Assembly (NCBI RefSeq): GCF_947568905.1
Contig: NC_079167.1
Span: 1,240,001-1,304,000 of the forward strand
DNA: 64,000 nt
Origin: Ostrea edulis
Taxonomy: Eukaryota
Reading direction: 5' to 3'
Shown here: one piece after another, positions 1 to 64,000 of the stretch
Numbering within the stretch: position 1 is the stretch's first letter
Layout of the letters: the number at the start of each line of letters is the position of its first letter
Made by a program: the position numbers and the translations under genes
The notes under the pieces: model-generated
Seen by the model: the letters and a program-made list of their open reading frames with translations, nothing else
What the model was told of the DNA's origin: nothing
Database searches by the model: none

Positions 1-189
1 TTTATTTGAATTGACTATAATAAAGTGTTTATCAAGTTAATAAATTACGTCGTAAACGTTTGTCATTTACATGAAGTATTTATTTCTGGAAAGTTGGTCA
101 GGGCTAGTGGATATAAAGTCAGGTCTAGTAAAAATCATTTGAAGTAGCCCGACTGGTCTAGTGCTCAAAAAAGTAAATGTCAAACCCTG
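1..189. mobile_element. Right end of a DNA-transposon-like element (terminus ...TGTCAAACCCTG) abutting the histone repeat
   Basis: Homology to the second histone unit begins abruptly at 190 (tgtacaaatgacc = 24079). The preceding sequence differs and ends in CCCTG, the reverse complement of a CAGGG hAT-like terminus. The other end is outside the window. Confidence 0.35.
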
Positions 190-302
190 TGTACAAATGA
201 CCAATCTTGATGTTTTGATTTTAAATGAAGTGTAATTAAACTGGTTGTCTGTCTATTTACTTTGTTTTTGTTTCTTTTTTATGTTTGTTGTTGTGGGGTT
301 TC

Positions 303-333
<31 letters not shown>

Positions 334-1199
334 TTTAGTTTTTTGGTTTGTTTGTTTTGTTTTCTTCCAATTATTATGTAAGTGCTATGCTACGAGGTTA
401 TCGTAAGAGTGATTAGATCTTTCCACTATAGATACATAATATATATATACAGTGTGCGAAACTAACTTTAAAGTCCTATAAACTTTCGGTCCATAGTCAT
501 TTTATTTCCTATAGACCACAACAAATTACGGAAGCATATTAGGGCCGCAGCAGTATCTTTTTTTTAGTTTGTTATAACAGATTAATAATTTGTTATAACA
601 GATTATTAATTTGTTATAACAGATTATTAATTTGTTATAACAAATTACTAATTTGTTATAACAAATTACTAATCTGTTATAACAAATTATTAATCTGTTA
701 TAACAAATTACTAATCTGTTATAACAAATTATTAATCTGTTATAACAAATTAATAATCTGTTATAACAAATTATTAATCTGTTATAACAGATTACTAATC
801 TGTTATAACAGATTATTAATCTGTTATAACAAATTACTAATCTGGTATAACAAATTATTAATTAATATATTAATTTAACAAGAGGCCCACATGCTTTATT
901 GGTAACCTGAGCATTAGTTAAAAGTGTCACTACTGCAAAAGACTATGGAATCGATACTAATTTTCCTGGTTGCATATCTGAGCTACATATAATGTAATCT
1001 CTATTCATATTATATTTAGCTTTTGCAGATTAGCTCAGACTCAGGCCATCTTTAAGGCCCATGAATCTCTTGTTTTACTTTATTGCCACTATAGTTATAC
1101 TGTGAATAATTGTAACTTAAAAAGCCTTCTAATACATGGTGCTAGATCTTATATTAAGCACATAACTTTCAGTTTGCAGGAAACCCATTTTGAAAATGT

Positions 1200-3742
1200 A
1201 TGCCTGTTGGAAAGCGGTAAATGTAGTACGACCGAAAGCCGAAAGTCCCGAATAACGATTTTTGCATTATTTCTCTCTTAATAGTTGATAGAATGACATC
1301 AAACATATTGTGATAACTGTTTGACATATTAAACAAGAATCGTATAACTTTTTCTGGGAATTCTATAAAGAAGATATTGAACCAGAGTTTTCGGATACCA
1401 AAAAGCGGTAAATCTAGTACGTTTTATAAATGTCGAAACCTGAACACGGTCGCCGATCTTGTGATCTACCGAAAGTCTGCGTTTTAGCATTATAGACAAT
1501 ATTGAATCAGACTGAGTTCTAGATATCTAAGGTAACTTAAATCGCAATTGCATATATGGTGCATTTATATGCGCATTTTTATGGAGTGCCAAATTAACAT
1601 AAACTCAAATAATTGAAGATATCTTCAATTATTTGAAGATATCATCAATTCAATTATTGCTCTCTTTAATTGAATTAATGCGCGCTTTAAATCATTTATT
1701 GCTCTCATCAAATGAATTAATACGTGCTTCAATTCAATTATTGCTCTCATCATTTGAATTAATGCGCGCATCAATTGAATTAATGAGAGCAAAAATTGAT
1801 TTAATGTGCGCATTGATTCAATTATTGCTCTCTTCAATTCAATTGATGAGAGCATCAATTCAGTAGAAATATTGCTCGCAATAATTAATTTAGAGCTCGG
1901 TATTAATAATTTGATGATCTCTTTAATTCAGTTGAAGATATCTTTAATTATTTACGATGCTTTTGTATAAGGAATTAATGCGCGCATAAATTCTTTTAAA
2001 GAGAGCAACAATTCAATTAAAGAGATCATTAATTCAATTGTGGATATGTTGAATTGAAGATATCGTTAATTATATAGTTGCTCTCTCTCTAAAAGAATTA
2101 TTGCTCTCTTCAAATGAATTAAAGATATCATTAATTCAATTGAAGAGAGCAATAATTGAATTAATGCGCGCATTAAATCAATTTTTGCTCTCACCAAATG
2201 CATGAATGCGCGCATCAATTCAATTATTGCTCTCATCAATCGATTTAATGTGCGCATTATATCAATTATTGCTCTCTTCAATTGAATTGTAGCGCGCATC
2301 AATTCAATTGTTGATATCATTAATTCGTTTGAAGAGATCATTAATTCAATTAAAGCGTGCATCAATTCAGCTGAAGAATTAATGCTATCATCAATTCAAT
2401 TAATGCGCGCAATAATTCAGAATTGAAGATATCATTAATTATTTGAAGAGATCTTTAATTAAATTGTTGCGCGCATCAAATGAATTGATGCTATCTTCAA
2501 ATAATTGAAGATATCTTCAATTATTTGAGTTTATGTTAATTTGGCGCTCCATACATTTTATTGTGTCACCCTACATATTTTGTAATTATACATGTGTAGT
2601 ACACGCAATCTTTTGTCATGCCAAGAAATTCCTAGCAAAATCTCCGGTATAGAAAAACCGTAATAAATCATGCAATGACCGCAATTAAGAGATAAGCGAC
2701 GGCTACTATTAATCAGCATGTAATATGGGCCTACTGAAGCCAACGAATTCAGACCGGACGGGATTTCTTGGCATGAATATTTCAATCCATTTTGATATAT
2801 ACACTATAAAAAGTGTGCTTCTTTTTAAACTTCGGTTATTGAAGCATATTCGTTATTGAATTAATTGAATAATTTTATAATTCAATTATTATTTTGATGT
2901 AGTGTAGGTTACTAATGCTTACGAAGTGTGATTTAAAGTAATCATAGGTAATTTATATGTAATTTATCGAACAGAAACGACAAATTTTAACATTATCATT
3001 CCATCATCAAGACGATTAAAGACTGTACTATCATAATTCCCTTTTCTTTCTTAATCAAAATGACAAAATATTGTAAAAGCACACTTTTGGGGTTACATTA
3101 TTTACTTTAGGGAGTATAGTTTCTTTACTTTCGCAGTTTTGATTTTTATTCAAAATAACATGACTGGGTGAATGAGGAACATTCGCGTGGCCAGAGCTGG
3201 GCAACAGAATCAATGTTTAATGTCATAATCATGACTAATTACCGACAGACATCCTCAACTATCGTTTTACGCGTACGCTGTTTAGGTACGAATTTACCAA
3301 ACTAAGGGGACCTACACTTGTTCCGATTAAAACAATATCACGATTACAAAATACAGCAGTTTTTATTATTCTGTGTTGTGGAAGTAATGATAGAAACATA
3401 AAACGTAGTCTTAATCAATATTTTTTGCATGAATAGGATTACTTAGAACCCAGTATTTACAAAGGGGCTGTGGGAATCGGTCAGTGTTTTCGACTGTGTT
3501 TGGGTTCCGACATTTATAAAACCTACTAGATTTACCGCTTTTTGGCAGGTGAAAACTCTGGTTTGGTACTTTTGTAGAAGAATTCTCAGAAAAAGTTTAT
3601 GTTTTTTATGTACCTAGGTTACAACCAGTAACCTCTGCAAATTATGTGTTATTCCATGCAGCATTAAGAGAGAAATCTCGAAAAAATCGCTATCCGGGAC
3701 TTTCGGGTTTCGGCCGTACTACATTTATCGCTTACCATGCAT
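1200..3742. mobile_element. Older internal inverted-repeat pair (nested TIR element or foldback arms)
   Basis: 1200-1470 is an imperfect reverse complement of 3470-3742, e.g. taaatgtagtacgaccgaaagccgaaagtcccg versus cgggactttcgggtttcggccgtactacattta. Confidence 0.6.
1580..2553. mobile_element. MITE with ~60-bp TIR (TATGGAG(T/C)GCCAAATTAACATAAACTCAAAT) filled with degenerate 21-bp repeats
   Basis: TIRs at 1580-1640 and 2493-2553, flanked on both sides by CATTTT (possible 6-bp TSD). The interior is AATTGAATTAATGCGCGC-type 21-mers in both orientations. Confidence 0.8.
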
Positions 3743-6209
3743 GTTCTTGATAGAAAAGTTTTTGTACCGGTGGTATTTCACATTTTTTTCTTTAAAAATA
3801 TTTATGAATAAATATACCTCCCCTTCCCAGAAAGGGGACATATTGTTTTAGTGTGAATTCTTCATCTTCTTCCGTTTCTCATACAAGTTTGTCCGGGCCA
3901 TAGCTTTTTTGTCTTTTCCTTTGATATGTGGAGACTATGGAGAAAAATCCACGATTGTCTATTATGATCTCTTGTCGTTGATATTGATGATCTGTTAAAT
4001 TCGTTATAACAGATTAATAATTTGTTATAACAGATTAGTAATTTGTTATAACAAATTAATAATCTGTTATAACAAATTACTAATTTGTTATAGCAAACTA
4101 AAAAAAGATACTGCTGCGGCCCTAATATGCTTCCGTAGATTCTTCATCCAAGTCACGTACTTCTACTACGTTTCGTTTTCTCATGATTTTCTGCGACTTT
4201 GGCCTTGCTGGAACTTGTACTGACCGCTTTCCGTTTGATTCAAGTGCGTGCATCTTTCACGTATTTTTAAAACCATCAAAAAGGACATTGCGAATTTGCA
4301 CGAAAATGGCGTACATTGAAGTAAATATCAAATTGAATAATCTGATTCGAATGATTTGTAATTACATTGGGGAACATTTTATTACAGCTAAGGGGTAAAC
4401 AGAAACATTGGCGTACTACATATAAACTGGTCCCGCTTGTCATGCAACTTTCCTCAAACAAATTGAATAGTTTGATATTATTTTTTTAGCGGAAACTCAT
4501 ATAAGTCATGAACAACGAATGTACAAGATTGGAAACTACTATTGTCACTTTGTCTGTAGATCTGTTTCTAAACATAACAATAGAACTTTTGGAGGGTTAG
4601 CAATGCTATGTAAAAATGAATTTAAACCTCATATAAAAATTCTAAAAAACACAAAAGCTGACTTTCAGTGGATAAAACTGGAGAAAGATTTTTTCGATTT
4701 TGACAAAGATTTATACATTTGTATGATATACAACCCTCCAGAAAACTCCTCATATTCCAAGGGCATCAATTACGATATTCTTGACTGTATTGAAAAAGAT
4801 ATATCATTTTATAAACCCAAGGGAAACATTTTACTATGTGGTGACTTCAATGCGAGAGTTTCAACAGATCCAGACTTTATTGCAAACGATGATAATGAGT
4901 TTCTCCCTCTCCATTCATCATATACTATAGACAATCAAATTACAAATCGTCACAATATGGATTCTAAGTTAGATAATAGGGGCAAAGACTTGTTTGATAT
5001 GTGCATTGCGAATCAACTGAGAATACTGAATGGTCGTACTTTTGGTGATATGTTTGGCAAGTACACTTGTTTTACACCAAATGGCTGTAGCACATTAGAC
5101 TATGTTTTGGCTTCAGAACATATTTTTAATCAAATATTGTATTTCAGTATTTCTGATTTTTTACCTACACTGTCTGATTGTCATTGCCTTCTACAATGGT
5201 CACTGTCCGCTAGATTCTCTTTTAAGTCTGATAATACTAAGGATACTAATACACATCCAATTTCACCAAACTACATATGGTCAGATGAATCACCTGTTCT
5301 TTTTCAGGCAGCCCTTAATTCTACAAACATTCAAGAGAGATTACAAAATCTCTCAAGTTGTAAAAATCTTGACTCTCACGAACTGATTGACAATGCCTCC
5401 ACAGAATTATCAAATATAATTATTAAAGCAGCAGACAAATCTCTTCGAAAATCTAAAATTAAACACAATAAGACAAACAAAAAAAATGCACAAATGGTTC
5501 GATATAGACTTAAAATCCATGCGGAGAAATCTGTTTAATTATGGTAAAATATACTCCAAATTTCCGAAAGATCCAATAGTGAAAAACCATTACTACAAAT
5601 TATATAGGGAATATACCAAAATGAGAAAATTCAAATGTCGAGAATTTAAACAATCTTTATTAAGACAGTTAGAAACCTTACATGTTGAAAATCCAAAATC
5701 TTAATGGAAATTGATTGAGAAACTTCAGGGAGTAGAAAAAAACAACAATGCAAATGTAATTGACCCAACAACATGGGTCTCCCATTTTCATGACCTGAAC
5801 AAACCCAAACCAAATTTCAACCACCGTCTGGCACAGCTAGATAATATTCTAAATGAGTTAGAAAAAGAAAAATGTTTTAATGACTTGGACAAACGTATAT
5901 CCATTTCAGAAATATCAAATGCTATTTCCAAAATAAAAGTAGGGAAAGCTCCAGGTCTAGACAAAATTTCAAACTACATGATTAAATACGGTCAGACCCA
6001 TCTCTTGCCATGCTTTTACAATATTTTCAACAGCTGTCTTACTTTTGGTCATTATCCTAAACCATGGTCTTCAGGTTACATTACTCCTATCCATAAAAGT
6101 AATGACATTAATGATCCAAATAATTACAGAGGCATAACGGTTACAAATGCAGTTGGGAAATTATTCAATAAAATACTTGACATTCACCTAGATAAATTTC
6201 TTACTAAAC

Positions 6210-6531
6210 CAGGCACGTAAATTAACCTTCAATTTGGAGGAGGCAGGAAATTAGGCGGGGGTCTGGGGGCCGCCCAGGCCCCCAGACGCTGAGCACATTT
6301 TGTGCACACTGAACACGTTTCGTGCAAAATCCTTGGTTCTAGGACCTTCTAAGATGTTACTTGACTAACTCATTCTAAAAGAAAGATGTGGAATGCTTTT
6401 TAAGGGAGGTATCATGTTCTTAGTTATTGGAAACAACATAAATTCTAATGAACTTTAAATTTTAATTTTTTTTGGCTCAAAAGTTGGAGGAGGCAGCTGC
6501 CTCCTCCGCCTCCATGTAATTTACGGCCCTG
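6210..6531. mobile_element. MITE with CAGG(C/G)(A/C)CGTAAATT TIR and 5-bp TSD TAAAC, inserted in the RT region of LINE A1
   Basis: TSD taaac at 6205-6209 and 6532-6536. Removing it restores ...DKFLTKHRIINECQIGF. Confidence 0.85.
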
Positions 6532-7510
6532 TAAACATCGTATAATCAATGAATGTCAGATAGGTTTCACCCAAAAAGCAAGAACTTCTGACCACATGTT
6601 TATTCTCAAGACTATTATAGATAAATATTGTAAGACCAAGGATGGAAGAGTGTACGCCTGCTTTATTGACTTTCATAAAGCATTTGACACCGTCATTCAT
6701 TCAGGAATTAAACTTAAACTCTTAAAATTGGGAGCTGGAACAAATTTTTATCAGGTGATTAATAGCATGTACTCTTCAAGCAAGTCCTGTGTCCGTTTAA
6801 GTAATGGTATCACCGATTTTCTCTCAATAAAAGTAGGTGTCAAACAGGGGGACAATTTAAGTCCAAATCTGTTTAAAGTATTCATTAATGATCTTCCAGA
6901 CTATCTCAATTCATCCCCAGATCCTATGGTCTTAAATTCTCGAACATTTAATTGTTTAATGTATGCTGATGACATAATTCTACTTTCCTCCTCAGCTAAT
7001 GGTTTACAACAAAAACTAAACATTTTGCAGCGGTATTGTAATGATTGGTGTTTGAGTATTAATTTCTCAAAAACTAAGATCCTAATTTTTAACAAGGCAG
7101 GCAGACTCTTGAAAACTAAATTCTATTTGGCTGGTATTGAACTAGAATGTGTATCCAACTACAAATACCTTGGGGTTTCATTTTGTTCATCTGGTTCTTT
7201 CTCCCCTGCTCAGAAAGAACTATATCATAAAGCCCTGAAAGCATTATTCAAACTAAAAAAAGACTTCATTTCACTAAACCCTGATATTAAAACCATTTCT
7301 CATATATTTGACCATACCATCAAACCAATATTATTATATTCTTCGGAAATCTGGGGTTATTTCAATCCTTTTTTCAAAAAATCTACTAACTCCGGTGGTA
7401 CAATAGACAAAATTTACTCAAACCAACTTTGTGATAAACTACATCTCAAATTTTGCAAATCAATATTTGGGGTACATAAATCTGCAACAAACTATGCCGT
7501 ACTGTCGGAA

Positions 7511-8098
7511 TACGCCGGTTTCGAGATACATCCGAGTTATTTCCCTTTGGAGAACTCTCGTACATAGTAAGGCGCTAAAGAATTTGTTTACACGCGGGAG
7601 TGGGACAGATATTCATCACAGCGTAAGTGAATGTACTAAAGAAGTTTTTCATACGCTGTTTGATAACCCGAATTCGACTGATACACAAACTAAGTAAGTG
7701 ATAAGTATTTAGGAAGTAATTAAATACATAGAATTCTTATCCTATCACGTTATTTCGTTCGTCATAAGTACCATATCCAAGATATTTTTGCAAATATGAC
7801 ATTGTTTGTATGTTTTCACTTCGGTAAAACATTTCTTTCGATAGTATTTCCCACATTTACATATTTAAACCATATCCAAGATATTTTTGCAAATATGACA
7901 TTGTTTGTATTTTTTCACTTCGGTAAAACATTTCTTTCGATAGTATTTCCCACATTTACATATTTAAAGAGAAGCCGCTTTTAACACATTTCATCGTCTT
8001 CCTTGTTGGCTGTATATACACTCTGTCCCACTTAGGCATTCAAAGTTCCACTAAATGCACCTCCTATACAGAAGAGTTCGTATCTCGAAACTGACGTA
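7511..8098. mobile_element. MITE with TACG(C/T)C(G/A)GTTTCGAGATAC TIR inserted in LINE A1; internal 99-bp tandem duplication
   Basis: 19-bp TIR. Removal restores YAVLSE-LGRFP. The junction reads either as no TSD (TACG...CGTA) or as a 2-bp AT TSD (ACG...CGT). Duplication at 7771-7869 and 7870-7968. Confidence 0.85.
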
Positions 8099-11000
8099 TT
8101 GGGAAGATTCCCCCTTCACTTTGACATATTAAAAAGTATGTTAAGTTACTGGTACAGACTCGAAAATCTTGGTCAGTCATTTCCACTATTGTTTGATGCA
8201 TATCGAGAATCAAAATTACTTTTTGAACAAAACAATTCATCATGGTTTGGTTCTATAAACTGTTTCATAACCAATATTAATGGGATTAGAGATTTGCCCA
8301 TTAAAGGGGCATACCAGTTTAAAAAGGCTCTTAAAAATTGTTTATTCAAACATTACATCAAAGAATGGCATTCACACCTTACATTAAATTCAGATAAAAA
8401 ACTAAATCGCTTTTCTACTTTTAAACAAAACTTTGGTTTTGAGAATTATTTGAGTTCAATTAAAAATTTTGAGCAAAGGAGAAGTCTAACACGTTTGCGT
8501 ATATCAGCTCATAGACTAAACATTGAAAGGGGACGTTACCAAAAAATCCCTCGACACGAGAGATTTTGTCTAAGATGCAACAACAATTCAGTGGATGACG
8601 AAAAACATTTTTTATTCTCATGTAGTCATTTATCAGAAGAAAGGGTTATTTTATTCCAAACGATAGACAAATCATGTAAGAATTTTGTAAAGATGGACAG
8701 TGATCAAAAACTTATATGGCTAATGACCAATGAAGATGAAAATATTCTCATCCAAATTAGTAAGATGATTTTAAACAGTGGGATATAATACTACAAATGT
8801 TACATTTCATTGCATTATGCACATTTTCTCTCTTCATATTTTACACCTGTAGGCTGTCTTGGCTACTGGGAGTACAAGACCAACAGTCTGGTACAACAAT
8901 TTACTACCAGATTGTTAACAGGCATTGTCCCTTGGTACTCCCTGTAGTCAGGTCAACATATCGTGTTTTATTTTCTCATATAACGTTATTCTCTTTTATA
9001 TAAGTATTCTAACCTTCCTGCTTTAGACATAAAACATTCAGAACAACTGGATCCTGCGTGTAAATATGTAATATACTAGCATGCTGTATTCAGTAAGATG
9101 ATTTTGAATAGTGTAATGTGATACTGTAAATACATGTCTTTGCATTCTACACATTTCCTTTACTTTACAATAGTAAGCTGTCTTGGTTACTGGGAGTACA
9201 AGACCAACGGTCTGGTACAATAAATTTATTACCAGACTGTTAACAGGCACTGTCCCTTGGTGCTCCCTGTAATCAGGTCAACATATTGTGGGGGTTTTTT
9301 TTGTGTTTTTTTTTTTTATTCTTTCATATAATGCTATTATTCTCTTTTATATAAGTATTCACACGACACTATCATTGTCTGCTATCCCAGTAACTGTTAT
9401 GTGAGGCAGTTGGGTTATTTTATTTATCATGTTGTTAATTTAAATCTTGTCTGTAATCAGTATTTCATATATAATTATATAGATATGTGCAGTGCAGAAG
9501 TGTGAACTCTGTCAGTATTACCAGTAGTACTTCTAATTGAGTGTTATTTATTTTCATTGTTATAATTAATTGCCTGTTAACATGTACATGCCCTCCGAGG
9601 GCCCTTGATTGGTGAATAAACTATTATTATTATTATTATTATTATATATGTTAAATAAGCAACAGAGAACCAGTTATTTACTCAGAATTCCTATAGACAA
9701 GTTGGTCTATAGCTATTTTGATTGTTATAGACCGACTCGATTTTCTATAGACATTGTCTATCGGTCCATGGTTAATTTCGCACACTGTATATATATGATA
9801 TATAGAGCCACTTTTACGCTACTTTGTGAGTAGGGATCAATTCACTTATATTGAGCTGTACACAATACGCACACAACATCAAAAATGTAAAAGAAATGAT
9901 AAATTTAGGTGCTATATTATCAATTGAAGTTTCAGAAGGTGACACATGATCCAAACTCGGGAAAGGTTTCAGGACATGTTTACGATTTGCCTATACTTTT
10001 CTGTTAAATAGTAATAGCTCTGTTTGTTTAAAAGGTTTCGATAAAACAAAGAGGTTTCAAATTAAAACAATCTTAAAAATCAGGTTTATCCTATAAGCAG
10101 GCGATAAAACGTACGTATGGGATGATAAAAAAAATGAGTTTAAACTTTATTTCATTTGAATAAATCAATATATGTATATACACAATACGTTATATGCACA
10201 CAGGATTCGGAATCAAGTCGTATAGCAACTTATATTAATCCGTTTCCTTGAATTTAAAACTTTGAATGGTAAGTGTGCATTTGCCCGTTGCACATGACAA
10301 AAATGACAACGAGGAAGTAAAGAAAAATGAAAGAAGAAAAATCTAACAAGTAAATAGATCATCATTGGAAGAGATGTTATGACCTAAGTTCATCAGAAAT
10401 GGATATACAATAACTTCCAAACAAGAAATTCCACCACTCTACACATTTAAGCGGAAGTCGATGAGATTAAGCTACATATCTTTTGGATGATGCACATGCA
10501 TATAATGAAACTATTTTTAATATAGAAATTATTTTTAGTAAAGTCTCCATGTACAAGGATATTTACAGTTATTGGTCTTAATGGATCAATAAATTTATTC
10601 AAGTAAAAAGTGTGTTGTTGTTTCGATTTTTCCACAGGCACAATATGGATTATCTATTACATGTATGTGTTTCGCGAATAGGTGAGATTTAAGAGTACTA
10701 ATTACAGTCGTGTGTGTGGTATCTGTCCGTTGCGTTTGCACGGTGCAAATACAATGATTTCTAATGTTCTTAAAGTTCGATCATTTGCCAGGATCAATAG
10801 TTCTTTTTGCAATAGTATGTACTCGTTTTCGTCTACGAATGGGTGTTATTTAATGAGGAGGAATCTGATTTTCTAACGAAAGAAAGAAGTCGAGTTACAC
10901 CATTTCATGTACCCGTTTGACTTGTTGGACAAAGTAAGCATCACACCCAGTGTGAAATTTCTAGACCCAGTCGAACGTGTTCATGTGAAATTAATCACCG

Positions 11001-12245
11001 AAACTGAAAATCGTTTTTCAAGAAAGTTGTCGGTTTATACGGAGGGCGTTTTCCTGCGTACGTCAAGGTTTAAAATAAATACGATATATATATTTGAGCA
11101 TACCATTTGCGGAGGAAAGGGGTTCGAAAACCCATGGATCGAATGTATTCAGAAAATGTTCAACAAATGTTTAGTATTTATATGAACCAAAAATAAATTC
11201 TTCATGCTTATAAGTAAAGTCGTCATTTTGCGACAAACTACAGGTTTTTTTTTATAAAACACTTTTTTTTTTTTATATATGACTGCTTCATGTATAAAGA
11301 TATAGGAAAGAAATATTACCCTTTGAACATCTACAATTCAGATGAAGATATATCAAAGGAAAATCACTGTAAAGTACTATGCAACCCTGTCAATGTCGTT
11401 CATGTCAGAAGATTGTGTGAATTTTTACATGAATGTTTTGAATTGCGCACCCAAAGTAAAGTGCTATAACTCATTAACTACATTTAATTTATGTTGATAT
11501 GCAATACTAAATTGCATACATGCAGTCTAATATCACAGGTACATGTCAAATATATACTTGTATTTACATATATGTAAATGAACTGTTAGTATTTAGTTTG
11601 TTGTCATTATATATCTGATATTGTGTAACAGGATTGGTGAATCCATAAATAAATTGAGTATATTTCGGAGATAAAACAATTCGGCCAAGATAGTGATATT
11701 TTGTTTGCGGATATATTTACAATCCATGTACCAGGATCGTCTATGTCGTCTCCAAAGATTTTGTTCTCTTTCCATTTTTTTTTTATTGCCCCATCACATC
11801 ATGATCACCCTATCTAATGTCAGGTAGCTCCATGTCTACCTCTATTTCTCACATTCATACTGGTACAAAATCATTTCCTTTGTGGCTTTTCGTCTATGTA
11901 AATTAAAAGCAAGAATGACCACGTGAAGATATACGATCACTCGCCCTGTATTTCAAAAGTTTTGGCACCCTTGTTTTACTCTTCCATTGACAAACTACAG
12001 AGCTGGTTGAGAAAAATAAAAAAAGAATGCAAATAAAAACTCATTTCCTTTTGGTATTTCCATGATTTCTCAATGAAGTCCAAAGGAGTGAGGACAATTT
12101 ATATAGCGCTTTTTTTGCGCCTTGAAATGTATGAATGACTGCAAATATTGTCATCCCCATTTCTCAGTGAGCATTGAATGTAAGATTAGACTGCCATTCT
12201 TGACATTTCGATGCTTATAGAAGTGTCTTTTCAAAAAAGGTTGGT

Positions 12246-12261
12246 GGCCGTGAAAACGGCC
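12246..12261 (-). terminator. H2A histone 3' stem-loop (GGCCGT-TTTC-ACGGCC) followed by GAAAAGAC downstream element
   Basis: 16-nt hairpin 37 nt after the stop, with CAAAC 5' flank and ACCAA 3' flank. Confidence 0.85.
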
Positions 12262-12298
12262 GTTTGTTATAGGTCCTGCAAGCAGACTTTGTACTTCT

Positions 12299-12931
<633 letters not shown>

Positions 12932-13303
12932 ATGCCACCTAAAGCCGGATCGAAAGGAGCTAAGAAAGCCGCCACTAAGGCGAAGACCCAGAAAACTGGG
13001 GACAAGAAGAGGCGCAGGAAGAGGAGGGAATCCTATGCCATCTACATTTACAAAGTCCTGAAGCAGGTCCACCCAGACACTGGCGTTTCCAGCAAAGCTA
13101 TGAGCATCATGAACTCGTTTGTCAATGACATTTTCGAGAGAATCGCCGCTGAAGCTTCCCGCCTGGCCCACTACAACAAACGCTCAACCATCACCAGCAG
13201 AGAAATCCAGACCGCTGTCCGACTTCTCTTGCCCGGTGAATTGGCCAAGCACGCCGTCTCTGAGGGTACCAAGGCTGTCACCAAGTACACCAGCAGCAAG
13301 TAA
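12932..13303 (+). CDS. H2B: Histone H2B (true start MPPKAGSKG; upstream ORF extension ignored)
   Basis: 123 aa; [29 protein letters not shown]...YTSSK. Confidence 0.99.
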
Positions 13304-13335
13304 ACTCAGCAAGGACTTGAACCTCATACTCAAAC

Positions 13336-13351
13336 GGCCCTTTTCAGGGCC
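13336..13351 (+). terminator. H2B canonical histone stem-loop GGCCCT-TTTC-AGGGCC plus GAAAAGATG downstream element
   Basis: Matches the metazoan consensus; ACACA 3' flank. Confidence 0.92.
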
Positions 13352-13438
13352 ACACAAATTTTTCGAAAAGATGCCTTTTATAACAATGCATTGAGAAACG
13401 TTTATTGGTTGACATTGCATATCTACAAAATATGCATA

Positions 13439-15065
13439 GAATATGATTTATTTCCAAATTAGGGCCCTCTCGGGCATACATGATTGTTAACATTTCAAAT
13501 GTGCAATGACGATAAAAAGAAAAACAAAACAAGAGTAAAATCTGCACTATTAGTATGAGCAATGTTCATACATGAGACGTTTGAACATGATAATCTTATT
13601 TGCATTATATGTAAGTACCATCTTGTATCCTAATGCAAAACAGTAAGAAATACACATAGGGAAAAAATATATATATATATATAGAGAGAGAGAGATCTAT
13701 ATATATACATGTACATAACAACTCTACATGTAATAATAGTAAAGGTAGTAAAGTACATATGATTAACTCCACTGTAATGCAAAAGATACCACGGGACGGT
13801 GCATTGGTACTAGATCAACATGTCATGTTTATAATGAGTGCATATGTGCAATATGGTTTCATATGGTTCACACATAATATACAGTAATACTAGTAGTATG
13901 AGCTTAGACAATGTACATAACATGAGACATTACTTGATGTAATATATGTAAGTACCACCGTGTATCCTAATGCAAAACAGTCAGAAATACACACAGGAAG
14001 AAAATAACAATATATGCAATGACACATAATAATAGTAAAAGGCACGTAGTACAAGTACATATGATTGAATGGAATGCAAAAGATACCACGGGACGGTGCA
14101 TTGGTACTAAGTCAACATGTCATGTTTACAAGGAGTGCATAATTATGTATAAACATATTGGTTTGAACTTTCACATGTTTCATTTTATATTGCTTCTTTA
14201 ATCAAATCGCAAAGGGCTACAAGTACATCAGTATTTTCACAATTGAGTAACCATATTAATCTATTCATGTTGTCAAGACTGGAAAAATGTTCACATTGTT
14301 GTTTTATAATTTCATACATGTTCTGCCTGAGTGAGTTATAAGTTAAACATTCAAAAATTAGATGAATTTCATCACCAATTTTACAAGAAGAACACTTTGT
14401 GCAAAATCTTAAATGTCTAGGGATTCCTGAATAACGACCTCGTTCTACTGGTAAATTGTGCGCTGATGTACGTAATCTTGCAAGTGTTCTACGTTGTGCA
14501 GGTGGTAAGAGTGTTAAGTAGTTTTCAAAAACAAAATTAGTTTTAAATTTAACATAAGTTTCAAGTTTTCCATATTGTAAACTTCTGATATGTCCCCATT
14601 CTTTCAAATAATGATTGCATAACAATTCCTTACATTTTTTCTTAAAAATTGATAGGTTATTGATTGCAATATGACTGTTTCTAATTCCAACAATTCCAAA
14701 TAACTTTTGCACCACACCATAGTACCATGACTGCGATTTTAATGTACAAGCATTATGCTTACTTTGCATGTATGCAGCATTTAGTAGAGAAAAAGAAGTA
14801 CCCAGATTTTCTAATCTGTTTACATATTTTATTATATTTTTCACTACATCAAAATGTAATGGAAACCTACCAAGTTCGGATAGTGTTGCAAAGTTTGAAC
14901 TTTTTCTATGAAGACCTAGAATAAATTTACAGAATTTTACATGGAGGTTTTCACATTTTAATTTAGAGTAAAAATCATGTAAGGAGATATCATTGCGATT
15001 GAAAAAAGAAGGGCGATTAAAAATTCCCCAAATCTCACTGCCGTAAAGTAAAATTGGCTTGATAT
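13439..15065 (-). mobile_element. RTE-X-like LINE copy B1, 5'-truncated, inserted ~90 bp downstream of the H2B stem-loop
   Basis: ORF YIKPILLYGSEIWG...ELGRFPLH...RLRTSAHNLPVERGRY...CTKC...HLIFEC. 3' end gcccgagagggccctaatttggaaataaatcatattc. Absent from unit 2 (junction ~28698). Confidence 0.9.
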
Positions 15066-16721
15066 ACAAGTGTACTATGTGTTGAAACTACACACTGTAC
15101 TCTATTGAAATGGAATTCAAGACCAGCCATTCAGAATACACAAACAAACAAATGTATATCTCATTGTGTTCATTTTCAACTGCATACATTTCATCACTTA
15201 TTGTGATAGCTTTGTTTGTAACTTTAACCAGTCATTGATAAAATTGACACTAAGATGAAGATGTTATCAAAATAAACATTTTGGCTCTGTTGAATATATA
15301 GCATTATAGAGAAATATTGATATTAACAAAAAAGTTTCTAGTAAGTCTTATTTTCTGTCATTGAAATAGTAAATCACAGTTTTATGACAGCTAATAGTAT
15401 AGAATAGTATTTATTACCAACTCAGGGCCCAAATGAGCATAAACATGTAATTCAAAGTATATAATTGTTGATACAAGTAAAGACGATACACAGTAAAGAG
15501 TAATACACTCATTGGAGGCATTTTAAGTTTCGCATGTAGGCATTGATCAGTACTCAGTTGATACATGTGTGTTTTCCCTAGTGCAATATATAATATGCCT
15601 GATACATCAACAAGAGGCAGCAAGAGTCGGTGCTATTTAAAGGATAGAAAACAGAAACATGTAGAATAAACAGATACACACATTATTATATGAAATGTTG
15701 AATCGCATGTGTAAGATTATATTTAAAAAATGCACATGTCCCCCAACAGGCCCTTAATAGGTGAATTGATAATGATAGTCTCTTTATGAATCCAATCTTG
15801 GAAAAAAAGTTTGTACAACATCTTTCATGCGACTGCATATTGTGTATTGGTTTATATTGTGTAGGTGTGCCACGCATCAGTATCTCACGGTTTGCAATTA
15901 CTTTCCAGTTACAATGTACAGAATTAGTAAATGCATATGTTACGAAAGTCAACTGTCACCAAAGGGTAAACTAGATACCCATGTTAATTAAGATGAAAGC
16001 ATATATTACATTTACTTTGCCTTCCACAGAGGAATCTGCTAAATAGAAAGTCTTGAGTTTGCTATTTCAGCATTCCTAGCAATAAAAGAGTTTGTATAAA
16101 AAAAGAAGAAAAAAGAAAAACATGTTTAGGACATTTGTGACGGCAAGAAGCAATAACATATATCTATAATCAATTTAATTTAACATGTGCCTACATGGTA
16201 TGCATTTTAAAATATCTATAGTACTAATTAGTACTTTGTATACCGTGACGTGGGATATTTTGTAATACGGGGGTTATCACAATATTATCAGCTGCTTTTT
16301 AAGTCTTCGTTTTGTCTCCTTCATGTGTAACATGTTCAAATCATTTGTTATTGTGTGATAAATAAAGAATCCATCTAGATAAATGTGTGCGATATATATA
16401 TTACCATGCTCACAATGTAAATTTATTGGGAGTATAGGATTTGCATGGTCAGCCTTTCTGCTCCATAATGATCTTGGATATCATTTGGTTGTTTGTTAAC
16501 ATAAACCTACAAAGTTGTGGTGTAGTCTGACTATTTACTTGATATGAAAAGAAATCCAAGTATCAAATTGAAATCTCTTCACTGCAAATGAAACATGTTA
16601 ACCACAAAGTGCATACCTTTTCTTAACAAGTTGTATGCCAATTTGTTAACTAAAAGTACAATACAGGGTAACCGTTTCTCTTGATAACGTTTCATAGAGG
16701 CGTCTTTTCAAAGAATTTGGT

Positions 16722-16737
16722 GGCCGTTATAACGGCC
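16722..16737 (-). terminator. H4 stem-loop GGCCGT-TATA-ACGGCC (perfect 16-bp palindrome) plus GAAAAGAC
   Basis: Hairpin 43 nt after the stop; identical in unit 2. Confidence 0.85.
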
Positions 16738-16780
16738 GTTTTGTTTTTGCGCTGGGATGCACAAACGGTGACAAGAGTAT

Positions 16781-17101
<321 letters not shown>

Positions 17102-18548
17102 TCAATAGACAAGTGCTGAATGACCTGACAAATTGAGAAATTGCTGGTTTACATAGCCCTAATTGACGACCCGTTAGAGCGCATAATACCTTGAAACTTC
17201 GGCTAGTCGATTGTCGTGTCCGAAGAAGCGCTGTTAACTACATCTTGATTGGTTCTCGCTAAACGCGCCTACCTGTGTTTGTTTACATTTCTCTTGCATA
17301 GTATACTAGTATACAAGTATTTATTTATTTTGATAGCAATATAATATTTTATCTACGCACACATTTGAGATTTCCTAGCTTAGTTACTGTTCTGTTTTTT
17401 TTTTTAAATCATCGTTTTGTTTTCCTTTTAATTAACACACAACAATAGCATTTGTTTTTATTAGGGTAATTAATATGAAAACATGGCTCACAACTGTGAA
17501 AGTCTACTATACTATATCCAAAAAACAACAACAAAAAAAGGGGGAGAGAAAAGGTAAATAATAAAGATAATCCATTATTAATCAAGCTAAGCAAATTTCT
17601 ACTCAACATGTTGAAAATAAGAAATATTATATCTGTGCAAGTTGAAAAAGAAATTCAAGCCCTTTGTTAGACTGTATGTATGGTCTCCTGATATAAAATG
17701 TTATGACATGTTAATTCATCAATTAAGGACCCTCAAGGGGGTGGGGGTGTACAGATTAACTAGTAATTAATTACAATATAAATAAATAACAATCCTGGGG
17801 ATATATTATTACTGTCAGAGTTCACATTTCTGCACTGCACACATTTAACACGGTGTTACACGTGTAATACTGATTTCAGACAAGATTTGAATTAACATAA
17901 TGAAATATACGATGTTCTGTGATTATATACGCAAGAATGTAATACGAAGTGAAGATTTCATTGACCTCTCAGAATAATCATGACCCCCCTAACGTCTACA
18001 TATTTCTACATCTGGGTTTTTATTGATATATTTTGTTGTTGTTATAGATTTTCTCCGTGCGCTATTGATGCTAGCTATTATTTGAACCCCTTTCTCTTAT
18101 TAATGCATGCTTTACATGCCCTCAAAAGCCCCGAGTTGGTTGAATGAAATACCGTAGTATCTGACCCTTCTAGAATTAAGGTAGGTTGTTTTAGTGTGTA
18201 CTACAGACTACCGATGTCTCTATGTATGCGTTCTTAGTACGTTCTATACAGCTATTCTCTAGGTTTGTTGTGTACTTTCCTGCTGACAAGGATTTTCAAT
18301 GTGCATTTGTTGTCATCTATACAATTGATGCTCTGCAATGTATACTACTGTTTTGTACGTGTTCACATTCGCAGCATTTAGTTTCATTACTGAAGTTGCG
18401 TTAAAACTTCTTATTTTACAGAAATTTACCAGACTTGGGTCAAGTAGTTTGTGGTAGTAGGGTTATGCATGTCATTCAGTCATACTTTATTCACGACAAG
18501 TTTCTTGATCAAGAGCAATATGAAGGCATCTTTTCGAAAGAATTAGGT

Positions 18549-18564
18549 GGCCGTGAAAACGGCC
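18549..18564 (-). terminator. H3 stem-loop GGCCGT-TTTC-ACGGCC plus GAAAAGATG
   Basis: Hairpin downstream of the H3 stop. Confidence 0.85.
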
Positions 18565-18588
18565 GTTTTGAGTGTCACACGAGTGAAA

Positions 18589-19008
<420 letters not shown>

Positions 19009-19752
19009 TTATTCGGATAGAATTAACTGCCCGATCGGAAACACTAGAGTTTATAAGCAAATTGAAATCGGCGCTCTCATATCTTACGACACTTGTCATT
19101 GGTTAAGCGGTTCAGAAAGACACTCTGCGATTAGCCGCTGGTATGCAGCGTTGATTGGTCTTGACTTGGGACATTTCAATCCACATTTTGCACAGAATTC
19201 ATAAACTTGTAAAAAAAAAAAAAAAAAAAAAAGAAAAGAAAAACAGTGAAGGGGATGGGGTGTTACAAGGGATTTCAGGGTACAATTGTAAACATTTATT
19301 TGTGGATACAAAAGTATGGACAGACAAGTAAATGTTAAAAACATTTAAAAGGAGATGCATTTATTTATTTATTCACCAGTTAAGGACCCTCAGTGAGCAT
19401 ACACAATTTTATTATATTCATTATAAACACATGATATCATATACTTATAGATACACACACCGTACATATACATGTATACATAAACACATATATACACATA
19501 CATTTATACACATACATGATTGTATACACACATACATGTACATATGTAAAGGACTTCTATATTAACATTGATCTGAAATTGGCTCATAACAACATAGAAT
19601 GAAAATGCACAGCACAACAAGGATGCAATGTGGGAAGTAAAAGTGAAACAGTATAAAATGCTGTCCTGAATGCAGAGCTAGGTACCAAGGGACAGTGCTT
19701 TGTGCCCAGTCGATCAGACTGGCAGTCTTCTACCATAAGTATTTAAAATATG

Positions 19753-19891
19753 TACATGTACTAAGAACTTTTGGAATCTGGGATATTTCAATAGCACATA
19801 AATATACATAATATCATATTAATACTAAATTTTGTATATTTATCATGTGCAATTGAAATATCCCAGATTCCCAAAGTTCTTAGTACATGTA
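19753..19891. mobile_element. Small hairpin MITE with ~38-bp TIR (TACATGTACTAAGAACTTT...GGGATATTTCAAT)
   Basis: Near-perfect inverted arms around a ~60-bp AT-rich centre. Confidence 0.6.
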
Positions 19892-21140
19892 TACGTACGT
19901 ATGTACATACATACATTCATTCGTACATAGAATTTTGTTTTGAAGTCTTCCTTTCTCACCTGTTTGTATATTTTGCACCGATACATATAAATATAGTTTA
20001 AATCAATGATTACCAAATTTGTAACCTGAACATTTAACAAAGAGGTTGCAAAATAGTTATTTGACAAAAGCAGACCTCAAATATATTTGGATAGAGATGA
20101 TATATGACATTGCATTCTTACTAGAATAATCATAATTCTTGGAATTCAAGAAACACCCAATAAAAAAAAAGTCATTAAATTTTTGTTTGTTTTCACTTAA
20201 TAATAGTTGTGACTAACATCATTGTCATAGGATTTGATGTTATTAGTACTAGTTAGTTGTGACTACTGACTTTTTCGGACAGCTTTGTGAATTTCAAGAC
20301 CCCAAATCATTCCAGAATATCCTAGACTACTGTTACATCCTAACAAAAATCACTCCTCTATATAAATCTTGAACAACATTGAGGCTATGAAGTTGATGTA
20401 CACATGAAGTGAGCGAGTCTCTGGACAACAGAGAACTGTTTAAAATGTGTAAATCCTTATTTCATTTTGAAGACTAAATTAGACGTGTGAGAATTACAAC
20501 TTACTCTTAGAGGTGATGTGTCGTCACTCTGTTCCTAACAAAGAAAGAACCCCATTTTTTCACTTTTAGACACTGATCAGACATTTCTAGTTGACTAAAG
20601 TCTGAAAACATTGTTACACACATGAAACATTGCATTATGAGAGTGAATTATGTGTAGTCCTGCCAAACCTGGACTGTATACAAATCAAGTACTGAAATAA
20701 AAGTCCACGGATGATACTTTTAATTTTTGTTTTCTTATCGGACAATAAACCGAATGAAAACAATCAAGCCATTGGATGTATAAGAAATGCATATATATAT
20801 ATATATGAATGTTTCAATTCAGCTAGCTTTACTCAAACGAATGAGGACTCAATGATGCAGGTACTGTACTATGTTGTCATAATTCACCGGTCTCCATCTT
20901 ATTTCTTACCCTACAGCTTTAGGAAGGGAGAGTTGATAAATCAGATAAAAAAATGTCATGTTGTTTGTAAAAGCGTGGGTTAGTTTCCTCTCCCTCCCCT
21001 CTTTTAACTGAATGCCATGCAGGACAAGTAAATCAAAGTATGAAAACATTAAAACAGCTTGAATCAGTATTCACTTAAATGACGTAGAAACGCATTTCTC
21101 TCACACGTGTAAGAACAGCATCTTTTCTAAAAATGTTGGT

Positions 21141-21156
21141 AGCCCTAAAAAGGGCT
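21141..21156 (-). terminator. H1 stem-loop AGCCCT-TTTT-AGGGCT plus GAAAAGATG
   Basis: CAAA 5' flank and ACCAA 3' flank; A-U first pair. Confidence 0.85.
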
Positions 21157-21203
21157 TTTGTTTGGTGAGTAAAGACTCTGTGCAGGAATATTGCAAAGAC
21201 TGC

Positions 21204-21755
21204 TTATTTCTTGGCGGCGGCCTTCTTGGGGGTCTTGGATTTTTTGGCGGCGGGCTTCTTGGGGGCCTTGGCTGCGGGCTTCTTGGGGGACTTTGCTGCC
21301 GCCTTCTTCTTGGGAGTCCTGGCCTTCTTGGGTGCGGCTGGTTTCTTTGGCGTCTTCTTCACTTTTTTCTCTACGGCCGCCTTCTTGGGCTTGGCAGCAG
21401 CCTTCTTAGGTTTGGCAGCCTTTGGTTTGGCTACTTTCTTGGCTTTAGGCTTCTGCTCAGCCTTGGGCTTATCTCCAAGCTTGAAGGAGCCACTGGCACC
21501 TTTACCCTTGGCTTGCTTCAAAGCACCCTTTTTGACTCCATTCTTAAGGGCCATTTTGAGGTGGGCATTGATGGAGTTGACGTCATTACCCACTTTATAA
21601 TTGGCCATCAGGTGCTTAAGAATGGCTTGTTTAGAAGATCCACCACGCTCTTTCAGTGACCCGAGGGCAGCCTTGATCATGTCGATGTATTTTGGGTGCG
21701 CTGCGGGCACCTTGGGCTTGGAAACCTTTTTCGCGGGAGCTGCGGTATCTGCCAT
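21204..21755 (-). CDS. H1: Linker histone H1 (start [10 protein letters not shown], 183 aa)
   Basis: Globular domain [12 protein letters not shown]...GGSSKQAI...GASGSFKL, Lys/Ala/Pro-rich tail, stem-loop. H1-box-like AAACAACACA upstream. Confidence 0.97.
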
Positions 21756-22384
21756 GTTTTCGAACGATGCGAGAACGGTAAATAATAGTCGATCGGAACG
21801 CACTCACTGTTTTGTTTACATCAAGCGCCGACCTCCTTGAAAACATCCAATCTGTTCGAGTCGATCGGTATGTGTATTGTGTTGTTTAGATGTGCTTTGA
21901 TGTTAGTCTTGGCATTGGAGTTGCGCTTCAACAATGGAATATCCGCCGGATATGTTATCGGAACCCCCTGGTCTACATTCCCCCCTGTCATTCTATTTAC
22001 TTACATATTGGGCTTTGCCAAACTACAGCAGTCAAAATCCAGAAATATAGACACCTCAACCGGCGATTTGCAAGTCCGTTCATTCATTAAAATTGGGTAA
22101 TTTTTTCCAGTGGCCGATAACAAATATCACTGTTGCTTGATTTCCTTTCAAAGCTTGAAAGAAGGCACGCTCGTTTTCCTTTTGCTGTAGAAAACATCAT
22201 GTCGGTCAGAATTTTTGAAAAACATCCGGGGGTCGTACACATCGGGTATCAAAAGCGAGCGGTAGACATTAACGATTGCGTAGAACGATTTGGAATGGGC
22301 TTACACAATATTAAGAACACAAGCACACGCCTAAAACAAAACAAAAATCCTGATCTATTTACTTTACTATAGAAATATATACAA

Positions 22385-23958
22385 TCTTTCTGGAAAGAAA
22401 ATCACCTCTCTTCTATATGCGGATGATCTTGTACTGCTTTCAGAAAACCAAAATGGACTACAAAACAAACTAAACTTACTTGAAAAATATTGCAACGATT
22501 GGTGCTTAGAAATTAATACCAATAAGACAAAAGTAGTCATTTTTAATAAAAGCGGACACCTAATTAAAGAAAATTTTATGTTCGGTAACATATGTATTGA
22601 ATGTACTAACAAATATAAATATCTAGGAGTAATATTATCCTTCAAGGAAGCAAAATCTGATCTATACAATAAAGCTCTTAAGGCCTCATTCAAACTTTAT
22701 AAAGACATCAAATCTATCGATCCACCAATTAAAACATTTTTGCATCTTTTTGACCATATGGTAAAACCCATCGCCTTGTATGGCTGCGAGATATGGGGAA
22801 CACTTTCAACATGCATGCTGGAAAAAGACAGAGATTTATATGATATCTTTAAAAATTGGGAGGTAGAAAACCTGAATATTAAGTTTTGTAAACATCTACT
22901 GGGTGCCGGTAAAAGAAGTACTAATATTGCAATAATCTCTGAATTGGGTAGATATCCTATGTTCTGCTCTATAATCCAAAGTATTTTACTATATTGGCAT
23001 AGACTCAAGAATTGCCCAGAACCATCCCTGTTATACAGTGCTTATACAGAGAATATCAATCTGAATTCATATAATATAAATTGTTGGTACAAAAACGTTA
23101 ATCATTTTAAGGAAAAAATGGGCATTTTGGTACCCAATTGTAAAAATCTCAAATTCTCATTTTTCAAAAAACAATTGAAGAATCAGGTACGGAAACAATT
23201 TTTACTTTACTGATCAAAACGACGTGAAGAGGGTCAGAAATCAGGAAAACTCACAACATATTTTTTGTATAAAGAAAACTTTACTATGGAAAGTTATATA
23301 TTTTTAGAATCCCTAGAATTAAGAAAAACTATATTAGTCTATATGTAGATTTCGAATTAGTACACATGACCTTCGAATTGAAAGAGGAAGATATGAATTT
23401 ACAAAATCCAATTCTGGCCAGAAGATTTCTTTAGAAAGAAACAAAAGAATATGTGAATTATGTAACCTTAATTGTGTTGAAGATGAATTTCATTTCCTTA
23501 CTGATTGTCCATTCTATGTTGAAGAGAGAAATATGTTTTTTAATGGTATCTACAAGCTCAACAAAAATTTTATCTATCGAACAAATAAGAACAAATTTAC
23601 TTGGTTAATGATTAATGAAGACAAACCAGTAATTGTCAAATTGAGTGAATATTTAGTGCAAACTTTCAGAAAAAGAAGTGATGCTTTAAAACTGCAAAAA
23701 TCATTATAGTTTATTATTCATATATTGGTACAATACTGATACTGTCCATCTACTTGTATATATACATGATTAGCAATTCATATATGTATGTACTTGTGTC
23801 CCCAACATGCTGCATCCACATGCAGTTTGCAGTCTCTGTAACCTGTAGTTAATGTTGTAAACTTTCTTTCTTTTTTGAATTTCCTTCTTTATAAACTGTC
23901 TTACTGTTATGCCCTCTGGGTCCAAAATTGGAATAAACTTATCTTATCTTATCTTATC
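22385..23958 (+). mobile_element. RTE-X-like LINE copy C, 5'-truncated within RT, (TTATC)n tail, putative 7-bp TSD TATACAA
   Basis: LLYADDLVLLSE...KPIALYGCEIWG...ELGRYPM...CELC...DEFHFLTDC. TATACAA at 22378-22384 and 23959-23965. Has frameshifts and stops. Confidence 0.88.
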
Positions 23959-26900
23959 TATACAACACAACATAAGATATTTGCTTTGATTTATGATTTA
24001 AAAGAAAAACGTTAATCCTTGTTTACACATACCTTTTATAAATAATGCCTGTATTCAATAAAAATTACACAGATGAAATGTACAAATGACCAATCTTGAT
24101 GTTTTGATTTTAAATGAAGTGTAATTAAACTGGTTGTTTGTTTGTTTACTTTGTTTTTGTTTCTTTTTTATGTTTGTTGTTGTTGTGAGTTTCTTTTCTA
24201 TTTTTTTTTTTTTTTTTTTTTTTTGCTTTTGTTTTTTGGTTTGTTTGTTTAGTTTTCTTCCAATTATTATGTAAGTGCTATGCTACGAGGTTATCGTAAG
24301 AGTGATTAGATCTTTCCACTATAGATACATAATATATATATATATACAGTGTGCGAAACTAACTTTAAAGTCCTATAAACTTTCGGTCCATAGTCATTTT
24401 ATTTCCTATAGACCACAACAAATTCCTATAGACCAAAATTTAACATGCAATATTCATTGTTATTAAAAAATAAATAATTGATACAAATTCGGTTTGGCAA
24501 TTTGTTCATAGTCTAATTATATTCTTTTTCAATTGCATGCACGGCAAGCTTTTCAATTAGAATTTCGTTTTCTTTTTCATTTTGTTCCAGCTCAGTTTCA
24601 CTATCTGATTCTTCATCCAAGTCACGTACTTCTACTACCTTTCGTTTTCTCATGATTTTCTACGACTTTGGCCTTGCTGGAACTTGTAATGACCGCTTTC
24701 CGTTTGATTCAAGTGCGTGCATCTTTCACGTATTTTTAAAACCATCTAAAAGGACATTGCGAATTTGCACGAAAATGGCGTACATTGAAGTAAATATCAA
24801 ATTGAATAATCTGATTCGAATGATTTGTAATTACATTGGGGAACATTTTATTACAGCTAAGGGGTAAACAGAAACATTGGCGTACTACATATAAACTGGT
24901 CCCGCTTCTCATAGATATGTTAAATAAGCAACAGAGAACCAGTTATTTACTCAGAATTCCTATAGACAAGTTGGTCTATAGCTATTTTGATTGTTATAGA
25001 CCGACTCGATTTTCTATAGACAATTGTCTATCGGTCCATGGTTAATTTCGCACACTGTATACATATGATATATAGAGCCACTTTTACGCTAATTTGTGAG
25101 TAGGGATCAATTCACTTATATTGAGCTGTACACAATACGCACACAACATCAAAAATGTAAAAGAAATGATAAATTTAGGTGCTATATTATCAATTGAAGT
25201 TTCAGAAGGTGACACATGATCCAAACTCGGGAAAGGTTTCAGGACATGTTTACGATTTGCCTATACTTTTCTGTTTTAATAGTAATAGCTCTGTTTGTTT
25301 AAAAGGTTTCGATAAAACAAAGAGGTTTCAAATTAAAACAATCTTAAAAATCAGGTTTATCCTATAAGCAGGCAATAAAACGTACGTATGGGATGATAAA
25401 AAAAATTAGTTTAAACTTTATTTCATTTGAATAAATCAATATATGTATATACACAATACGTTATATGCACACAGGATTCGGAATCAAGTTGTATATAGCA
25501 ACTTATATTAATCCGTTTCCTTGAATCTAAAACTTTGAATGGTAAATGTGCATTTGCCCGCTGCACATGACAAAAATGACAACGAGGAAGTAAAGAAAAA
25601 TGAAAGGAAAAAAATCTAACAAGTAAATAGATCATCATTGGAAGAGATGTTATGACCTAAGTTCATCAGAAATGGATATACAATAACTTCCAAACAAGAA
25701 ATTCCACCACTCTACACATAAAAGCGGAAGTCGATGAGATTAAGCTACATATCTTTTGGATGATGCACATGCATATAATGAAACTATTTTTAATATAGAA
25801 ATTATTTTTAGTAAAGTCTCCATGTACAAGGATATTTACAGTTATTGGTCTTAATGGATCAATAAATTTATTCAAGTAAAAAGTGTGTTGTTGTTTCGAT
25901 TTTTCCACAGGCACAATATGGATTATCTATTACATGTATGTGTTTCGCGAATAGGTGAGATTTAAGAGTACTAATTACAGTTGTATGTGTGGTATTTGTC
26001 CGTTGCGTTTGCACGGTGCAAATACAATGATTTCTAATGTTCTTAAAGTTCGATCATTTGCCAGGATCAATAGTTCTTTTTGCAATAGTATGTACTCGTT
26101 TTCGTCTACGAATGAGTGTTATTTAATGAGGGGGAATCTGATTTTCTAACGAAAGAAAGAAGTCGAGTTAGACCATTTCATGTACCCGTTTGACTTGTTG
26201 GACAAAGTAAGCATCACACCCAGTGTGAAATTTCTAGACCCAGTCGAACGTGTTCATGTGAAATTAATCACCGAAACTGAAAATCGTTTTTCAAGAAAGT
26301 TGTCGGTTTATACGGAGGGCGTTTTCCTGTGTACGTCAAAGTTTAAAATAAATACGATATATATATTTGAGCATACCATTTGCGGAGGAAAGGGGTTCGA
26401 AAACCCATGGATCGAATGTATTCAGAAAATGTTCAACAAATGTTTAGTATTTATATGAACCAAAAATAAATTCTTCATGCTTATAAATAAAGTCGTCATT
26501 TTGCGACAAAGTACAGTATTTTTTTTATAAAACACTTTTTTTTTTATATATGACTGCTTCATGTATAAAGATATAAGAAAGAAATATTACCCTTTGAACA
26601 TCTACAATTCAGATGAAGATATATCAAAGGAAAACCACTGTAAAGTACTATGCAACCCTGTCAATGTCGTTCATGTCAGAAGATTGTGTGAATTTTTACA
26701 TGAATGTTTTGAATTGCGCACCCAAAGTAAAGTGCTATAACTCATTAACTACATTTAATTTATGTTGATATGCAATACTAAATTGCATACATGCAGTCTA
26801 ATATCACAGGTACATGTCAAATATATACTTGTATTTACATATATGTAAATGAACTGTTAGTATTTAGTTTGTTGTCATTATATATCTCATATTGTGTAAC

Positions 26901-27507
26901 AGGATTGGTGAATCCATAAATAAATTGAGCATATTTCGGAGATAAAACAATTCGGCCAGGATAGTGATATTTTGTTTGCGGATATATTTACAATCCATGT
27001 ACCAGGATCGTCTCCAAAGATTTTGTTCTCTTTCCATTTTTTTATATTGCCCCATCACATGATGATCACCCTATCTAATGTCAGGTAGCTCCATGTCTAC
27101 CTCTATTTCTCACATTCATACTGGTACAAAATCATTTCCTTTGTGGCTTTTCGTCTATGTAAATTAAAAGCAAGAATGACCACGTGAAAATATACGATCA
27201 CTCGCCCTGTACTTCAAAAGTTTTGGCACCCTTGTTTTACTCTTCCATTGACAAACTACAGAGCTGGTTGAGAAAAATAAAAAAAAGAATGCAAATAAAA
27301 ACTCATTTCCTTTTGGTATTTCCATGATTTCTCAATGAAGTCCAAAGGAGTGAGGACAATTTATATAGCGCTTTTTTTGCGCCTTGAAATGTATGAATGA
27401 CTGCAAATATTGTCATCCCCATTTCTCAGTGAGCATTGAATGTAAGATTAGACTGCCATTCTTGACATTTCGATGCTTATAGAAGTGTCTTTTCAAAAAA
27501 GGTTGGT

Positions 27508-27523
27508 GGCCGTGAAAACGGCC
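27508..27523 (-). terminator. H2A stem-loop (unit 2)
   Basis: Identical to 12246-12261. Confidence 0.85.
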
Positions 27524-27560
27524 GTTTGTTATAGGTCCTGCACGCAGACTTTGTACTTCT

Positions 27561-27947
<387 letters not shown>

Positions 27948-28193
27948 TCAATACGGTGCGCTGACGAAATCAAAGCAACGAATAGCCCTCGTACGCAATA
28001 CATCAACCTTTTTAAACACGCAGTCGGATTCAACTGCCAGCCAATCGTGGCCATCGTGTTTCTCGTACCTTGGCGCACACCGAACGAATCAATGTTTACA
28101 AGGAGGTCCGTAATACGCTTATCCGCCGTTATCCGACCGTGTAATATAAATAGCAGAGCTGCCATTTGTTCCACACATAGTTTATTTGTAAAC

Positions 28194-28565
28194 ATGCCAC
28201 CTAAAGCCGGATCGAAAGGAGCTAAGAAAGCCGCCACTAAGGCGAAGACCCAGAAAACTGGGGACAAGAAGAGGCGCAGGAAGAGGAGGGAATCCTATGC
28301 CATCTACATTTACAAAGTCCTGAAGCAGGTCCACCCAGACACTGGCGTTTCCAGCAAAGCTATGAGCATCATGAACTCGTTTGTCAATGACATTTTCGAG
28401 AGAATCGCCGCTGAAGCTTCCCGCCTGGCCCACTACAACAAACGCTCAACCATCACCAGCAGAGAAATCCAGACCGCTGTCCGACTTCTCTTGCCCGGTG
28501 AATTGGCCAAGCACGCCGTCTCTGAGGGTACCAAGGCTGTCACCAAGTACACCAGCAGCAAGTAA
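28194..28565 (+). CDS. H2B: Histone H2B (unit 2)
   Basis: Protein identical to unit 1. Confidence 0.99.
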
Positions 28566-28597
28566 ACTCAGCAAGGACTTGAACCTCAAACTCAAAC

Positions 28598-28613
28598 GGC
28601 CCTTTTCAGGGCC
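28598..28613 (+). terminator. H2B stem-loop (unit 2)
   Basis: GGCCCTTTTCAGGGCC. Confidence 0.92.
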
Positions 28614-29345
28614 ACACAATTTTTTCGAAAAGATGCCTTTTATAACAATGCATTGAGAAACGTTTATTGGTTGACATTGCATATCTACAAAATATGCATA
28701 CACACAAGTGTACTATGTGTGTTGAAACTACACAATGTACTATATTGAAATGGAATTCAAGACCAACCATTCAGAATACACACTCAAACAAATGTATATC
28801 TCATTGTGTTCATTTTCAACTGCATACATTTCATCACTTATTGTGATAGCTTTGTTTGTAACTTTAACCAGTCATTGATAAAATTGAAACTAAGATGAAG
28901 ATGTTATCAAAATACACATTTTGGCTCTGTTGAATATATAGCATTATAGAGAAATATTGATATTCACAAAAAAGTTTCTAAGTCTTATTTTCTGTCATTG
29001 AAATAGTAAATCACAGTTTTGCAGCACCCAACACCCAAATGACAGCTAATAGTATAGAATAGTATTTATTACCAACTCAGGGCCCAAATGAGCATAAACA
29101 TGTAATTCAAAGTATATAATTGTTGATACAAGTAAAGACGATACACAGTAAAGAGTAATACACTCATTGGAGGCATTTTAAGTTTCGCATGTAGGCATTG
29201 ATCAGTACTCAGTTGATACATGTGTGTTTTCCCTAGTGCAATATATAATATGTCTGATACATCAACAAGAGGCAGCAAGAGTCGGTGCTATTTAAAGGAT
29301 AGAAAACAGAAACATGTAGAATAAACAGATGCACACAATATTATA

Positions 29346-29570
29346 GTTTATTCACCAATCAAGGGCCCTCGGGGGGCATGTACATGTTAACAGGCAATTA
29401 ATTATAACAATGAAAATAAATAACAATCATTTAGAAGTACTACCGGTAATACTGACAGAGTTCACACTTCTGCACTGCACATATCTATATAATTATATAT
29501 GAAATACTGATTACAGACAAGATTTAAATTAACAACATGATAAATAAAATAACCCAACTGCCTCACATAA
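29346..29570 (-). mobile_element. RTE-X family A 3'-end insertion (A2)
   Basis: Near-identical reverse complement of 9397-9625. Absent from unit 1 (site ~15690). Confidence 0.88.
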
Positions 29571-30173
29571 TGTTGAATCGCATGTGTAATAGGTGAATTG
29601 ATAATGATAGTCTCTTTATGAATCCAATCTTGGAAAAAAAGTTTGTACAACATCTTTCATGCGACTGCATATCGTGTATTGGTTTATATTGTGTAGGTGT
29701 GCCACGCATCAGTATCTCACGGTTTGCAAGTACTTTCCAGTTACAATGTACAGAATTAGTAAATGCATGTTACGAAAGTCAACTGTCACCAAATGGTAAA
29801 CTAGATACCCACGTTAATTAAGATGAAAGCATATATTACATTTACTTTGCCTTCCACAGAGGAATCTGCCAAATAGAAAGTCTTGAGTTGGCTATTTCAG
29901 CATTCCTAGCAATAAAAGTTTGTATAAAAAAAGAAGAAAAAAGAAAAACATGTTTGTAGGACATTTGTGACGGCAAGAAGCAATAACATATATCTATAAT
30001 CAATTTAATTTAACATGTGCCTACATGGTATGCATTTTAAAATATCTATAGTACTAATTAGTACTTTGTATACTGTGACGTGGGATATTTTGTAATACGG
30101 GGGTTATCATAATTATCAGCTGCTTTTTTAAGTCTTCGTTTTGTCTCCTTCATATGTAAAGTGTCCAAATCAT

Positions 30174-30284
30174 TTATGTTAATGTAATAGTGTTATGTAA
30201 TCACTTCTTTCTGTATATGTACATTATTTGTATGTATTTTCATGCTGCCCCTTGATTGGAAATAAATATAGTAGTAGATATGTT
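30174..30284 (+). mobile_element. Short RTE-X-type 3'-end insertion (D) with 17-bp TSD
   Basis: TSD taaagtgtccaaatcat at 30157-30173 and 30285-30301. Ends cccttgattggaaataaatatagtagtag. Absent from unit 1. Confidence 0.75.
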
Positions 30285-30680
30285 TAAAGTGTCCAAATCA
30301 TATATGATATTGTGTGATAAATAAACAATCCATCTAGATAAATGTGTGCGAGATATATATTATAATGCTCACAATGTAAATTTATTGGGAGTATAGGATT
30401 TGCATGGTCAGCCTTTCTGCTCAATAATGATCTTGGATATCAATTGATTGTTTGTTAACATAAACCTACAAAGTTGTGGTGTAGTCTGACTATTTACTTG
30501 ATATGAAAAGAAATCCAAGTATCAAATTGAAATCTCTTAACTGCAAATGTAACATGTTAGCCACAAAGTGCATACCTTTTCTTAACAAGTTGTATGCCAA
30601 TTTGTTGACTAAAAGTACAATACAGAGTAACCGTTTCTCTTGATAACGTTTCATAGAGGCGTCTTTTCAAAGAATTTGGT

Positions 30681-30696
30681 GGCCGTTATAACGGCC
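30681..30696 (-). terminator. H4 stem-loop (unit 2)
   Basis: GGCCGTTATAACGGCC. Confidence 0.85.
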
Positions 30697-30739
30697 GTTT
30701 TGTTTTTGCGCTGGGATGCACAAACGGTGATAAGAGTAT

Positions 30740-31060
<321 letters not shown>

Positions 31061-32039
31061 TCAATAGACAAGTGCTGAATGACCTGACAAATTGAGAAAT
31101 TGCTGGTTTATATAACCCTAATTTATATAACCCTTAGAGCGCATTATACCTTGAAACTTCGGCTAGTCGATTGTCGTGTCCGAAGAAGCGCTGTTAACTA
31201 CATCTTGATTGGTTCTCGCTAAACGCGCCTACCTGTGTTTGTTTACATTTCTCTTGCATAGTATACTAGTATACAAGTATTTATTTATTTTGATAGCAAT
31301 ATAATATTTTATCTGCGCACACATTTGAGATTTCCTAGCTTAGTTTCTGTTCTGTTTTTTTTTTAAATCATCGTTTTGTTTTCCTTTTAATTAACACACA
31401 ACAATAGCATTTGTTTTTATTAGGTTAATTAATATGAAAACATGGCTCACAACTGTGAAAGTCTACTATACTATATCCAAAAGACAAAAAAAAAGGGGGG
31501 GGGAGAGAAAAGGTAAATAATAAAGATAATCCATTATTAATCAAGCTAAGCAAATTTCTACTCAACATGTTGAAAATAAGAAATATTATATCTGTGCAAG
31601 TTGAAAAAGAAATTCAAGCTCTTTGTTAGACTGTATGTATGGTCTCCTGATATAAAATGTTATGACATGTTAATTCATCAATTAAGGGCCCTCAAGGGGG
31701 TGGGTGTGTACAGATTAACTAGTAATTAATTACAACAATATAAATAAATAACAATCATTACTGTCGACAGAGTTCACATTTCTGCACTGCACACATTTAA
31801 CACGGTGTTACACGTGTAATACTGATTTCAGACAAGATTTGAATTAACATAATGAAATATACGATGTTCTGTGATCACAGCATTTCTGTGATTATATACG
31901 CAAGAATGTAATACGAAGTGAAGATTTCATTGACCTCTCAGAATAATCATGACCCCCCTAACGTCTACATATTTCTACATCTGGGTTTTTATTTATATAT
32001 TTTGTTGTTATAGAATTTGAACCCCTTTCTCTTATTAAT

Positions 32040-32407
32040 CATATGTACTTTATTACCTTTACTATTATTACATGTAGAGTTGTTGTGTGCATGTATATAT
32101 ATGGACATCTATATATATATATATATAAATATATATATATGTATATGCATATACATGTATATATATATATATATTTTCCCCTATGTGTATTTCTGACTGT
32201 TTTGCATTAGGATACACGGTGGTACTTACATATAATACAAATAAGTCATTATCATGTTCAAACGTCTCATGTATGAACATTGCTCATACTAATAGTGTAG
32301 ATTTTACTCTTGTTTTGTATTTCTTTTTATCGTCATTGCACATTGAAATGTTAACAATGATGTATGCCCGAGAGGGCCCTAATTTGGAAATAAATCATAT
32401 TCTATTC
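32040..32407 (+). mobile_element. RTE-X family B 3'-end insertion (B2) with 7-bp TSD TATTAAT
   Basis: Reverse complement of 13439-~13760. TSD at 32033-32039 and 32408-32414; (TATTC)n tail. Empty site in unit 1 at ~18100. Confidence 0.88.
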
Positions 32408-32683
32408 TATTAATGCATGCTTTACATGCCCTCAAAAGCCCCGAGTTGGTTGAATGAAATACCGTAGTATCTGACCCTTCTACTACTGTTTTGACAGTAT
32501 AGCTGTACGTGTTCACATTCGCAGCATTTAGTTTCATTAATGAAGTTGCGTTACAGAAATTTACCAGACTTGGGTCAAGTAGTTTGTGGATGTAGGGTTA
32601 TGCATGTCATTCAGTCATACTTTATTCACGACAAGTTTCTTGATCAAGAGCAATATGAAGGCATCTTTTCGAAAGAATTAGGT

Positions 32684-32699
32684 GGCCGTGAAAACGGCC
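32684..32699 (-). terminator. H3 stem-loop (unit 2)
   Basis: GGCCGTTTTCACGGCC on the minus strand. Confidence 0.85.
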
Positions 32700-32722
32700 G
32701 TTTGTTTGAGTGTCAAGTGAAA

Positions 32723-33142
<420 letters not shown>

Positions 33143-33668
33143 TTATTCGGATAGAATAAAGTGCCCGATCGGAAACACTACAGTTTATAAGCAAATCGAA
33201 ATCGGCGCTCTCATATCTTACGACACTTGTCATTGGTTAAGCGGTTCAGAAAGACACTTCAGAAAGACACTCTGCGATTAGCCGCTGGTATGCAGCGTTG
33301 ATTGGTTTTGACTTGGGACATTTCAATCCACATTTTGCACAGAATTCATAAACAAAAAAAAACAACAACAAAAAAAAAACAGTGAAGGGGATGGGGTGTT
33401 ACAAGGGATTTCAGGGTACAATTGTAAACATTTATTTGTGGATACAAAAGTATGGACAGACAAGTAAATGTTAAAAACATTTAAAAGGAGATGCATTTAT
33501 TTATTTATTCACCAGTTAAGGACCCTCAGTGAGCATACACAATTTTATTATATTCATTATAAACACATGATACCATATACTTATAGATCTATACACACAC
33601 CGTACATATACATATACATGTATACATAAACACATATATACACATACATGATTGTATACACACATACA

Positions 33669-33876
33669 GTATAGTTTATTCACCAATCAAGGGTCCTGGG
33701 GGGGGGGGGGGGGGGGGGCATGTACATGTTAACAGGCAATTAATTATAACAATGAAAATAAATAACAATCATTTAGAAGTACTACTGGTAATACTGACAG
33801 AGTTCACAGTTCTGCACTGCACATATCTATATAATTATATATGAAATACTGATTACAGACAAGAATTAAATTAGGC
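33669..33876 (-). mobile_element. RTE-X family A 3'-end insertion (A3) with 24-bp TSD
   Basis: TSD tacatgattgtatacacacataca at 33645-33668 and 33877-33900. Body matches the reverse complement of the A1 3' UTR. Empty site in unit 1 at ~19515. Confidence 0.9.
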
Positions 33877-34240
33877 TACATGATTGTATACACACATACA
33901 TGTACATATGTAAAGGATTTCTATATTGACATTGATCTGAAATTGGCTCATAACAACATAGAATGAAAATGCACAGCACAACAAGGATGCAATGTGGGAA
34001 GTAAAAGTGAAACAGTATAAAATGCTGTCCTGAATGCAGAGCTAGGTACCAAGGGACAGTGCTTTGTGCCCAGTCGATCAGACTGGCAGTCTTCTACCAT
34101 AAGTATTTTAAAATATCTTTCATAAATTAAGAACAAGCACTAAAAAGAATTAATACAAAATTTCATATATAAAACACTATACAGTATTAGCACAACACAA
34201 TTGTTGATGAGGAAAAATTAGCAATTAATGAGTACTGTAC

Positions 34241-34243
<3 letters not shown>

Positions 34244-34275
<32 letters not shown>
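34244..34275. repeat. (CA)n microsatellite
   Basis: Direct observation. Confidence 0.9.
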
Positions 34276-34276
<1 letters not shown>

Positions 34277-34296
34277 TGGGACAGTTGTGGTCTTTT

Positions 34297-35245
34297 TCAC
34301 TCAGTTGATGGTCCATACAAGGCAGAGCAAGCTCGGAGAAGTTGGGTTGTAAACAGCTCACCATTGTTGTAGTTCTCCCATGTATGGAATAACTTCCCGT
34401 TAAGTCTGTGCGCTTTCTATGAATCCTCTTCATCTTTCCCCCCTGAAAGAAGCCGTGCAACCAATGGAATGTCCTGTGCTCCCTGGTACAACTCAATTAA
34501 CAGCAGATAAAACTGCACTTTCCCGACACAGTTTACTCTGTTGTTTAGCCTGCTGTGCCATCAGATAAAACTGCACTTTCCCGACACAGTTTACTCTGTT
34601 GTTTAGCCTGCTGTGCCATCAGATAAAACTGCACTTTCCCGACACAGTTTACTCTGTTGTTTAGCCTGCTGTGCCATCAGATAAAACTGCACTTTCCCGA
34701 CACAGTTTACTCTGTTGTTTAGCCTGTTGTGCCATCAGATAAAACTGCACTTTCCCGACACAGTTTACTCTGTTGTTTAGCCTGTTGTGCCATCAGATAA
34801 AACTGCACTTTCCCGACACAGTTTACTCTGTTGTTTAGCCTGCTGTGCCATCAGATAAAACTGCACTTTCCCGACACAGTTTACTCTGTTGTTTAGCCTG
34901 TTGTGCCATCAGATAAAACTGCACTTTCCCGACACAGTTTACTCTGTTGTTTAGCCTGCTGTGCCATCAGATAAAACTGCACTTTCCCGACACAGTTTAC
35001 TCTGTTGTTTAGCCTGTTGTGCCATCAGATAAAACTGCACTTTCCCGACACAGTTTACTCTGTTGTTTAGCCTGTTGTGCCATCAGATAAAACTGCACTT
35101 TCCCGACACAGTTTACTCTGTTGTTTAGCCTGTTGTGCCATCCTTCCAAATCATATATTGGTGCGCACTGACAGCATAAAAATGGACCAATTCCGAATGG
35201 GAAGATGTGGTTACGCATCAATTGCCGCCAAACATAATCCATTTA
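34297..35245 (-). pseudogene. C-terminal fragment of a Mutator-like (MULE) transposase, disrupted by frameshifts and a minisatellite
   Basis: Reconstructed: MDYVWRQ..RNHIFP..NWSIFMLSVRTN.DLEGWHNRLNNRVNCVGKVQFYLLLIELYQGAQDIPLVARLLS...WENYNNGEL.TTQLLRACSALYGP. This fits the recalled RTNNxxEGWH motif of MULE transposases. Confidence 0.7.
34504..35141. repeat. 58-bp tandem repeat, 11 copies
   Basis: Unit cagataaaactgcactttcccgacacagtttactctgttgtttagcctg(c/t)tgtgccat; 638 bp = 11 x 58. Confidence 0.97.
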
Positions 35246-37038
35246 CGTAGGTCGCGGGTTTACAGACCTTTTTTTTTTTCTCACTCGAAAAACTATAAAC
35301 TTTGAAGAGGCGGGGTGGGGGGTTACCAATAACTGGAGTCAAATTCGTCCAAAGATCAGAGCTTTGTAAGAGAGAGATAATCCTTAATTTTGAGATAAAT
35401 TTCTACATTTTATCATAACAATTGAATTTAAATTATGTCCATTCTTTCAAGCTAGTAACGAAGTAAATAGCTACTGGACTGTTGAAACCCTCGAGGACTA
35501 ATGTTAACACTAACAGTCCACCATCTCGATCAAGGACTTATAATACGGTTCCAATTTTTATTCACCAGATGCGCTTTTCAACAAATAATGTCTCTTTCAG
35601 TGATCTGTTTCCATGAAAAGATTATCTCAAAAGAAATATATTTATCATTAACTGTAATCTAAAGAAAATAAATAAATACCATGCACAATGCAATTCAGTA
35701 TAAAAGTAAACTCTAATCAAATGTACGAAAATAACAGGTGCCGAAACGTCCTATACACATTGATGGATATAAATGGGGGTCCAGTAAAACGATATATCAG
35801 AGAAATATATTTTAAAAAGAAATGAAATGGTCAAAATTCAGAAATATTTTGATTTTTCTAATTTGAACCCAGCCCGATCGGAATTATAAAAAAGAAAAAG
35901 TCACAGAGAACATTGTAATCAGAAAACTGCATTCCGTTGATGTAAAATGGCTTACAAATTAAACGACTTTATAAGGGTAACTAATTTCTTGATGAACAGT
36001 GCATACAATTAGCAACAATATGAGTATCTTAGTAATTTCTATCAATTTTGATCGGGATCGGTACTTTTTTCTCCACTTTGAAAATAGTGATCATATCTAA
36101 AATTTGGACATTTCGTTCCAATTTCCTTTTATACTATATTTCTTCGATATATCTCTTTTCTAACTGACATGTGTTTTGAAGATTCTATCCGTAGATATAA
36201 AAAATATTAACAAATGACGTTTTCAATTTTCATAAATATCTTTTTCTAAAAAAAAATTAGAACGTTCATATCTGAATCCTTTAGGCATATTTTATTAGAT
36301 ATTTATATCATGCACCGAATCACAGGGTTAACGCTATTTGGTACCGCTTGCAGGGCGGCGACCACGAGTTACCTGCCCCTATACAATGAGTTAATTGCCC
36401 CTGTATTTCATCTGTTAAGTTGTACTTAAAATAGGCTAACTCTTGCGCAAAAAAAGATAGAAAATATCAAATATGGGAAAGCGGGACGATAGACCAAACA
36501 TATCTACGAAGAGACCGTTGGTGCCGGAAATATCTCTGTCTTTAGTAGTGTCCGCGAGGTATATTAATTTATAAAACATGAGATATTAGTACCATATTGC
36601 CCGGGAATCAAAAGATTTTTGCAAGATTGGTAAGTATATTCTATATAGGCTAAACAAGCACAAGGCAAGGGCACGTGGCCTGGGAAGTCATTCCGCAGCG
36701 CAGGAATGACCAAAACTAGCCTACTACGGTACCATTTACAGAAATTACCAAAAAAATGACAAAAATTACCGAGAGAGGAGCTAAAATGATCTCAGTAATA
36801 CATGACATCTACTATCATATTCACATTAAAAATGTTGGTCCCTCCTTTGACGACTTCAATAATTTTTAATTTCGGTCATATCTTTGGTATTTTCTGTGAA
36901 CGTTTGTAATTTCGGACATTATATGTAACAATCCTACTATTCATTCCACAATGAAGGCCAGTGGGCCTAGATTTTTAATTTGATACACGTATAAACTTAA
37001 CACTGCGCAAGTTATGTCACGGAATGCAGTATAGGGGA

Positions 37039-37309
37039 GGAGAAAATATTTGGCTGGACCAGGAGTCAAACCTAGGATCCCTGCATTACTAGTCAGGTGC
37101 TCTAACCACTGAGCTATCCAGGTCGATATCCACGGTCCGTGTAGCCCTAACTACTAAATTCCTCCCTTTAATTTGTCTTTGCCGTCGAAGACACACAACC
37201 CAAGATTCATTTCACCCCTGGCAGGACAAGAGTAGTCACGGCACCAACTGGTAAAATCTTGCACAGAGGTCCCTGGGTTCAATTCCCGATCCAGCCACAA
37301 ATTTTCTCC
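37039..37309. mobile_element. ~270-bp element whose inverted ends are tRNA-derived (tRNA-Thr(AGT)-like)
   Basis: TIR GGAGAAAAT(A/T)T(T/G)TGGCTGGA. Minus strand 37051-37124 folds as a degenerate tRNA with A box TAGCTCAGTGG and anticodon loop CTAGTAA. Plus strand 37261-37297 has a T-arm GGGTTCAATTCCC and acceptor half. Confidence 0.6.
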
Positions 37310-39012
37310 GTGTATGTCTATCTGAGACTGAGTTGGAAAATTACAGTATCTTCATAGTGACAAACTAATGAAAATATTGATCAAATTCGACTGGTCAAGG
37401 ACTGTTAATATAAATAAATTTGAAACATTGGTCATTGTAATGATTGGTTTCATGTTATACTAAGTTTGTGTTTCAAGACAAGGCTGTCTTTGTTGGTGAT
37501 GATACTGATGTATATATTTAGAAACAAGTAATGCTTTGATTTTGATTACAGGTGTGGTCTTTAAAAAAATTAATGCATGGCAAGGTTGATAGTGAGACTA
37601 ATAAATTCTTTCAGCAGAATTCAGCTAGACACACAAAAAAAGACAATCACTACAGCCTTCCAAGAAGATGGACTGCCTCACAATAGTTTCCTTGAGGACT
37701 GTCTTGAAATATCCAGAGTTTAAGGTATGCATTTTGTACACCATGAAAATCAGCTTATAGTTTAGCTATTATCTAATTAGAGGGAATTTTCAATAGGGAC
37801 TGGGTCTTTTCATTTACTGGACTCTTATGTAAAAATGACACTGTTCTTCCACCCCTGTTAGATCCACTATAACTTTAAGGAAAATAATTGGATCATCCTG
37901 TCCCACCAATATGCACATCTACAAATGAGAATGAAGCATTGCACAAAGTTTCAAGACTATCCGATAAGCCATATAGGAGAAGTGTTCACAAGATTTTGTG
38001 ACAGACAGAAAGACGGATGAAGTACAAAAACTATGTCTCCCCCTGGAAGAGGGGAGACATAATTAGAATTTTTTTTAGACAGAAAGGAATGAGATCTCTG
38101 ACACAGATTTTGCTATGAATATATATCATGTTTTGCTGAGTGAAAACATTTTTTTCTTCTCTTTTATTTATGCGTATCTAAGCACAAGGTAATTAATACT
38201 TTTCATACTTTCCCAATTTGAACATTTTATGTGTCAATTTTCCCAATTCTACGGACTCTGGACCCAGTTTGAAAATGGTAGGAAAACCCCTGCAAAGACT
38301 CAAATATGAAATCATTTTCAATTAGAGGTTAAAACATTTAGTGATGAATTAATTACTGGAATTTATGAGGACTACTGAGACATGTTAAAATGGTGTCATA
38401 TTTGTCTTCAGATTCAAGAAACGGACTCTATCTGGAAAAGGAAAACAATATCAAAGCTCCTCTGAGAGAAGTTGGCCAAGGAAAGCATTTAGAAGAAAGT
38501 GGAGATTCATTGTTTTTACCAGATCCAGCAGATCACAGAAAGCATCTAGTAGGGGAGGTAAATGAAGCATCTTTTACTCCCTATATACAGTGCTTGAAGC
38601 TAACTTTTTATGTCACCAGTCCAGCCGGACTGATGGGGTATAATTTCAACCAGTCCGCTGAAAAATTTACTAGTCCAACAGAGTTTTCCAGAAATATTTA
38701 AACACATTTCATTAATGTTATTAAAATGAAATTTAGCTCAATATGTCTTAAACAATATTGTAACACTTAAATGTGGGATTTATATTTACAACTCGGATTT
38801 GTCTGATAGGTCTACAGATCGAAGCATGCCAAACGTGTAAAGAACAAGGTACGATTGTATACATAAAAAGGCCCAAAAATTTTCTCTCAATAAAATGTGT
38901 TTGGAATTAACCTTAATAAGCGTTTTAAGAAAGTAAAATATATGCCAGGTATACTATGTCAACAAAACCAGAATGATATTTCTAATTGGACAGCATTATG
39001 ACATTTCCTGCC

Positions 39013-39039
39013 TTTTTATGCCCCCGAGATTGAAGATCA

Positions 39040-39075
<36 letters not shown>

Positions 39076-39090
39076 AATTCTGTCATTCTG

Positions 39091-39127
<37 letters not shown>

Positions 39128-39279
39128 AAGTGATAGAGCTTAGTTATTTCACATGAGTATTCCTTGTGACAAGACCTTTCCGTGGGTACCAACATTTTTT
39201 ACCATGTGACCTTGACCTTGGAGTATGACCTACTTTTTGAAAACTTTAACCTTGCTAATAACGTTTGAACAATAAGTGA

Positions 39280-39315
<36 letters not shown>

Positions 39316-39519
39316 CAAGACCTTTCCGTTGGTATTAAACCTTTTGACCTTGACATTTAACTTACTTTTAATTTTTTTTTTACATTGGTCATAACTTCTA
39401 AATGGTAAATATTAGAGCTTTCGTATTATACATGATGATTTCTTTTGACAAGATCTTTCTACTGGTACCAAGATATTTGCCCTTGTGACCTTGACCATCT
39501 TTGGAATTGGCCATTATCT

Positions 39520-39551
<32 letters not shown>
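39013..39551 (+). mobile_element. Helentron-type non-autonomous element (HINE-like)
   Basis: TTTTTATGCCCCC...GGGGGCATA 5' hairpin, (TCTG)-type microsatellite, internal repeats, 3' TGTGTTTCACAAACACA palindrome then CTTGTT, T-rich site. Confidence 0.7.
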
Positions 39552-39554
<3 letters not shown>

Positions 39555-40597
39555 AAATAAGCCTGAAAACTGTCAAATGTCATACAGATTATTGCTCAGG
39601 AAAAGATGTGCGCATTTGTCGAGCAAAATAAAAATGATATATATTGTGTATTAATTTAAGATGAAAAACATACTTGAATATGAATTTGCTCGACGCATGC
39701 ACTGTATGTTTTCTGATAAGAAAACCACCTGAATTTGTGGATATTTTCATTGAAAATGGCATTTTTGCAATTTTATGCCAACTTCTAGCTCACGTCATAT
39801 GACACAAATCATTTTGCTGATCAAACTGAGCAGATTTTGGGTTTGCTAATCCATTCCTTATTTGAATGCCAGGGTTTGAGCTCCAAGTGAAATCATCGAT
39901 ATTTTGGGCCAAATTACTTTAGAAACTGTACCTACTTCTTTCATAAGTATATTTTGCAAAATGATGCTTTAGAAAATTAACTCATCTGACTGACTAAAAC
40001 AAATGTCAGTCAGTCAGCCAGACTTTTAACCAGTCACGGAGTGACAGGCATACATTAATTTTGAGCCCTGTATATATTGCCAGACAAGTAGTCCAATCAG
40101 ATTATAAACTTTAACTGAAAAATTTACAAGCCCATTCATAAATTAGAGACCGGTGGCAGTGCAGTGTTTCTCACCAATGCTACAATCCCTAAAATTATGC
40201 TATGTCAGTAATTCCCAAATGTCACAGGCATCAAACTTTCAATATATACATAAATGAAAATTGTAAAACTTAAATTCTGTTGGCAAAGCTCAGCAAGAGA
40301 GGCATACATTTTGTTTCAAATCCCCTTATATAATTACATGTATTCATTTAGAATGTTTTCTTAGTTTCCAGGATTAAGCCAGCCAGTAGATGAGACTATT
40401 ATATCAAAAATACATTTACTTGTACACGAGGGCACACAAAGCGTTGATGAAACAAAAAGACATTTCCGTCTGTTTGTAAAGGATACTATTTCACCAGGGA
40501 ACACCATCTCAGAATTTAACAGATGCTTTTACCCCGCCAATAAGGATGTAAGAAATCACATTTACAGGGCACCGAGATTTTGCCAGTAAGTTCTAAA

Positions 40598-41601
40598 TTT
40601 TTAGGTCACCTGAATTCATTCAGGTGACCTATTGCTATCTGTTTTTGTCCGTCGTCGTTCGTCGTGCTTTAACATTTCAACATTTTCAGCTTCTTCTCTG
40701 AAACCCCTGAACCAATTTCAACCAATTTTGGCATATAGCATCTGTGGGTGGAGGGGAACAAAAATTGTGAAATTCGTGGTCCCTGCCCCCTGGGACCTGA
40801 GGGGTGGGGCAAAAACCATCAAAATGAGTGTAATTTTAAAAAATCTTCGTCTTTACTCCTGAACATCAAGAAGCCAAACTGTGGGCATAATTATAATGAG
40901 CGTTGAGCCCTCTACCAAAAATGTGAAATTCATGGCCCCTGGGGCAGGGCTTCTTGTCATAGGGTGGGGCTCTATTGGTCATATAGTGAAAGTGTAGAAA
41001 TTCTTTGAAAATCTTCTTCTCTGTCTCTGGGTATTAAGTAGACAAACTAATAGCATGGTAATGATGAGCAAGGATGCCTCTTTGTACCCCATGCAACAAG
41101 TTGTGGGGGGGTATACTGGAATCGGGTTGTCCGTCCGTCCGTCTATAGACGCAATGGTTTCCGGGCTCTAAAGCATTATCCTTTCCACCTACCGTCACCA
41201 TATCATATATATGGACTACCCATGGGATGAAGATGTTCCCTATCGATTTTGGGGTCAAAAGGTCAAAGGTCAAGCGCACTGGACATTGAAGTAGCAATAT
41301 GGTTTCCGGGCTTTAAAGCGTTATCCTTTCCACCTACAGTCACCATATCATACATATGGACTACCCATGGGATGAAGATGTTCCCTATCGATTTTGGGGT
41401 CAAAAGGTCAAAGGTCATGCGCACTGGACATCGAAGTAGCAACACTCAGAAAAGAGGTAGTTTATACCTATTACCAACACCCTTTGGGAGATTGAGGTAA
41501 GCGGGGGATATTCTTAGTGAGCATTGCTCACAGTACCTCTTGTTAAAAATTGTGAAATTCATGGCCCCTAGATCAGGGGTTCTGTTGCTAGGGTGGGGCT
41601 C

Positions 41602-41649
<48 letters not shown>

Positions 41650-42066
41650 GTGTCCTTGGGTATTAAGTAGACAAACCAATAGCATGGTTATGATGAGCAA
41701 GGATGCCTCTTTCAAAATTGTGAAATTCATGGCCCCTGGGTCAGGGTTTCTGGTATTAGGGTGGGGCCCTATTGATCATATAGTGAAAATGCATTTTATT
41801 TCTTTGAAAATCTTCTCCTCTGCTGCTGGGTATTAAGTAGACAAACTAATAGTATGATAATGATGATCAAGGATGCTTCTTTCAAAACTGAAATTTATGG
41901 TCCCTGGGTAAGGGGTTCTGGTGCAAAGGCGGGGCTGACCACATAGCTATTCAATGTTTCTTCCATCCAAAAGTAAAATTCTTATATTTAAACACAAACC
42001 TAATTCAAACATTGGAAGGTTGTTACATGATACTCAGGTGACCTATAAGGCCCCTGGGCCTCTTGT
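40598..42066 (+). mobile_element. HINE-like element with a second HINE nested at 41082-41544
   Basis: TTTTAGGTCACCTGA start, GTCC/GTC microsatellite, tandem monomers, CAGGTGACC...GGCCCCTGGGCCTCTTGTT end. The nested copy has ~156-bp repeats and sits at a TT site. Confidence 0.75.
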
Positions 42067-42127
42067 TTTTTTCTCAGGCTCAAATGTGCTTTTCTGATCA
42101 AAATTTGTTAGTTGTCTGTCGTCGGCA

Positions 42128-42184
<57 letters not shown>

Positions 42185-42312
42185 ACTTGGCACAAAGGGG
42201 AGATAATCACAAAATTAGGGTGGGGTCATTTAAAAATCTTCTCAAGAAGCACTGGGCCAGAGGACCTGAAATTATCATTAAAGATTCCTGACCTAGTGCA
42301 GATTCAAGTTTG

Positions 42313-42352
<40 letters not shown>

Positions 42353-42425
42353 AATTTTTTGTCCGTCGTCTGTCTGTCTGTCCGTCTGTCTGTCCGTTTG
42401 TCTGTTAAACTTTTCACATTTTCGA

Positions 42426-42463
<38 letters not shown>

Positions 42464-43049
42464 ATGGCCAAAAGCATCCTTGGGTGAAGGGCTTTCAAGT
42501 TTGTTCAAATGAAGGGCCATGTCCCTTTCAAAGGGGAGATAATCATAAAAATGAAAAAATAGGGTGGGGTCATTTAAAAATCTTCTTCTCAAGAACCACT
42601 GGGCCAGAAGAGCTGAAATTTACCTGGAAGCTTCCTGACGTAGTGCAGATTCAAGTTTGTTCAAATCATGGCCCCTGGGGAGTAGGATGGGGCCACAAGT
42701 GGGGGGGGGGGGGGTCAAAGTTTTACATACAAATATAGGAGAAAGCTTTAAAAATCTTCTTCTCAAGAACCATTGGGCCAAAGAAATTGACATTTACATG
42801 AAAGCTTTCTGACATAGTGTAGATTCAAGTATGCAAAGGGTAGTTTGGGCCATAATAGGGACTAAGGTTTTACATGGAAATATATATGGAAAGTCTTCAG
42901 ATATGGGCCAAAGTGACTCAGGTGAGCGATGTGGCCCATGGGCCTGTTGTTACAAATCATGGCCCCTGGGGGTAGGATGGGGTCACAATAGAGACCAAAG
43001 TTTTACATGCGAATATATAGGGAAAATCTTTAGAACTGGACCAGGGTGA

Positions 43050-43081
<32 letters not shown>

Positions 43082-43085
43082 TGTT
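42067..43085 (+). mobile_element. HINE-like element with Cg170-like satellite monomers; related copy nested at 42311-42951
   Basis: AGCTCACCTGAGC start, (GTCT/GTCC)n, and two CAGGTGAGCGATGTGGCCCATGGGCC ends. Confidence 0.75.
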
Positions 43086-44460
43086 AACCTATATCTTTTA
43101 TTTGTGTGAAGATATTCAAACATTAAGAACAGACATATATATATATAAATCTTTTTTTCTTTCATTTTTTCATCCAGGGTAGTTTAGAACTGTGTGCATT
43201 GGTTTTGGAAGAATTTGGACTGTTTAGGCTAAAATCCATTATGTAAGTTCATCTTTGTGGTGCACAAATTCCATATGATCATTTCAAATATTCAACATTG
43301 CTTCTATTTTCAATTTGAAATTCTACATGTATTTTGTTTGAGAGATGAAAACAATCCTCGAAACATTATCACCGTTATCTTTAATTTTCCATCATACTTG
43401 TGTCAAAGAGTTGAACTTTCTTTACCAGTAATTTTATATTGACTTCGCATTGTGTGATATATAAAGTTTTTATGATTTTATTTTCTGTCTAAGATATTCA
43501 ATATTTAAAGGAAAAAGATAATGGTAGGAGATGGTAGGATAAATTCTAATTATTCAGAGAAACTTGATAAATACTGTGTTTGAACTTATATACTCGATAA
43601 CACAATAGAAGAATGCAATTTACTAGTTAAACTTTGATAGGATACTAAATTTAGGATGAGCCAATAAGATTATGTCTTGTTTTTCATGTTACAGGATTGG
43701 ACAGAATATGAACACACACATCCAATACTTCAAAGATATTATGTTTGTGGAGGCAGAGATTTTGATTGCATCCACTGTTTAGAATACATCCTTAAGGGAA
43801 GCAGACTGCCGCCTTTACCCAATGATATAATGATTAATCATAACTATATCTGTTTTGTACCAAATAGAAAGACCATTGATTCAGGTCATTTTCAAATCCA
43901 CTGGCATACATTGTACTATACATGCAACCTTTTCAAACTTTACATTTAAGATTTTGTAAAGGAAATATCTTAATGTTTCACATGTTTACCTTTCACTGTG
44001 CTATGTAATTCATTATACCTGCCATTATTCCAGTCTTCCTGAACATAATTTGTTTTCTGCAATTTCATTGGCCAAGAGGCTTAATCCTGGGTTATCAGAT
44101 TGAGCATTTATATTTAGTATCCCATTGATTTTGTCAGCCCTATATAAGGAGCTGACTCAGATTTACTCACTCTGCTAGGTTAAAGAACTCTAAGGTTTGT
44201 ACTTTTCACATGAATTTCGTGTTCGCCTCTTATCTTTTACATAGAGTAGGAAATGAACATAACATTGAGTTAGGGAACAATTTAGATTTTACATTATAAT
44301 ATGTAAATACCTTAGCAGAGTCAATTTACTTGGTTCAGGGTAGTATCAGATATTACTTTTTCAGAGTTTAAGTGTTTAGGCTATCTCAATGTTTCTATAG
44401 TTAGCCTTGTCCTATGTTACTTTTAGATGTATGGAAGCCTTTTAGTGTTATAACACTATA

Positions 44461-45033
44461 TTTATGCTCCCATTCAAAGAAGAGGGGCATATTGGTTTGC
44501 ACCTGTTGGTCGGTCGGTAGACCACATGTTGTCCGCTTAATATCTTAAGAACCATTCACTTGATCGTAACATATTTCATATGTGGGTTGGTTATGAAAAG
44601 AAGAGGACCCCAATTGTTTTTCGGGTCGAAATGTCAAGGGTCAATCTACTCTGGACATAGGAAGACACTGCCTGCTCAATATCTTGAGAACCCTTTGCTT
44701 GACAGACATCAAACTTGGTACACTGGTACATCTCAAGGAGTAGATTTGAGGTCACATGGTCAGAAGTCAAGGGGTAAACTGGACATAGTAATATATTGTC
44801 TCTTATGTTTTAAGAATTATTTGCTTGATTGACACCAAACCTGGTACAGCATAAGGAGTAGATGACCCCTATTGATTTTTAGGTCACTTGGTCAATCCAC
44901 TCCTGACATAGGAAGATATTGTTTGCTCAATATTTCGAATTGATGATACTACTATCAATCAAATTATGCATGTGTATAACCCTTTTCAATTTTGCACCAT
45001 GGGGGCTTATATGTTTTACAAACACCTCATGTT
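44461..45033 (+). mobile_element. HINE-like element (same family as 52739-53905)
   Basis: TTTATGCTCCC...GGGGCATA, GGTC microsatellite, ~140-bp repeats, TGTTTTACAAACA end. Confidence 0.7.
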
Positions 45034-45745
45034 TTATAGTTTGTGAAAGCTTGTTAGGGTCATAACTTTAGATTTTCTTATTATGGTACTTGCCCGTCAG
45101 AGACTGGACATATTATGGTATGTTGTTGTCTGTCCGGACCTTGTAAGATGGGATACAGACTGAACCGTAAGCTCCAGAATCTTACAACTTGGTACATTTG
45201 ATCACCATAAAAGGAAGATGCTTATTGTTTTTTAAGGTCAAGGTTGTAGGTTCACTTAATAGGAAAACCTTGTTTGAGAAAATTACAGATTCTTGAACTG
45301 AGTATTTTGAGGAAACATTACATAGAAAGTACATGATTTGTCAAATTTCTCCCAATATTCAACTGAGAACCTTATTCTGCAGAGTATTTGTATGGGTATG
45401 GAAAATGTGTATGTGGTTATGATTTTGATTTTTGTTTAATTTTTTTGTTGTTGAAAATTACAGGTTTAACCGAGTCAGTTTTTGAGGAAATATACATGTA
45501 TTAAATAAATGACGGCTTGACCTTTTAACTCATCTCACAGTTTTGAAGCTAGGGTCTTTGTAAATAACTTCTTTGGTGTTTTAGAATATTTACAGATTGT
45601 TGATCATGGTCAATTTTGGGGAAATATTTTCCGCAGAGCTCTAGTTGTCTATCTACCGGCCTCCTGTCACTTTTAAGTTTAGGAGCTTTTATTCATGGAA
45701 AGAAAGTATGTGACAGCCTGATGATGGCTGATACTATTTAAAGCC

Positions 45746-46319
45746 TTTTTATACGCCCGTCTTAAGACGTTCCATATTATGGTATGGCGTTCATGTCCGT
45801 CCGTCTGTTAGCTTTTTCGTGTCCGACCCGTAACTTAAATACTACAAGGCCTAGAATCATCACACTTTGTCTGTAGATACATCTTGGGTAGAAGGTGTGT
45901 CGCACATTAAAACCAGGTCACTGTGACTTTTCATTAAGAAGATATCCGTCTGTTAGCTTTTTCGTGTCCGACCCGTAACTTAAATACTACAAGGCCTAGA
46001 ATCATCAAACTTTGTCTGTAGATACATCTTGGGTAGAAGGTGTGTTGCACATTAAAACCAGGTCACTGTGACTTTTCATTAAGAAGATATGGCCATATAT
46101 GGCAAAAACTTGTCCGGCTCATAACTTGAAAACTATTAGACCTAGAATCACCAAAATTGGTCAACTAATGCATCTTAGGTAGAAGGTGTGTCGCATCCTA
46201 CTTTAAGGTCACTGTGACTTTTAATTAAGGTGATATAAAAAAAATGTTTTAATGGGTACAATCTATACTGTTAACAATATGTGACGGGCGTATCATGTGC
46301 CGTGACGTTGCACTTTATT
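45746..46319 (+). mobile_element. HINE-like element
   Basis: TTTTTATACGCCCGTC start with matching GACGGGCGTAT sub-terminal inverted repeat, GTCC microsatellite, ~147-bp repeats. Confidence 0.7.
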
Positions 46320-46687
46320 CTAGAAATGGCATCAGAAAAACACCCTATGTAACCTTTTCTGCTTGTACTCATTTATTTTTATTGGAAAACTTATTACTTG
46401 TTATCAGCTACTCTAAAACAATATTGACTTGTGCTATAATAAATTTGTAAACTTTACAAGTCTTTTCATTTCAAACAAGGTGTTGAACAAGTTGTTGAAC
46501 ATCATCTGGGATTCACAACCAAACAGGTACAACATGGAAACAGTGTGTTCCATGATTTCTGTAGTGTAACAAGTCCAGCTGATCCCAAGTACACTGTACT
46601 ATTGACAACGATTGTTTTTGATAAGCACAATAGAAGTTCTACTTTGGGAGAAGCTATAATTATTTTAGTCCTAGCATACACTGCTTC

Positions 46688-49451
46688 CTGTTAGAGTTAG
46701 GGTGCTGTATAACTTGGTACCTCTTTGAGATAAAATGCTTTATCATCAAATCATAAAGCATCTTCCCTCTAACAGATACCAGATTATAAAGCACCCTCCC
46801 TCTAACAGGTACCAACTTATAACGCACTCTCCCTCTAACAGGTACCAGATTATAAAGTACACTACCTCTAACAGGTACCAACTTATAAAGCACCCTCCCT
46901 CTAACAGGTACCAACTTATAAAGCAGCCTCCCTCTAACAGGTACCAGATTCTATAAAGTACCCTCCCTCTAACAGGTACCAACTTACAAAGCACACTTCC
47001 TCCAACATGTACCAGATTATAAAATATCCTCCATTTATAATCTGGTACCTGTTAGAGGGAGGTTGCCTTATAATCTGGTACCTGCTAGAGGGAGAGTGCT
47101 TTATTAGTTGGTACCTGTTAGAGAGAGAGTGCTTTATAATCTGGTACCTGTTAGAGGGAGAGTGCTTTATAAGTTGGTACCTGTTACAGGGAGGTTGCCT
47201 TATAAGTTGGTACCTGTTAGAGGGAGAGTGCTTTATAATCTGGTACCTGTTAGAGGGAGAGTGCTTTATAATCTGGTACCTGTTAGATGGAGAGTGCTTT
47301 ATAAGTTGGTACCTGTTAGAGGGAGAGTGTCTTATAAGTTGGTACCTGTTAGAGGGAGAGTGCTTTATTAGTTGGTACCTGTTAGAGGAAGGTTGCCTTA
47401 TAAGTTGGTATCTGTTAGAGGAAGAGTGCTTTATTAGTTGGTACCTGTTAGAGGGAGAGTGCTTTATAATCTGGTACCTGTTAGAGGGAGGTTGCCTTAT
47501 AAGTTGGTACCTGTTAGAGGGAGAGTGCTTTATTAGTTGGTACCTGTTAGAGGGAGGGTTTCCTTATAAGTTGGTACCTGTTAGAGGGAGAGTGCTTTAT
47601 TATTTGGTACCTGTTAGAGGGAGAGTGCTTTATAATCTGGTACCTGTTAGAGGGAGAGTGCTTTATAAGTTGGTACCTGTTAGAGGGAGGTTGCTTTATT
47701 AGTTGGTACCTGTTAGAGGAAGAGTGTCTTATAAGTTGGTACCTGTTAGAGGGAGGTTGCCTTATAAGTTGGTACCTGTTAGAGGGAGAGTGTCTTATAA
47801 GTTGGTACCTGTTAGAGGGAGAGTGCTTTATAAGTTGGTACCTGTTAGAGGAAGGTTGCCTTATAAGTTGGTACCTGTTAGAGGGAGAGTGCTTTATAAT
47901 CTGGTACCTGTTAGAGGGAGAGTGCTTTATAATCTGGTACCTGTTAGAGGGAGAGTGCTTTATAAGTTGGTACCTGTTACAGGGAGGTTGCCTTATAAGT
48001 TGGTACCTGTTAGAGGGAGAGTGTCTTATAAGTTGGTACCTGTTAGAGGGAGAGTGCTTTATAATCTGGTACCTGTTAGAGGGAGAGTGCTTTATAAGTT
48101 GGTACCTGTTACAGGGAGGTTGCCTTATAAGTTGGTACCTGTTAGAGGGAGAGTGTCTTATAAGTTGGTACCTGTTAGAGGGAGAGTGCTTTATAATCTG
48201 GTACCTGTTAGAGGGAGAGTGCTTTATTAGTTGGTACCTGTTAGAGGGAGAGTGCTTTATAATCTGGTACCTGTTAGAGGGAGGTTGCCTTATAAGTTGG
48301 TACCTGTTAGAGGGAGAGTGCTTTATTAGTTGGTACCTGTTAGAGGGAGAGTGCTTTATAATCTGGTACCTGTTAGAGGGAGAGTGCTTTATAAGTTGGT
48401 ATCTGTTAGAGGGAGAGTGTCTTATAAGTTGGTACCTGTTAGAGGGAGAGTGCTTTATTAGTTGGTACCTGTTAGAGGAAGGTTGCCTTATAAGTTGGTA
48501 CCTGTTAGAGGGAGAGTGCTTTATTAGTTGGTACCTGTTAGAGGGAGAGTGCTTTATAATCTGGTACCTGTTAGAGGGAGAGTGCCTTATAAGTTGGTAC
48601 CTGTTAGAGGGAGAGTGCTTTATTAGTTGGTACCTGTTAGAGGGAGGTTGCCTTCTAAGTTGGTACCTGTTAGAGGGAGAGTGCTTTATTAGTTGGTACC
48701 TGTTAGAGGGAGAGTGCTTTATTAGTTGGTACCTGTTAGAGGGAGGTTGCCTTATAAGTTGGTACCTGTTAGAGGGAGAGTGCTTTATTAGTTGGTACCT
48801 GTTAGAGGGAGGTTGCCTTATAAGTTGGTACCTGTTAGAGGGAGAGTGCTTTATTATTTGGTACCTGTTAGAGGGAGAGTGCTTTATAATCTGGTACCTG
48901 TTAGAGGGAGAGTGCTTTATAATCTGGTACCTGTTAGAGGGAGAGTGCTTTATAAGTTGGTACCTGTTAGAGGGAGAGTGTCTTATAAGTTGGTACCTGT
49001 TAGAGGGAGAGTGCTTTATTAGTTGGTACCTGTTAGAGGGAGAGTGCTTTATAATCTGGTACCTGTTAGAGGGAGAGTGCCTTATAAGTTGGTACCTGTT
49101 AGAGGGAGAGTGCTTTATTAGTTGGTACCTGTTAGAGGGAGGTTGCCTTCTAAGTTGGTACCTGTTAGAGGGAGAGTGCTTTATTAGTTGGTACCTGTTA
49201 CAGGGAGGTTGCCTTATAAGTTGGTACCTGTTAGAGGGAGAGTGCTTTATAAGTTGGTAGCTGTTACAGGGAGAGTGTTTATTAGTTGGTACGTGTTAGA
49301 GGGAGAGTGCTTTATAATCTGGTACCTGTTAGAGGGAGAGTGTTTATTAGTTGGTACCTGTTAGAGGGAGAGTGCTTTATAATCTGGTACCAGTTAGAGA
49401 GTGCTTTATAATCTGGTACCTGTTAGAGGGAAGGTGCTTTAAGTTGGTACC
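46688..49451. repeat. 33-bp minisatellite (~80 units) with an internal inverted block at ~46750-47020
   Basis: Unit (GT/TC)TGGTACCTGTTAGAGGGAGAGTGCTTTATAA with recurring variants. The orientation switches twice. Confidence 0.95.
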
Positions 49452-49760
49452 CATAGTATGTTACAACATAGACCATAGCATATCTTGCGCATCTGACAAA
49501 TTAAACGTTATAAACTACTATCATCAGTTAACTGAAAATTAGAAAGTTCAATACATTGATAAAATAGAAGTTCTGTACAGTTTTAGTTTCAATTAAAATA
49601 ACTAGTGCGATTAAATAACACTACTGTTATTATAGACAATGAAGTACAGAAGACATCAGGAATTAATTGAAAAGTGGGGTATATAATATGTATCGGTACT
49701 GCATGTCTGAAAGTGCGCAAGATTTAAAAACAAAATCGATTGCTTTTAGATAGTCAATAT

Positions 49761-49848
49761 CATAGGCGTAGCTTGGGTTATAATATTACCGAGGCAGGGG
49801 GTCTGGGGGGCTGTGCCCCCCAGAAGCTATCGACATTTTACCAACGTA

Positions 49849-49880
<32 letters not shown>

Positions 49881-49925
49881 ACCGAGGCAGCTGCCTCGGT
49901 TGCCTCAATGGAAGCTACGCCACTG
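49761..49925. mobile_element. MITE with CA(T/G)(A/T)GGCGTAGCTT TIR and 5-bp TSD AATAT
   Basis: TSD at 49756-49760 and 49926-49930. Shares the GGGGGTCTGGGGG and GAGGCAGCTGCCTC motifs with 6210-6531. Confidence 0.8.
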
Positions 49926-51673
49926 AATATTGACATTTATGGTCATAAACTGGTGATTATACAATGTTTGTGACTTCCATCTCTTACTTCTGGGAAAGTT
50001 GGAAAAACGTCATTATATTTTGCTGCTATTTTCTTGTGTATAAAGATCTACGTGACGCAGATTCTTGTGCATAGAAAATCGTCTTACTTAATGAGGACTT
50101 GTTCTTAAACCTCGGGTTGTCTTTTACAAAAAATATCATTTTACATGTATTCATTTCATTTACGAAATGACACTACCCCGTTCTTAATGACAGTTATGAT
50201 GTTCTAATAAATATTTCACAATTTCCTACAAATTTGAAATAATCACCATTGCATTTCTGAAATCAAAGTCGCCGCCCTGAATTTTTACCGCCCATATGAT
50301 ATGTAGAGGCTAGACAATCAAGACAACTGCATTTGTCCAAATTCCGTGGTCTTTGTTTGAAGAACAGGGATATCAGTTTTCAAACAACAAATATGTAAAA
50401 GTCTTGATATCCTCTATGGAAAATAACATTTCAAGTTGATTTAAAGTGTACACATTGTTAATTGTAATTAAGCGTATTTCATATCAATGTGCTGTCACAA
50501 CATTCCGTGAAATTATGAATACTACGACGTTCTAATGGTGTATCAAGATTTTAAAATATTCTGCCCGAAATTTGTACATCAATGATTTAGAAATATCAGT
50601 CTAATACTTTGGGGAGGGTGTGATGCTAATACATCCATTATAACACACGGTACCTAATATGCATTAAAAAAATTATATGTTTATGCATAGAATTACCATT
50701 TTTCTCAATTCACTGCAACAGTGTATCATTCTTGTTAACAATGTAGATTATTAATATTTGTCAGGGTTTTTTGATACTTGCTTATGTAATATATGTCTCT
50801 TGATTTAGACGCGGGTTGTGTCGAAAATCTGAGTTTTAAATAATCAACAGTGTTGTGCTTCTCATTTTTAGAACCGAGTGATTTGAATATGATTGAAAGT
50901 ATTCATGTTTCCTACGTAATTGATAATAAATATACATGTGTTTGCCAACCACAATGGAGCTCCAACAGGACCTATTTTACCTAATATTGGTCTATCAAGA
51001 AATAAGTATAAAAGAATTGACACACGACGATTATTCGTACGAATCATTGTGAATTATAAATTGGCACGAGGGATAACTCGTACCTACATAAGATGAGATA
51101 ACTCGTGGTCGTCACCCTGTAAGCGGTACCAGATAGCCTCGACCGAATCACAGCGAAACTTGGACTCAAGAATCTTTTATTTGCAAACAAAACACGCTTT
51201 TTATCATTCCAGGAAAATCACAAAAAAAATTCATATAAAATAATTGAGAGCTTGTATCATTCTTTCGATGGTGAAATCATACTTCATAAGAAGTGTTTTA
51301 ATGAGCAATTAAATAAAATTTTAGTGTAATAAGCTACCTTAACAAATTGGAAAATCTTTATGAAATGCAGATTATAAATTGTTGGAACGGTGGCTCTTGG
51401 TGAGATTACAATAGTAGTATTACTGCTTTATCACATGAATATAAATTGTAGTTGTAATTAAAAGATTTACATAACGCCCTATCAAATCAGTTCTCTAAAG
51501 CGCTTTACAAATGTGAGAGAAAAGATAATATAAAATCGATGTGATACATATGAACAAAATATTCAGTGTCAGAATTAAAATGCATAATTTTTTTGAATTT
51601 CTCTCTTCTTCTTTTTTTTTTTTTTTTATTTTGTAAAAAAAATGTAACAGCACTGTAAGAGCTGTAATGTAAG

Positions 51674-52113
51674 CAGGGGCGGATCCAGGAGTTGAGATTG
51701 GAGGCGCAAATTTTTGAGGCAGGGGGTTTGGGGACCGCTTTGAGGCCCCCAGTGGGTCCATGGCGAAGCTCTGATGGGGGGGGGGGGGACGAAGCCCCCG
51801 GAAGCTCCTGGATTTTACAGATTTTATAGGGCTAGAAATATGTCTCATATGCAGTCATTTTTACTATTTTCTTTCATTTTTGATAAGGTGAAATTAATAA
51901 AATGACGCAAATTTTAAGGATTTTTGGAAAAGATGTAAGTTCTTCCACTAAAAGTAATTCAATAAGTCAAAAGATTTCGTCATTTATTTCTCCGAGAGTG
52001 GAAGAAATCATTGCTTCTTTTACTGTTTACATTTTCCTAAACAAGAGACCACGATTTACTTTAATTTTGAAAATTTTATGGGGGGGGGGGGGGGGGGCTT
52101 AAATCCGCCACTG
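51674..52113. mobile_element. MITE with CAG(G/T)GGCGGAT TIR and 5-bp TSD GTAAG
   Basis: TSD at 51669-51673 and 52114-52118. Confidence 0.85.
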
Positions 52114-52738
52114 GTAAGAGCACTAAGTATGTAAATTAAAAAAAAATACAAAATGGTCCGAGGTCCGCTTTAAAACTAGACTGTGAAGTACATGTACGTT
52201 GTCTGAGTTTAAATGGCAGAGAGTTCTGGAAGAGACTCGATGCGGCCTTATCCAAACGTCGACCCCAATATGTTTTCGTACGTGTTCGAGGTACCTGGGG
52301 AAGATACAGAGATTCGGATCTTAGTGATCGTGTGGGATTGTAAACTGTAAGGATACCCGTTATGTAAACTGGAGATAGGTTGTTGAGAGATTTGAAAGTA
52401 TGAAGAAGTATCTTATTTTGAATTCTGTATTCAACTGGGAGCCAGTGAAGATCTATTAGAACAGGAGTAATATGGTCGGATTTTTTTTTAGCGTGTTATT
52501 AATCTTGCAGCTGTGTTTTGTGCCCTCTGAAGTTTGCTGGTGTGTTGAGAATGAACACCATAAAGCAATGCTTTTCCGTAATATAATCTGGATGTAACTA
52601 ACGAGTTTTTCATGCTTCATCATTGATAAATGGACGGATACAGCCAATTCTGCGAATGTTCACATATGCTGATCGGGAAATAGAGAGACAGTGTTTTTCC
52701 ATGGTAAGGGATTTGTCAAAGAATACGCTTAATTTTAT

Positions 52739-53905
52739 TTTTATGCCCCCCTTTGAAAAAGAGGGGGCATATTGTTTTGCAACTGTCGGTCGGTCGGTCT
52801 GTCGGTCTGTAGACCATGTTGTCCGCTCAATATCTTGAGAACCATTCACTTGATGATAATGATATTTCATATGTGGATTAGTTATGAGTAGAAGAGAATC
52901 CCTGTTGTTTTTCAGGTCAAAATGTCAAAGGTCAAGGGTCAATCTACTCTGGACATAGGAATATAATGTCCGCTCAATATCTTGAGAACCCTTTGCTTGA
53001 AAGACATCAAACTTGGCACACTGGTACATCCTAAGAAGTAGATGACCTCTATTGATTTTGAGGTCATATGGTCAAAGGTCAAACTGGGTATAGGAATATA
53101 CTGACCCTTCAATGTCTAGAGAACCCTTTGCTTGACAGACATTAAACATGGTACGCCAGTACATCTTCAGAGGAAGATGACCCCTACTGATTTTGAGGTA
53201 ACATGGTCAAAGGTCAAGGGTCAAACTTGACATAGGAATATACTGTCCGTTCAATATCTCGAGAACCCATTGCTTGGCAGACATCAAACTTGATACACTG
53301 GTACATCTTCAAGAGAAGATGACCCCTATTGATTTTGATGTCACATGGTCAAGCTGGACATTGGAATATACTGTCTGCTCCATATCTTGAGAACCCTTTG
53401 CTTGACAGACATTAAACTTGGTACACTGGTACATCTTCAGGAGAAGATGACACTTATTGATTTTGAGGTCGAGTGGTCAAAGGTGAAGGGTTAAACTGTA
53501 CATAGGAATATACTGTCCGCTCAATATCTTGAGAACCCTTCGCTTGACAGACATCAAACTTGGTACACTGATACATCTTCAGGAGAAGATGACTACTAAT
53601 TATTTTAAGGTCACATGGTCAAAAGTCAAGGGTCAAATTGGACATAGGAATATACTGTCCGTTCAATATCTTAAGAACCATTTGCTTGACAGACATCAAA
53701 CTTGGTACACTGGTACATCTTCAGGAGTTGATGACCCCTATTGATTTTTAGGTCACATGGTCAATCCACTCTTGACATAGGAAGATATTGTCTGCTCAAT
53801 ATTTTGAATTGATGATACTACTCTCAATTAAATGATGTGTGTGTGTATAACCCTTTTCAATTTTGCACCATGGGGGGCATATGTGTTTTACAAACATCTC
53901 TTGTT
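52739..53905 (+). mobile_element. HINE-like element with ~6 tandem ~140-bp monomers, inserted in the L2 LINE
   Basis: TTTTATGCCCCC...GGGGGCATA, (GGTC)n, repeats of CTTGAGAACCCTTTGCTTGACAGACATCAAACTTGG. Confidence 0.8.
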
Positions 53906-54742
53906 TATTTTTTTTAAATTTTTTTTTTTGACGAAAGATGAATCACTTACAACACAGTCACCAAATTCAAGATCAAAACTGCTCATATCTTTAAGTCTGT
54001 GTTTTGGTGCGAAGACTAGAAGTTCAGTTTTATCTTCATGAGTTTGGGGAGGTTGATACTCATCCACATACGTATGTCCGATAAACAACTTGAGAGTCTT
54101 TGAGACATATCAGTCCAATTGTCACTAGGTTCAACGATGATATAGATCTTGGTGTCATCGGCGTATATATGATACGTCATATCATGACGTCTGCATACTT
54201 CCACTTAGGGTTTTGAGGGGAAAACAGTAAAGTCTCGGACCCAGGACTGAGCCTTGCGGTACACCACATTCGAGGAGACAAGCATCAGACAAAGATGAAC
54301 CGACGGCAACACGTTGATATCTATCACTAAGATAGGATTTAATCCATTTCAATGCATATCCAGTGATACCAAACGTTGCAATAGAATATTGTGGTCTATG
54401 ACATCGAAAGTCGCAGAGAGGTCGAGCAATACAAGGATAGCACAACTGTTATTGTCAAGTGCACATCCGATGTCATGATGTATTAGTGCAGTTTCTGTAG
54501 AGTGTGCCGTTCTGTACGCGGACTGAAAATTGTCATGCACGTGATGCATCTCTCCAGATGAGCTTCGATTCGTTTTACAATAAAGCCTTTTCAAGAATCT
54601 TCGAAACGAACGAGAGATTTGACACAGGGTGATAGTTTTTATAAATTTCTTTGTCAAGCCCTGACTTTTTCAGTAATGGTCGAACGATTGCCTGCTTAAA
54701 GTCACAAGGAACAATGGATTCCAACAGCGACTTGTTTATGAT

Positions 54743-55800
54743 TAAAGTTTGGCCACGGTGGAGTAGTTATGAAATAAACTAGGCTGAAGCTAGCAGCCAC
54801 TAACCAGCAGCCAATAAGGCCACAGAAGCTAGCAGCCAATAAGAAAGTTCATCAAAGTACTGCGAGTAATCAGACAGAATACTAAAAAGTAACACATGAT
54901 AAATCAAAATTGATACTTTTTTCAAAAAATATTTAATTACGGAGTTTCATGCTTGAAGGCATAATAACAAATTAATCTTTGAAGGGTCCACTAAAGGAGT
55001 ATGCAGGTAAGGAAGTATAGCTGCAGAACTGTAGTTCTCTGAAAAAATATTTTGACAGTGTTATGTCAAAATATTTTTTCAGAGAGCTACAGTTCTGCAG
55101 CTAGCAAGAAAGTGGACCCCTAGGGCTATCGTTTTTGGATCTCAGTTTGGGGCTGTAGGGGTACCACCTGGGGCCACTGAACGGTGAGACCACTTTTCAG
55201 ACCGCTCTAATAAATAACTCTAGGAAGTTGGAATAGAACAATGAAGTAAAACATATCGAACCTTTGAAAGGGGTCACATAGGCCTTTAAGGGCAATTGAG
55301 CTCACCTGAAAGTTCCTAATTTTACATAATGTAGTGTCACAATGAAGGCTAATAACAACATAATCTTTGAAGAGTATATAGACAAGGAAGGGGACCCATG
55401 AGGCTACCATTTTCCGCCCTCAGTTTGGGGCTGTAGGGCTACCACCTGGGGCCTCCCAAGGGTGGGGCTACTTTTCAGACCTCTCTAATAATTGACTAAA
55501 TGGTGTTGGAATAAAACAAAACTGATAAACGACTAAAGAACAATCATGCCAAATATACAGAACCCTATAAGGGGTCAAATAGGCCTTTAAGGGCAATTGA
55601 GCTCGCCTGAAAGTTCATGCTTTTACATCATGTAGGGTCATAATGGAGGCTAATAACAACTTAATCTTCCACTAAAATATTATGCAGGTAAGAAAGGGGA
55701 CCCCTAGAGCTACATGATGTATCAGTTTCCACCCTCAGTTTGGGGCTGTAGGGGTACTAAATGGGACCTTACGAAGGTGGATCCGCTTTTCAGGCCTCTC
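54743..55800. repeat. Unclassified repeat with ~2.5 degenerate ~290-bp tandem units
   Basis: Recurrent CTCAGTTTGGGGCTGTAGGG...CTTTTCAG.CC.CTCTAAT at ~55141, ~55420 and ~55735. Confidence 0.5.
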
Positions 55801-57038
55801 TAATACTGTGATATAATTTTAATTCTCGGGGGGCCAATGTTCGTGGGTAAATTTTTCTGGTTCGTGGGGACGTAATTTCGAGGGTAAGCGATACGATGTC
55901 GATAGGAGAGATAACTCTACTTGATTTATAAAAATGTTTGAGGACACGTAAATTCGTGTGTAAGAGTGATCCACGGACATCAAATTGGTTATGATGCTCC
56001 ACCTCTGTTTATTGTCGACTGCAAGCTAGACGAACAATCTTGTGCAAGAAGGATTTCCAAATAGAATGCATGCCCATCTTACCGCGAATCCGTGAACCTA
56101 GGCGCGTTTCTATCCGTGTCAATCGCGTGTTCCCCAGTACAAGAGTATTTGGGGACCGGGAAGGGTGTATGGGGCACTGGGACTAGCCCCTAGGCGGAAC
56201 GTTCAGAGAATGGTGTATGTGATTATGGTTTACCTAACTGGGGCTTAACGTTGGCTACTCTCCCCCCTCTCCCCTACAAACAGTGGTGCCAGACTGTGTC
56301 TGAAAATGAGCAGAAGGCACCTGCTGCTGATAGGGGGCGGTCATGGCAAAGATGTGGTGCATATATGTGCTCGCATAACCACCAACCATGGGGGATACCA
56401 AAGAGTACCTGTATGTGTACTGGGCACCCTCTCAGACATAGAGTCAAGGAAATGGAACGAGTAGGTTTTGCGAAGTTGTACTGAATGGTAAAGGGCCAGA
56501 GGGCCCTGTGAGGAGATCAGGACAATGGAGGGACTATGGGAGCTGGTGAGTTCCGGGGGGTAACCCCCAGCTCCAACAATAGGGCAACTAAGGAATACGG
56601 TCCTGGTGTAGGGATATGCTGGCGCTGACTAGAACCCTTGATACAAACCCTGACTGAACTGACCTGGGGTCTGGTCATCAACTTATCGGTGAGGGAGTTG
56701 GGCTGATCTCCCCGACACTGGGGTGAATGGATGCAGTAACGGGGGTATGCTATTCTGGGAGATTTCCAGAACTGGATATGTAACCCTCAACTGTATAGTC
56801 GTAGTAGGCCTCACTGGGACATCGGGCATAACTGACCCCCTCCCCTACGGGGGACGAGTAGTCGTCAACCAACCTATCTATGTCCCTAAACCTTCGGGCA
56901 TCATGGCTAGAACTTAGGGCCTTTCATACCGCCGTGGACACTCCCACACCATAATTTATTCATAATTATCATAGTCAATGGGTTTATCTGAGCCTGTCCA
57001 TTTTTAGAACAAAAGATGTAATGTTTTAAGTAGGATAT

Positions 57039-57135
57039 AAGCCTCAAACTGTCCATTCTGTGAGAGAAAGAATTGATCTCGGCCCTACGGGCCTCAGTCA
57101 GTTCTTTCTCTCAGAGAATGGACAGTTTTTGGCTT
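57039..57135. repeat. ~97-bp hairpin centred on GGCCCTACGGGCC (Crypton-like non-autonomous end, tentative)
   Basis: Arms AAGCC..AAACTGTCCATTCT.TGAGAGAAAGAA.TGA. Lies between 40-bp direct repeats at 56911-56950 and 57159-57198. Confidence 0.5.
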
Positions 57136-57182
57136 AAGCCTTTACAGAAAACAACTCTAACTTAGGGTCTTTCATACCGCCG

Positions 57183-57270
57183 TGGACACTCCCACACCGT
57201 GGGCACTCCCACACCGTGGACACTCCCACACCGTGGGCACTCCCACACCGTGGGCACTCCCACACCGTGG
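57183..57270. repeat. 17-bp tandem repeat GTGG(A/G)CACTCCCACACC, ~5 copies
   Basis: Direct observation. Confidence 0.85.
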
Positions 57271-57627
57271 GTTGTCTAAACTAAAGTCTACATTGCCTAC
57301 CAACACACTCATATGTAAATTCGGGGACGCGGTGTTATGCCGCGCGATCGCTGGAGTATCCGGGGAGTGGCTTGCAACACAGAGAACACTTAATCCATAG
57401 ATAAATCCATCACATTTGTACACAAAAAAATTACAAAGCTATTAAATTGTGATTAAAACATGTCTAAATAATGGATCCTGGCTATCTAAAACAATTACTA
57501 AATCTAAATTTAATTCAAATAAAAAAAAACCCATCAACTAAATTGACAATCTAATTAGAATTAGATGTTATATCCGCTCGCGTACTCGCATACATACTCT
57601 GATTCGGCGACAAAATTGGGGGGGGGG

Positions 57628-57630
<3 letters not shown>

Positions 57631-57677
<47 letters not shown>
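57631..57677. repeat. (GA)n microsatellite
   Basis: Direct observation. Confidence 0.9.
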
Positions 57678-57682
<5 letters not shown>

Positions 57683-58185
57683 TAAAACTGTAACATATTT
57701 CAAATCAGCACATTTGGAGGCATCGCATTGAAATCAGACACCTGCAAAATTAGCATTGAATTATTCAACATTTTTTTTCTTTTTCTTTCTTTCTTTTTTT
57801 TTTTTTTTTTTTTTATACATTATTTGAAACTATTACACCGATGACCATGATGACAGCGGTTAAGTTCGAAATATCCAAAATTATCAGAACAAGAATTTCC
57901 TTTCTTTTTGAAACCGAGTTTGTACTTTCTCTATGTTGTTTCGAAAGTAGGATATGAAACGTAAACATTTCGGCTTTGCGCAGAATGTCGAAGATAAATA
58001 AACGCCTTGTGAGAGACAGATTAGCAAACTGGGAGTCTCGCGGCATTCCTTTGACCACATTATCAACGAAACAAAAGGACATATGCATACAATTATCGTC
58101 AACAGTGAACGAAAGACGAATACCGTCCAACGTGAGTCTAAAATTACTTGTGTGTGCGTGTCACATCTAGTCGTCAATTTCACTG

Positions 58186-58859
58186 GCACTTGAAGTGTGG
58201 ATAGCTTGTATACATCTTATGTGGGTCCTTCTAGAATGACTAGAAATTATTTTTATACAGAACCAATAATTTATAAATCCAAAAAGAAAATGTTATTTCC
58301 CCATCGATCACCCTCAAGTGTAATGTCCTGATTGACCTGATGGGCAATAATTCTATCTACACTAAAGCATATATTATGATTTGTCCTAATTGAATATACG
58401 TTTTTCTTTCATAAAATAATAATTTTAAAAAATTATATGCATTTTAATGATTCATCATTTCCTAACATAACTTTTTAATATCATATTTTAAAAACATGTT
58501 TTATTGTAGATAGAATTATTGTCCATCAGGTCAATCAGGTCATTACGCTTATTAGGTCATTACACCGACCTCACTCATATGTCATTCTGAATAGCCAATT
58601 TCTTCCTTTTGTAAGCTTTTGAGATGACTACTTGTGAGATACTAATATATGTATTAGTGTCTCACAAGTGGTCATCTCAAAAGCTTACAGAAGGTAGAAA
58701 CTGACTATTCAGAACAACTTATAAGGATCGGTGAGGAAATAACATACTGGATAAATTATTGATTCTGTATGAAAGTAATTTCGAGTCATTCTAGGAAGTG
58801 GGGGGGGGGGGGTATTATGTACATAAGATCTATATACAAGCTATCCACACTTCAGGTGC
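58186..58859. mobile_element. Palindromic MITE with GCAC(T/C)TGAAGTGTGGATAGCTTGTATA TIR and CTG TSD
   Basis: CTG at 58183-58185 and 58860-58862. Further nested inverted repeats inside. Confidence 0.8.
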
Positions 58860-59749
58860 CTGTGGTCAATTTTATAAGTGCATCCAGAAAAGTGTTTCTA
58901 CGAAGTAAGATACCTATACTGAGCGTAGCAAGCACTTTGTAGAAGCATTTTGGTGGACTTATTGATAAAATTTCTAGAAAGTCTCTATCAAAACAACTTT
59001 TCACTTACTTCATGTTACTTGCACATTGGTCGTGCTAATTAATGTAACTAATTATACACATTATTATCTGATAAAAGTATAGAAAGTATATTTATTTCAG
59101 TTTTGTGGGGTTAAAACTAAGATATTATCAAATAAGATATATAGTTATCACATTTTTTAAGATGCAAAACAGACATAAACAGAATCGTATAATATGTTTT
59201 ACGGTGTGACCATTGAGACGAGCGAAGACTTTCACATCTTGCAACACAACTTTAGACATTTAATCCTCTTATTCATTTGACTTGGGAAACATGATGCAGT
59301 TGATGTAAAAAGTGCATTGTGACGTCATATTAAATGCAATGTTTTTGCTTTCAAAACAGCAATTATCAACAACAATTAAACGTTCATGTACAAAGATATG
59401 GGAAAGCTTGGCTGGAATATAGAAACATTTGTGGTACTTTCTAAACAATTTATTTATTTTATCTATGGGGTTGTTAATGAAGTATACTATAGTGATGGCG
59501 ACATTTTTCTAGAAGCAGTAGGCCTTATGGGTAATCCTCATCATTTTTCAGTTGATGAAGAGGAAATCATGGGACTCACATGTGTAATCATCAAAGCGAG
59601 CTTTGCTCGCTATCAATCAACGTCAGAAAATTGCAATTTTCCTTAAACAGCATTATCAAAATTTCACAAAAACTGGTTATAGCAATGATATGTCCTACGA
59701 CATGCCCGTGTTTGAGGGCTTCATTTTTGAGGAATACTAGTTCATTTTG

Positions 59750-60680
59750 CATTTCAGCTGGATTTGTCTGTCCTTGATCTACTTTCAGGCTAAAAGTAGG
59801 TCAAGCAGTTTTCCTACTTTTTTCATTACGGATATAGATATTGCCCAGAAATTTAGTCACAAGCTTCCTTTCAGGGAATACAAGATCAGTTTGTATTTCA
59901 GCTTGATTGGTTCGTCCGCCTGTCTGTGTGTCAGTCCAAGGTCATGTTTTCCAGACTTTTTCTGTAACAGATGCATGTACAGCATTGAAATTTGGTCACA
60001 ATTTTTTCCTCAAGAAGTAGAAGAATGAGATTTCATTTCAGATGGATTAGTGTACTGTGACCTACTTTCGGGCTAAAAGTAGGTCAAACAGTTTTCTGGA
60101 TTTTTTATACGGCCGCATAAAAATGCTATATTATGCTATATACCACTGTCGTCCGTCTGTCCCTTTAACTTTGTCTTCACAACTCCTCCTAAACCCTTTG
60201 GGGGATTTTCATGAAACTTGGAACAAAGAAAGATCACAATGTGGAGGTGTGCATACTGCAAGGGGAATGCTGTTCAATGTTTTTGAAAGGAGTTATGGCT
60301 CTTGGACTTTTTTCCCCCTATTCTAAATACTTTGTCTTTGCAACTCCTCCTAAACCCTTTAGGTAATTTTGATGAAACTTGGTACAAAGAAAAGATCACA
60401 ATGTGGAGATGTGCATATTACAAGGGGAATGCTGCACCACTATTTTTGAAGGAGTTAGGGCCCTTGGACTTAGATTTATTTTATGCAAGTACCTTGTTTT
60501 CACAACTCCTCTTAAACCCGTTCGGGGATTTCAATGAAATTTAGTACAAAGGAAGATCACAATGTGTAGATGTGCATATTAGAAGGGGAATGCTGTCCCA
60601 CTATTTTTGAAGGAGTTACACCCTTGGACTTAGATTTGTTTAATGCAAAATACATTGTTATTGCAACTCCGATGAAATCT
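59750..60680 (+). mobile_element. Nested HINE-like repeats with ~160-bp monomers
   Basis: TTTTTTATACGGCCGCA start at ~60101, GTCC microsatellite, three AACTCCTC.TAAACCC...GATCACAATGTG monomers. Confidence 0.55.
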
Positions 60681-61085
60681 TTTGTGGATAATCAGGGGTC
60701 TAGAATTATGCTTTACCGTTGCCCGGGGCAAGTGCAATGTCATCTCAGGAAACAGACCTAGAGTGATAAGCTTACCTGCACAGGAAAGCAATAAATTTTG
60801 GAATGAATCTTTATTCAGATCAATTAAACTTAATACTGACCACGTTAGATTATCAGTACAACTACAAGAATGTAACTTAGTTTATCTAAGCTAGTGCGCA
60901 TTTCACTACCAGTAGTTACGTTGCTTATCTAATATCAAAACCAATCCGGATAACCTGCAGAATTCCAGAATGACTTCTGACACACAACGGTGTATGAATC
61001 TGATTACTTTGTTCTAGTTGTGATTAAATGACTTGATATTTCAGCAGAGTAATGAAATTTACAATCAATTATTATCTCTTGTGGT

Positions 61086-61710
61086 TTTTATACCCCCCGC
61101 AACAAAGTTTTTTTTGGGGGGGGGGGGGGGGGGGGGGGGGGGGCTTTCCACCTACACTTACCACATCATACATATGGATTACCCATGGGACGAAGATGTT
61201 CCCTATCGATTTTGAGGTCAAAGATCAAGTGCACTGGACATTGAAATAACAATATGGTTTCCGGGCTGTAAAGTGTTATCCTTTCCACCTACAATCACCA
61301 TATCATACATATGGACTACCCAAGGGCGAAGATGTTCCCTATTGAATTTGGGGTCAAAAGGTCAAAGGTCAAACACACTGGACATCGAAGTAACAATATG
61401 CTTTCCGGGCTCTAAAGCATTATCCTTTCCACCTAAGTCACCATATCAAACATATGGACTACCCATGGGATGAAGAAGTTCCCCATTAAATTTGGGGTTC
61501 AAATGTCAAGTGCACTGGACATCGATGTAGCAATATGGTTTCCGGTCTCTAAAGTGTTATCCTTTCCACCTACAGTGACCATATCATACATATGGACTAC
61601 CCATGGGACGAAGATGTTCCCTATCAACTTTGGGGTCAAAGTTTCAAAGGTCAAGTGCACTCCTAGAGAAGAGACTACCCAAGGTTTTGTCATGCCCTTT
61701 CTTTTCTAAA
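61086..61710 (+). mobile_element. HINE-like element with ~156-bp monomers (family of 41082-41544)
   Basis: TTTTTATACCCCCCGCAAC start; repeated TTTCCACCTAC.GTCACCATATCATACATATGGACTACCCATGGG. Confidence 0.7.
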
Positions 61711-61774
61711 TCTAAGTTGTCTTGTTTTCTTCTAGAGTTTAATTTTCAATATCTATTTATTTCTTGTTTAAAGA

Positions 61775-62236
61775 GCATCCTGACATAGTGCAGATTCAAG
61801 TTTGTTAAAATCATGGCCCCCGGAGGTTGGATGGGGCCACAATAGGGGATCAAAGTTTTACATACAAATACATAGGAAAAATCTTTAAAAATCTTCTTCT
61901 CAAGAACCATTGAGCCAGAAAAGCTGATATTTACATGAAAGCTTCCTGACATAGTGCAGATTCAAGTTTCTTCAAATCATGGCCCCTGGGGGTTGGATGG
62001 GGCCACAATAGGGGATCAAAGTTTTACATAGAAATATATAAGGAAAACATTAAAAATCTTCTGATGAAAAATCACTGGGCCAGAAATGTTTACATTCACA
62101 TGAAAGCTTCCTGACATAGTCCAGATTCAATTTTGAAAAAAAAACATGGCCCCTGGGAGTAGGTTATGGCCACAATAGGGATCAAAGATTTACATGCGAA
62201 TATATAGGAAAAATCTTTAGATATGAGCCAAGGTTA

Positions 62237-62271
<35 letters not shown>
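61775..62271 (+). mobile_element. 3' part of a HINE with three ~166-bp Cg170-like satellite monomers
   Basis: CCTGACATAGT recurs at 61779, 61945 and 62110. End CAGGTGAGCGATGTGGCCCATGGGCCTCTTGTT. Confidence 0.75.
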
Positions 62272-62274
<3 letters not shown>

Positions 62275-62545
62275 AATATTTTTACCTATCACTGCGAAAA
62301 GTAATTATCATCTATCTATCTATATTTATATCCTTGTGTTTAGAGTTTTTAGAAAAATTCAAGACAATTAACCTTACATCTGATTAAATTGCAATATTAC
62401 ATGTAACAAGGTCAGATTTCATGCTTTTTATGAACTCTCTTCTGTTATTGTCTTACTAATAAGTGAACACTTCCCAAGGTAAGCGTGACTAACCCTTCAT
62501 CAGTAAGTTAACTAATTAATAATACCTTTTGCCTGTCATCTTCAG

Positions 62546-62671
62546 CTACCAGAGGATGATGATCAATTGGTATTGCCTCATAAACAACTGGAATCCAGTA
62601 CAGGGGGCTCTGTCGTTCATGAAGAATTTCAGAAAAGTGCACCACCAGAAAAAGCAGAAACAGCACAGATG
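62546..62671 (+). CDS. Candidate internal exon of an unidentified host gene (LPEDDDQLVLPHKQLESSTGG...KAETAQM)
   Basis: 126 nt, open in phase 0, bounded by a pyrimidine tract + TTCAG and by GTAATC. No homology recognised. Confidence 0.4.
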
Positions 62672-62948
62672 GTAATCTGAACACATAAATAAATTAACCC
62701 ACCAGACAGTTCATAAATTAAGAAAGAATAAATAAGAACAGGATATATATACTATAGCGGAAAAAAGAAACTGCATTATTTAATATATGAAAAAATAATA
62801 AAAGATACAATGAACAAATTTTATTTTTTGTAATACTGTTAACAAATGTATTCGTTACAACATTTCATAATCCATTAATGTTAACGTCGAATAGCGTCAA
62901 TTTCAGCACACTTGAAAGACACTGGTATTCGAACTTGAATTAACAAAG

Positions 62949-63962
62949 TTAATAACGCGTGTGACCACCATTTGCATTCATGCATGCATGACAACGGCGC
63001 CTCATTGATGCCACTAAAGTGTTCAGAAATGCTTGAGGGATGTTGTTCCAGATGTTGGTTAAAGCCTGGCCAAAATCAGCCAATGTCACTGGCTGAATTG
63101 GTAAACGGCGTAGACGTCGTTCCATTTCATCTTAGACGTGCTCAATCGGCGATAAATCGGGGGAAACAGCTGGCCAAGGCAAGACATCGACATTCTGTTG
63201 AACAAAAAAGTCTCTGACTACACGTGCAACATGTGGCCTTGCGTTGTCTTGCTGCAGAGTGATGTGATTTTGCTGTCTCTGTATGAAGGGTATCACATGG
63301 TGCTGAATAATTTCGTCTCGATAGCGTACGCCGGTGAGATTTCCATTGACAATTTGTAGAGGGGTCCTTCCATGTGCTGTTATTCCACCCCACACCATAA
63401 CACTACCTCCACCGAATTGTCGACGTTGCACAACACAGGCGTCCTGGTACAGCTCCCCAACGCGACGATACACTTTACAACGGCCGTCACTGCTATCTAA
63501 ATGAAATCTGGATTCATCAGTGAACAGAATATTGGCCCAGTCCTGTATTCTGAATCACAGATGTCGTCTGCACCACACTAGTCTAGCGATACGATGACGT
63601 TGAAGCTGTATTGGGCGCACCGCTGGATGTCTTGGTCTGATGTTGTGCTAGCGCAGACAATTACGCACAGTTCTTGGACTGATTGGTCGAAGTCCAGGAA
63701 TGCTACGAGCAGTCAAACTTACTGTCTGGAAACAATTTCTCAGGTGCACAAGTCTAATGTGGTTGTCCTGTCGACGCGACGTCACACGAGGACGCCCAGA
63801 ACGTGGTCGATCCCGAGTGTTACCAGATTGTTGGAAACGTCTCCATAATGACTGGATGGTGTTCCGATGAACTCCAAAATGTCTTTCTATGATATTTTGT
63901 GCCAATCCAGCTTGAAGCATCCAAACAGCACGATTACGTTGGTTTTCGCTGAGTCGTGGCAT
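62949..63962 (-). pseudogene. Tc1/mariner DD34E transposase pseudogene (three in-frame stops, no frameshift)
   Basis: MPRLSENQRNRAV...GRPRVT HTH region; FTDESRF, QQDNARPH and SPDLSPIEH, with 34 residues between the second D and the E. Probable terminus near 62750; the other end lies beyond the window. Confidence 0.92.
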
Positions 63963-64000
63963 GACAGAAGGGTAAATTTTGTCAAAACTAAAGTGCTTTC

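What the first reader, a model, noticed from the sequence alone, without database searches (positions are those of the whole stretch)
36317..51153. 14.8-kb Mutator-like element carrying a spliced CARF/ALS2CR8-like gene
Seen: ~57-bp imperfect TIRs beginning GGT and a perfect 9-bp TSD bracket 14,819 bp. Starting ~150 bp inside the left TIR, four exon-like segments in correct order encode CARF-like motifs; the last is a fully open 71-codon exon and earlier ones have stops and frameshifts. Established: 9-bp TSDs with G-initial TIRs typify Mutator/MULE, and CARF is a vertebrate calcium-responsive transcription factor defined by the ALS2CR8 domain. The motif match is from memory. Inference: this is physical evidence that ALS2CR8-domain genes travel as part of a transposon, either as the DNA-binding module of its transposase or as cargo, which bears on a transposon origin of CARF. 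No DDE core was recognised. Further candidate exons at ~43694-43885, ~46481-46600 and ~50330-50460 are unassigned.
Basis: partly seen in the sequence, partly recalled or inferred. Interest (0 to 1): 0.8.

Follow-up and report, generated by a model that had tools for sequence, protein, structure and literature searches.

The report
Defective oyster Mutator transposon, CARF-type domain
This is a real, recently copied 14.8-kb "jumping gene" of the flat oyster that has lost its own enzyme. It keeps the broken front end of a Mutator transposase gene, and that front end is the same DNA-binding domain found in the vertebrate neuronal factor CARF, which points to a transposon origin for that domain.

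Summary
Window 36326-51144 is a 14,819-bp element with about 57-bp imperfect inverted ends (45/57 identical) and a perfect 9-bp target duplication, GAATCACAG.

- **Copy number.** It belongs to a young family of roughly 70 copies in its genome (Ostrea edulis). Each copy has its own 9-bp duplication.
- **Empty sites.** Three paralogous sites carry a single copy of the 9-mer.
- **Gene remnant.** The exon at 40365-40586 passes Pfam's ALS2CR8 threshold. Three upstream exon remnants, with stops and frameshifts, are homologous and collinear with open exons of a relative. One ALS2CR8 exon and all catalytic exons are missing.
- **Complete relative.** This is a 32-kb element on another chromosome. Its ends are about 96% identical and it has its own 9-bp duplication. 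It encodes an apparently complete ALS2CR8-MULE-SWIM transposase in at least 11 open exons.
- **Wider pattern.** ALS2CR8 is followed by a MULE domain at 16 or more loci genome-wide, and in proteins of other molluscs and a crustacean.

So the ALS2CR8 segments are a decayed remnant of the element's own transposase, not cargo. The window copy is non-autonomous and was probably moved in trans.

The element is a new member of a known kind. The suggested transposase origin of CARF's domain is plausible but its direction is unproven. The scan reached the same conclusion earlier on another family in this genome (s1-311812).

The parts
36317..36325 (.). Left copy of the 9-bp target-site duplication GAATCACAG
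   Evidence: Read directly. Identical to 51145-51153. Paralogous empty sites carry one copy.
36326..36382 (+). Left terminal inverted repeat (about 57 bp, begins GGTTAACGC)
   Evidence: 45/57 identical to the right end read inwards. 96% identical over 100 bp to the left end of the complete relative. A contig from another sample starts matching exactly at 36326 (record 24).
36463..36634 (+). Remnant of transposase exon 1 (start of the DNA-binding region), with stops and gaps; ends at a GTAAGT donor
   Evidence: tblastn to the relative's open exon L064:614-811: 60% then 100% identity, with stops inside.
36965..37310 (-). Nested tRNA-derived SINE-like insertion, where the relative has the exon for ALS2CR8 positions 4-50
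   Evidence: tRNA-like structure at 37051-37123. Very high read depth typical of a separate repeat. The relative's exon L064:1750-1962 has no counterpart in the window.
37561..37775 (+). tblastn match holding the remnant of the exon for ALS2CR8 positions about 58-89, read in two frames with a frameshift in a poly-A run; the homologous exon itself ends at a GT donor near 37717 and the match runs on into intron
   Evidence: tblastn in two frames to L064:2902-3147. The poly-A length varies between copies, so some copies are in frame.
38394..38560 (+). Remnant of the exon for ALS2CR8 positions about 90-143 (holds the HxxH motif); two stops and a frameshift
   Evidence: tblastn to L064:3304-3483. 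The relative's exon hits ALS2CR8 90-143.
38621..39094 (.). Extra segment present in the window copy and absent from the two other full copies compared
   Evidence: BLAST against a 9.1-kb and a 10.7-kb copy. Very high depth, so it is a common repeat.
40365..40586 (+). Open 74-codon exon encoding the C-terminal, helix-turn-helix-like part of ALS2CR8; GTAAGT donor at 40586-40591
   Evidence: Pfam PF15299, E 7e-8, 33 bits, profile 167-230. Present and open in about 50 copies. 80% amino-acid identity to the relative's exon, dN/dS 0.16.
40603..46700 (.). Repeat-rich interior without transposase homology, including 145-bp and 168-bp tandem repeats
   Evidence: Tandem repeats at 41154-41442, 41546-41922 and 45800-46236. 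40726-42062 is absent from the 10.7-kb copy, the rest is shared. No protein homology.
46747..49451 (.). 33-bp minisatellite: 8 units in one orientation, then 73.5 units in the other. The unit resembles the TIR core.
   Evidence: 76-81% match of the unit to TIR positions 10-30 (family D18). Array length differs between copies.
49452..50370 (.). Segment specific to the window's subfamily, absent from the 10.7-kb copy
51020..51144 (-). Right terminal 125 bp shared with the complete relative; the right TIR is 51088-51144
   Evidence: 96% identity to the relative's right end. TIR alignment.
51145..51153 (.). Right copy of the 9-bp target-site duplication GAATCACAG
   Evidence: Read directly.

Best explanation
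Window 36326-51144 is a non-autonomous member of a young, roughly 70-copy Mutator-like (MULE) DNA transposon family in the flat oyster, Ostrea edulis. It inserted into an older repeat and duplicated 9 bp of the target.

Its left part keeps the decayed first exons of the family's own transposase gene. The N-terminal DNA-binding region of that transposase is the ALS2CR8 (CARF-type) domain. From predicted structure, this domain looks like a WRKY-GCM1-like zinc module followed by a helix-turn-helix-like module.

One ALS2CR8 exon and all catalytic (MULE/DDE) and SWIM exons have been lost. In their place are unrelated repeats and a 2.7-kb 33-bp satellite. The copy therefore cannot move itself.

Shown: the ends, the duplication, the family, the exon homology, the absence of a catalytic domain, and the existence of a 32-kb relative (G000:C5:59856979-59888989). 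That relative has nearly identical ends, its own 9-bp duplication, and open ALS2CR8, MULE and SWIM exons.

Inferred: the relative's transposase binds the shared ends through its ALS2CR8 region and moved the defective copies in trans, by cut-and-paste.
For: - Ends and duplication.
- Family size and youth: 40 or more left ends and 40 or more right ends at 99-100% identity. 144 TIR-core hits against 0 in the control. Copies of the window's subtype differ by 2-7 substitutions per 1.8 kb at the left end and 4-15 at the right end.
- Different perfect 9-bp duplications in 9 of 11 pairs.
- Paralogous empty sites.
- ALS2CR8 Pfam hit on 40365-40586.
- Collinear homology of the three upstream remnants to open exons of the relative.
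- Relative's exons hit ALS2CR8 4-50, 58-89, 90-143 and 166-231, then ZSWIM1-3 RNaseH-like/MULE (54 and 41 bits) and SWIM (30.6 bits). They align without stops to a rock-oyster MULE protein over residues 1-588, apart from a short unaligned gap at residues 75-90.
- The relative's right end was predicted from its left flank and found exactly once in 895 Mb, with the duplication ACAAGCTTT.
- The first 100 bp of the left end are 96% identical between the window and the relative, and the last 125 bp are 96% identical.
- No MULE or SWIM homology in the window copy or in two other copies.
- ALS2CR8 followed by MULE at 16 or more other loci.
- Same order in 6 of 10 long public relatives.
- Fold: the AFT2 DNA-binding domain is the best match (Z 6.9, rmsd 2.6, 73 residues), and WRKY1, WRKY33 and WRKY4 are also listed. 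The C-terminal part matches three-helix DNA-binding domains, including those of transposases (Z 5-6).
Against: - No RNA support. Two runs guessed to be RNA had no depth on the exon stretches.
- The relative is not the direct parent. Its interior is only 77-84% identical to the window copy, and exon D shows dS about 0.64. A closer complete parent was not found in this assembly; the next MULE exon is at most 58% identical.
- Trans-mobilisation is untested.
- The second locus holding the relative's MULE exon (on C4) did not show the expected ends.
- The fold matches are of middling strength.
Confidence: 0.85

Rival explanations
1. Cargo. The ALS2CR8 segments are a host CARF-like gene fragment picked up by a Mutator element, as in plant Pack-MULEs, and have nothing to do with the transposase.
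For: The window copy has no catalytic domain, and its exon remnants are broken. That is how captured fragments look.
Against: In the complete relative the same exons sit at the same distance from the same end. They lie collinear with, and on the same strand as, the downstream MULE and SWIM exons. ALS2CR8 followed by MULE recurs at 16 or more loci of several families here. It also occurs within single proteins of other phyla. The fold is the type known for MULE DNA-binding domains (PMC1702500).
Confidence: 0.04
2. The remnant is not junk. Family copies express a short ALS2CR8-only protein (exons 3-5, like the 169-aa RefSeq model) that binds the element's ends and acts as a regulator or repressor of transposition.
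For: Exon D is open in every copy scored. RefSeq predicts 139-170-aa proteins from three copies. In some copies the poly-A run restores the frame of the preceding exon.
Against: No depth on these exons in the two putative RNA runs. The exon with the first zinc-ligand cysteine is missing. The copies are too young for open frames to mean selection. The dN/dS of 0.16 reflects constraint before the copy became defective.
Confidence: 0.1
3. The element belongs to another superfamily with 8-9-bp duplications and GG-initial ends (for example Merlin), and the similarity to the MULE-encoding element is limited to captured ends.
For: 9-bp duplications and GG ends also occur in Merlin (own knowledge). 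The window copy itself has no transposase to classify it.
Against: Homology to the MULE-encoding relative covers the first about 640 bp and four exon regions in order, not only the ends. No other transposase domain was found in the stretches scanned.
Confidence: 0.01

Closest known systems
Mutator-like elements (MULEs) with a WRKY-GCM1-type DNA-binding domain and SWIM finger, and their non-autonomous derivatives
   Same: 9-bp target duplication. Terminal inverted repeats of tens of bases. Transposase laid out as N-terminal zinc DNA-binding domain, then MULE RNase-H-like catalytic domain, then SWIM finger. A few complete copies and many defective ones. Babu et al. 2006 (PMC1702500) describe animal MULE transposases whose WRKY-GCM1 domain has two residues between the conserved histidines, as here (HRKH).
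   Different: The DNA-binding region here is the Pfam ALS2CR8 family, which the papers I could search do not connect with MULEs. The gene has at least 11 exons. The complete relative is very large (32 kb). The defective copies are 9-16 kb and carry a long 33-bp satellite.
Vertebrate CARF (calcium-responsive transcription factor, ALS2CR8)
   Same: Shares the ALS2CR8 domain by Pfam definition. Full-length mollusc transposases hit PF15299 at up to 129 bits.
   Different: CARF is a single-copy host transcription factor (own knowledge). I did not examine whether it keeps any MULE or SWIM remnant, or its position in a tree, because human sequence was not to be used.
FHY3/FAR1 of plants and Aft1/Aft2/Rbf1 of fungi (transcription factors derived from MULE transposases)
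   Same: These are precedents for a MULE DNA-binding domain becoming a host transcription factor (PMC1702500, PMC8599713). The best structural match of the ALS2CR8 N-terminal module is the AFT2 DNA-binding domain.
   Different: No detectable sequence similarity was tested here. The structural match is moderate (Z 6.9).
Pack-MULEs
   Same: Non-autonomous Mutator elements carrying gene fragments between Mutator ends.
   Different: Here the fragments are the element's own transposase exons, not captured host genes.

Membership tests
Mutator/MULE superfamily (the element family) | Target-site duplication of 8-11 bp, typically 9 | tested here: met
   Perfect 9 bp in the window copy, in 8 other pairs and in the complete relative. 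Single copy at paralogous empty sites.
Mutator/MULE superfamily (the element family) | Terminal inverted repeats | tested here: met
   45/57 identity, with a conserved core. 144 genome hits in inverted pairs, 0 in the control.
Mutator/MULE superfamily (the element family) | Transposase with the MULE (DDE, RNase-H-like) catalytic domain | tested here: met
   Met in the relative with about 96% identical ends: PF21056 at 54 bits and PF10551 at 41 bits. The DATYNT, MTDFDE and NGLERQ motifs are in open exons.
Autonomous MULE (the window copy itself) | Encodes its own catalytic domain | tested here: not met
   No MULE or SWIM hit in the window copy, nor in two other full copies of the family.
Mutator/MULE superfamily (the element family) | SWIM zinc finger after the catalytic domain (common, not universal) | tested here: met
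   PF04434 at 30.6 bits on L065:2-616 of the relative.
Pfam ALS2CR8 (PF15299) | Score over the curated cut-off of 28.9 bits | tested here: met
   Window exon 40365-40586: 33 bits, but only profile positions 167-230. Relative's exons: 36.9, 28.1, 21.0 and 40.4 bits, covering 4-231.
Pfam ALS2CR8 (PF15299) | Complete domain in the window copy | tested here: not met
   The exon for positions 4-50 is absent. The exons for 58-143 carry stops and frameshifts.
WRKY-GCM1 fold (N-terminal half of ALS2CR8) | Four-stranded sheet with C...C...H-x-H zinc ligands, similar to solved WRKY, GCM or AFT domains | tested here: inconclusive
   Conserved C75, C112, H169 and H172 in the alignment. AFT2 ranks first (Z 6.9); WRKY1 5.2, WRKY33 4.6, WRKY4 3.9. 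Foldseek found nothing. All Z values are under 8.
Active transposon family | Insertion polymorphism or excision between individuals | not tested
Near-identity of copies is indirect.

The most novel reading that the evidence does not exclude
The 'orphan' DNA-binding domain of the vertebrate neuronal transcription factor CARF is a domesticated DNA-binding region of a Mutator-like transposase: a WRKY-GCM1-like zinc module plus a helix-turn-helix-like module. Oysters still hold a complete, possibly active 32-kb element of that lineage with about 70 freshly copied defective derivatives. CARF would then join FHY3/FAR1 and Aft1/2 as a MULE-derived transcription factor. Its DNA motif might trace back to a transposon end.
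Probability: 0.55. Interest if true: 0.65.

Novelty: new member of a known kind. Interest (0 to 1): 0.5.

Why it matters
There are three reasons.

- **Annotation.** RefSeq lists several copies of this family as 'uncharacterized protein' genes. They are transposon remnants.
- **Oyster biology.** A DNA transposon family with copies differing by about 0.1-0.8%, plus an apparently complete 32-kb source element, is a candidate for ongoing transposition. That matters for structural variation in a species under restoration and breeding.
- **Origin of CARF's domain.** The window, its relative and the genome-wide ALS2CR8-then-MULE pattern show that ALS2CR8 serves as the N-terminal domain of Mutator transposases. 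This makes a transposase origin of CARF's DNA-binding domain directly testable. I found no paper that states this link, though it can be seen in public domain annotations, and the scan has already met it on another family in this genome.

Tried and rejected
- **Merlin, hAT or P superfamily.** Considered because of the 9-bp duplication and GG ends. Dropped once the MULE-encoding relative was found.
The pieces at 43668-43946 and 46443-46691, and five other open pieces, gave only chance-level Pfam rows. None matched MULE relatives.
- **RNA evidence.** No run on record as RNA holds the stretch. The two guessed RNA runs cover only the nested common repeats, and no splice-like joints lie on the exons. 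This does not show silence.
- **Sequence search of solved structures** with the ALS2CR8 profile found nothing meaningful. Foldseek against the PDB found nothing.
- **Second locus with the relative's MULE exon (C4).** The ends predicted from the C5 copy's geometry were not there, and its left-end signature is unique to C5. That copy's structure stays unresolved.
- **Large genome fetch.** I worked with two full copies, 60 end fragments and the relative.
- **Joined spliced protein.** Every exon was searched by reference on its own. A whole-protein check of the relative's transposase was therefore left out.
- **Human sequence.** None was met or used. CARF itself was not fetched.
- **Literature.** Five searches found no paper linking ALS2CR8 or CARF to transposases. 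Subscription journals are not covered.


Full report
**1.

The left end begins at 36326 (GGTTAACGCTATTTGGTACC...). The right end, read inwards from 51144, begins GGTCGAGGCTATCTGGTACC.... The two match at 45 of the first 57 positions, with a well-kept core at positions 8-46. GAATCACAG lies directly outside both ends, so the element is 14,819 bp.

**2. It is a family, and a young one.**

- The first and last 300 bp each find 40 or more places in the window's own 895-Mb assembly at 99-100% identity. Most are paired 9-16 kb apart in the right orientation.
- A 33-base TIR-core pattern occurs 74 + 70 times and its reversed control 0 times, which indicates about 70 elements.
- Of 11 pairs whose flanks I could compare, the window's included, 9 have perfect 9-bp duplications, all different. 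One has a single mismatch.
- Copies of the window's own subtype differ by only 2-7 substitutions per 1.8 kb at the left end and 4-15 at the right end.
- A contig from another sample starts matching exactly at 36326, with unrelated sequence before it.
- The element landed in an older, abundant repeat. Three paralogues of that repeat run through the insertion point with a single RAATCACAG.
- The organism is Ostrea edulis.

**3. The ALS2CR8 signal.**

The open 74-codon piece at 40365-40586 passes Pfam's threshold for ALS2CR8 (33 bits, profile 167-230). It is present and open in about 50 copies. It ends at a GTAAGT donor, so the apparent stop codon is probably intronic. The three upstream segments do not reach Pfam by themselves.

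**4. The key relative.**

A genome-wide scan showed that ALS2CR8 hits outside this family are followed by a MULE hit 0.2-1.6 kb downstream on the same strand. This holds at 13 loci by Pfam, and at further loci by protein search. I fetched one such locus on C5.

- *Ends.* Its left end is 96% identical over 100 bp to the window's, and its first about 640 bp align. From its left flank I predicted a duplication, ACAAGCTTT. The pattern 'right TIR + ACAAGCTTT' occurs exactly once in the genome, 32,011 bp downstream. Its last 125 bp are 96% identical to the window's right end.
- *Exons.* Starting about 130 bp inside the left end, it has open exons hitting ALS2CR8 at 4-50, 58-89, 90-143 and 166-231. 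These are followed by ZSWIM1-3 RNaseH-like/MULE and SWIM exons.
- *Integrity.* All exons align without stops to residues 1-588 of a Saccostrea MULE protein, apart from a short unaligned gap at residues 75-90. The aligned parts include the DATYNT, MTDFDE, CDFHREQAW and NGLERQ motifs.
- *Copy number.* Its catalytic exon exists at 100% identity at only two loci. The next best is 58% identical.

**5. What the window copy keeps.**

tblastn of the relative's exons onto the window finds four remnants:

| Relative's exon | Window coordinates | State |
|---|---|---|
| Exon 1 | 36463-36634 | stops, gaps |
| ALS2CR8 58-89 | 37561-37775 | frameshift in a poly-A run |
| ALS2CR8 90-143 | 38394-38560 | two stops and a frameshift |
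| ALS2CR8 166-231 | 40365-40586 | open, 80% identical |

- The match for the second exon runs past the exon's GT donor near 37717 into intron.
- The poly-A run in that exon varies in length between copies.
- The exon for ALS2CR8 4-50 is gone. A tRNA-derived SINE-like insert sits there instead.
- No MULE or SWIM homology exists in the window copy or in two other full copies.
- The rest of the interior is nested repeats, tandem repeats and a 33-bp satellite of about 82 units. Array length and several blocks differ between copies, which explains the 9-16-kb size range.

**6. Relationship between the two.**

The interior is only 77-84% identical. Exon D shows dN/dS 0.16, with 20 synonymous against 17 non-synonymous differences. 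The window family therefore descends from a once-coding cousin of the C5 element, not from that element itself. No closer complete parent is in this assembly. The ends are far better conserved than the interior, as expected if both answer to the same transposase. That step is inference.

**7. How the domain may work.**

- An alignment of 16-18 relatives keeps C75, C112, H169 and H172 (HxxH).
- The predicted N-terminal module (pLDDT 81) has the AFT2 DNA-binding domain as its best match of 48,161 chains (Z 6.9, rmsd 2.6 Å, 73 residues). WRKY1, WRKY33 and WRKY4 also appear in the list.
- The C-terminal module, which is the part the window's open exon encodes, matches three-helix DNA-binding domains, including those of TnsB, IstA, Tc3 and Mos1 transposases (Z 5-6).
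- These scores are moderate, and Foldseek found nothing. [quoted passage not shown]

**8. Wider distribution and novelty.**

Of ten long public relatives, six carry both ALS2CR8 and MULE, and four of those also carry SWIM. A seventh carries MULE and SWIM, but starts inside the ALS2CR8 region and gave no ALS2CR8 hit. They come from Pecten, Mytilus, Lottia, Saccostrea and a mantis shrimp. Others have ALS2CR8 alone.

I found no paper linking ALS2CR8 or CARF with transposases. An earlier follow-up in this scan reached the same reading on a different, defective family at about 44.7 Mb of the same chromosome. My scans also hit that locus.

The element is a new member of a known kind. The CARF-origin idea is plausible, but its direction is not shown here.

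**9. Limits.**

- There is no RNA evidence.
- There is no allelic empty site.
- The C4 copy is unresolved.
- Vertebrate CARF was not examined.

Noticed in passing
window 46747-49451: The 33-bp satellite unit (TTGGTACCTGTTAGAGGG...) matches the TIR core (TTGGTACCGCTTGCAGGG) at 76-81% over 21 bases. The array starts with 8 units in the opposite orientation. It could be a block of extra transposase-binding sites or a chance likeness (rough odds of a few in a hundred). It was not seen in the 23 kb of the complete relative that I fetched.
   Followed up: partly
L066:1046-1345 and L066:2538-3008 (G000:C5:59883000-59889100, inside the right part of the 32-kb relative): A second coding region on the same strand as the transposase: a SWIM finger (20.7 bits) followed by a YqaJ-like exonuclease domain (36 bits). 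It may be a passenger gene, a second element gene or a nested element.
   Followed up: partly
L065:3683-3760 (relative, about 13.6 kb from its left end): A short open stretch 65% identical to the C-terminal part of the scallop ALS2CR8-MULE protein P0091 (residues 898-923). This suggests the transposase gene may extend to further exons. I did not test which domain it is.
   Followed up: no
G000:C7, about 4.15-5.61 Mb: At least eight spaced repeats of an ALS2CR8 exon pair (profile 65-93 and 169-234, 98-aa open frame) with no MULE hit listed nearby. This may be a segmentally duplicated ALS2CR8-only gene or element.
   Followed up: no
window 36026-36325 and 51154-51480: The element's insertion site lies in an abundant older repeat (1,452 first-look candidates, 86-90% identity).
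   Followed up: partly
window 23773-23943 (- strand): A 57-aa open stretch 93% identical to one inside an intron of the 32-kb relative (L064:9140-9310). It is probably another interspersed repeat.
   Followed up: no
G000:C4:1394090-1402163: About 100 kb from the window lies another copy whose left end abuts a second left TIR core 51 bp away. Its flanks show no matching duplication. It may be a nested or rearranged pair.
   Followed up: no
RefSeq proteins XP_056009100.1, XP_056009099.1, XP_055998153.1: Three copies of this defective family are annotated as 139-170-aa 'uncharacterized protein' genes built from the exon remnants.
   Followed up: partly
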